From the NCBI GenBank assembly GCA_964057225.1, contig OZ059896.1, positions 13,144,001 through 13,208,000 of the forward strand: DNA of 64,000 bases, given 5' to 3'. The notes under the pieces were generated by a model. It worked only from the letters and a program-made list of their open reading frames with translations, made no database searches and was not told the DNA's origin. This DNA is from Auanema rhodensis (lineage: Eukaryota; Animalia; Nematoda). Shown here in pieces: positions 1-64,000 of the stretch. Made by a program: the position numbers and the translations under genes. Numbering within the stretch: position 1 is the stretch's first letter; each line of letters begins with the position of its first letter.

Positions 1-3000
1 ATAAAGAGATGCGGTTCTCAAAATTAGATTACCCATGTCCATATTAGTCTGAAAACAAATTTTTATTGATATTGGTGCATGGTAATCATGACTTTGAAAT
101 TTACGTGAACTTTAATTTATGCTAATTAATTGTACACGTGATGTGCACATGGTATGTAACTCGCTTCCCGTTAAAGATAAAGAGATGCGGTTTTCAAAAT
201 TAGATTACCCATGTCCATATTAGTCAAAGAACAAATTTTAATCGATATTGGTTCATGGTAACCATGACTTTGAAATTTACGTGAACTTTAATTTATGCTA
301 ATTAATTTTACACGTGATGTGCACATGGTATGTAACTCGCTTCCCGTGAAAGATAAAGAAATGCGGTTCTCAAAATTAGATTCCTCATGTCCATATTAGT
401 CTAAGAACAAATTTTTATTGATATTGGTTCATGGTAACCATGACTTTGAAATTTAAGTGAACTTTAATTTATGCCAATTAATTGTACACGTAATGTGCAC
501 ATGGTATGTAACTCGCTTCCCGTGAAAGATAAAGAAATGCGGTTCTCAAAATTAGATTCCTCATGTCCATATTAGTCTAAGAACAAATTTTAATCGATAT
601 TGGTTCATGGTAACCATGACTTTGAAATTTACGTGAACTTTAATTTATGCTAATTAATTGTACACGTGATGTGCACATGGTATGTAACTCGCTTCCCGTG
701 AAAGATAAAGAGATGCGGTTCTCAAAATTAGATTACCCATGTCCATATTAGTCTGAAAACAAATTTTTATTGATATTGGTGCATGGTAATCATGACTTTG
801 AAATTTACGTGAACTTTAATTTATGCTAATTAAATGTACACGTAATGTGCACATGGTATGTAACTCGCTTCCCGTGAAAGATAAAGAAATGCGGTTCTCA
901 AAATTAGATTCCTCATGTCCATATTAGTCTAATAACAAATTTTAATCGATATTGGTTCATGGTAACCATGAGTTTGAAATTTACGTGAACTTTAATTTAT
1001 GCTAATTAATTGTACACGTGATGTGCACATGGTATGTAACTCGCTTCCCGTTAAAGATAAAGAGATGCGGTTTTCAAAATTAGATTACCCATGTCCATAT
1101 TAGTCAAAGAACAAATTTTTATTGATATTGGTTCATGGTAACCATGACTTTGAAATTTACGTGACCTTTAATTTATGCTAATTAATTGTACACGTGATGT
1201 GCACATGGTATGTAACTCGCTTCCCGTGAAAGATAAAGAAATGCGGTTCTCAAAATTAGATTCCTCATGTCCATATTAGTCTAAGAACAAATTTTAATCG
1301 ATATTGGTTCATGGTAACCATGACTTTGAAATTTACGTGAACTTTAATTTATGCTAATTAATTGTACACGTGATGTGCACATGGTATGTAACTCGCTTCC
1401 CGTGAAAGATAAAGAGATGCGGTTCTCAAAATTAGATTACCCATGTCCATATTAGTCTGAAAACAAATTTTTATTGATATTGGTGCATGGTAATCATGAC
1501 TTTGAAATTTACGTGAACTTTAATTTATGCTAATTAAATGTACACGTAATGTGCACATGGTATGTAACTCGCTTCCCGTGAAAGATAAAGAAATGCGGTT
1601 CTCAAAATTAGATTCCTCATGTCTATATTAGTCTAAGAACAAATTTTAATCGATATTGGTTCATGGTAACCATGAGTTTGAAATTTACGTGAACTTTAAT
1701 TTATGCTAATTAATTGTACACGTGATGTGCACATGGTATGTAACTCGCTTCCCGTTAAAGATAAAGAAATGCGGTTCTCAAAATTAGATTCCTCATGTCC
1801 ATATTAGTCTAAGAACAAATTTTAATCGATATTGGTTCATGGTAACCATGAGTTTGAAATTTACGTGAACTTTAATTTATGCTAATTAATTGTACACGTG
1901 ATGTGCACATGGTATGTAACTCGCTTCCCGTTAAAGATAAAGAGATGCGGTTTTCAAAATTTGATTACCCATGTCCATATTAGTCAAAGAACAAATTTTT
2001 ATTGATATTGGTTCATGGTAACCATGACTTTGAAATTTACGTGACCTTTAATTTATGCTAATTAATTGTACACGTGATGTGCACATGGTATGTAACTCGC
2101 TTCCCGTGAAAGATAAAGAGATGCGGTTCTCAAAATTAGATTCCTCATGTCCATATTAGTCTAAGAACAAATTTTAATCGATATTGGTTCATGGTAACCA
2201 TGACTTTGAAATTTACGTGAACTTTAATTTATGCTAATTAATTGTACACGTGATGTGCACATGGTATGTAACTCGCTTCCCGTGAAAGATAAAGAGATGC
2301 GGTTTTCAAAATTAGATTCCTCATGTCCATATTAGTCTAAGAACAAATTTTAATCGATATTGGTTCATGGTAACCATGACTTTGAAATTTACGTGAACTT
2401 TAATTTATGCTAATTAATTGTACACGTGATGTGCACATGGTATGTAACTCGCTTCCCGTTAAAGATAAAGAGATGCGGTTTTCAAAATTTGATTACCCAT
2501 GTCCATTTTAGTCAAAGAACAAATTTTTATTGATATTGGTTTATGGTAACCATGAGTTTGAAATTTACGTGACCTTTAATTTATGCTAATTAATTGTACA
2601 CGTGATGTGCACATGGTATGTAACTCGCTTCCCGTGAAAGATAAAGAGATGCGGTTCTCAAAATTAGATTCCTCATGTCCATATTAGTCTAAGAACAAAT
2701 TTTAATCGATATTGGTTCATGGTAACCATGACTTTGAAATTTACGTGAACTTTAATTTATGCTAATTAATTGTACACGTGATGTGCACATGGTATGTAAC
2801 TCGCTTCCCGTTAAAGATAAAGAGATGCGGTTTTCAAAATTAGATTCTTCATGTCCATATTAGTCTAAGAACAAATTTTAATCGATATTGGTTCATGGTA
2901 ACCATGACTTTGAAATTCACGTGAACTTTAATTTATGCTAATTAATTGTACACGTGATGTGTACAAGGTATGTAACTCGCTTCCCGTGAAAGATAAAGAA

Positions 3001-3566
3001 ATGCGGTTCTCAAAATTAGATTCCTCATGTCCATATTAGTCTAAGAACAAATTTTAATCGATATTGGTTAATGGTAACCATGACTTTGAAATTTACGTGA
3101 ACTTTAATTTATGCTAATTAATTTTACACGTGATGTGCACATGGTATGTAACTCGCTTCCCGTTAAAGATAAAGAGATGCGGTTTTCAAAATTAGATTAC
3201 CCATGTCCATATTAGTCAAACAACAAATTTTTATTGATATTGGTTCATGGTAACCATGACTTTGAAATTTACGTGAACTTTAATTTATGCTAATTAATTG
3301 TACACGTGATGTGCACATGGTATGTAACTCGCTTCCCGTTAAAGATAAAGAGATGCGATTTTCAAAGTTAGATTCCTCATGTCTATATTAGTCTAATAAC
3401 AAATTTTTATTGATACATGGTAACCATGACTTTGAAATTTACGTGAACTTTAATTTATGCTAATTAATTGTACACGTGATGTGCACATGGTATGTAACTC
3501 GCTTCCCGTTAAAGATAAAGAGATGCGGTTCTCAAAATTAGATTCCTCATGTCCATATTAGTCTAA
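1..3566 (+). repeat. 176-bp satellite array, forward block (~20 monomers, runs off the window start)
   Basis: ATAAAGAGATGCGG recurs at 1, 177, 353 and onward (period 176). Monomers differ by a few substitutions; one has a 6-bp deletion near 3415. Confidence 0.98.
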
Positions 3567-6500
3567 TCTCTTTATCTTTAACGGGAAGCGAGTCACATAC
3601 CATGTGCACATCACGTGTACAATTAATTAGCATAAATTAAAGGTCACGTAAATTTCAAAGTCATGGTTACCATGAACCAATATCAATAAAAATTTGTTCT
3701 TTGACTAATATGGACATGGGTAATCAAATTTTGAAAACCGCATCTCTTTATCTTTAACGGGAAGCGAGTTACATACCATGTGCACATCACGTGTACAATT
3801 GATTAGCATAAATTAAAGTTCACGTAAATTTCAAACTCATGGTTACCATGAACCAATATCGATTAAAATTTGTTCTTAGACTAATATGGACATGAGGAAT
3901 CTAATTTTGAGAACCGCATTTCTTTATCTTTCACGGGAAGCGAGTTACATACCATGTGCACATTACGTGTACATTTAATTAGCATAAATTAAAGTTCACG
4001 TAAATTTCAAAGTCATGGTTACCATGAACCAATATCGATTAAAATTTGTTCTTAGACTAATATGGACATGAGGAATCTAATTTTGAGAACCGCATTTCTT
4101 TATCTTTCACGGGAAGCGAGTTACATACCATGTGCACATCACGTGTACAATTAATTAGCATAAATTAAAGTTCACGTAAATTTCAAAGTCATGGTTACCA
4201 TGAACCAATATCAATAAAAATTTGTTCTTTGACTAATATGGACATGGGTAATCAAATTTTGAAAACCGCATCTCTTTATCTTTAACGGGAAGCGAGATAC
4301 ATACCATGTGCACATCACGTGTACAATTAATTAGCATAAATTAAAGTTCACGTAAATTTCAAACTCATGGTTACCATGAACCAATATCGATTAAAATTTG
4401 TTCTTAGACTAATATGGACATGAGGAATCTAATTTTGAGAACCGCATTTCTTTATCTTTCACGGGAAGCGAGTTACATACCATGTGCACATTACGTGTAC
4501 ATTTAATTAGCATAAATTAAAGTTCACGTAAATTTCAAAGTCATGGTTACCATGAACCAATATCGATTAAAATTTGTTCTTAGACTAATATGGACATGAG
4601 GAATCTAATTTTGAGAACCGCATTTCTTTATCTTTCACGGGAAGCGAGTTACATACCATGTGCACATCACGTGTACAATTAATTAGCATAAATTAAAGTT
4701 CACGTAAATTTCAAAGTCATGGTTACCATGAACCAATATCAATAAAAATTTGTTCTTTGACTAATATGGACATGGGTAATCTAATTTTGAAAACCGCATC
4801 TCTTTATCTTTAACGGGAAGCGAGTTACATACCATGTGCACATCACGTGTACAATTAATTAGCATAAATTAAAGTTCACGTAAATTTCAAAGTCATGGTT
4901 ACCATGAACCAATATCGATTAAAATTTGTTCTTAGACTAATATGGACATGAGGAATCTAATTTTGAAAACCGCATCTCTTTATCTTTAACGGGAAGCGAG
5001 TTACATACCATGTGCACATTACGTGTACATTTAATTAGCATAAATTAAAGTTCACTTAAATTTCAAAGTCATGGTTACCATGAACCAATATCGATTAAAA
5101 TTTGTTCTTAGACTAATATGGACATGAGGAATCTAATTTTGAGAACCGCATTTCTTTATCTTTCACGGGAAGCGAGTTACATACCATGTGCACATCACGT
5201 GTACAATTAATTAGCATAAATTAAAGTTCACGTAAATTTCAAAGTCATGGTTACCATGAACCAATATCAATAAAAATTTGTTCTTTGACTAATATGGACA
5301 TGGGTAATCTAATTTTGAAAACCGCATCTCTTTATCTTTAACGGGAAGCGAGTTACATACCATGTGCACATCACGTGTACAATTAATTAGCATAAATTAA
5401 AGTTCACGTAAATTTCAAAGTCATGATTACCATGCACCAATATCAATAAAAATTTGTTTTCAGACTAATATGGACATGGGTAATCTAATTTTGAGAACCG
5501 CATCTCTTTATCTTTCACGGGAAGCGAGTTACATACCATGTGCACATCACGTGTACAATTAATTAGCATAAATTAAAGTTCACGTAAATTTCAAAGTCAT
5601 GGTTACCATGAACCAATATCAATAAAAATTTGTTCTTTGACTAATATGGACATGGGTAATCTAATTTTGAAAACCGCATCTCTTTATCTTTAACGGGAAG
5701 CGAGTTACATACCATGTGCACATCACGTGTACAATTAATTAGCATAAATTAAAGTTCACGTAAATTTCAAAGTCATGGTTACCATGAACCAATATCAATA
5801 AAAATTTGTTCTTTGACTAATATGGACATGGGTAATCTAATTTTGAAAACCGCATCTCTTTATCTTTAACGGGAAGCGAGTTACATACCATGTGCACATC
5901 ACGTGTACAATTAATTTGCATAAATTATAGTTCACGTAAATTTCAAAGTCATGGTTACCATGAACCAATATCGATTAAAATTTGTTCTTAGACTAATATG
6001 GACATGAGGAATCTAATTTTGAAAACCGCATCTCTTTATCTTTAACGGGAAGCGAGTTATATACCATGTGCACATCACGTGTACAATTAATTAGCATGAA
6101 TTAAAGTTCACGTAAATTTCAAAGTCATGATTACCATGCACCAATATCAATAAAAATTTGTTTTCAGACTAATATGGACATGGGTAATCTAATTTTGAGA
6201 ACCGCATCTCTTTATCTTTCACGGGAAGCGAGTTACATACCATGTGCACATCACGTGTACAATTAATTAGCATAAATTAAAGTTCACGTAAATTTCAAAG
6301 TCATGGTTACCATGAACCAATATCGATTAAAATTTGTTCTTAGACTAATATGGACATGAGGAATCTAATTTTGAGAACCGCATTTCTTTATCTTTCACGG
6401 GAAGCGAGTTACATACCATGTGCACATTACGTGTACATTTAATTAGCATAAATTAAAGTTCACTTAAATTTCAAAGTCATGGTTACCATGAACCAATATC

Positions 6501-9500
6501 GATTAAAATTTGTTCTTAGACTAATATGGACATGGGTAATCTAATTTTGAGAACCGCATCTCTTTATCTTTAACGGGAAGCGAGTTACATACCATGTGCA
6601 CATCACGTGTACAATTAATTAGCATAAATTAAAGTTCACGTAAATTTCAAAGTCATGGTTACCATGAACCAATATCAATAAAAATTTGTTCTTTGACTAA
6701 TATGGACATGGGTAATCTAATTTTGAAAACCGCATCTCTTTATCTTTAACGGGAAGCGAGTTACATACCATGTGCACATCACGTGTACAATTAATTAGCA
6801 TAAATTATAGTTCACGTAAATTTCAAAGTCATGGTTACCATGAACCAATATCGATTAAAATTTGTTCTTAGACTAATATGGACATGAGGAATCTAATTTT
6901 GAAAACCGCATCTCTTTATCTTTAACGGGAAGCGAGTTATATACCATGTGCACATCACGTGTACAATTAATTAGCATGAATTAAAGTTCACGTAAATTTC
7001 AAAGTCATGATTACCATGCACCAATATCAATAAAAATTTGTTTTCAGACTAATATGGACATGGGTAATCTAATTTTGAGAACCGCATCTCTTTATCTTTC
7101 ACGGGAAGCGAGTTACATACCATGTGCACATCACGTGTACAATTAATTAGCATAAATTAAAGTTCACGTAAATTTCAAAGTCATGGTTACCATGAACCAA
7201 TATCGATTAAAATTTGTTCTTAGACTAATATGGACATGAGGAATCTAATTTTGAGAACCGCATTTCTTTATCTTTCACGGGAAGCGAGTTACATACCATG
7301 TGCACATTACGTGTACATTTAATTAGCATAAATTAAAGTTCACGTAAATTTCAAAGTCATGGTTACCATGAACCAATATCGATTAAAATTTGTTCTTAGA
7401 CTAATATGGACATGAGGAATCTAATTTTGAGAACCGCATTTCTTTATCTTTCACGGGAAGCGAGTTACATACCATGTGCACATCACGTGTACAATTAATT
7501 AGCATAAATTAAAGTTCACGTAAATTTCAAAGTCATGGTTACCATGAACCAATATCAATAAAAATTTGTTCTTTGACTAATATGGACATGGGTAATCTAA
7601 TTTTGAAAACCGCATCTCTTTATCTTTAACGGGAAGCGAGTTACATACCATGTGCACATCACGTGTACAATTAATTAGCATAAATTAAAGTTCACGTAAA
7701 TTTCAAAGTCATGATTACCATGCACCAATATCAATAAAAATTTGTTTTCAGACTAATATGGACATGGGTAATCTAATTTTGAGAACCGCATCTCTTTATC
7801 TTTCACGGGAAGCGAGTTACATACCATGTGCACATCACGTGTACAATTAATTAGCATAAATTAAAGTTCACGTAAATTTCAAAGTCATGGTTACCATGAA
7901 CCAATATCGATTAAAATTTGTTCTTAGACTAATATGGACATGAGGAATCTAATTTTGAAAACCGCATCTCTTTATCTTTAACGGGAAGCGAGTTATATAC
8001 CATGTGCACATCACGTGTACAATTAATTAGCATGAAATAAAGTTCACGTAAATTTCAAAGTCATGATTACCATGCACCAATATCAATAAAAATTTGTTTT
8101 CAGACTAATATGGACATGGGTAATCTAATTTTGAGAACCGCATCTCTTTATCTTTCACGGGAAGCGAGTTACATACCATGTGCACATTACGTGTACATTT
8201 AATTAGCATAAATTAAAGTTCACTTAAATTTCAAAGTCATGGTTACCATGAACCAATATCGATTAAAATTTGTTCTTAGACTAATATGGACATGAGGAAT
8301 CTAATTTTGAGAACCGCATTTCTTTTTCTTTCACGGGAAGCGAGTTACATACCATGTGCACATCACGTGTACAATTAATTAGCATAAATTAAAGGTCACG
8401 TAAATTTCAAAGTCATGGTTACCATGAACCAATATCAATAAAAATTTGTTCTTTGACTAATATGGACATGGGTAATCTAATTTTGAAAACCGCATCTCTT
8501 TATCTTTAACGGGAAGCGAGTTACATACCATGTGCACATCACGTGTACAATTAATTAGCATAAATTAAAGTTCACGTAAATTTCAAAGTCATGGTTACCA
8601 TGAACCAATATCGATTAAAATTTGTTCTTAGACTAATATGGACATGAGGAATCTAATTTTGAGAACCGCATTTCTTTATCTTTCACGGGAAGCGAGTTAC
8701 ATACCATGTGCACATCACGTGTACAATTAATTAGCATAAATTAAAGTTCACGTAAATTTCAAAGTCATGGTTACCATGAACCAATATCAATAAAAATTTG
8801 TTCTTTGACTAATATGGACATGGGTAATCTAATTTTGAAAACCGCATCTCTTTATCTTTAACGGGAAGCGAGTTACATACCATGTGCACATCACGTGTAC
8901 AATTAATTAGCATAAATTAAAGTTCACGTAAATTTCAAAGTCATGGTTACCATGAACCAATATCGATTAAAATTTGTTCTTAGACTAATATGGACATGAG
9001 GAATCTAATTTTGAAAACCGCATCTCTTTATCTTTAACGGGAAGCGAGTTATATACCATGTGCACATCACGTGTACAATTAATTAGCATGAATTAAAGTT
9101 CACGTAAATTTCAAAGTCATGATTACCATGCACCAATATCAATAAAAATTTGTTTTCAGACTAATATGGACATGGGTAATCTAATTTTGAGAACCGCATC
9201 TCTTTATCTTTCACGGGAAGCGAGTTACATACCATGTGCACATCACGTGTACAATTAATTAGCATAAATTAAAGTTCACGTAAATTTCAAAGTCATGGTT
9301 ACCATGAACCAATATCGATTAAAATTTGTTCTTAGACTAATATGGACATGAGGAATCTAATTTTGAGAACCGCATTTCTTTATCTTTCACGGGAAGCGAG
9401 TTACATACCATGTGCACATTACGTGTACATTTAATTAGCATAAATTAAAGTTCACTTAAATTTCAAAGTCATGGTTACCATGAACCAATATCGATTAAAA

Positions 9501-11926
9501 TTTGTTCTTAGACTAATATGGACATGAGGAATCTAATTTTGAGAACCGCATTTCTTTATCTTTTACGGGAAGCGAGTTACATACCATGTGCACATCACGT
9601 GTACAATTAATTAGCATAAATTAAAGTTCACGTAAATTTCAAAGTCATGGTTACCATGAACCAATATCAATAAAAATTTGTTCTTTGACTAATATGGACA
9701 TGGGTAATCTAATTTTGAAAACCGCATCTCTTTATCTTTAACGGGAAGCGAGTTACATACCATGTGCACATCACGTGTACAATTAATTAGCATAAATTAA
9801 AGTTCACGTAAATTTCAAAGTCATGATTACCATGCACCAATATCAATAAAAATTTGTTTTCAGACTAATATGGACATGGGTAATCTAATTTTGAGAACCG
9901 CATCTCTTTATCTTTCACGGGAAGCGAGTTACATACCATGTGCACATCACGTGTACAATTAATTAGCATAAATTAAAGTTCACGTAAATTTCAAAGTCAT
10001 GGTTACCATGAACCAATATCAATAAAAATTTGTTCTTTGACTAATATGGACATGGGTAATCTAATTTTGAAAACCGCATCTCTTTATCTTTAACGGGAAG
10101 CGAGTTACATACCATGTGCACATCACGTGTACAATTAATTAGCATAAATTAAAGTTCACGTAAATTTCAAAGTCATGGTTACCATGAACCAATATCAATA
10201 AAAATTTGTTCTTTGACTAATATGGACATGGCTAATCTAATTTTGAAAACCGCATCTCTTTATCTTTAACGGGAAGCGAGTTACATACCATGTGCACATC
10301 ACGTGTACAATTAATTAGCATAAATTAAAGTTCACGTAAATTTCAAAGTCATGGTTACCATGAACCAATATCGATTAAAATTTGTTCTTAGACTAATATG
10401 GACATGAGGAATCTAATTTTGAAAACCGCATCTCTTTATCTTTAACGGGAAGCGAGTTATATACCATGTGCATGTGCGAACCAATATCGATTAAAATTTG
10501 TTCTTAGACTAATATGGACATGAGGAATCTAATTTTGAGAACCGCATTTCTTTATCTTTCACGGGAAGCGAGTTACATACCATGTGCACATTACGTGTAC
10601 ATTTAATTAGCATAAATTAAAGTTCACGTAAATTTCAAAGTCATGGTTACCATGAACCAATATCAATAAAAATTTGTTCTTTGACTAATATGGACATGGG
10701 TAATCTAATTTTGAAAACCGCATCTCTTTATCTTTAACGGGAAGCGAGTTACATACCATGTGCACATCACGTGTACAATTAATTAGCATAAATTAAAGTT
10801 CACGTAAATTTCAAAGTCATGGTTACCATGAACCAATATCAATAAAAATTTGTTCTTTGACTAATATGGACATGGGTAATCTAATTTTGAAAACCGCATC
10901 TCTTTATCTTTAACGGGAAGCGAGTTACATACCATGTGCACATCACGTGTACAATTAATTAGCATAAATTAAAGTTCACGTAAATTTCAAAGTCATGATT
11001 ACCATGCACCAAGATCAATAAAAATTTGTTTTCAGACTAATATGGACATGGGTAATCTAATTTTGAGAACCGCATCTCTTTATCTTTCACGGGAAGCGAG
11101 TTACATACCATGTGCACATCACGTGTACAATTAATTAGCATAAATTAAAGTTCACGTAAATTTCAAAGTCATGGTTACCATGAACCAATATCGATTAAAA
11201 TTTGTTCTTAGACTAATATGGACATGAGGAATCTAATTTTGAAAACCGCATCTCTTTATCTTTAACGGGAAGCGAGTTATATACCATGTGCACATCACGT
11301 GTACAATTAATTAGCATAAATTAAAGTTCACGTTAATTTCAAAGTCATGGTTACCATGAACCAATATCGATTAAAATTTGTTCTTAGACTAATATGGACA
11401 TGAGGAATCTAATTTTGAAAACCGCATCTCTTTATCTTTAACGGGAAGCGAGTTATATACCATGTGCACATCACGTGTACAATTAATTAGCATGAATTAA
11501 AGTTCACGTAAATTTCAAAGTCATGGTTACCATGCACCAATATCAATAAAAATTTGTTATTAGACTAAAATGGACATGAGGAATCTAATTTTGAGAACCG
11601 CATTTCTTTATCTTTCACGGGAAGCGAGTTACATACCATGTGCACATCACGTGTACAATTAATTAGCATAAATTAAAGTTCACGTAAATTTCAAAGTCAT
11701 GGTTACCATGAACCAATATCAATAAAAATTTGTTCTTAGACTAATATGGACAAGGGTAATCTAATTTTGAAAACCGCATCTCTTTATCTTCAACGGGAAG
11801 CGAGTTACATACCATGTGCACATCACGTGTACAATTAATTAGCATGAATTAAAGTTCACGTAAATTTCAAAGTCATGGTTACCATGAACCAATATCAATA
11901 AAAATTTGTTTTCAGACTAATATGGA
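3566..11926 (-). repeat. 176-bp satellite array, reverse-orientation block (~47 monomers)
   Basis: Reverse complement of the same monomer, starting at ...GTCTAA|TCTCTTTATC (3566) and ending at ...AATATGGA (11926). One 65-bp deletion near 10472. Confidence 0.98.
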
Positions 11927-11966
11927 AGTAGAGAGCCGTGCAAAATTTACTAACCACGCCCCCAAA

Positions 11967-12080
11967 CAGTTGCTAAAAACATACTTTTGGGGGCGTCAGC
12001 TGCTAAAAACATACTTTTGGGGCGCGTCAGCTGTCAAAAACATATTTTTGAGCGTCAGCTGTTAAAATCATATTTTGGGA
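11967..12080 (+). repeat. Four ~30-bp subterminal direct repeats (CAGCTGYYAAAAACATAYTTTTGGG..) in the left arm; mirrored at about 14195-14310
   Basis: Units start at 11967, 11997, 12028 and 12056. ACGCCCCCAAA (11956-11966) can pair with TTTGGGGGCGT (11986-11996). Confidence 0.9.
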
Positions 12081-12424
12081 TCATGGTTCATGGATTTTCC
12101 TTTTTTAAATTTAAAAATCATGATTTAAAGCATGATTTTTTTTTTTTTTTTTAAATCAAATTTTAAATTTGTTTATTCAAATGTATGTATTTAGTTTTAA
12201 TTATTTTTAAATATATTAAGTAAAAATAAAAATTATAAATTTTAAATATTTAAATATGTAAATTTGTTTTTTAAATTTCATTTATTTATTAAATTTATTA
12301 ATAATGTTTGTTTACTTATTTTGTTTATTTTTTATTGTATTGTGTTTGTACTATTTTTTTGTATTTTAAAGAACAGTAAAATTTTTGCATGTATATCGTT
12401 TTGTTCACCGTACCTGTTACGGGT

Positions 12425-12582
12425 AATTCAATGGAACACATATCGAAGGTTAATTCGATAAGAACGATATGAAATACAAAATTCAATGGAACACATTTCG
12501 AAGGTTAATTCGATAAGAACGATATAAAATACCAAAATTTAATGGAACACATATCGAAAGTTAATTCGATAAGAACGACATT
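12425..12582 (+). repeat. Three ~55-bp direct repeats (AATTCAATGGAACACATATCGAAGGTTAATTCGATAAGAACGATAT..) in the left arm; mirrored at about 13680-13840
   Basis: Units start at 12425, 12480 and 12536. Confidence 0.9.
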
Positions 12583-14347
12583 AAATTATTAATTTTTGAA
12601 ATTACAAATTGTTATTAATTATATTTATTGTAACAAGTAAAGGTTTCAAATTATAATAAAAGATTAGTTTTAAACTTTATTTTACTAATATAACAATACA
12701 ATAACTCTATAGAGCACACAATGAAGGTAAATACAATAAGATTAACAAACAGTTGCGCTGACCTCAATGAAACGCATAAAGTTAATTTAATAAGAAGGAA
12801 TAACAAAAATTAATCCGACGGGGACAATAAAAACAGATGTATTCAATAAGCTTATTTATTTTAAAGTTTATCGCAACTGCTAGTTTTGACAGCTGTACCT
12901 AAATCCATGTTACATAACAAATTACAATGCCAACAGCAATGTGTAGACTGATGTATTCATTATATCAAGGTACAATGGCTGCTAATAGGTTGTGTCTTTT
13001 TGATTATTTGTTGTAAACTTTTTCTTTTTTTAGTTATAAACGTTTATGTGAAGAGCTAGGATTTGATTTTTTTTTTTTTGAATCTTTATATATATAAATA
13101 TTTCAAACATTTTGAACTAGTAAAATAATAAAACACCATCTTGACCTTTTCATTTATTTTTAAACATTAACAAATGTTTATAAAAGTTTTTTCAAAGTTG
13201 AAAAAAAAAAATCTTTAAAAAATCTTATAACTAAAAAAAGAAAAAGTTTACAAACAAATAATCAAAAAGACACAACCTATTAGCAGCCATTGTACCTTGA
13301 TATAATGAATACATCAGTCTACACATTGCTGTTGGCATTGTAATTTGTTATGTAACATGGATTTAGGTACAGCTGTCAAAACTAGCAGTTGCGATAAACT
13401 TTAAAATAAATAAGCTTATTGAATACATCTGTTTTTATTGTCCCCGTCGGATTAATTTTTGTTATTCCTTCTTATTAAATTAACTTTATGCGTTTCATTG
13501 AGGTCAGCGCAACTGTTTGTTAATCTTATTGTATTTACCTTCATTGTGTGCTCTATAGAGTTATTGTATTGTTATATTAGTAAAATAAAGTTTAAAACTA
13601 ATCTTTTATTATAATTTGAAACCTTTACTTGTTACAATAAATATAATTAATAACAATTCGCAATTTCAAAAATTAATAATTTAATGTCGTTCTGATCGAA
13701 TTAACTTTCGATATGTGTTCCATTAAATTTTGGTATTTTATATCGTTCTTATCGAATTAACCTTCGATATGTGTTCCATTGAATTTTGTATTTCATATCG
13801 TTCTTATCGAATTAACCTTCGATATGTGTTCCATTGAATTACCCGTAACAAGTACGGTGAACAAAACGATATACATGCAAAAATTTTACTGTTCTTTAAA
13901 ATACAAAAAAATAGTACAAACACAATACAATAAAAAATAAACAAAATAAGTAAACAAACATTATTAATAAATTTAATAAATAAATGAAATTTAAAAAACA
14001 AATTTACATATTTAAATATTTAAATATTTAAAATTTATAATTTTTATTTTTACTTAATATATTTAAAAATAATTAAAACTATATACATACATTTGAATAA
14101 ACAAATTTAAAATTTGATTTAAAAAAAAAAAAAAAAAATCATGCTTTAAATCATGATTTTTAAATTTAAAAAAGGAAAATCCATGAACCATGATCCCAAA
14201 ATATGATTTTAACAGCTGACGCTCAAAAATATGTTTTTGACAGCTGACGCGCCCCAAAAGTATGTTTTTAGCAGCTGACGCCCCCAAAAGTATGTTTTTA
14301 GCAACTGTTTGGGGGCGTGGTTAGTAAATTTTGCACGGCTCTCTACT

Positions 14348-15488
14348 TCCATATTAGTCTGAAAACAAATTTTTATTGATATTGGTTCATGGTAACCATG
14401 ACTTTGAAATTTACGTGAACTTTAATTCATGCTAATTAATTGTACACGTGATGTGCACATGGTATGTAACTCGCTTCCCGTTAAAGATAAAGAGATGCGG
14501 TTTTCAAAATTAGATTACCCTTGTCCATATTAATCTAAGAACAAATTTTTATTTACACGTGATGTGCACATGGTATGTAACTCGCTTCCCGTGAAAGATA
14601 AAGAGACGCGGTTTTCAAAATTAGATTCCCCATGTCCATATTAGTCTAAACACAAATTTTAGTCGATATTGGTTCATGGTAACCATGACTTTGAAATTTA
14701 CGTGAACTTTAATTTATGCTAATTAATTGTACACGTGATGTGCACATGGTATATAACTCGCTTCCCGTTAAAGATAAAGAGACGCGGTTTTCAAAATTAG
14801 ATTCCCCATGTCCATATTAGTCTAAACACAAATTTTATTCGATATTGGTTCATGGTAACCATGACTTTGAAATTTACGTGAACTTTAATTTATGCTTATT
14901 AAATGTACACGTGATGTGCACATGGTATGTAACTCGCTTCCCGTGAAAGATAAAGAGACGCGGTTTTCAAAATTAGATTCCCCATGTCCATATTAGTCTA
15001 AACACAAATTTTATTCGATATTGGTTCATGGTAACCATGACTTTGATATTTACGTGAACTTTAATTTATGCTTATTAAATGTACACGTGATGTGCACATG
15101 GTATGTAACTCGCTTCCCGTGAAAGATAAAGAGACGCGGTTTTCAAAATTAGATTCCCCATGTCCATATTAGTCTAAACACAAATTTTATTCGATATTGG
15201 TTCATGGTAACCATGACTTTGAAATTTACGTGAACTTTAATTTATGCTTATTAAATGTACACGTGATGTGCACATGGTATGTAACTCGCTTCCCGTGAAA
15301 GATAAAGAGACGCGGTTTTCAAAATTAGATTCCCCATGTCCATATTAGTCTAAACACAAATTTTAGTCGATATTGGTTCATGGTAACCATGACTTTGAAA
15401 TTTACGTGAACTTTAATTTATGCTAATTAATTGTACACGTGATGTGCACATGGTATGTAACTCGCTTCCCCTGAAAGATAAAGAGATG
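14348..15488 (+). repeat. 176-bp satellite, terminal forward block (~6.5 monomers), mostly a distinct variant subfamily
   Basis: 14348-14552 mirrors 11725-11926. After a deletion at about 14553, monomers carry private variants GAGACGCGG, ATTCCCCATG and CTAAACACAA. Confidence 0.97.
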
Positions 15489-15519
15489 AGGTCCAATTTT
15501 GCTTATATCAAACAGTTTT

Positions 15520-15690
15520 TTATTTGGTTTACAAGTTTTAAATTACAGATTTCAATAAGAATGGTACGGGAAACGGTTTCAAACACGAACTCAAGTGTTC
15601 GGATAAATCATTCTTTGGGTGGTACGCCCTGGTTTAGCTAAATCAGTTCAATTAGATATGAAGAAGATCCGAGACTTATGCATAAATTAC
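15520..15690. other. Templated patchwork of nhr-8 fragments at the satellite junction
   Basis: 15520-15556 is the exact reverse complement of 17399-17435. 15559-15690 is a direct copy of 17213-17358 with 2 substitutions and a 14-bp deletion between ATTC microhomologies. Confidence 0.95.
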
Positions 15691-16040
15691 GCGAAAGGGG
15701 CGGGACTTAATTCTTGGTGGGTATAAACTGTAGTCAAGCCATTTTTTCATTTTTTTAATATTATAATTCTAAAGTTTGTATTTTATTTTAATCACTATGA
15801 AGCTTTAATATACAGCTTCGTAACTCAGGTGTGGACACTAATTTCGCACATAAGAAGTTCATAAATTATTCTTACCGTAATCTTCTTTTCTAATGGCTTG
15901 GGCTAAGCCTGTACTAAAACTGCTCTATTTTTATGAATAAAAAGCCTAGAGGTACACTGTCAATAATTTAAAAATATTTATTCTATGATATATATTATTT
16001 GAAGAAAATACTTAACTTAAAATAAAACCTTTCAGTGCTC

Positions 16041-18155
16041 CTACATATCAAACAATTCTTTTATCAAAGGGTCTAACTGCATACTATCAAATCCACAATA
16101 TATTCGAACCAGTCCTTGGTTTAATTGTCGAAGATCATTTAGGTTACATAGTAGTCTGTTAAACATAGATTTAGCTTCGTTATGCCCAAATTCACATTCG
16201 AGTACTCTTAAGATTTATGTTTTTTTTTTGCAATTTGAGGAACGCACTTTTTCAATAATATCATATACCGTTCTTGTGTTTCAGCAACTCTTCCTTGTTC
16301 TTCCAGCCTTGGACGATCTGCTTGAAAAATTAATATAGCCATTAGTACTAATATAACATTTTCAGCTTTGCGTACTCTGTCATCAAAACTTTCAAGAAAC
16401 CTGAATCATTATAATATAAAATTCTAAATATTTTAGCTACCTCTTATGTTCTTCAAAATGTTGAGATTCCACTGTCCTCTTGAGTACATCCAATTTTATT
16501 TCCATACCTCGCATGTCCTAATGAACAACTTAATTGATTTCTTGGTTTTTACGAACCTGAGTAAATGAATGAGACCACATTTTTTTCTGAGCATCATATG
16601 CCATAACGCCTCGGAGAATCATAAGTTCGCTACAAGATCCTGCAATACTTTTCTATCTTCTTTTTTTATTTCTCATCAACTTTTATCAACAAGTATTTTA
16701 TCAGTAAACATACCTTTAATCAAGGTCTTCTTATCCTCTAAAGACAAAACAGTAAAAGACTCTAACTCTCTAGCCATGCAAACTATCCTGCGTAAGGCAG
16801 TTTCTGTAATTCGCACAATATCAAGTAGTGAGAGTTGCTGATTATCAAACTGCATATCTAATGGATTGTTCAATGGTTCTGCTGCTCTCACTAATTCCTA
16901 AATTCTCTTTTGGTTCGAGTACACATGAAATTATATTATCTCACTTGTAAAAGTAAGAATTCGTGTGGAAGTAGTCCTGCATATTTCTCTTTATTGGAAG
17001 AATTAGCCATTTTAATTAAAGTTGATACTTGGCTGACGGGATTTAATCCGAAAGATGGCTTGATTTCTGCAAATTCGTATAATAAAAGCGTTTTTGGATA
17101 TATTACCCATGGTACAATTCCAAAACGAATTTCCATTATCGTTATCAAGATGTTTGAACGGGTTCACGATATTCAAAGCTTGGTGATTGGTTCGTGCATT
17201 TATTGATTGAACGAATGGTACGGGCAACGGTTTCAAACACGAACTCAAGTTTTCGGATAAATCATTCCGCCGGGGAAATTCTTTGGGTGGTACGCCCTGG
17301 TTTAGCTAAATCAGTTCAATTAGATATGAAGAAGATCCGAGACTTATGCATAAATTACTTCTGATATTTTTTCGTTTACTCCTCTTGCGCTCTCAATCAT
17401 TGAAATCTGTAATTTAAAACTTGTAAACCAAATAATTTTAACTTATTTACATTTACTCCTGTTGAGTTAAATAAAGATGTGCCAGTCGGAAAAAATCCAC
17501 ATTTGCATGTACAAGTACAATGAGATCTTGGGCTCAGCTAAAAAATTATTTGTTCAAAAAAAACTAAACCTCTATATCGTATTGAGCAAATTTTGGAGTT
17601 TTATTCATTTAAAACTATCTACTGTGAACAATCGACTGAGTTAAAGATAAAATAAATATTACTTTCTCTTCAGTATGTTTTTTCCGACGAGGTCTCTTTT
17701 GATCGCGCATTGGTTCAAGTAGCCAACCGTTTTGCATACCTACCTATAAAATATGCATGAAACATAAAACATTTATCTATCTCACTGTAAAGCATTTTTT
17801 CAGTCTACAAGCTTGGCAGAAACGTCTTGAAGCTGAAGTTATACCACAACTATTGGCAAACGGACACTTTATTTCCTAAGTTTAAACAATCATATCAGAA
17901 AAGTTGTTGTTCATTTCGTGTTACTTTAGATTTACCGGCGTTTCTTCTAAAAAAAGCTTTGCATGATTCACAACTCAAAACTCCGAAATTATAACCATTT
18001 GCTTTATCACCGCATACCTAGCATGACAAAAGAATTAATTTCAAACAAATTGAGTTTACCTGGCATACTCTACCTGTATTCATGCAAGGAATTGGAACTG
18101 CATTTCTAGTAGCTTTTTCATTTTCAGTGGACGACTCGTTGGAGGGAATATTCAT
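16041..18155 (-). CDS. nhr-8: Nuclear hormone receptor NHR-8 (NR1J, DAF-12/NHR-8 group), multi-exon
   Basis: Spliced DBD reads RVCQ|[56 protein letters not shown] (ESCKA P-box). CxCxCxCGFFP hinge motif. [26 protein letters not shown]..; ends [10 protein letters not shown]. Confidence 0.88.
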
Positions 18156-18505
18156 GTTAGAATGTATATTACGTCCTTATCAATATTGATTCTTTAACCA
18201 TATCACTATTACTTCATTCATAAATAATACATGTCAAGAACTATTCTACATACAATGGTAACTGGAGTCTAAATGATCATTAAATGTTTTAATAAATATT
18301 ATAATCTCATTCATTAAATTTTGTAAAAATTATTTATTAGTTTGTCACATAACATTCTTTCTGTTTTTAATTGAACAATGGACAAAGAAATGTTCCAATA
18401 CTCTGGATATATCAAAACAAAGGCTATTTTCATAAACTTTTGTTTGAACAGCATTAATAAAGAGATACATATATAGCTGACAGTAATCGAAAATTCGTTT
18501 ACAAA

Positions 18506-20211
<1,706 letters not shown>

Positions 20212-20258
20212 ATTTTTATTTATTGGCCCATAACTTATGAATCATTAAAACTTAGTTT

Positions 20259-21309
20259 TTATAGTTTGATATACAACAAACAAGTAACTATTAAAGCAAC
20301 AATAATTATGTTATGTGACAAAGAAGTATTGCAAAACTGTTTATCTTTGCAGAAGCACTGTTCGTATTTAGTTTTCATAGGTAATCCGCCTGGTGTTAAA
20401 AAAACATTGCTTGACGAGCAATAACTGTCTATTCCAAATATGTTCACATTTGAACAACTTTTGACAACTTGATATTTTCCTTAATATTCAATTATTACGG
20501 CTTACATATGAAATTTATACCTTGGAAATTAACTTTTTGTTTCATGCAATATCGTTTATTGCATTTACCTTCCTTACAATTGCTTCCCTCACTCGCAAGG
20601 CAATCATAACAAGGAATAAGAGCATTGTTATTGCCTGTAATTATACATATTCAAGTTTAGATGATTAAGAACTAACCAGCTATAGTAGGTTGTGAACACG
20701 AATCAAATGAGTTCCTATCATTACATTTGGACACTCCACTAAATTACATGAAATACTTGTCATCAATAGTCATCACTTACTTGCAGAATTCAACCAGCAT
20801 TTTTCTCTCGGTCAAAGAGCCTTTACTATTTGTTATTTTGTATGCAGTATCAATTTCACAATACTTTGATGTACCCGTAGGAAGCCTTTGAGTAGTCACC
20901 TGCATAACGCTGGAATGGCATCCACGGACAAATAGTGGTAGACTATTACTTTGTTCTGAAATATACAAACTTTCATGAATACTTGGGTGTTCACTTACCA
21001 TCAGGATCTTCAAATATCATCGTAAAACAAGGGCCATTGCATGATTCCGTGGATGAGATCCCTTTCTGATGCCCATAGTATTAAAAAAAATTTTTTAAAT
21101 AATTACCACATCTCTGCAATCTGTGAAGACACCGTCACTCATTCTTGGCAATCCTGTGAGAAACCAACGACTTTTCAGTTCTTTCGAAGCACACTAGGAA
21201 ACAAATGCTAGAGAAGGAAACGTTGGAATCATACCGTAACGCATTCTAGATTTAAATCTTGAGAATGAATTTGAAGCACCAACAAAAATAGAGTGATATA
21301 ACCAAGCAT
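20259..21309 (-). CDS. Secreted or GPI-anchored Cys-rich Ly6/three-finger-like (quiver-type) protein
   Basis: Signal peptide MLGYITLFLLVLQIHS, ECVT|CAS.., FVRGC, two Cys-rich modules, CFCKDKQFCN, then a hydrophobic C-terminal tail. Confidence 0.65.
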
Positions 21310-21716
21310 TTCAAAATAGAACACTTTTTCCACACTTTCTTCTTATAAGGGTGGTATGATCCCATGATAATCCACAATTAGTCAGCATCAATATATATAT
21401 ATGAACAAGCTAGTACCAAGTGGGACTGAGTATACATTAGTAATATAATCACTATCATCTTTCCAGAATTACAATCGTCATCAATTCAAACACTTTAAAA
21501 TTTATTCCAAAAACTTTCCCTTGACCCAATCAATAAAATTCAAATCATAATTACGCTAAAAAAATAAGTAAAGCAACAACAAACAACTTCGGCGAAATTA
21601 GCAATTGCACCAATACGGAAAATGTTTCCCAAAACTTCCATAACAACTATGTGATTTAGCCCTAACAAAGAATAAAACACAAGAAAACGGGAAATGACTC
21701 AAAAATAGAAGCAGTA

Positions 21717-24700
21717 TCACTGTGGCGCGTCGTTTTCGTTCGTCTGTTGGTAAATTTTAGTCTGTTGTTCCCATAGTTTCTCTAATTTCTTACGCAGCTT
21801 CTTTGAAAGCTGGAAAGGAAATATATAAAAAATGAAAAATATTGTCATCGAACCTCCTCCCCATTTGCTGTATGAGTTGGTATGCCCTGTTCGTCCCAAG
21901 AAGAGTACTTTTTCCCTTCTTCTCCTGAACGGAACATATCCACCGGATTTATTCTTTTAGCAGCAGCTTTAGCAGCTTCTTTAATAGCTCGCTCTGCAGC
22001 TTTACGCTCCTTTTCCTGTTTAATATAATAAAAATAACACATATCCTAAAGCAAACAAACTAGACGTTTTTGCTCTTCTATTGCCTTTTTCTGTTCCTGT
22101 TCTTTTTTCAACGTTTCTCTATCAACCAGCTTAACAACAGTTTGTCCGGATCGGTCTTCAAGACGTACGCCCAGTTCAGGTAGAATTTCATCACGTAACT
22201 TGTCACATTCCTATTATAAATGACTTAAAACCTTAGGTACTTTTTTCATACTTCCAAAATTTGAGGGATTTTCTCATTTTTACCAATAACACGAATATTC
22301 TCTCGAAAATCACTTAACGTCATCAAATAGGGCATTAATAACGACTCGTGTGATGACCCATCAGAGCTAAATTCAAATAGTTACATGAAAACAATATTGA
22401 AATCAAACCCAGTTCCATCTATTGGATATCCAATTTCTTGATTACTCGAAACTACACCGAATACTTTGAATATACCAGTAATATATAGAGCAATCTTTCG
22501 AAGCAGTACACAGTTTGGAATCGTATTTTCATGTTCCTTGAACAAAATATTCAAACATATATTTATAAAGAAAATGTGGATACCTTTTCTAAAATATAAG
22601 CATTACCCATAGCAACAAGCTCTCGTATTTTGTTAAGGACAGTCCTAGTATCAACAGAATCACATAACGCAGCATGAATCTGATAAAAATAAATAGAATC
22701 AAAATACGCTTAACCCACTTCTTCTTTAATTCGCGACAATTCGTTGAGAAGTGTTAAATCAGATTGAGAATACTTAACATACCCCTAAAACTCAGTATAA
22801 GTATTAAAAGTCATTCAAAAAAGCATACTGATGAGCTATCTGGCTTGTAATTTTTTCTAAGATAATCTTTCACGAGTAAGAAGAACTCATTAGTGACCTT
22901 CTCAAAGTTTTGAGCTAGTTCCATCGTCGATGCACTTAAAATATCATAATTACTTTTGCACATAACTTGGAAAAAACCTATAATCAAGAACATCAGTCCA
23001 ATTGTGCATTAAAAATAGAAATCTCAATTGTCGTGAAGAATAGGACCGCAAGGCATCCCGAATTGTAATGAAGTTTTTCAAAGATTTGCTCATTTTCAAC
23101 CCAGCGATTTTCAATGTTCCACAATGTAAGAAATAATTTACCCAATGGGACTCGTCACTATGCGCCTCACACTGAAGGTATTTTGATCTACTTTAATAAA
23201 ACGCTTTTAAGTACTTGAGCAATCTCGTTATCGTGATGAGGAAATTTAAGATCAAATCCACCAGCATGAATATCTAATTTCTCCCCACAAATATCAGAGC
23301 ACATTGCAGAGCATTCTATATGCCACCCAGGTCGTCCTTAAAAATATGACAAACGCATCAAAACTAGAACTGTGTAAAAAATTACCTTGTCCCCAAGGAG
23401 AGTCCCAAAATGGCTCTCCCGGCTTCGACGATTTCCATAACGCAAAATCAGAAAGATTACGTTTGCCCTAAACAATGCAAATGAATATTTTTCACAAGAT
23501 GTGTTCACCTGCGACACAGTTAATTCTCCTTCAGCATCAAGTAGAGTTTTATTAACTTGACTTTCTGTCACTGCCTCGGGTACTAACTTCGCATAAAAAT
23601 GTTTAGGATTTCTCTTAAAATTTTCAGTATCAAAATAAACCTGAAAAAAATCATACTAAATTTTTCCAAAGATGATGTTAGCCTAAGAACATACCGATCC
23701 ATCAGTTGTAGCATATGCATACTTGTTTTTAATAATTTTTTCAATGTAACTTATTACTTCAGGGACATATTCGGAAACACGAGTTAACACGTCCGGCGGC
23801 AGTACATTCAATCTATGCATATCAGCAAGGAATTCATTTTCATAACTACAATCAAGTCTCATTATACACTTAAATAGTCTTATATTATACTTACGTTTTA
23901 GCCAAATTATTGAAAATAGAATGATCAGTGATATCTTTGCCGTATTTAGAATCTAACCAATCAGAGAGTATATCTCGCGCATCATTTAAGAGTCTGCCCT
24001 AAAATTTACAAAAGAAAGGAATAAAGCAGACATATTTATCAACAACCCACCTTAGCAGATTCTATGCTCGGTGAATCTCCATCTATTAAAGCTTGTTCGA
24101 GCAATTTTGCAGAGGACTCAACTTGGGCTATCTTGAATACTTTGTTTTCCAGAAAACAAAAATATGAAAAAATACCATTTTTGCTTGCATAGTCCTTTTA
24201 TCTTCATCTCCTTCCTTTTCATATTTTATCTGGAAACAAGTATTAATATTTGTGATTTTTTTCCGTTAACCTTGAAATGCTCCAAAGAAGATATAACATC
24301 CGAAGCTAAATCTTCAACGGAAGGTGCCTCTTTACCATCAACGTAATTAGTGAGAAGATGACGTTGTCGCGCTCTGTTTGAAATAATTTACAAAATCTAT
24401 ATAAGTCACACCTCTTTATGATTTTGTCATCGACATCAGTTATATTCATAATGAATTGAACATCATAACCAAAATATTCTTCTAATACTCTGCGCAAGAT
24501 ATCAAAGGATAGGTAAGCTCGTGCATGTCCCATATGTGCAGAATCATACACAGTGGGACCACAAATGTACCATTTTACCTGAAAATTCGACTTTAAGAAA
24601 TAATAAATAATAATAGTAAAACCTTATTTCCTTCATTAGGGACAAAGCTTTCCTTTTTTCTACTTAAACTGTTGTATAATGTAAGAGAAGGAGGAGGATA

Positions 24701-24794
24701 CTTATTATTGGGAGTGCTCCACGGTATCTGAACTCGTTTTGCTAAAAATATAATTGTATATTTACATTTTTTAATATTAATTACCCTCTGTCAT
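21717..24794 (-). CDS. cars-1: Cysteinyl-tRNA synthetase
   Basis: [59 protein letters not shown] and KMSKSL motifs across exons. C-terminal [20 protein letters not shown]. Confidence 0.95.
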
Positions 24795-25978
24795 GGTATA
24801 ACCAAATTCTGCAAAACCACGAACGGCGAGCGAACGCAACGACGTTTTGAACCTGTAGAATAAAAACAATAAATAATCGTTTTTATAAATATCATAGAAT
24901 CCATAAAAATAAATTAATGTTAGTGATTCAATATGTATACTGAAGAATCGATTTTTTCGTGGGATAGATGAAAGCATACAATAGCTCCACAATGTAAACA
25001 TCGATATAAAACCATAGTGGTTGAATAATTGTTTTAGTTTAAGCATATTATGACAAATTCTATGGATGGTAATGCCCTCAAAAGTCCTACTTTAATCAGA
25101 ACAGGGGCTTTTGTGCACAATAACCCTAAACTTATATAGAAAACATCTCAAATAATAAAATAATTCAAATTAAAGGTCTGCTAATTTCTACGTTGGTCAA
25201 ATATGTATCGATTTTATAGAGTTCCAATATAACCGGAGATCTTTTGACCGAATCCCAGTAAACTTGGTAGTAATAATGTTTTTAAATCAAAGTGTTTTAT
25301 CAGTTTAATTACACATTAGTAATACTTCCAAAATTACGTGAAGTTGGCTATTAGACTTGACCCACTTGTAAATTACTAGGATAATTAGCTTACATTAAGA
25401 AATAATTGTAACAAAAAAATTATTTTCAATCTTGGTTTGTTTAGGTGGTGTCGACTAGTTTTGGAACTTCAAAAATCTAATTCTTGATTCCTATTATTGA
25501 GAGTTAAAACTATGCGAATTAAAATTATTAAAAAGTGAAAAACAAGCTACGGATTCCAAATTCATTACTAGCTTTAAACAAACGTGTTATTATTTTTCAT
25601 CTTCACATTGATTTATTAAACATGATTTTATTTCATAGCTAAAAATTAGATTATTTTGTATATTTATAATCTGCAGATGAATAATCAAATTCAATATAAA
25701 AAATGGATATGAAAATATAATACGAAACTGTTCATTTAAAAAGAGCAATGAGTTTTGGAGCTTGTTTTGTAGTCATCTTACAAACTTTAACAATTTTAGT
25801 ATGCATATATGTCCTAATTAGCTTCAATTATCAATAGAGGGAAACGAGTATTGCATGATTACTTTATTCTATTTTCTCATTAATTTGCCCCTTCCCTTAT
25901 TGTCCATTAGGTACGAGAGATCCTGTTTCTAAACAGCTATACAAAAAGAGATGAAATGACATTTTTTTAAAAAAGAAA

Positions 25979-27076
25979 ATGGAACTGCGTAGTAAGGTTT
26001 GTTTTTCTTGCATATAACAAAATTTTAAGATTCGTCAACACAAGTAAGAAATCATTATAAATATTCATTTCATTAGAATATTCAAGTACGACATTTTATT
26101 TCAGATGCAAGCTTATCGTGTAGTCGCTTATTCATCTATTGGTGTATCCATATCTATTATAATATCCGCGTTCATTACAATACCGCTTGTGAGTGTTTAT
26201 ATGAAGGAAGTATTATTTGGTCTAGATATGGATTTGAAGACTTGTTCGGTAAGTATTCTTTGATTGAAAAACTAAATTGTTTTTTTTTAGAAAATTGTAA
26301 AAGATATTTTAAATGATATGCAAGTTGTTGATACACATAATATAACTCGAACTAGACGGAATAATGATAATCCTATCTTACATGACTATCGTCCCAACAT
26401 TTTCGAAAAATGCAAATCTTGTTGTATACCAGGCCCGCGAGGACCTCCTGGACCTGTTGGACGTCCTGGTAAACCTGGTAAACCCGGAACTCCAGGAAAC
26501 CCTGGTAGTCCTGGAAATCCTCCGCGAGAGCCATGTCAAGTTATAACACCACCACCTTGCAATCCCTGCCCACCTGGACAGCCAGGTGAACCAGGTGTGC
26601 AAGGCCCTCAAGGAGAACCTGGTATACCTGGACATCCTGGTCTCCCTGGAAGTGATGGTGCTCCAGGCGAACCTGGTGAGCCAGGAGAACCAGGGGAGCC
26701 AGGTTACCCAGGAGATGATGGCTCATCAGGATTGCCAGGTGAATATAATTTTTATTATTGTGCTGAATTATGAGAAAAATAATTTCCAGGTGAATCAGCT
26801 CCAACTGAACCACTTCAAGCGGGGCCTCCTGGATCTCCTGGAGAATCAGGATCACCTGGCATTCCAGGAAAGCCGGGACGGAATGGGGGAGCTGGAATAA
26901 CAGGGCCACCTGGACAAAAAGGGATTGCGGGTCAAAATGGAACGCCTGGAAAAGATGGCCCTATAGGAGAACCAGGACCACAAGGTCCACCAGGATCACC
27001 CGGAGAACAAGGAGTTTGCCCCAAATACTGTGCGATCGATGGAGGAGTGTTTTTCGATGAAGGAATACGTCGATGA
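25979..27076 (+). CDS. Nematode cuticle collagen
   Basis: MELRSK|[12 protein letters not shown]-terminal TM domain, RTRR cleavage site, [11 protein letters not shown], Gly-X-Y blocks, C-terminus [19 protein letters not shown]. Confidence 0.93.
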
Positions 27077-27194
27077 GAAAATTAATAGATTAAATATGGA
27101 TATATTGATTCATTTGTTATACAATTCTAAGGAATAAATTTGATCTATGCTAAATTTATAAATAAAAATTTTTATTTTTTCATAACTGTCTTCT

Positions 27195-27590
27195 ATAACA
27201 CAGTTGCTTTACATCGGAGGATCTCAAACCCAAAAACTTTGCCAAGAATTGTTAACCTTTGAATCTGAATGAGATCGTCAAGAAATAAACATTAATTAAT
27301 TACTAATAATCTTAACGACACCTAATTGAAACAATATCTCATGAGTTCTAGTAATAATAAATTAATGATACCAACGCAATTTATTCTAAAATGTATAAAT
27401 TCTTTTTTTTTATTGTTCAGACGAAAGTTCTTTTTTGGTACGAGTTGCTGATGGATTCATCAGGATCATCGTTTAGGACACAGTGAACTACCGCAGATAG
27501 CAAATATAGTAAATAGTTCCCCTCCCTCAAAGTTAAATTTCAAAAATCATTCCATTCATTTTAGTTTGAACAGTCAAAGCCTAGTATAAA
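27195..27590 (-). pseudogene. Decayed partial duplicate of the cpsf-1 3-prime end
   Basis: 27195-27335 aligns with gaps to about 27880-28030 (CAAAAACTTTG.CAAGAATT..CCTTTGAATCTGAA.GAGATCGTCAAGAA). Weaker similarity of 27450-27590 to about 28215-28365. Confidence 0.7.
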
Positions 27591-27933
27591 AATGTTCATG
27601 TTAATTAAAATGTTTGCCTTGTTATTTCATTGTGTTTATATGTAATAAAGTTTAGATACATGACTTAGTGCGTACCCATATAAGTAAATATCAAAATGAA
27701 ACATAGACCTTATTACAAGGCTTTATTTTATAGTATATATTAACAACTGGAAGCACATTATAAATCTGTGCAGATGTCAAAAATTTTTCTTAATTTTAAT
27801 ACTTGTACATAGATATGATTTTGCATGGAATGAGTACAAGAAGAATTTTTATTGTGAATTTGAGTTAAATATTCTTCAATAATACAATTGTTTTACACTG
27901 GAAGATCTTCGTACGCAAAAACTTTGTCAAGAA

Positions 27934-30900
27934 TTAAAAATACATTGCTAGCCTTTGAATCTGAACGAGATCGTCAAGAATATGATATCTGTAAGTACAT
28001 TTAGTTAATTGTTCATAATCTTATTGAAACCTGCTTGCACCAAACTTTCGCGAGATCTCCTGTTTTTCAAGTGTAGATAAGTGCAAGAAATGGGTAACTA
28101 AATCACCATCTACCATATTTTTCTGGTTAGCATTATTCACGATTGGACGTGTCGGTTTAGCTGCTCTGGATCCCTGCAAAAAAAAATAACAAAAAAAACA
28201 CTCCCGGTAAACCTTTGGATTCAATCCTGCATCATGTCGTAGGCCCACCGTCATGAATTGGTGCAACGTTGATAACCTTCTAAATATGATAATATTTATT
28301 TCCGAAAGTATTTAATAATATTAATTGCCTAAAGGTTTTTTCATTTATTGGACGGACAAAACCTAATGACCCATCAAGTGATGCCCATATACTAGTTTGT
28401 TGTTGAGCGAACATTTTCGATTCTTCCGGGCTAGTATCGTGAAACAACGGATTTCCTGAACTGACCTAGTCAACAACACATATTCATTGAAATAACCTTT
28501 AATTCTCATCCAAGCATTAACATTTGTTCCAACATTGATAACTGATCGTAAAATCAATTTTTCTCCCCCAGAAGATTCTTTGAGTTCTGGCATATAATTA
28601 AACATACATATGTTTCCACATTCGTCAGATAATACAAATCCCAAATGACTATACGAAGTTGTATTATTGAAATGAAGATGTTAGATGCTTACTTGTTATC
28701 TACGATGTATTGAGCTTGCATAGGAGATTGTACAGCAAGTCTATCATCACGAGCAGCAACAGATAGAGCTTTGAATTGTTCCTAAACTACTTATCTTATA
28801 AAAGTCATACCATGAAAAACTAACCTGAAATCGAACCAACGAAACAGACTCTTGCATGTCACAAGCCAAAGCTAAATTACGAAAACTTTTGAGAGAATGA
28901 ACATAATAATGCATATCCAGAAAACTAACTCCTTGTAGTTCATTGTCCTTTAAGCCCCATATAAAAATCTGCAGTTTTATAGGCGTGTACATTATGCAAA
29001 CTTTATATTCAACCTTTTGTCCCATTCCTGTCAGAAGGAATCCACTAACAGCACAAATAGAAGTAACTGGGCCTTTTTGTTCTGCATCATAAACTATCTA
29101 AGAAAACCAATTATATATATATATATATATATATAAGATTTTTATAATACCTTTATCTTATGCTTTGAGGTAGGTAAACCAGGCATAGGAACAACTTCAA
29201 TTATTTCAGCGAGAATAATACGTCCTCGGACAAGATGCTAATATATATACTAAAATTCATAAGCAGTGATATATCAAAAACCTCTTCTCCAAAATTGTTT
29301 ATTGTTCCCACAGCTAAATATGTTTGAAAACCACTAATTGTCGATTCAGATTTCAATGCGACTTCCTCACAAGCCGTCACATGCTCCATTACTTCGAATT
29401 CTATAGAGGTGTTAGGAACAGGAGCCCAATCCGAAGGAGAGTACAACTACAATTTGAACCATTAGACAAATACATTAATAATAATTTCATACATTCAGCG
29501 TGAAATGAGGAATTGTAGGAAGAACAAAATCTTCAGATTTCTCATGTACTTCCTCTTGCTTATCATCATTAATTACGACCCAAATTTTATTACACGGTCG
29601 AGGATTAGAAGTAACAACTACATAAACCTTAAATTGGGATATTTCAATGTCGCAAAATGTTTAACCATACTTGACTTTCCATCATATACTGCGTAAAATG
29701 AACAGTAGCACCGACAGGGACCTTTTTACAAGGGTATGGTAAATCATAGTCATAATCAATCTGCAACAAAGCATAAAATATTGAATCAAGGCATTACTAT
29801 ACCGGAAGTTGAGATATTCTAAGTTCTTGAAATTTTTCAGCTAAATAGATGAAGCCATTTGATACATTCAAGTTATTAAACACAGTCAGTGATTTTATCG
29901 GTCCATCAACAATCAATGGATGAGAACGCAATCCACCCCAGGCTCCGTAGAAAATTAGAGTAGGATAATTCCCACAAATAACTGCTCCGTGCATCTAAAT
30001 TAGTTTAATCTATATTTCCCCATATAATAAGAAATACAATTGAAGAGATCCGCTCGAAAGGTTGTATGACTCGTCCATGATTTTTGTCCTGTCCGATTTC
30101 AACCTATAATATTTTATGAAAAGCAAAGATATGTTTAATAACCTCTGTTCTTCTACCGTCTAACCCCATATATGGACCCGACCGTAGACACACTGACAAT
30201 GGTAATCTTTTGAAAGCAATACAGAGATGGCCTAAAATTCTATTTTTTTATTGCTCACGGAAGTGTTCACCTTTCTGATTATTTGGAACTCTATACATTT
30301 CATATGCGATAACCATATCATCGATGACAGCAAGTAGAACTGGACGACATTGACTTATACCCATGCCTGATATCAAATTTGAACGTGTATTCGCAGCATT
30401 GAAAGCACACCTATTATGTCCAGCTCCTCAATACGTTCATCCTGCCTCACAACTTCAGAATGATCATGGATTCCGTCTGATTCACCTTCTTTAACTTTCC
30501 TCTCCAAATCATGAACTAAAGCAAAAGTGTAAACATTAAAACTTGAATTTCATTACCCATCTCTTTTCTATCCTTTTCTTCTTCCTCTTCTGTTATATCA
30601 AAAAGCATTGTTGGCATCCCGGAAAACCTTCGCACCTATATTTCCTGGATTAATTATGAAATATTTTTGATACCCACTTGGAATACTAGATGAACATCAG
30701 GAAGCGAACATATAATAAGTTTACCATTATCCTTTGCCATTACTAACCAAAAAGTGGGTTCCACTAAAAATAATTTAATAAGCAGATAGATATGAATATA
30801 AATGCCTGAGTTTGGATCTATGGCGTCAGACTCTTCCCCTCCTGTTACATCAGACAATACTCCTCCTTTCTTTCTTTTTCGTATTATAACATCTGAATAC

Positions 30901-33738
30901 ATTTGGTTGTATATTTCGAGGTAACACGAACCTGATGCCGTATTGTTTTCTTTCGTACAGGATTCGCCATAGAGTAAAATGTCTTCAGCATCTTCTAATA
31001 AATTTTCTTGCGAATCATTCTTGAACATTTTGTTCTAAAAATGTTGTCATACAATCAAATAACTTAATTTTAGCTCACGGAATCATTCTCACTCATCTGG
31101 TGTTCATAATATGAAACAGTTGATCTCGTCATCATACCACTCATATCTTTATATATAGAAATTGCTGTCATTGTGGACAAACCCAGGTGTGTGTCGCTTA
31201 ATTCGATCTCCTTAAAACAGAATTACATATGAACCTATCAAATTCGATATCACCTTCAATTGTACATAAGGCTGAAGCACAAGTTGAAAAAGAAATATTC
31301 TTCCATTTTGTGTAAGAAGGGCAACGTATGGATCTACAACAGAAGCAGATACAACAGGAAAGTTGGTGTCAAGTTCAACTAATTGTAACTGTTGGTTATC
31401 CGTAATAAGAGCTAAGCTCATAGAAGTTACCTAATAATAAAATAATTTGAAAAACACACATATACACAGATTACTTGAATAACAATAGCGCCATCTGCTA
31501 GTTCACCAGAAAATAATGTAGGTTCGGAAGTAATAAATAGTGAATCTTCGATTTCAACCATTTCTTCGCCCAATTCTAATGCCAACGTTGATCGAGCCTT
31601 AGATACAATCAAATACCTAATGCAAATTACTTGTCGGAATATAAGTTTTTATCAAACCTATGTGAACCGTCTTCGTGTTGGCCAACCGCCCACAAGTATT
31701 GTGCACCTTCTAATCTGTAAAAAACAGTCTGGAAACAATTAGAGTACTTACCCACTACTGGTGATAATGTCAGGGCGAATGGTTCGTTGGAACACACAAA
31801 TGGAGCCATTCTTTCCATGACCACTAGCTGTTACCTACGTTTAACAACATCAGTATAAACACAAAAAAACTAAGTACCATGTCGAAAATAGGACAAGCTC
31901 TATCATCATTTTGAATGTATGGGCATGAAGGATAAGTGTGACCAGCAGCAAGAAATTTTATAGGACCAACATTTTTCAAAGTATCAAGCTCAGAAAATTC
32001 CCAAGATTCTTCGTAAACAGAGCAAGTTTTATCCTGAATATAAGTTATTCAGTCCACATGTTTGTATTCTTACCTCTATGTCATCCTCAATTGAACCGTA
32101 AAGTTCTAAGTCTTCCTCATCAAGCTCTATATTTAAATTTCTTGCTTTTTTAATGGAAGGTTCATCTTGATCCTTTACAGTTATTACTAAATTTGATTCA
32201 TGAAAAGCATATTAACTTTTTGAGTTTACATTTTGAGCTTATAGAATATTTCAGTAATTGAGAGTCTCCTAACCGCGATCCAATAAATAAGTGACCAGGA
32301 GCACAAACCGACATTGTGAATGGAATTGATATATCTAGAGTAATTCTTAATAACACTAGTTCCAGTAAATGTTTTTACCATATAAATGTTTCAAGGTTAA
32401 ACCTTTAACTGTATTCGCACTATCTGTATTCAAAGAGAGAAGAAAAAGCCTTCCATCCATAGTTCCAACGCCAATGTTACCATTGCCTAGCCAAACGGGG
32501 CATGATGCATCAAGAGTCATAGAGAGATATTTCATATCCTGTTAAAATATAGAAAATCAAGCAGAAAAATTAGTGATCAACCTTTAGAGGAAACTTAGTA
32601 TAGTTATCATAACAGCTGTTTAAGAGAATTCCACAAGGAGGAACAGCTTGATTTAAATAAATGGCATCGTTTGAACCAAAAACAATAGCACCACCAATAG
32701 GCTTTGGAACAGCCAATAATCTAAACAAAATAAAACAAAATAAAAAAATTATGTCAAAACGCGCCTATGACTATCCATTGGTAAACTGCTCAGTTGCCAT
32801 ACCACGGCAAAATGATTATCATTTACATTCACAGAAACACCCATTATGCACATAGTATCAAAACGTATCGATGCTCTGCAGAATAATAAATAACCTTCAT
32901 GCCATTGAAACTCTAATACCTTCCAGCAGTAGTTTGTAAGGGCTCAAAAAGAAAAAGCAATGTTGGTTCATAATAACCATCAAGAAAAACAATATCTATT
33001 ACATTTTCCAGCCTGTATAATATCTATATAAGAAAAACCTTTCAGAATCAACAACCTGGAATCTATTTGTTTCAAAGAAACAATAAAGCTTTTAATGTGA
33101 CTTTGTCCTTCGATAAATGGCAAAATAGCAAGATGTTTTCCATAGACTAACATTGCAGCACATCTATTACACGGATCAGTCTGAACAGGCGAATGAAATC
33201 ATTAAGAGAGAAAAAACTTACTCTAACAAGTGGGCTTGCAAAATTCTTAGTATTGCCCTCACGAAGATACTCATCTTCAAAGCAATGCATAGAGATAGTG
33301 TTTAATTTTCTTTCTTTTTCACTCATAACAGCAATTGAAAGTTTAGCATCATCAAAAGCTAATAAGATACCTTCACAATCATGAACTAAAAACAAAATGA
33401 CACGATAATTTACTAAGCTTTGCTTTCTCACATGGTACTTTTGAAGTTGCAAATGATCGAACAGGAGCGAATAATCTTGTGCTAAACACGCATTCTAATT
33501 TAGTTTTCTGTTTCCAATCTTCTGATGAGTTTGACGGAGGAACTAAAGCATACGGATTTGTTCTAAATATTCTTAGATATTTAGCGCCTATTGTGAGCAG
33601 TTGATTTCCTTCAATTGTTCGTATTAATAATAAGCATCAAACACTACCCAAACCAGAATCTTTTCCTGGTAAAAATTTTCCATAAGCGCTAAAATTGACG
33701 GTAGTTGAATCATCTGTTTCATGGAGGAAGGCATACAT
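27934..33738 (-). CDS. cpsf-1: Cleavage and polyadenylation specificity factor subunit 1 (CPSF160)
   Basis: [66 protein letters not shown]|[28 protein letters not shown]; ends [16 protein letters not shown]. Confidence 0.95.
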
Positions 33739-33860
33739 TAGAAATACACTCTGTAAGACTTACTATCTTCGATAAAACTAGAAAAAAAAGTAAATATCGA
33801 AAACACGTATCAAAAACACAAATATTAGGTGAATAATTTATTTCAACAGAATAAGTTTAA

Positions 33861-34709
33861 TTAGGCATTTTTTAACGTTTTCCAAAAATTAGGATTAAGC
33901 TTGAATCTACGAGTGAAATTATTTATCCATTCTGTAAAGGCATGAAGCGGTACATAATCAGCAAATCCTTAAAAAAATGTTTTAATTCAAAGAATTACAC
34001 TACAAAACCTTGACCGTCCTGTTTAGGCAATCTGACAACAAAAGATTCCACATGATTTACAAGATTTTTAACCATACTGTCTCCAAATTCGGCCAGAGTG
34101 CTCTGTGGAAGTTTTTTATAAATATTAGTGAAATTTTTTAATGTATTTTGTATTTAATTAAGAATTAAAGTAACCTTGTCAGAAGGAATAGTGTCGTGTT
34201 CTACTACTTTGATTTCAATACTCTGCAAGCTCTCCACCATTATTCCAATTTGAGCACAGCCGGCAGATGCAATGTTGCAACCTTGCCCATCAAACATATT
34301 GAGGCATTTAGCATCAGCATATCGTACCTATTGAGACAGTATTCTATACGTAAAGATGCTCAATTTTACCTGAGCTATTTTAAAAATTGCACTTTGCTTT
34401 TGATTACATATATACCCCAAGAAATGCCAATTACTTTCGGCACCAGGCATTGGCCACCGAATATACACTAATAAAATTTCATGACAGCTTTAACTCACTG
34501 AGATCAAACCTGAACCCCCCATATCAGCAGGAAATGCACCCGTCCCTGTCATAAAAACAACGACATGATTAACAGTTTCAATATTGGGAACTTCGCACAA
34601 AAATTCTGTTTCTCCCAACTGATTGAACTCCTGCGGCTGAAACCGAATATCACAAGAAGCAATCTACCCAAAAACTTACAAGTCTTCCCGCTACTACTAT
34701 AGCAAACAT
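33861..34709 (-). CDS. Hikeshi/OPI10 (DUF775) homologue
   Basis: MFAIVVAGRL|PQEF..NHVVVFMTGTGAFPADMGGS|VYIRWP..WHFLGYICNQKQSAIFKI..YVPLHA..WINNFTRRFKLNPNFWK; matches the recalled Hikeshi family pattern. Confidence 0.88.
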
Positions 34710-34910
34710 GAATAAGCCTGTCTAATACACCTAAAATATATATTTTTTTTTCGCAATAGGTGTCATCAATATAATTCGCTCTTAACTACTCAATTCAAAC
34801 TTAACGGATATATAGAAAGTTTAATTACCGTTAAATATATATATATATATACAATTAAACGGAAATAACATAAAGTACGAGATGCAGATCAGAAAGTACA
34901 ACGTGATAAG

Positions 34911-36164
<1,254 letters not shown>

Positions 36165-37750
36165 AGATCAACTTCCTAACGGTTATGTAAACTTCTTAAC
36201 GAATTGATGCTCTAGCTAACTAGGTTGCTCGTTATTGCGAATCAGATGATAAATTCCTAATCAAGGGATGTAATACCTAAATCGTTTTGGAGTAGTCTCA
36301 CAGGGTTTCCCTATTACACAAACAATTTTTAACTAGAATTTTATCGAAAAGCATAAAACCGCATGCATTATTATAACAGAAAAAACATACCTGACAACAG
36401 AATTAAACCGCGAAATAAACCAGTTAACCTTGACACGCGTCGGTATTGATTTTAGACTTCGTCACGGGACCCATATATATATATATTAGATGAGAGCATA
36501 GATGTAAAACAGGATCCAAATACTTTTCATTGAATAAATTCATTCTTAGAGTTCTATATTCATTGCTTTATTAACAAATACTTTACCATTATTATCATTC
36601 AACATTTAATTGTTATGTTTTTCTAATCTGCTTTTTTTCTCAAATGCATTATTGTTTTTTAAATAAGTAAAAGTTCAAAATTTACGTAGTTTCATTCTGT
36701 TTTAAATATTAAGAACCAAACAAAAAACATTTAGAATATAAACTTTTTAATTATATAATAGGTTTTGATATCTCACTAACTCAGCTCCCTTAAATACCAG
36801 AAATTCACAATATTGCTCGTACACGTATACTATTCAAAAAAAGCGGAACAAAGCTATTCCAGAGATAGACCAACAGTTTCTTCTTTATGAAGTAGTAAAA
36901 TTTGAAATTTTTGTAGATTACATACCCCAATGATACAATGATAGCATTAAATATTCCTGCTAAGGAAGTATTGATATACTGTATTAGCTTACAAAAAATA
37001 TCGTATACAAGAAGAGCAGGAAAGCAACTATAAGCTAAATAGAGTGCCACGTCTTAAGTTTTCTTCTTTATACCGCCCAAGCTGTAACATGGAGCAGTCA
37101 ATAAAAAGGAGTTGAGATCAGGAGACGGTACTGAAACAATGAATCCGGGCAGTTCAATATTTAATGTTCCATATCTGTATGGAACATCAAGCTATTGATA
37201 TTTTCCAGATATTATCGAATTGTTGATATAGGTAATTTGAGTTAGGAGCTTTCTTACTAATTGAAATTATAGTCAATAAATCAATTATTAAGATATAATA
37301 ATCATTGGGCTTTACAACAATGTATAGAAATTCTTAATGGAACAAAATACATTGCTCTCCACATTTTCCATTTTCTACATTAAAATCAAGTCTAAAGCGA
37401 AGAATCGAAAAAGAAATGAACTGGATTTTTTCCTAGTTCCTAATGCATAATTTTTGGTGTTTATAAATCTATTTTTTTTTGTTTTTCATTTTTCAAAACT
37501 GTCTGTTTGAACAATAAAACTTAATTAGTAATAACCCTTTGTATATTATTCGCAAAGTATTATGATTATCATTAAAAAATGGAACTAATAGAAAAACTGA
37601 TTTATGAAATCTATGCAGCACATCGAAATGAATTCTAGAACCCGATCCTTAAAAAGTTCATTGTTTGGGCGGGCGGTACTGTGAATGAAAATCCATATAA
37701 AAGCCGATAAGAATGTTTCTATAGGTAGTGTCGGCCTTCAGGTATCAGCT

Positions 37751-38878
37751 ATGGACATTGATACAAAAATAAAGGCATATCGCTTTGTTGCTTATTCGGC
37801 TGTAGTCTTTTCGGTCATTGCTGTTCTTTCCGTATGCATAACTCTCCCAATTGTTTACAATTATGTGCATACTGTTAGAAGACAACTTCATAACGAAGCA
37901 GCTCTTTGCAAGGTTTAGTTTGCTTGTTATTATAATTAAATAGGATATTTTCAATTTTAGGGTCAGACCCAGGATGTTTGGGCAGATGTATACAAATTAA
38001 AGCAGTATGCTAATCACAATAATCGTACAGCTCGTCAAGCAGGTTATGGAGGGGAGCCTGAAGTTTACAAACCTGTTTCAAATTCCTATGGTGACTCTAA
38101 CTCTTACGGTCCTTCTACCGGATCATACTCTTCATCTGATTCTGGAGCATACGGCAGTCTTCCACAAAATCAAGGATATAATAATTACAATCCACCTGAG
38201 CCTCAGATTGAAACTGGTTGCGAAGGATGTTGCCAACCTGGACCAGTCGGACCACCAGGACCTGCAGGAAAACCAGGAAGACCAGGTAGACCAGGAGCAC
38301 CAGGAATGCCCGGAAACCCAGGAAAGCCACCAAACAAGCCTTGTGATGTTGTCACTCCTCCACCTTGTAAACCATGCCCACAAGGACCTCCAGGACCACC
38401 AGGGCCACCAGGACTTCCAGGAGATAATGGAGCTGCAGGAGAAACTGGAGAACCTGGTCAGGACGCCGAGGCTGGAGAGCAAGGTCCACGTGGTCCTCCA
38501 GGACCACCAGGAAAACCTGGACAGCCGGGCGAACCCGGAGAGCCTGGACTTCCAGCTGAATGTGAACCAGTTACCCCAGGAGAGCCTGGTCCTGATGGAG
38601 AACCAGGTCCACAAGGACCCCCAGGAGTTTCAGGACAACCAGGAACTGATGGAGCTCCAGGTAAATAATAAACAGAATTATTTGCCAAGCAATGTTTTAT
38701 TTTAGGACAACAAGGACCTAAAGGATCTCCTGGACCCGACGGACAGCCAGGAGCTGATGGTAATCCCGGACAACCTGGACCAGTCGGCCCACCAGGAGCA
38801 GCTGGAGAAAGAGGAATCTGTCCAAAATATTGCGCTATTGATGGTGGAATTTTCTTCGAAGATGGAACTCGTCGTTAA
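37751..38878 (+). CDS. Nematode cuticle collagen
   Basis: [22 protein letters not shown] site, CEGCCQPGP, Gly-X-Y blocks, [23 protein letters not shown] box at about 37695. Confidence 0.95.
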
Positions 38879-39415
38879 CCCCATTGTTTTAAAAGATATT
38901 ATTTATTCAAACTTCTTTCCGTTCCATATTATAAAGATTTCTCAGCAATCATAAAATTATAAACTGTTGCAAACAAGGAATGTCATGCCTGAAAAAGCTT
39001 AATTGATAAAAACGAAAAGTTAAAAATTGAGTGTTTTAAAATCGTACTTTTATGAGACAAGATGTGATATGTGTATATATGTTGTATACATACATGAAAT
39101 GATTCAAACGCGCTTTCAAATAAACCCACTCAAGAAAAATAGTGCCTGCAGCAAATGCATCCCTCTCAATGAGAAGAGAATACTTATACAAACATGTTCT
39201 AACAACTCTAATCATACGACTAGAATGGAAGTTTCTGTAAGTCAAAAACCAATGCCTTTTCTTGGATTTAATATCTAGTATACTTCAATGAATTGTTATT
39301 ATCCATATGAATGAGGACGATTTTATCTTAGCAAGATTATGATCCTACTTGTTCACGTATATCTAGTTCAAAAAAGAACTTATTTAAGCCGTGTTAACAT
39401 TCATTATAGTATGTT

Positions 39416-40421
39416 ATGGATTCTCTTAATCGGGTGAGACATATTACTGCTTTTCTGGCTTATTTTTTTTTCTAGATAAAAGCCTATCGGTTTGTGGCTT
39501 ATTCGGCCGTTACTTTTTCTATAGTCGCTGTTTTATCAGTATGTATTACCCTACCAATGGTTTACAACTATGTTCATAAGATAAGAACAAATATAAAAGG
39601 AGAAATTATTTTTTGTCGAGTAGGTTGATCATAATATTCATTTATTCATTGAATGTTCACAGGATTCAAGTCGCGATATTTGGGCAGAAGTTCAAGAGAT
39701 AAAACAGCTACAGAAAACTAATAGGACTGTTCGCCAATCTGGATATGTGGAGCGTTCAACAGATTACGCAATTCATAAAGATCAAATGGTTATAAGAGCA
39801 GGAGGATGCCAAGATTGTTGTGTTCCTGGCCCTCCAGGTTCCCCTGGAGCTGCTGGAAAGCCTGGCAAACCTGGAAAACCTGGTACACCTGGTTTGCCCG
39901 GAAATCCTGGAAAACCTCCAGATGAGCCTTGTGAACCAATCACTCCGCCTCCATGTACACCATGTCCTCCCGGAAATCCAGGCCCCGCTGGACCCCCAGG
40001 TCCACCTGGAGATCTGGGGAAAAAAGGCGAAAAAGGTCTCCCAGGAGATGATGCTCCACCTGGAGAACCCGGCCCGAAAGGTCTACCAGGTTCTGCTGGA
40101 AAACCAGGAGCACCAGGAATGCCTGGAGCTCCTGGGCCTGATGCGAAAACTGAAAATCTAATTCCCGGAGATCCAGGAACTGTTGGTGAAGCTGGTCCTC
40201 CAGGACCTCCTGGACCTCCTGGTTTACCTGGACTAGATGGATCTCAAGGACCTGCTGGTGCAAAAGGAGAAACAGGACAACCTGGTCGCCCAGGGGCGGA
40301 GGGCAAGCCCGGACCACCAGGTTCTGCTGGTGAAAAAGGATCAAAGGGAGAGAAAGGAATTTGCCCAAAGTATTGTGCTATTGATGGTGGCGTATTCTTC
40401 GAGGACGGAAGCCGACGATAA
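39416..40421 (+). CDS. Nematode cuticle collagen (tandem paralogue)
   Basis: MDSLNR|[16 protein letters not shown] site, CQDCCVPGP, Gly-X-Y blocks, [19 protein letters not shown]. Confidence 0.95.
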
Positions 40422-40732
40422 ATTAGAACTTTAGGTTCATGTGAATACTTCTTACCGCTTGATGATTTACTTTACATTAAAAAGTTTTGAAGAATTCAAC
40501 TTTCAATGATGTTGTTTCCTACACATGTCTTGAACTTACAATGATTTGTGTGTTTTTAAAATATTATTTTGGAAATAAATCAATTATGTCTTAATTATTC
40601 AATTATGAATAAAATCAATTATTCGTCTAATGTGTTAGCTTTATTGTAATTAGTTCAGGAAAATATATTCTAAACTACACATATTTCTGTTTAAGAAACT
40701 TGGGCAATCACTATTTCGTATACATTTTTTAA

Positions 40733-42064
40733 TCACTTTCGGTATCCACTAATATCTGAAGGAGTATCTTGAGAAGGTTTTGAATTTAAGTTAGCTAGTG
40801 AAATATCAATAGTGTTTATATTGGTTAGAATGTTGGACATGTTTCCACCTATTTGTACATTGTTTTGAGTTTGAGAATTCGTTTGAACCGCCACTCTGAA
40901 AAAAAACTTTAAATTTATTTGCAGTGTTTTTGCACTTACTGTCCTGTCCTCTTCGTAGTAGCCTTTTTTGTTGTGGTCTTGGGTGTTCTTGTTACCACTG
41001 TAGTTTTAAGCGCTTTTGTTGTTCTGTAAGTAGTTGGCAAGGTTGTTGTTCTCAAAGTGGTGGATCTTGTGGTTCGTATAGACGGAGATGTATTTCGCTT
41101 TGTGGTTCCATATTTTTTTGTTACTTTCGTTGATGAATAATTCATAACTCTAGATGTTGTTCTCGTAGTTGGTCGTGTGGTAGTCTGAATTAGAGGAACA
41201 TATCGTTTTGTTGTTTTAGTTGTTCTTCTTGTAGTTGGTTGAGCCGTAGTCTGAATTAGAGGAACATATCGTTTTGTTGTTTTAGTTGTTCTTCTTGTAG
41301 TTGGTTGAGCAGTAGTCTGAATAAGAGTAACATATCGTTTCGTTGTTTTAGTTGTCCTTCTTGTAGTTGGTCGTGTGGTAGTCTGAATTAGAGGAACATA
41401 TCGTTTTGTTGTTTTAGTTGTTCTTCTTGTAGTTGGTTGAGCCGTAGTCTGAATTAGAGGAACATATCGTTTCGTTGTTTTCGTTGTCCTTCTTGTAGTT
41501 GGTTGAGCCGTAGTCTGAATAAGAGTAACATATCGTTTCGTTGTTTTAGTTGTTCTTCTTGTAGTTGGTCGAGCCGTAGTCTGAATTAGAGGAACATATC
41601 GTTTCGTTGTTTTAGTTGTCCTTCTTGTAGTTGGTCGAGCCGTAGTCTGAATTAGAGGAACATATCGTTTCGTTGTTTTAGTTGTTCTTCTTGTAGTTGG
41701 TCGAGCCGTAGTCTGAATTAGAGGAACATATCGTTTCGTTGTTTTCGCAACTGAAATAGACTTTCCATTTGTTTTACCATATGCAACTTTTTTAGGAGAA
41801 ACTGAAAATATTATTTACAAGCTAAACAACAAAACAAATGAAACAAAAAGTTTACCTACAACACGTGGACTATTTAATTTCTGCCCATGGTCGGCAAAAA
41901 CACCTTGAGCTTCAGGGAATTCCACTGAAATGTTCTGTCAAAGCAGTAAAAATATAAGGACGTTTAAGAAAAATTACCATAATTGGGGCAATTGGTTCAT
42001 CTTGATATTCTGCTTTAGCAAAATAAACAGTAAAGCAAAGAAAAGAAAAAGTGATTAGTTTCAT
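40733..42064 (-). CDS. Secreted Thr/Arg/Lys-rich mucin-like protein with 22-aa tandem repeats (no recognised family)
   Basis: Signal peptide MKLITFSFLCFTVYFAKA, GT-AG introns in consistent phase, and an open repeat exon of 9 x KTTKRYVPLIQTTARPTTRRTT; ends SGYRK*. Confidence 0.8.
41155..41747 (-). repeat. Coding minisatellite, 9 x 66 bp
   Basis: GTAGTCTGAA recurs at 41180, 41246, 41312 ... 41708 (period 66). Confidence 0.95.
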
Positions 42065-42650
42065 TCGATATCTAATGTCGTATGGTGTTCAAGGGTCATG
42101 AGTTTTATAGTAACTTACGTAGCCTTGAAGCACTTGCTATAACTAGGTCAATTTCTTTGGAGCTTAGTTAACGTCTATATCATAGCAATTATCTAGCATT
42201 TCTGTTTTAAGATTTGTACTGAATAAATACGATATTAAGACACAGCCATTCCAGGGGAAACACATGTTTTACCTTACGTATCTCTATTGTTTTTCAACTA
42301 ATTTGGGCGCAATCTCAGCAGTTTTGGTAATGAAAATTTTAGCAGTTTACTTATTTTTTCAGCAAAATGAAAATAAAGTGAAACTCCAGATAAAATTACA
42401 TAATTATTTAATTCTCTTTCTAATTAATCTTGTCTCGTTTTTAGCGACTGCAAGTTAAAGACGTCATATAAGCTGCGGTGATAAGAATGCTAATGATAAA
42501 CCTATTTAATCAAGAACGAAACAGCTGCTATTAAAATTATTCGTGTTATCCAATAAATCTAATCAAATTTACTACCTATTAGCTTTATATTTACAGCCTA
42601 ATGTTAATTTATTTTCTGAAAAAATACCTTTTCTGTTACATTTTAGGAAG

Positions 42651-44014
42651 ATGAACAATCGGAAAAAGAAAACAAATTCAAGTAAAATTAAAAAAGAATC
42701 AGATATAATCTCTGAATCACTCCAATATATGCCATGTAATCAGCGAACTACCCAGGTTTGAAAAATATTATGTTGAAGTAGTAGAACATTTGTTACTGTA
42801 GTACTACAAACGAATGGAAACTCTGCAAAAACATTATGAAAACGATAAAAGTTTAATGGCAAGCTTTAATAAAAATGAGGTGGAAGAAGATGAACGTTCG
42901 GAGGATCGAAATTTAGCTCATGCATCGTTGACTTTGAATATTTTATCTTTGTTTGGAAATCTCTTCGCCTCAGCTTTATCCGGATCCTTATCAATATTGA
43001 GGTAACATAGCAAACGGAACACGACTAACATACACCCATCTTTAGTCTGTTTATTGACTCATCCATGGATATTTCTTGTAGTTTAGTTATGAATATTTGT
43101 TTATCTTTAATTCAGAAGCCTGATTCCTTTAATTATCCACGCGGGCGAGAAAGGTAATGTTAAATGCAAAACTATCAGTAAACAATTGAAATAGACTCGA
43201 AGTTATTGGTGCCATGCTTTGTGCTATTTTAATGGTATTTGCTAACGTAGTTATGATTTTTCAGTCTATTTACAGTATAATTGAAGACACGGTAACAAAC
43301 CAAAAAAAAATCGAGGTTTATATTTATTGTAATTTAAGCCAGGTCCAGTAATGAACACTGTTACATTTTCAATTCTAGCTGCGCAAACTAGCTTAAAGGC
43401 TGTTTTATGTTATCTTTGCTATAAGAGAAATAGCACTTCTTCATTAGTTATTGCTATGGATCTCCGGTATTATAATCGTTTAAAAAATAATTATTTTTCA
43501 CATTTTAGAAATGATATTGCTACTAGATTGTTGGCACTTGTTTTTGCAACATTTGGAGATCATATCTGGAAGTATGCTGATTCTCTTGGAGCTGTACTTG
43601 TTTGGTATGTATACGAAATGTTATCAAATCATAATATATAGCTTTAAGTAGCATAATCGCAATTTTGTGGATAAAAAATGCGATAGATACAATTCCAACA
43701 TTGATTGGAAAATCCAGTGACGGAGATAATGTTAGTAGAATATTGAAAATAGCATTGGATCACGATTCTCGTATTAGGTTGGAATTGCTATGGTAAATTA
43801 GTTACGCATTCATTGAAATTTCAGATATATTGATCACGTTATGGTTTATCATACTGGTGAACGAGCTCTTGTTGAACTACATATTGTCATGGACGAAAAT
43901 TTGCCTTTGAAAGTAACACATGATATAAGTCATCCATTGGAGAAAAAGCTTCAACGTTTACCATTTGTAGAGAGAGTTTTCGTTCATTGCGATTACTATT
44001 GTGATGGAGATTGA
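42651..44014 (+). CDS. Cation diffusion facilitator (MTP/Mn-CDF-like) metal transporter
   Basis: SGSLSIL..LFIDSSMD, YPRGRERLE, AMDLRND, DHVMVYHTG..VELHIVMDENLPLKVTHDI, VERVFVHCDY. The start may lie in an upstream exon. Confidence 0.88.
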
Positions 44015-44395
44015 AGTGTCAATAAAGTATTGAAAAAAACAGTAATTAGTACATAATATCTGTTGAATACTGTTATCTTTTTTAGGTTATAAGGACACTT
44101 AGATTATTTCTCTGGGCTAATCAGTTCAATGATGATAGTGACATGATATTCATGAAGAAGTTGAATTTTTGAAAGCTTGAAGTCATGTTAAGGCATATGT
44201 TGCGGAAATATTCAAGAAATATTGCACACAAATAAAACAAATACATATACTCTCCTTCGTGAAGCAACACCTTTGTTACAAAATATATTATCGTAGTATA
44301 TTAATTAAAAATCTGTTCAAATTCATAGCAAACAAACGTTGACACATTTGGCACAAATTTTATCTCTTTCAACGGGAGCTATCAAAACCATGTGA

Positions 44396-47300
44396 CTACT
44401 GTATCCGACAATCATCCTTCATCTCTATATCTTTCAAATCACGACTCTTTTTAATATTCGAAGTATTTTGTGAAATATGCTTTCCATCCAAAATGAAATT
44501 TATCACAGTCTGAAACATAACTTTTTTTCCATTATCTAACCTTGAAAGCATACTCTCGTAAGACAAGCAGCAGTTGAAGACTTCGCCGCCATTTTTTCCA
44601 ATTCATTGAAAGACGAAAAATCAGTTTCATCATGCATAACACTATCAGAACATAGATATGAAGATCGCGTAATCAACTATGGAATGAATAAAAGTAAGTC
44701 AGAGCAATTAAGATTTACCAGAAATACCTCGTCACAATTCAACTTTGAGTGATTAAAGCAAACTTCAGGATTGCGATCTGTTATAGTAGCAATAATGCAG
44801 AGCAACTTAAAATTTTGGTGTATTTAATAGTATTGCTATATCCTTACTTCCACTAAAAGCTGTCTATACTCTGGATGGTCAATTTTACTCAGCATATTCT
44901 CTATTTTATATGCAAACGTTAATTCGAACTCGGTCATATCACTTAATGTAGGTTGCTGTGGAAGAAATTGTCCGGCAATAACCATGCCATGCTTACACCG
45001 TTCCAATACTGCCCAAACTCTATCATAGAAAGAAACTGGCATTCTGTTCAGTGCACCGTTCAATCTACGTGTTTGCAGTGATGAACTACAAACATATAAA
45101 ATACTGAAACAGAATAATGAATGTATAAACATACAGCATATTCCAATTTTGCTTTGTTATAAGAGCAGTCACTAAATATTTCACAGCAGTGGGAGACAAA
45201 TCATAAATACAACCTTTCTTAAGCTCTGGAAGTATTACATAAAAAATTCTAATTACATCAATTTACATTACCTGCATAAATACTTTGCGCTCTTCGAAAA
45301 GATGTAACAAAGCTATCTTTATAAGGATGATTTGAGTCTTCACCTTCTGAAATGTACTGCAGTAGCATCTGCATAGCATCCATCAACCAAGAAAGACGTA
45401 TAGTTAATACCCCATCAAAAGCTGAGGATCTTTGCGATATCTGTAAAAATATATGCACACATTAAGAATAAAATAATAATAGGAAAAACCAAATCAGAAC
45501 ACGCTATAATCAGTTCCTGTTGCATTACAGAAGCATGAGGTTCATTATCTGGACAACATGCTGTTAATAGATCAGATAATTCTGAAGGAGCGATTGGATG
45601 TGAGATACATTCTTCTTTAGTTTTATTCAAACCAATAGTAACCTAGTATAATTGAAAGATCAATATATTATAAATCTTCATAAACCTGTTTTCCACGCAC
45701 TAGCATATTAGTAATAGCAGGAGATAGGCTATTTATAGTTTTTTTCAGAAGTCCGGCTGAATACCTTACCACATACCAAAGTCTTAACTGACATGCTCTA
45801 CGATAGTAACGTTCAAGTCTTGTTTGAATTGTTGCTAAAATAACTTGTTATTCTATTTTAGTAGGTAAAACTAATACATCCGTGCACTACAACATGTGGG
45901 CTTGTTCGTTCTTTCAAACATTTGAGAGCATACAAAAGTTGTCTTGGTCTTTCCATATCATCTTTAAATACTATTTCATATAGCTCATGGTCCGAAAAGT
46001 TTCTAATTTCATTCTAAAATGGATATATTACTAAAATAAAAAATAAAATAAAAACTTCTTGAGTTGTATCTGCGTCAGTAACTCCTTTTAAACTCAACCT
46101 AGATAAAATTTGTGGATTGTGTTCAGTTTCTTCAAAGATATCAATATCAAAATCAACTTCGTCCGAAGTAGCAAAATCAACATGTTCGATGCAACTTGAA
46201 TTTAAGAGTTGCTTAAATAATTACATTAACAACATAACGAATTAGTTTTTGTAATACATGAACTCTCCCCATCCGAACACGAGTATTGTTCACATAACCA
46301 TTTTTGAGTTGAACTAGCAAGTCTAGAACATGGTCAAAATACTCTCCAACAACATTTTCTTCTCTCAGCACAATGCACATAGTTGGTCTTCCAGCTAGTT
46401 TCCATCTCCGTGCTACGAAATCTATATCCCTCTGCAGGAGAAAGCATTACAAACATAATTTCGTCGTTACCCACACCTTGATATCATCAACAAGAACAGC
46501 CGGGTCAGAGCTAATATAGAAGTCTTTCACCTCAAATAGCAAGGGATAGCATAGGATTGTATCTCCAAAAACTCGAAACACTTTAGAAGTACTTAGTGGC
46601 CCAAATGGCCGGGGAGGCCGACCGCTTAACCCTATTTTGTTGTCTTTCCCAAGACATTCGAAAACCTGGATACAAAATACAATGAGTGAATTATTGTAAA
46701 TTCCACTGACTTTAACCATTCTCCAACTTGGCCATATTTGCACAGGTTCAACTTCATGAGGAGTTTGTGAAGTGATACCGTACGTGGACAGCATCATTTG
46801 AAGTCTACTTGATTCAGTTATCAATGCTATTTGAACAACAGGGTCGGACTCCATACTTCCCTTAACAAGAATTAAAATTTTCCTTGTTATGGTATATCAC
46901 CTGGAACGCTGAGTGCCGATTAAATGATTTCGGACGTTGACTCGCTGGTAAGTGGCGATTACATGGATCTAAGTCACTAGCATGAATCAGTCCATCTTCT
47001 GTAAAAAATTACAAATGTTAATAAGATTGGAGCAAAACACGACTGATGAGAATAAGAATGATGTATACAGAATTGCTCCATAAGTGATGACCAAACTCAT
47101 TAGGGCTAAATGGATACATTTCTGTGGAATTGGGGTTTTCTCTTTCTTTATTCAGCATATTTTCTTCCACACAATAGCACAATGGAACAAGTAAAGTACC
47201 TGAAGCGTATTGATCAAACTTGATATAAATATAATACTTTACCATTATCACTCGAGACTAATAAATCCTGAAGTTTTTTCCAATATTTTTCAGCTAATTG

Positions 47301-48763
47301 CACATCTCCTTGTAAGTGAGCTTAAATATACAAAAATAAAACTAATTGTTTCGTTTATTTATGCCTGTTAATGCAATAAAAGCAAAAAATACAGGAAATT
47401 GGCATTCAATTCCTTGAAACCTAAAAGTTTCATGTTCCTCATAGAAGGGTCGAGTACTATCTTCAATCTCCGTGCAATAACCATCTCGTAAAAATCTATT
47501 GAGGATAAGAATAAAGTTTAATACGTTACAGTAACAATACCTCTTCAATCCAAATTTACCCTCAAGGCGTCTTACACATTTTTTGACAGTTCTATCGACA
47601 AGATTGCAATCATGGCTGGCGAACGCTGGCCAACCTAATGTTAAGAGCAACGAAGCATCTGTATTCTAAACAAGTAAACTTTGAATTTCTAAATATATTT
47701 GCAATATCACTTTGGAATTGCTTTCTCGCGGTAAAATAGTTTCAAACGTTGTTCGATTTCGATTATGACCATCAATGTCAACATATATTACTGACGAGCT
47801 TCCTCCTGACGACCCATAAACGTTGAAACCGTTTATAGCTTCTAATGCAGCCTTGAATTTAATAGCATATGCATATAAGTAAAAGTGATACTAAACCTTA
47901 ACCATTCCTAAACTACTAGCATGCAACTCTGGTTTTCCCGTATTGTAGCGTGTTCCTCTACCCCACATGCCAAAATCAGGTGTCCGGTAAGTTCTTTCTA
48001 TATAAAAAACCAAATTTTGTATAAAATTAACTTCGTGAATGGTATAGATTATCTACAATCAGTTAAATATTACATGCACTTAGTACTTGTATCACAAAAC
48101 CTTGGTGCCACCTGAGGTCATTTGTACGAGAGCTAATAGATATAGAGCTACTAAATCCATTTGTAGATGACCATAATTTTTATCAGTAGGAGTTGTAAGA
48201 ATAATACCAGTTTGCAAATCAAACCGAGCGTGAAGAGCATATTCAGGGCTATTATTGGCTTTGAACAAAGATAGCTAAAAACGGTTCTTCTACACTACGC
48301 CACTACATTAAACCATACAGTATCCGCTTGTTGCATCCAACAAAATAGAATTCCACGCATTGTTTTTACTGCGGTTTGTCTTAATTCAGTTTGACGCCCT
48401 AGTTCATCATCTAACCTTCTTAAGAGAAACTTTTTTATTATGTGGAGCATTCACAACTTACTTATAAGCTAAAGATGCAGCCCAGCAAGCGAGGGCGCAA
48501 TATATACTATCTTTCACATAGCCAACATTTTGATCTTTAGAAAAACGAGGAAAGAGGCCGCTGGTTACACTTTGATAATTTAACAACAACTTTTGAACTA
48601 AATTAAAAATAGACAGAAAAGCAAAGAAAGTCAAACCTAATTCATAAACAGAGTCTATTTTCCCAACCTTTGCTGTTTTATCCGACTGGGTGGACTGATA
48701 TGGAGTCAAATATGCCTGAGTAAGACGTCGCAGTCTTCCAGATGTTTTAGAATTATCAGGCAT
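44396..48763 (-). CDS. Phosphorylase kinase regulatory subunit beta (PHKB-like)
   Basis: [81 protein letters not shown]. CaaX-like end CRIQ*. Confidence 0.9.
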
Positions 48764-49013
48764 CAGAGTTTGTGACGTACACTTCAATCCCCCGCCATCA
48801 TTCTTTCATCAGCTGTTCATGAACATATGTTACTTATGATTGCGTACACTATTATTGACACGTCAAAATTACTAAAACAGGATCACAATTTATTCAATAA
48901 AAGATCCAGGGAAACCGTAGTTATTGAGAATAAAACAACACAAGTGATACTATCAGTCTTATAACGAGAAACAAAACAATTTAATAATTTCAGATGGTTA
49001 ACCAGTGATTAGT

Positions 49014-51895
49014 TTAAAGTTCTGAATGTTCTTCTTCAACATCAATAACATCTTCAGCCTTTGCTTCCTCAGATTCTTCAATTATGGGCTCTGGCTCAAC
49101 TTCCATATCTCTAGAGATGTCAAGAGAAGAACGCAGCATGGTTTCTATTCTTTCCGCGAAGCTCACCTTAATACTTGGTTAAGGACCTACGAGAAGTGAA
49201 CAAAACAAACCTGATCCTGTAGAGAAAATCCTGATCGTAAAGTGGCAGTTTCAAATAATAATAGAGCAGTATCCTTTGCTTTATCATCATCTTTGTTATC
49301 AATGATACGTTTAAGTAGTTCTTTAACGATAGGATGACGTGGATTAACCTCGAAAGTTTTTTTCTGATTAGCGTAAAAGTCATGGCTGGGATCTTTAGAC
49401 TTGGCATACGCTTGACTTTTCATAATTCGCTCCATGTTTCCAGACCAACCATAATTAGATGCAACAAGAGCTGATGGAGACTTTACAAGTCTTTGTGAAA
49501 TAACGACTTTCTCTACTAAGTTCTTCAAAGCATTTTCCTTCAACCAGGTAGTAAGGGGTTCAAATTCTTCTTCCACTTGCTTGTAGAGCTCTTTAGCCTT
49601 TTCTCCTTCATCAATATTAACTCCTTCCTTTAAAGAAAAATTAAAATCATTGAGAGATACACTATCAAGTTACCTTGGCAACGTTCTGGAACTTTTTCCC
49701 GTCAAATTCGGGCATGGCTTGAATGCAATATTCATCAACAGCTTCCGTTAAGAATAACACTTCATATCCTTTGGCAATTAAACGTTCAACAAATGGAGAG
49801 GTCTCAACTTCTTTCCGTGAAGTTCCTGCCATATAATAAATAGTTTCCTGCTTCTCTTGCATTCGTTCAACATATTGTGTAAGAGAGACTTGCTTATCGC
49901 TACTGGCTGATGATTCAAATCTATAATAGTTGTTTAACAATATTTTTGATATTAAAACTATTACCTTAACAACTTGGCGAGACGCATTCTATTGCTTGGA
50001 TCTTCCATAACTCCTAACTTAATGTTAGTGCTAAACTCCTTCCAAAAGTCATCAAATTGTTCTCCGGTAAGCTTTTTCAGCATATCCAAAACTTTTCTTA
50101 CAAGCTTCTTCTTGATAACCTTGAGAAGTTTATGCTGTTGCAAATTTTCACGAGAAACATTAAGAGGGAGGTCATCGGAATCAACTATTCCTCGGATGAA
50201 AGACAAATACTTTGGTAGCATGTCAGCAAAATCATCTGTAATGAACACACGGCGAACATAAAGTTTGATATTTTCCAGGATTTTTCCATAATTTTGAAAC
50301 ATATCTTGAGGAGCCTTTTTGGGAACGTAGAGAATAGATCTGAACGAAACTTCTCCTTCAGCAGTGAAATGAACATGTGTGAGCGCATTTTCAGTATCTT
50401 TAGTAATACTCTTATAAAATTCATTGTACTCCTCGTCTTCAACCTGAGATGGCTTGCGCATCCAGATTGGTTTAACATTATTAACACGTTCCCAATCCCA
50501 AACTGTCTTTTCAGTTTTTTCAGGCTTGCTATCTGTCTCTTCTTCAACAGCACCATCCTCTTTAGTGGATTCTGTTTTGGGAACTTCGACAGTTTCTGTT
50601 TTTGATTGCCAGAGATAGATATTAAAGTTAATGAATTGAGAATATTTGTGTACCAAAGCTTTCAAGGTATCAGGCTCAAGGAAATCCATAGCTTCATCCT
50701 TCATATAGAGAGTTATTTGTGTTCCTCTCTTTAAAGTAGAACCACGAGGATCCTTAGTAATTGTAAAGCTGGATGAATCGGATTCCCAGATGTACTGATC
50801 ATCATCATTATGCTTTGACACAACAACAACTTTATCAGCAACCAGGAACGCAGAGTAGAATCCAACACCAAACTGTCCAATTAGATCTTGTTGCTGCTCT
50901 GCACTAGTAGAAGTATCCATCAACTTAGATAAAAACTCAGAAGTTCCTGATCTAGCAATTGTTCCCAAATTATTGAGCAAATCTTGTTTGGTCATTCCAA
51001 CACCAGTATCAGTAATTTGAAGAAGTTTGTTTTCTTTATCAGCCTAAAAAAACTAAAACTTATATACATAAATTAACTATGTATGGTTCACCTTAATACG
51101 AATACTCATGTCATCGGTTTCCTTCATAACTTCTGGATCAGTGAGGAAGAGTAATCTAATTTTATCCAAAGCATCAGATGCATTTGATATCAATTCTCTA
51201 AGGAAGATATCCTTATTACGATAAAGAGAGTTGATAATCAGTTTCATCATACGGTTAACCTGGATAAAAGAAAATATTCTGAAGGTAATATGTTGCGTAC
51301 CTCAGCTTGAAACTCGAACTTTTCAGCATTTTTTCTCATATTATTTAAATTAGAGGCATCTAATCCGTCTAATGCAATGACGTCTTCTTCCCTAAAAGTT
51401 CTTTGTTTTATGAACTAAGAAAACTTGGCAAACATAATTGACCTCGCCAGTCAACCAAGTCTATTTAACAAATATACTACGATGGGAAGTAAGAGCGATC
51501 AAACAAATGGACTTTGCTAAAGAAAGCACAACCCGACACAGCAAATAAACTGGGCTCACTAGTTATATCACTTATTTTAACTTTTCCAAAGAAGAATTAG
51601 AAACATATATGCACATATTCCAAAATATTTGTGTGAATTATACACGAGAAGAAGACTTACTTTGCCAAGGTTTTCTTTGCATCTTCAGCATGTGTTGGTT
51701 GGCATAGGATTGCTGAAAGAAAAGAAATATAAATATAAAAAAATAAAATATCATTATATTTCAATTTTAAACCACACATGGAATACTAACAGAAGTATTT
51801 TCTTAATATACAAATAATTAAAGATAACACAAAAGACACCTACCTAGAAAAATACTCGCGTTCAAAAGGAACCATAGCCTCCGTTGGAGAAGCAT
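49014..51895 (-). CDS. enpl-1: Endoplasmin/GRP94 (ER Hsp90)
   Basis: Signal peptide [80 protein letters not shown]; ER-retention end HSEL*. Confidence 0.97.
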
Positions 51896-52248
51896 TTCAG
51901 CTAGCCAGGGAAACTGTTCTGAGCTGTACTAGTGAGAGCACGAAGAGCTACGTGTACAAAAGGCAACCAAACACTCCCCGCCCCTTTTGACGTCTCCTTG
52001 TCTCTCCACGTTTCTCATTATCTTCAAACCTGTATTGCAGGGCGGTCAGTGTTTTTAAGGCGGAGCCGCTTAGCTGGCCAATCACGAGAGACCAAATATC
52101 CAACGAACCAATGATGGTGTATAAATTGCAAAATAGCGCAGGTTTTTTTATTAAGACACACGTGTAAGATAGTTGAATTATTATAAATAAAACGTTATTA
52201 AAATGATTTCAATATTTTTCGTATTACATTTACAGAAGATAACTGGGT
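51896..52248. promoter_or_regulatory. Putative bidirectional ER-stress promoter shared by enpl-1 and imp-2
   Basis: 353 bp between divergent ATGs. Contains GC boxes (51976, 52040), TGACGT (51988), CCACGT (52006), CCAAT-N9-CCAAA (52078-52096), a second CCAAT (52108) and TATAAA (about 52120). Confidence 0.6.
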
Positions 52249-54082
52249 ATGGCAGACATACAACCTTCAACTGTTGCTCCTCCGTTGGAAGGAGCTCCTT
52301 CAACAGGAAATGTGACCTTCACATTTGAGGAACAGGTTAACTTTTCTTGTATTCAAAAATTTAATTGTTTTCCTTTTAAGGTTTTAACTTCATGCGCGCT
52401 ATACACTATGACTCTTGTGTGCATTATCGTGGGAAGTTTTAGATCAGTAACATATGTGCAAAGACATATCAGAAAAAATAAACTTATTGAAGTAAAAACA
52501 GTAGATTTGTCTAGAATATCAAAGTATTTTCTATTGTAGGCTTCGATCACTGTTTCTGAAGCTAAGAAATTTCCGATAACTGCTTCTCTTGTCTTATTTG
52601 GATTATACATTTTTTTTAAGTAACTATTCAAATGGAGTCTGAATTTCATAAATTACCTTTCCAGACCTGATGCTAAAGAATGGTTGCTTACATTAGCGAA
52701 CACACACCTTCCAGAAAAATTCGCTACTATTATAACTAACTTTTTTTCTACTACTGGTTCTACTGAACCAGGTGCTTTATCGAGGATTTTATCAAATATG
52801 TTTGTTTCATTTATTTCTATCAAATAGAGCTGCTTTTTTTCAGTGTCTCAAAATTACCTAATAATCTTCAAGAAACTATAACCACCTTTGCTCAGTATGT
52901 TCCCTCTTTAACGAAGAAAGATGCTATGAAGTTTTTATTGGTGGTTTTGTGCTTTGAAGGTTTGTTTTTTCATATATTTTTCAACTAACACCTTTTCAGG
53001 TTGCGTTGCTCTTGCTGCAATCCTGAAACCAATTTTCTCTTTTGTTCTTAATGTCTTGCCAATTGGAAATTGTTGGCCTAAGTTTAATACTCCTTTCCTT
53101 TTTTCTATAAAAAAGGGAAAGAAGGAAATGGAAGAAGGTGATATTGAAGACGCCAAAAAAAATGATGTTGTAAGCATGATATTTTAAAATGGAAAATTTT
53201 CATTTGTTTAAAGGAATATGTCATGAAGATGGATTTCGATACACACGACTGTATTGCTATATTTTTCTGTTTATTCATTGGGATCTCACACATATACCAA
53301 AGACATTGGATTACCAACAATATTTTAGGAATAGCTTTTAGTATTTATGGTATTGAAAATCTTCATCTCAGTAGTTTCAAGGTTCTGTTGTTTTTGTGGA
53401 TATTACATGTTTTTGTTGTTTTTCTAGGCTGGCGCGTTCTTACTCTGCGGACTTTTTGTTTATGACATTTTTTGGGTGTTCGCTACTGATGTTATGACCA
53501 GTGTAGCTAAAGGAATTGATGCTCCTATTTTGTTGCAATTCCCTCTTGATCTTCTTCGGCATGGCTTCCTTAACGCAAACAAGTATTCCATGCTAGGTAA
53601 GGTGGTTTTTGTAGTTTCTTAATAGATACTCCTATTTAGGATTGGGAGATATTGTTATTCCGGGAATTTTTATTGCTCTTCTTAAAAGGTTTGATCATCG
53701 ACTTGGAGAACAAGGAAAGAATAAGCAAGAACAAAAGAAAAGGTAATTGCGACGTTTCTTCTTACTCTCTTTTTAATTCAATTTTTGTAGATATTTCTTC
53801 ATTATTACTGTATTTGCTTATGCTATTGGTCTTATTTTGACTATGGCTGTAATGCATTTCTTTAAAGCTGCACAGCCTGCTCTTCTTTACTTGGTACCTT
53901 GCTGCTTACTTGTTCCTCTACTTGCAGCAACGTTTACTGGAGATCTTCAGGTAATATTATTCAAGGATGTTAATTACGAAATGCTCTCTTTATAGATGTT
54001 ATGGAATTATAATGAAGAACATTTGATTGAGAAAAAGCAAAAATTAAAAACTTCTGAAAAAAGTGATAAGAAAACTAACTGA
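52249..54082 (+). CDS. imp-2: Signal peptide peptidase (HM13-like intramembrane aspartyl protease)
   Basis: AKKFPITASLVLFGLY, HWITNNILG, YDIFWVF, MLGLGDIVIPG, AQPALLYLVP; di-lysine end KKTN*. Confidence 0.93.
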
Positions 54083-54202
54083 ATTTTTTATTTTCTAATT
54101 GTGCTTAAACGTTTTCTCTCTCTCTCTTTATGCTACCTTTCGGGTTCTTTTAATCGTTGACAGCTTTGTATTAAATTATTAATTTATTTAATATGGTTCG
54201 TT

Positions 54203-55048
54203 TTATAATGCGATTGATTCAATTTTCGTCTTGTTCTTTTCCGATGAATGAATAATGAAAAAAGCGGATCCAAATACGCTTGTAATGAAAGCAATTATCA
54301 ATAAAATAGCTGCTGCTCCTGTACAATAATAAGCCCATCCATAGTGATACTGTAAAATATTGTTGTGGTTTAATTATAAGTGCTTCAATGCTCACCATGA
54401 AGATTGTTCCACTAATAATCTCAGATTGATTTTCTCGCAAATCGTTGAAATACGAGTATACCACAAAGGCGCTTAAGCAACAGATAGCTGAGATAAAATA
54501 TTAATTTTTTAATATTAATTGGTGTGTTTTACTTGAAGTCAACTGCATAACGCTGTGAGAAAATGCTCCAAATTTTGTGAAAATGGAACAAATAGCAAAA
54601 CAAAGTCCAATTACAATACTAGCAATTGCGCAAGACAAAAGTATCAAAGTCACCAATTCAAATTCTAAAGAAAACATTACTTTATATTTTGAAGCATTTC
54701 TAAACCAGCATAGTAATATGTCATATCTATTGGTTCGTCACTCTTCTGAGACTTCGATCTTCTGTAGCATAAGTGACCATCGATGTCAGCAGAAGAACTG
54801 CCTTAATTTCATTACTATACTGGGAACTAAAACGAAAAAGAATAACCTGTATGTGGTTTTGGATCGTAAGGCTCCCAACAGTATCTGAGTAAACCGAAAG
54901 AACGTTTACCCCTTATAAAGTTACCTTTGTCTTCTAACCAGCGATATCCAGTAGAAAAAATACTTACAATTAGCATTACGCATGATATTAAAGAGATAAT
55001 GCAAGACAAACTCAAGCATGCACCACGAGATTTGGATGAAATAGTCAT
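54203..55048 (-). CDS. Claudin-like (clc/PMP22 superfamily) four-TM protein
   Basis: N-terminal TM, W..FGLLRYC extracellular loop signature, further TMs, YHYGWAYY before TM4. Confidence 0.72.
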
Positions 55049-55691
55049 TCTCAAAGCAGTTTCTGAAATATTAAAAGATTGAAACAAGAATTTAGAACTA
55101 GCAGTTATTAGTACTAAGAATCTCAATGTTTATGTAAATGAGTCGTATTATTCATCAACATTTTTATAAACAATAAGTAGTAGTGCTTGAAGCTTTAAAG
55201 AGCATTTTCGGGAAATAAAAGATGGTCTCTTATAAAAGACATAGCGAAAACAATGACAACTGACTGAAAGTTGGAGCCGAATAAGAAATAGCCAAAACGG
55301 TCACTGTGTTATTATGAGTCACTTCACGTCTTTCTTTTTGTGTATATATTTATATAGTGATATATATATATACATATATATGGGAGAAAACAGATAATCT
55401 TTACTTTATAGCAGAACATTACACATTGACACATATTAAAATGACCATCGCACAGATTGAATCACTTTCTCAGCTTGACCACGATGAACATAAATACAAA
55501 TGAGTAATAAAATCGATGAAGAATCCAAAATATGTCAAAGAATTACTTTGAGGAAAGCATGAAGCGTAAGCTAGAAGTTAGTGGATAAAACATGGTGCTG
55601 ACACTAACACCTGACATTCACAACAAAACAATGAAGTGCAGCACAACAGAAACAGATATCTCTTACATTTAGAGATTCGTGATAGAAAAAA

Positions 55692-58600
55692 TTATTGCGT
55701 TCCATTTTCTCTTCTGTTGAAAACATTTGTTCCTCGTAGATAAATGCTTTTAATATTTGAAAAATGTGAGAGAATGTAATGAAGTATTAAAACCATCAAG
55801 GAAAGCTGAAAGAATTGTTACAGTGTCATGACTTCTTTCAAAAGTACTTACAATTCGAAATACTAAGAAATAAATGAGAAACGTTGGAACAAGAAATAAT
55901 AAGAGGGAAAAAAGTACCGTTGCCACAAACTGCTCACGAGAATCAAGGCATACCTGAATAAATAAATAATCTATGAGTAACAAAAGTGTTTAGTTATCTC
56001 CTGAAAACTCACACTGTCAACTCTTTGTCTCAGTGGATTCCATTTATGACCTGTTAGTGCTCTCCATAGTGATACTAGTGACAACCAACACAGGCTGCAC
56101 AATCTAAACCAATATAATTAGGATTTATACGACTAAAACGGATTCAGAACGCATATTTATTATTAAAAAACAATTAAAAAGACATTAAAATAAGGTATGG
56201 TAGCTACTATTTCTATTCCCCCTAATCAACGAGACTTTCTAACTCTAATTGATAGACCAATAAAGCCGATAAAATAAAAGATGAAAATAAATCCGATCAT
56301 AAAGATTTGATCATATACAAAGTTATCAGCGCTGAAAGAATACTGGGCAAGAATACCATCTCGAGTCTGGAAAAACACAATAAGAAGTAAACTAACTCAA
56401 GAGTTATGGACAAAAATATACCGTATCACTCCAAGTTGTAGAATTTGGTTCATTAACCTTTTCCCATTGATTGATAGCAAGCGCCTCGAATCCATATCTA
56501 AATATGTCCAAAGTTTAATCTGAAAAAGGTGGATTCATAATACCTGAACCAACTTAGATATTGAATCCATTGTACGTATGATGGCAGAGCTCCAACATTT
56601 GCATACAACCCTCCAGTCAAAGATAACAAGGTTAATAAAGGGCCGGCTAAGGAAACCGCAATCTAATAACTTTTTTGTATACATTGAAATCCAAAGAAAC
56701 ATACTGGGTATGAAGGGCAGACGGTTGACAGCATCACACCAAAGGCAGCAGAGGACTGTTCTATTAAGAAACTAATAAAGCATGCAAACAAGACCTAAAA
56801 ACAAAAGCTGAAGAAAAAAAAGAAAACATCACAAATCTAACCTGGGATAATGAATTGGAAAAACCAGCAAGCCAATAAGATATTAACAGCATTAACAATC
56901 CATCAAGTGTGAATAAAGGAACATATGACATAGATCGAGCAAAATAGTAGCTAAACCAAAAGTCTTTAAAATTTCTAAATTAACTTTATGAACCTAAATA
57001 TATTATATATTCCATCATGATATTCGCGAACAACAAGAGGATAATCAGCAGGAAGGAAAGTCAGAATACCAAACAAAGTTGAATAGGTTAGTTCACAAAC
57101 CAAGTAGAAAAGAGCACCGTTTAAGTTTGAAATACCCACAGAAGTAAGAGGACTCTAATTCAAATTTCAGACAATATTAATCTGTTATGACTTACTTGTA
57201 AATATAACAAGCCGATAAATAATCCCATAACAGATTTTTGAATTAGTTTAGCACGAGCCAACGAAGGATTTCTCCAATTGTCCAAAAATGAGCTAAAGGA
57301 TGAACGTTTTATCTACAAACAAATTTGGAAAACTACCGGTAAAGCAATGCAGATACTTGAGTGCCCAATGAAACTTGTTTTCGCCCTTCCGGTACGATAC
57401 CTTTCTCAATACTGGCTATTTCGTTAGCTACTTCCTTTCCAGCAGAACTAAAATTACGCTGTCGACGATTATTTGTCATAAACATACTCATTTTCGAATT
57501 TATTACAAATCTCCGAAATTCGCGTTTGGCATTCTCGCTCTTCACTAGGAACTACTGCTAATGTGTGAATAATCATGTCAGCAGGGTTATAGTTATGAGG
57601 ACATGGATAACCACAAGCTTCAAAAAATTGAATGCATCCCTTTGGTGTGCCCATATAAGCAGTGCGGCCCCCAGCTAAATATGATTTAAAAAATGCGAAT
57701 AAAAACTTTCAAACCTAGAAATATTACCCTATCAAACATAAGATAGAGCTGACTTGCTGGCTGGTGAATAGTGCATATGACAGTTCTGATTATGATGATT
57801 ATTTTATACGCTGTTAAATGATTAAACGATTCAAAACCTTCCACTTCGGGCTAATTTGGATAACACTTGAACCACACTTTCAGCCATAAACGAATCCAGG
57901 CCAGTTGTAGGTTCATCACAAAATAATAATGCGGGATTAGATAATAATTCACAAGCAAACGTTAGTCGTCTAGCTTCTCCCCCTGAAATTGAATTCCATA
58001 ATTATAAAACAGCTACTCCGGGTCTCTTATCATTTAAAAAAGAAGCAGGTCACATTATATTGGTTGATAAGATCAATATTTAAAAAAGAAATCAAAGTCG
58101 ATCACCTGATATTCCTTTTTTAACACCAATCACTCCAATTCTCGTATTCTGACATTTCCAAAGTCCCAACTGAGTAAGAACAGTATTAACTCTTTTCTCT
58201 CTCTTGGCAGCTGATCCAGAAACTCTCAGTCTTGCCTTAGAAAATAACAACAATACTTACACATATAATATATTACCTGTATAGTAAGATATTCTCTAAC
58301 AGTCAATGTTCCCACAAACAACTCTTCTTGCTGAGCATATCCAGAAATAGCCGTTATATTATGACCAATCTAAAGACAGCTTTAGCAAAACTTTACTCGG
58401 ATTGAAAAGTAACCTCATGTCCATTAACTTCAACATTGCCTTGAACATCTAAGCCTTTTAAATTTCTTGCCAACAAAGTATTTAGCAAGGTCGTTTTACC
58501 GGCGCCACTAAAGGTTTTCTTAAGAATTAAGAAAGAACACAATGTTCCATACCTAGCACCCATGAGTGCAACCAACTCTCCTGGTCTGGCAACTCCTGAT

Positions 58601-59586
58601 ACACCATGAAGAACATGACGATTAGAGCTTTGAACAGAAACCCTAACAAAAATCTGATTTCTATAATAGAGCAGAACCAACCTTATGTCTTTCCAAGAAA
58701 GAGTAATGGGATCTACAGTCTCAAGAGCAGATTCTGTAGTTGAAAAGGCAGCACCATATTCCGATTGGTTAACAGAAAGTAAACTCGTAGTTTCTTCCAT
58801 AGTTTTTAGAAATATTAAGAAGAGATACAGGCAAGGACACACAATACATATACACTAGATAAGAATACAGAGGTGATCAATAACACGCCTCTTTTGAACT
58901 TTAGTATCAAGATACAAAATAGTAGCTACCATATCCATTGTTTGTAAAAAGATAAAAAAACTAACCTAGAAGCATATATATCGAAGCACTTGATATGTAG
59001 AGATAATACTGTCATAACATCGGCAAAAACTGCACAAGTAAACGAAAACCCTAGACATAGTGAATATACGAAAATATTCCATAATAAAGGTATCTTCAGA
59101 AACTCGATAAATGCTGAAGAATAAGTTAATGGTGTATAGGAACTGTAATCTAACTTTGCCATAAATATATATGATAACGAAAAAAACCAGCTAGAGCTGT
59201 GTTAACGGGCTCGTTCAGCTTAAATCCCGCAGGATTTTCTGTTAAAATTGTAACGAGCTGCAAGAAAAATTACTTCAACCAGTAATTAAGATAATATTAT
59301 AAATATTAAGCAATCGAATCTACATCTAGCAACACCTTCGCTTACCTGGTCCATCATATCAATCAGTTCATTTAATATGCTCCAAAAATACTTATACGAT
59401 AAGTCCATGTCCAAACACAAAAATATAATACATCCAAATAAAATATCCAAAATAGTGCACACATCGCATGAAAAACTATATAGGATGCGATTTTGAAATC
59501 AGAATATTTGTGTACCTTCTTTTCCAATATTTTTTATAATGTTTCACCACCTCCAAATTGTTTGTGTACTCATTAATGCTAATCAT
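55692..59586 (-). CDS. pigq-1: GPI-GlcNAc transferase subunit PIG-Q/GPI1; one intron (56104-58965) contains the white gene
   Basis: [26 protein letters not shown] and [18 protein letters not shown] lie upstream of the intron. [31 protein letters not shown]|[24 protein letters not shown] lies downstream. The phase-2 junction AG|A is in frame. Confidence 0.85.
56226..58800 (-). CDS. White-family ABCG half-transporter (wht), nested in a PIG-Q intron
   Basis: Walker A MGASGAGKTT, signature [10 protein letters not shown], Walker [23 protein letters not shown], then a C-terminal TM domain; stop at 56226. Confidence 0.93.
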
Positions 59587-59705
59587 ACTTAATTATCAAT
59601 ATATAAGTTTTATCTATTGGATTTAACAGTATTACATAGTTCCGGACTAAACATGGACGAAACACAGTTAATGAATATTTTATTTCTAGCTCCTGCCTAA
59701 TCTAT

Positions 59706-61480
59706 TTAGAGCTTTCCTTGGGCGGCAAGTTTTGCCTTCAATGACTCGGGCATCTCTGGGGGAGGTGGACGAGGAATGTTGAGAGCAACCTTCACAGAAT
59801 CGTAAATAAACCATTGAAGAGCGGTGAGTGTTCCAATCATAATGATACGAGGACCAAGACCCTTCCATAATCCACCAAATCCTATCTTCTTGATGATACC
59901 TCCAACGGAAGCGTTAGCATCTTGGTTCAATTTGGAGACGAGAGTATCAGCTGGATGGGAAACAACAGCGCAGAAAACTCCTGTAGTATATGTGTATAAA
60001 AAATAAAATATGAAAGACAAACCAGCAATATATCCAGCAACAAAGGTAACAACCAACTGTTCACCCTTAGAGCAATCAGCGCGAGGCTTTGGTACAGCAT
60101 ATTGATAGAGAAGTTCGACAGTTCTCTCGAAGCAAGCGAATTTCATCATGGTGTATGGAATTTGTCTCATCCAGAGAGGAGGAAGACCCTAGATGGCAAA
60201 ATTAAATTAGTCTTTATCAGATTGCTTTACCTTGAAAAATCCGCCAAGTCCCTCTGCTTTGTAAATAAGTGGAGCACATCCACGGAGAGTTGGTGGAACT
60301 CCAACAGCAGTTTGAACACGAACTTTAGTGGCTTCCATAGGAGCCAAAAGAATATCAGCGAAAAACTCAGCAGATGCAGAAGCGGCCAAATATAATGCAG
60401 TACGGTAGAGGTATGCATTTTCCTCTCCAATAGCGTCTCCATACACATTCTTGAACACTTCATAGAATCCGAACTTTCCAAGCCCTTGAAGAGAATATCC
60501 AACTAAAGTTGGAGCCCATCCTTTAGCGAGAGCTCTAACTCCCTCTTCAGCAACAGTTGTTCTGAAACCAGAAACAATTCCACTGTACTTCTCAGGATTT
60601 ACCTAAAAAATAATTAAGAAAAATCAAACATAGAAATTCTAACTTGAATTCTACACTTGATCAAATCAAGTGGAACGATGGCTGTATGTGTAAGACCGCA
60701 TGATAAAACACCTCCGAAAGCGCACAAGGCATAATATTTACCGGATCCAAATTCAACAGCTCCTCCTGCAACATTATAGCAATTACATTTACATTTCACT
60801 ATCAAACCTATCACACTTGGTATTGTCGTGCTTAATACCGAAATACCAATTTGTAAAGCATTATATGAAAAATCGTACGAAAGCCACTCAATTAAACCAT
60901 CAACTAGCTTACAAAAACACCAAAAATATAAAACAATCCAGCTGAATATTATCACAATCCAACCCAAAGTCCCCCCCCTGTATTGTGGGCTATTAGCGAG
61001 AATCAAATACGGATAACTCTTTTCTTGAGTTTCAGAAGTCATGACAAATTAAATAATTATGGATAAAACTAAAGCATTCGTCCAAACAATCCACGCAAAC
61101 AGCCACGTTCCGCCAGATTGAAATCTCTCAAATCGATAGATGCGCCGCCCCTTCGAAAAGTAACATATTGTAAATATCAGAACAAATTATTAGAACTAAA
61201 CTGGTGTGGCAACCTTTCTGAACTCAATTGCAAATATGAAAACATAATTTATTTTCAATGGAACAAAAAAGCTTTTATAAAATAACAAAGCTAATAGGAT
61301 ACTCAAAGCTATATTCACCACTTTCACAAAAATTCATACGATTTTTCATATAATAGAAACAACTCTCTTACATTACTAATTCTTACCGTTTTGAGCTCCA
61401 CTAGCACATGAAGCAGATCTAACAGGAAGACAGAAAGGATTTGATTTAGCAGACTCTGTTAATTGGCTAAAGGCTCCCAT
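59706..61480 (-). CDS. Mitochondrial phosphate carrier (SLC25A3-like)
   Basis: MGAFSQLTESAKSNPFCLPVRS, CGLTHTAIVPLDLIKCRIQ, GWAPTLVGYS, LWMRQIPYTMMKFACFE, PRPPPPEMPESLKAK. First intron is 60766-61386. Confidence 0.96.
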
Positions 61481-61522
61481 TTTTACCTTAATATTTAAAC
61501 ACTATTAATATATATTACCTAA

Positions 61523-61586
61523 AAACTCAAAAGACTCAAAAGACTCAAAAGACTCAAAAGATTCAAAAGATTCAAAAGGTTCAAAA
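61523..61586 (+). repeat. 9-bp tandem repeat (AAAAGACTC/AAAAGATTC, ~7 units) upstream of the phosphate carrier ATG
   Basis: Visible directly in the sequence. Confidence 0.85.
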
Positions 61587-61862
61587 AACAATACATATAG
61601 AAGAGACACTTTTCTAGAGATTGGATAGCTTACTCTACTCTGGCAAAGGCGGTTTATTTTTTACCGTATTACTCATTCCAATCGAAGATAATCATGAGCA
61701 TCTAACTTTCTTGGACGTATGCCAATATCATCGAGGTATTAGAATTGAAGTCTCATGAAATGCATTGAAATATGTTGTAATATATAAATGTGTATTTGTA
61801 ATTAAAATGATAAAAGATTTTAAATATATATTTAGATCAGCTAAAGTAGGTTGAATATTAAA

Positions 61863-62345
61863 ATGGCTGATGAAGAGTTGAAAAAGGTTGAAAACTTGAT
61901 TAATTTTTTTAAATCATTTAGTTATAGGCATTTCAAGATCTTCAATTTAAGACTAGCGAATCTCGAGGACGAATTGCTCAGGGAGAACAAACCAAGAAAA
62001 GTTATGTTCAGGTTTCTTTCTAGTTTTGGATTAACCTGAAAACATATTTCAGCAAAAAAGAATAGCGGAAGTGACCTCTGGCGCTTTAACTGATATTTCT
62101 CCAGAGTTGTCTATATACAGAGGTGTTGGTAGAATGTTCCTTTTATCCAATAGAGATAAGGAAATGGAGCGATATCAGAAAGAAGCTAAAGATTTAAGGT
62201 TCAGCATCCTAACAAATATTCACCTTTTTTTCAATGCTTTAGTGAACGCATTGAAACTATTGATAAGCAAAAGGCCTACTTGGAGAAAAGCATGGTGGAA
62301 GCCGAAAATAACTTGAGAGAAATGGTTCAGTTTCGTCGTTCATAA
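61863..62345 (+). CDS. pfd-1: Prefoldin subunit 1
   Basis: MADEELKK|AFQDLQFKT..YRGVGRMFLL..KQKAYLEKSMVEAENNLREMVQFRRS*. Confidence 0.9.
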
Positions 62346-63317
62346 GTTTGTTATTTTTAAAGATGTAACCTGTTTTCACCATCATAAATTCTGTTTTATT
62401 TTGCTTTGGGTATTTTTTTACACGACTTTAGTATCTTCACGCTAATGCTTTCAGATGAACTTAGCCTCACTTTAATCCTATTTTCTGTGCTTACATTTTT
62501 TTAAAACATTTTTATGAGCTAATGATTTCAAGGCTTAAGTCAAATATCAGCTTTACGCTGTTTATTCGTTTATATGTCGAATGCTTCCCTAAAGGTAACA
62601 GTTGTACCAAAAGGCTAATAAACGTTTTGTTTTATATATATGTTTATAAGTTTATTTCAAGTATCCTAATATTTCCTTCAGACTTCCTTTGGAAGGTTAG
62701 CTTCTGTAACAAACATTTTTCAGATATTTCTTTTAATTATGATAGTTTCTTTATAATTTCAAATAATCGGTTTACTAGGGTTTGCAATTAGATTAAGTTT
62801 TATAGTCCACACACTTACAAGTGGTGGAACTGAACTGAACTGAACTAAGTCTTTCTGTATAATGTTTTGAGAAATAAACATTACCGTTGAAGAGTAATTA
62901 ATCTTGAATACTTATGGAAACTAAATGTATTGGTGTATTAACGGTATAATTGAGAGGTTCAACTAGTAATTGTTTTAGAAATATATGCATTTGATAATTT
63001 GTGTGAATGTTGTATATTTAGATGGTAAATACCAAAAGCAATAGTAATAAAAAAGTTGTTCTTATCAAATGTATTAGTTGTTTTCATTTGTTATTTTACA
63101 TTAAATACATAATGTATATAGGTATAAAGTTTTAGTAATTAGATTTATTTATTTTGTTGTAGGAAGATTGATTAGTGATGTTCTATGTAGATCAATACGA
63201 TATTTGGTTTGCGCGGGCCCTATGGTGCACAACGACATTTTTTCCATATTTATAAAGATTTATTATAAAAAATTTATTACATTAATATGAAATTACGCAT
63301 GATCTCAATTTTTTAAG

Positions 63318-64000
<683 letters not shown>

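Follow-up and report, generated by a model that had tools for sequence, protein, structure and literature searches.

The question raised by this locus is how an essential GPI-anchor gene, PIG-Q, can yield a complete mRNA when one of its introns holds an entire second gene on the same strand, with its own splice sites and its own poly(A) signal. The locus lies in a 64,000-nucleotide stretch of DNA from the nematode Auanema rhodensis (the window), and all coordinates below are positions in this stretch; both genes, and the features listed for them, are on its minus strand.

The host gene occupies positions 59586–55692, and a scripted join of its seven exons, separated by canonical GT..AG introns, gives an open frame of 252 amino acids. 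The gene model comprises exon 1 (59516–59586, with the ATG at 59586), exon 2 (59346–59475), exon 3 (59155–59257), exon 4 (58966–59113), exon 5 (56013–56103), exon 6 (55852–55953), and exon 7 (55692–55805, including the stop codon). Searches against Pfam and other databases were run with single exons, scripted joins being used only for reading-frame checks. In the exon-by-exon profile search (the earlier note on this DNA had proposed one of the spliced protein), exons 3, 4, 5, and 6 each match Gpi1 (PF05024) with 27–30 bits (cut-off 22.2) and colinearly: exon 3 at profile positions 78–110, exon 4 at 120–160, exon 5 at 164–192, and exon 6 at 196–225. Since exon 4 reaches profile position 160 and exon 5 starts at 164, no part of the profile is lost at the intron between them, and the match continues across it. 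By its sequence, the host is a member of the PIG-Q/Gpi1 family, with a predicted role in the GPI-GlcNAc transferase complex; a search of solved structures with exons 4 and 5 gave nothing useful.

Intron 4 (56104–58965, 2862 nt) contains the entire guest gene. Its donor lies at 58966|58965, where exon 4 ends with ...YAS and two bases of an Arg codon, and its acceptor at 56104|56103; the join keeps the frame, so that the resumption in phase at 56103 described in the earlier note is borne out. The remaining five PIG-Q introns are 40–88 nt long; together with the 15 guest introns, they have a median length of 44 nt (n = 20), which makes intron 4 about 65 times longer, close to the initial estimate of some 60-fold over introns of about 45 nt.

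The guest (56226–58800) is an ABCG gene with 16 exons and an open frame of 610 amino acids, starting with the ATG at 58800 and ending with the stop codon at 56226–56228; its 15 introns are of the GT..AG type and 39–123 nt long. It has the same orientation as PIG-Q and lies wholly within intron 4, and the coordinates first given for it all hold. ABC_tran is matched by exons 3 and 6, followed by ABC2_membrane_7/ABC2_membrane on exons 8, 10, 11, 12, and 14, in this order; every exon taken alone scores below the cut-off, the four ABC2_membrane matches totalling approximately 81 bits. In the translated exons, the Walker A motif (exons 2–3), the ABC signature (exons 5–6), and Walker B (exon 6) are intact. 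Judged by this domain order, a single nucleotide-binding domain and then a single ABC-2 membrane domain, the guest is a white-type ABCG half transporter; as to ABCG orthologues, the complete set of families is present. The ATG is 165 nt away from the PIG-Q donor, and a GATA-type site (58857–58862) is situated 62 nt before it; in all four short-intron relatives a site of this type is found at –58 to –68 from the ABCG ATG, each one being individually weak (P from 0.002 to 0.19). At the other end, the ABCG AATAAA (56156–56161) precedes the acceptor of PIG-Q exon 5 by 52 nt, where about 50 nt had been estimated. A host mRNA thus has to pass over a poly(A) signal and the splice sites of 15 guest introns, where the earlier note had spoken of a dozen internal splice sites and a poly(A) site.

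Could the arrangement be an artefact or a relic? In a profile search of the 181-Mb assembly (112 contigs), Gpi1 matches are confined to this locus, hence the two halves are not remnants of a gene kept intact elsewhere. A recent duplication or a misassembly of the nested locus was also considered and ruled out: the 4.1-kb PIG-Q/ABCG stretch has no second DNA copy in the genome, and the nearest ABCG paralogue exon, 3.5 Mb away, is only 57% identical. No flanking direct repeats hinting at a target-site duplication are seen around ABCG, and an Rfam search of the window yielded no match.

Comparison of the orthologous loci shows complete nesting at the same PIG-Q intron in five genomes besides the window, in each case on one strand. 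The closest is that of Auanema sp. JU1783, with the order carrier, PIG-Q exons 1–4, ABCG, PIG-Q exons 5–7 and ABCG exons 76–98% identical to those of the window; the others are Ancylostoma ceylanicum, Ancylostoma caninum (on a contig without the carrier), Pristionchus mayeri, and Pristionchus pacificus. In GCA_000797555.1, the nested arrangement starts likewise, on one strand, and the contig stops after ABCG exon 2. In Pristionchus fissidentatus, the same PIG-Q intron is 1681 nt long and ABCG is undetectable inside it. In Caenorhabditis auriculariae, intron 4, at the same position, is only about 41 nt long and ABCG is found approximately 900 nt downstream on the same strand, while Heterodera trifolii has a compact PIG-Q with ABCG directly downstream on the opposite strand. 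Taken together with the nested loci, these un-nested neighbours show the carrier, PIG-Q, and ABCG to be old neighbours. The same-strand nested pair is real and ancient, neither an assembly error nor a relic; by the distribution of the loci compared, nesting probably predates the split between Diplogastridae and Strongylida/Auanema, un-nesting or loss having presumably come later. As for its origin, a tandem duplication and the subsequent loss of complementary exons could have given the nested form without a lethal intermediate.

In Pristionchus pacificus, both genes are annotated in this arrangement (GCA_000180635.4), a 243-aa Gpi1 model spanning a 612-aa ABCG model on the same strand; the nesting is therefore already on record in one species, as annotation only. 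Full-length Gpi1 models of Pristionchus imply a host mRNA joined across ABCG. Among the protein representatives matched by exon 4, PIG-Q models all halt or derail after ...YASR, that is, at the exon-4 donor, and the public models of Auanema, Ancylostoma, and Necator are truncated right after this point; these could be corrected at this intron.

Upstream of PIG-Q, translated frames place a mitochondrial phosphate-carrier gene at 59707–61479 of the same strand (ATG at 61479, stop codon ending at 59707), with an AATAAA at 59679–59684, approximately 95 nt before the PIG-Q ATG. From the carrier stop to the PIG-Q ATG there are 120 nt here and 123–443 nt in the relatives, where a Mito_carr gene is the upstream neighbour of PIG-Q except on the Ancylostoma caninum contig. 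RNA contigs of a trichostrongyloid relative connect the carrier 3′ end, PIG-Q, and a Clc-like gene, so that the operon-like link proposed between PIG-Q and the carrier stands: carrier, PIG-Q, and the Clc-like gene probably form an operon-like unit, with the nested pair inside. The canonical nematode SL1 sequence is present in the genome in approximately 3450 tandemly arrayed copies, hence the species is a trans-splicing nematode. Within the first intron of the carrier (621 nt), a perfect 18-bp stem is seen, set 32 nt in from the donor and 94 nt short of the acceptor, with no clear counterpart in the relatives.

The RNA evidence comes from Logan-assembled contigs of the trichostrongyloid, whose PIG-Q N-terminal half is 85–86% identical to those of Nippostrongylus and Cooperia; from such contigs, abundance, RNA ends, and spliced leaders are not readable. 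One contig consists of the carrier 3′ end, a complete PIG-Q frame free of introns, in which exon 4 is spliced directly to exon 5, and the Clc-like gene. In twelve others, the carrier 3′ end and spliced PIG-Q exons 1–4 are followed by the donor in unspliced form, 485 nt of flank, and ABCG with all its introns removed; several of these contigs stop just past the ABCG AATAAA. The two forms are identical through exon 4 and part exactly at the exon-4 donor; insofar as the host/guest switch suggested in the earlier note means a choice between two outcomes, it fits them. In one further contig, exon 4, the flank, spliced ABCG, the 3′ flank, and exon 5 follow one another without a break. These contigs show that the host junction is used, that both genes are read into one primary transcript, and that transcription passes the guest poly(A) signal. 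By analogy, the same two RNA forms would be expected in Auanema rhodensis.

The unbroken contig also bears on the way in which the host mRNA is made. The earlier note had considered that PIG-Q might be built by trans-splicing from two pre-mRNAs; this would be a bimolecular reaction once ABCG has been cut out, and the poly(A) signal 52 nt before the exon-5 acceptor, as well as the active trans-splicing machinery of nematodes, would be in keeping with it. However, given a continuous RNA from exon 4 through ABCG to exon 5, ordinary cis-splicing suffices, and we regard assembly from two pre-mRNAs as highly improbable.

A strict operon-type either/or is a more serious alternative, if still an unlikely one. 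Here, ABCG would lack a promoter of its own, and each transcript would give either ABCG, by spliced-leader trans-splicing followed by poly(A) cleavage, or PIG-Q, never both, with the stem described below setting the ratio. The contigs of the relative that join the carrier 3′ end, PIG-Q exons 1–4, the unspliced flank, and spliced ABCG speak for it, as do those ending directly after the ABCG AATAAA; the thousands of SL1 genes and the short distance between host donor and guest ATG agree with it. On the other hand, the contigs, which would not reveal a spliced leader, show none on ABCG and may be mere splicing intermediates, and the conserved GATA-type sites approximately 62 nt before the ABCG ATG suggest an internal promoter.

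If PIG-Q is spliced in cis, the ends of intron 4 would come together across a complete gene, and the flanks of ABCG contain a candidate for bridging them. Within intron 4 and outside the ABCG coding region there is a perfect 17-bp inverted repeat, with the 5′ arm at 58917–58933, starting 32 nt past the PIG-Q donor and lying 117 nt before the ABCG ATG, and the 3′ arm at 56196–56212, starting 14 nt past the ABCG stop codon and ending 92 nt before the PIG-Q acceptor. This stem, like the age of the arrangement, had escaped the earlier note. None of 1000 shuffles reaches a complementarity of 17 nt between the flanks, the shuffle maximum being 11; at a spacing of 200–5000 nt, just one further perfect inverted repeat of at least 16 nt is present in the 48 kb of genic sequence, and when the complete 2862-nt intron is folded, the stem belongs to the minimum-energy structure. 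Other inverted repeats in the window, of 14–15 nt, have no clear connection with introns. The position of the 3′ arm argues further against assembly from two RNAs: in the window and in Auanema sp. JU1783 it precedes the poly(A) signal of the guest and would depart with the ABCG mRNA, leaving exon 5 untethered once cleavage has occurred.

Covariation was compared within two sets of loci, two species of Auanema (the window and JU1783) and three of Pristionchus. The helix formed by the flanks in Auanema sp. JU1783 is in precise register with that of the window (z = 6 against shuffles); eight of its pairs are identical, two show one-sided changes, and seven are compensatory, the GGUAGC/GCUACC core being kept. 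The three Pristionchus species have a perfect stem of 13–16 bp in the equivalent place, of unrelated sequence, which is not reached in any of 1000 shuffles for each species; one compensatory change, from G-C to A-U, is observed, and no other part of the flanks is as well conserved as the stem arms. Unbounded duplex folding is uninformative on the long strongylid flanks, so local helix scoring and exact-complement statistics were used there; by these measures, hookworms and the trichostrongyloid have no flank-to-flank stem beyond chance. Since strongylids are nested without it, the stem is not required for nesting as such. Conversely, Pristionchus fissidentatus has kept the stem while ABCG is gone from its intron, hence its role may be tied to the length of the intron and not to ABCG.

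An inverted repeat of this kind need not act in splicing; it could be a chance match, a remnant of the ends of a transposon that brought ABCG, or a protein-binding palindrome, and indeed the arm core is partly self-complementary and the strongylids manage stemless. We nevertheless consider such an explanation improbable, given the absence of comparable shuffles in each of four species, the common register and the seven compensatory pairs in the window and Auanema sp. JU1783, and, in Pristionchus, the compensatory pair and the arms standing out as conservation islands. Moreover, nesting is common to Diplogastridae, Strongylida, and Auanema, and transposon ends of such an age would not remain perfect unless selected. 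Probably, then, the stem helps the splicing of PIG-Q intron 4 by bridging its ends.

Our main reading, to which we assign a probability of about 0.7, is that the locus is an ancient nested pair in an operon-like unit, in which the host is spliced in cis with the aid of the stem and ABCG comes from an internal promoter or from unspliced host transcripts. A polymerase coming from the upstream start would read PIG-Q exons 1–4, all of ABCG, and PIG-Q exons 5–7; ordinary cis-splicing of exon 4 to exon 5 would then yield the PIG-Q mRNA, the 2.86-kb intron being discarded together with ABCG. The stem would cut the path from donor to acceptor to about 70–125 nt (in the window, about 125 nt plus the stem), where the usual intron has approximately 44 nt, and along the shortened path the host donor and acceptor would be more likely to find each other, in competition with the 30 splice sites and the poly(A) signal of the guest. 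The ABCG mRNA might originate at the putative GATA-type promoter, which follows the 5′ arm, or come from host transcripts not spliced across; if the former, only host transcripts could form the stem, as only these would include both arms.

A tentative extension, which we would not back at even odds, is that in short-intron nematodes the stem marks the identity of a transcript. Transcripts started upstream would carry the 5′ arm, loop out ABCG with its splice sites and poly(A) region hidden or outcompeted, and regain the geometry of a short intron, so that PIG-Q is spliced; those started internally, devoid of the 5′ arm, would give ABCG mRNA. More widely, oversized introns of this genome might be zipped end to end in the same way; the stem in the first carrier intron has nearly the geometry of the one around ABCG.

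Selection is considered to act against intron-rich genes nested on the strand of their host, because the splice sites and poly(A) signals of the guest can disrupt the making of the host mRNA. At this locus the host is the sole PIG-Q gene of the genome, and a covarying stem offers a concrete, testable way of tolerating the conflict. Pristionchus pacificus has a bridging stem at the same place and is genetically tractable, so the idea can be tested there directly.

Among known systems, cha-1/unc-17 of C. elegans also has a same-strand guest in a host intron, with mRNAs that share 5′ sequence and part by alternative processing. The shared part in that case is a non-coding first exon only, and both products act in one pathway; here, four coding PIG-Q exons precede ABCG, and the products are functionally unrelated.

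Same-strand nesting is common in Drosophila, but 72.5% of the guests have a single exon, and hosts are less often essential where the same-strand guest has introns; as long as a 5′ splice site lies upstream, the host transcript ignores the poly(A) signal of the guest (Lee and Chang, 2013, PMC3814207; Acta Naturae, 2013, PMC3890989). The present locus resembles these cases in that a whole gene lies within one host intron on the same strand, and differs from them in the 16 exons of the guest, in the host being the sole PIG-Q gene, in the operon-like unit, and in its conservation across nematode suborders.

RNA structures bridging an intron are known from flies, fish, and humans and are thought to bring the splice sites together; they include long-range intronic pairings in Drosophila (PMC2724269), introns bridged by complementary repeats (PMC4691745), and conserved complementary regions in human genes (PMC8052449), the latter having been proposed to counter premature intronic polyadenylation. 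Literature searches on gene nesting and on long-range structure within introns turned up no description of a covarying stem bracketing a complete multi-exon guest gene; what is new is the stem around the guest gene, the nesting itself being already annotated in Pristionchus pacificus. Similar to the fly, fish, and human bridges, the stem is formed by complementary segments near both ends of one intron and is supported by covariation; unlike them, it loops out a complete protein-coding gene with 15 introns and its own poly(A) signal, in a setting where a normal intron is approximately 44 nt long.

The phosphate carrier, PIG-Q and the orthologous ABCG gene also adjoin, un-nested, in Caenorhabditis auriculariae (locus L031) and Heterodera trifolii (locus L022); in the former the ABCG gene follows PIG-Q on the shared strand, whereas in the latter it is on the opposite strand. 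Intron 4 of PIG-Q in Pristionchus fissidentatus (positions 11102–12782 of locus L030) is still 1681 nt long and retains the bridging stem, here of 14 bp and with a compensatory change; ABCG exons are not detectable within this 1681-nt intron.

Where the ABCG gene is nested, its ATG is preceded, at 58–68 nt, by a GATA-type site in all four of the short-intron species that have the nesting. The site occupies positions 58857–58862 of the window, ahead of the ABCG ATG, and has counterparts in the relatives' loci L012, L017, and L032 (P. pacificus); its position is consistent across species, but the individual sites are weak in most of them.

Several public PIG-Q models are cut off or derailed directly past the exon-4 donor (loci L012, L013, L014, and L015; protein models P0001–P0006), with the 3′ exons past the nested ABCG gene left unjoined. 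The affected models are those of Auanema sp. JU1783, Ancylostoma ceylanicum, A. caninum, Necator americanus, and GCA_000797555.1.

The satellite region at positions 1–15000 of the window, which contains large inversely oriented blocks, yields long perfect inverted repeats by the hundred. This region was left out when the background for the stem of the PIG-Q intron was counted. Elsewhere in the A. rhodensis genome, the canonical 22-nt SL1 sequence occurs in approximately 3450 copies, arranged in tandem arrays on contig C3 around 6.74–6.77 Mb and 14.13 Mb; the repeat periods are approximately 252 and 341 bp.

Two further introns of A. rhodensis were considered for pairing between their ends. The oversized intron of UAP1, approximately 365–785 nt past the end of the window (positions 866–1286 of L033, a locus of the same genome), shows an imperfect end-to-end helix in its minimum-energy structure (z = −2.4), and this helix is absent from the centroid fold. 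The first intron of the phosphate-carrier gene, which is encoded on the minus strand, spans 621 nt (61386–60766) and contains a second bridging stem, formed by perfect 18-bp pairing of the arms at 60860–60877 and 61337–61354 and present in the minimum-energy and centroid folds alike. A counterpart of this stem was sought in relatives, and no clear one was found. The stem starts 32 nt past the donor and ends 94 nt ahead of the acceptor, a geometry almost equal to that of the stem in PIG-Q intron 4.
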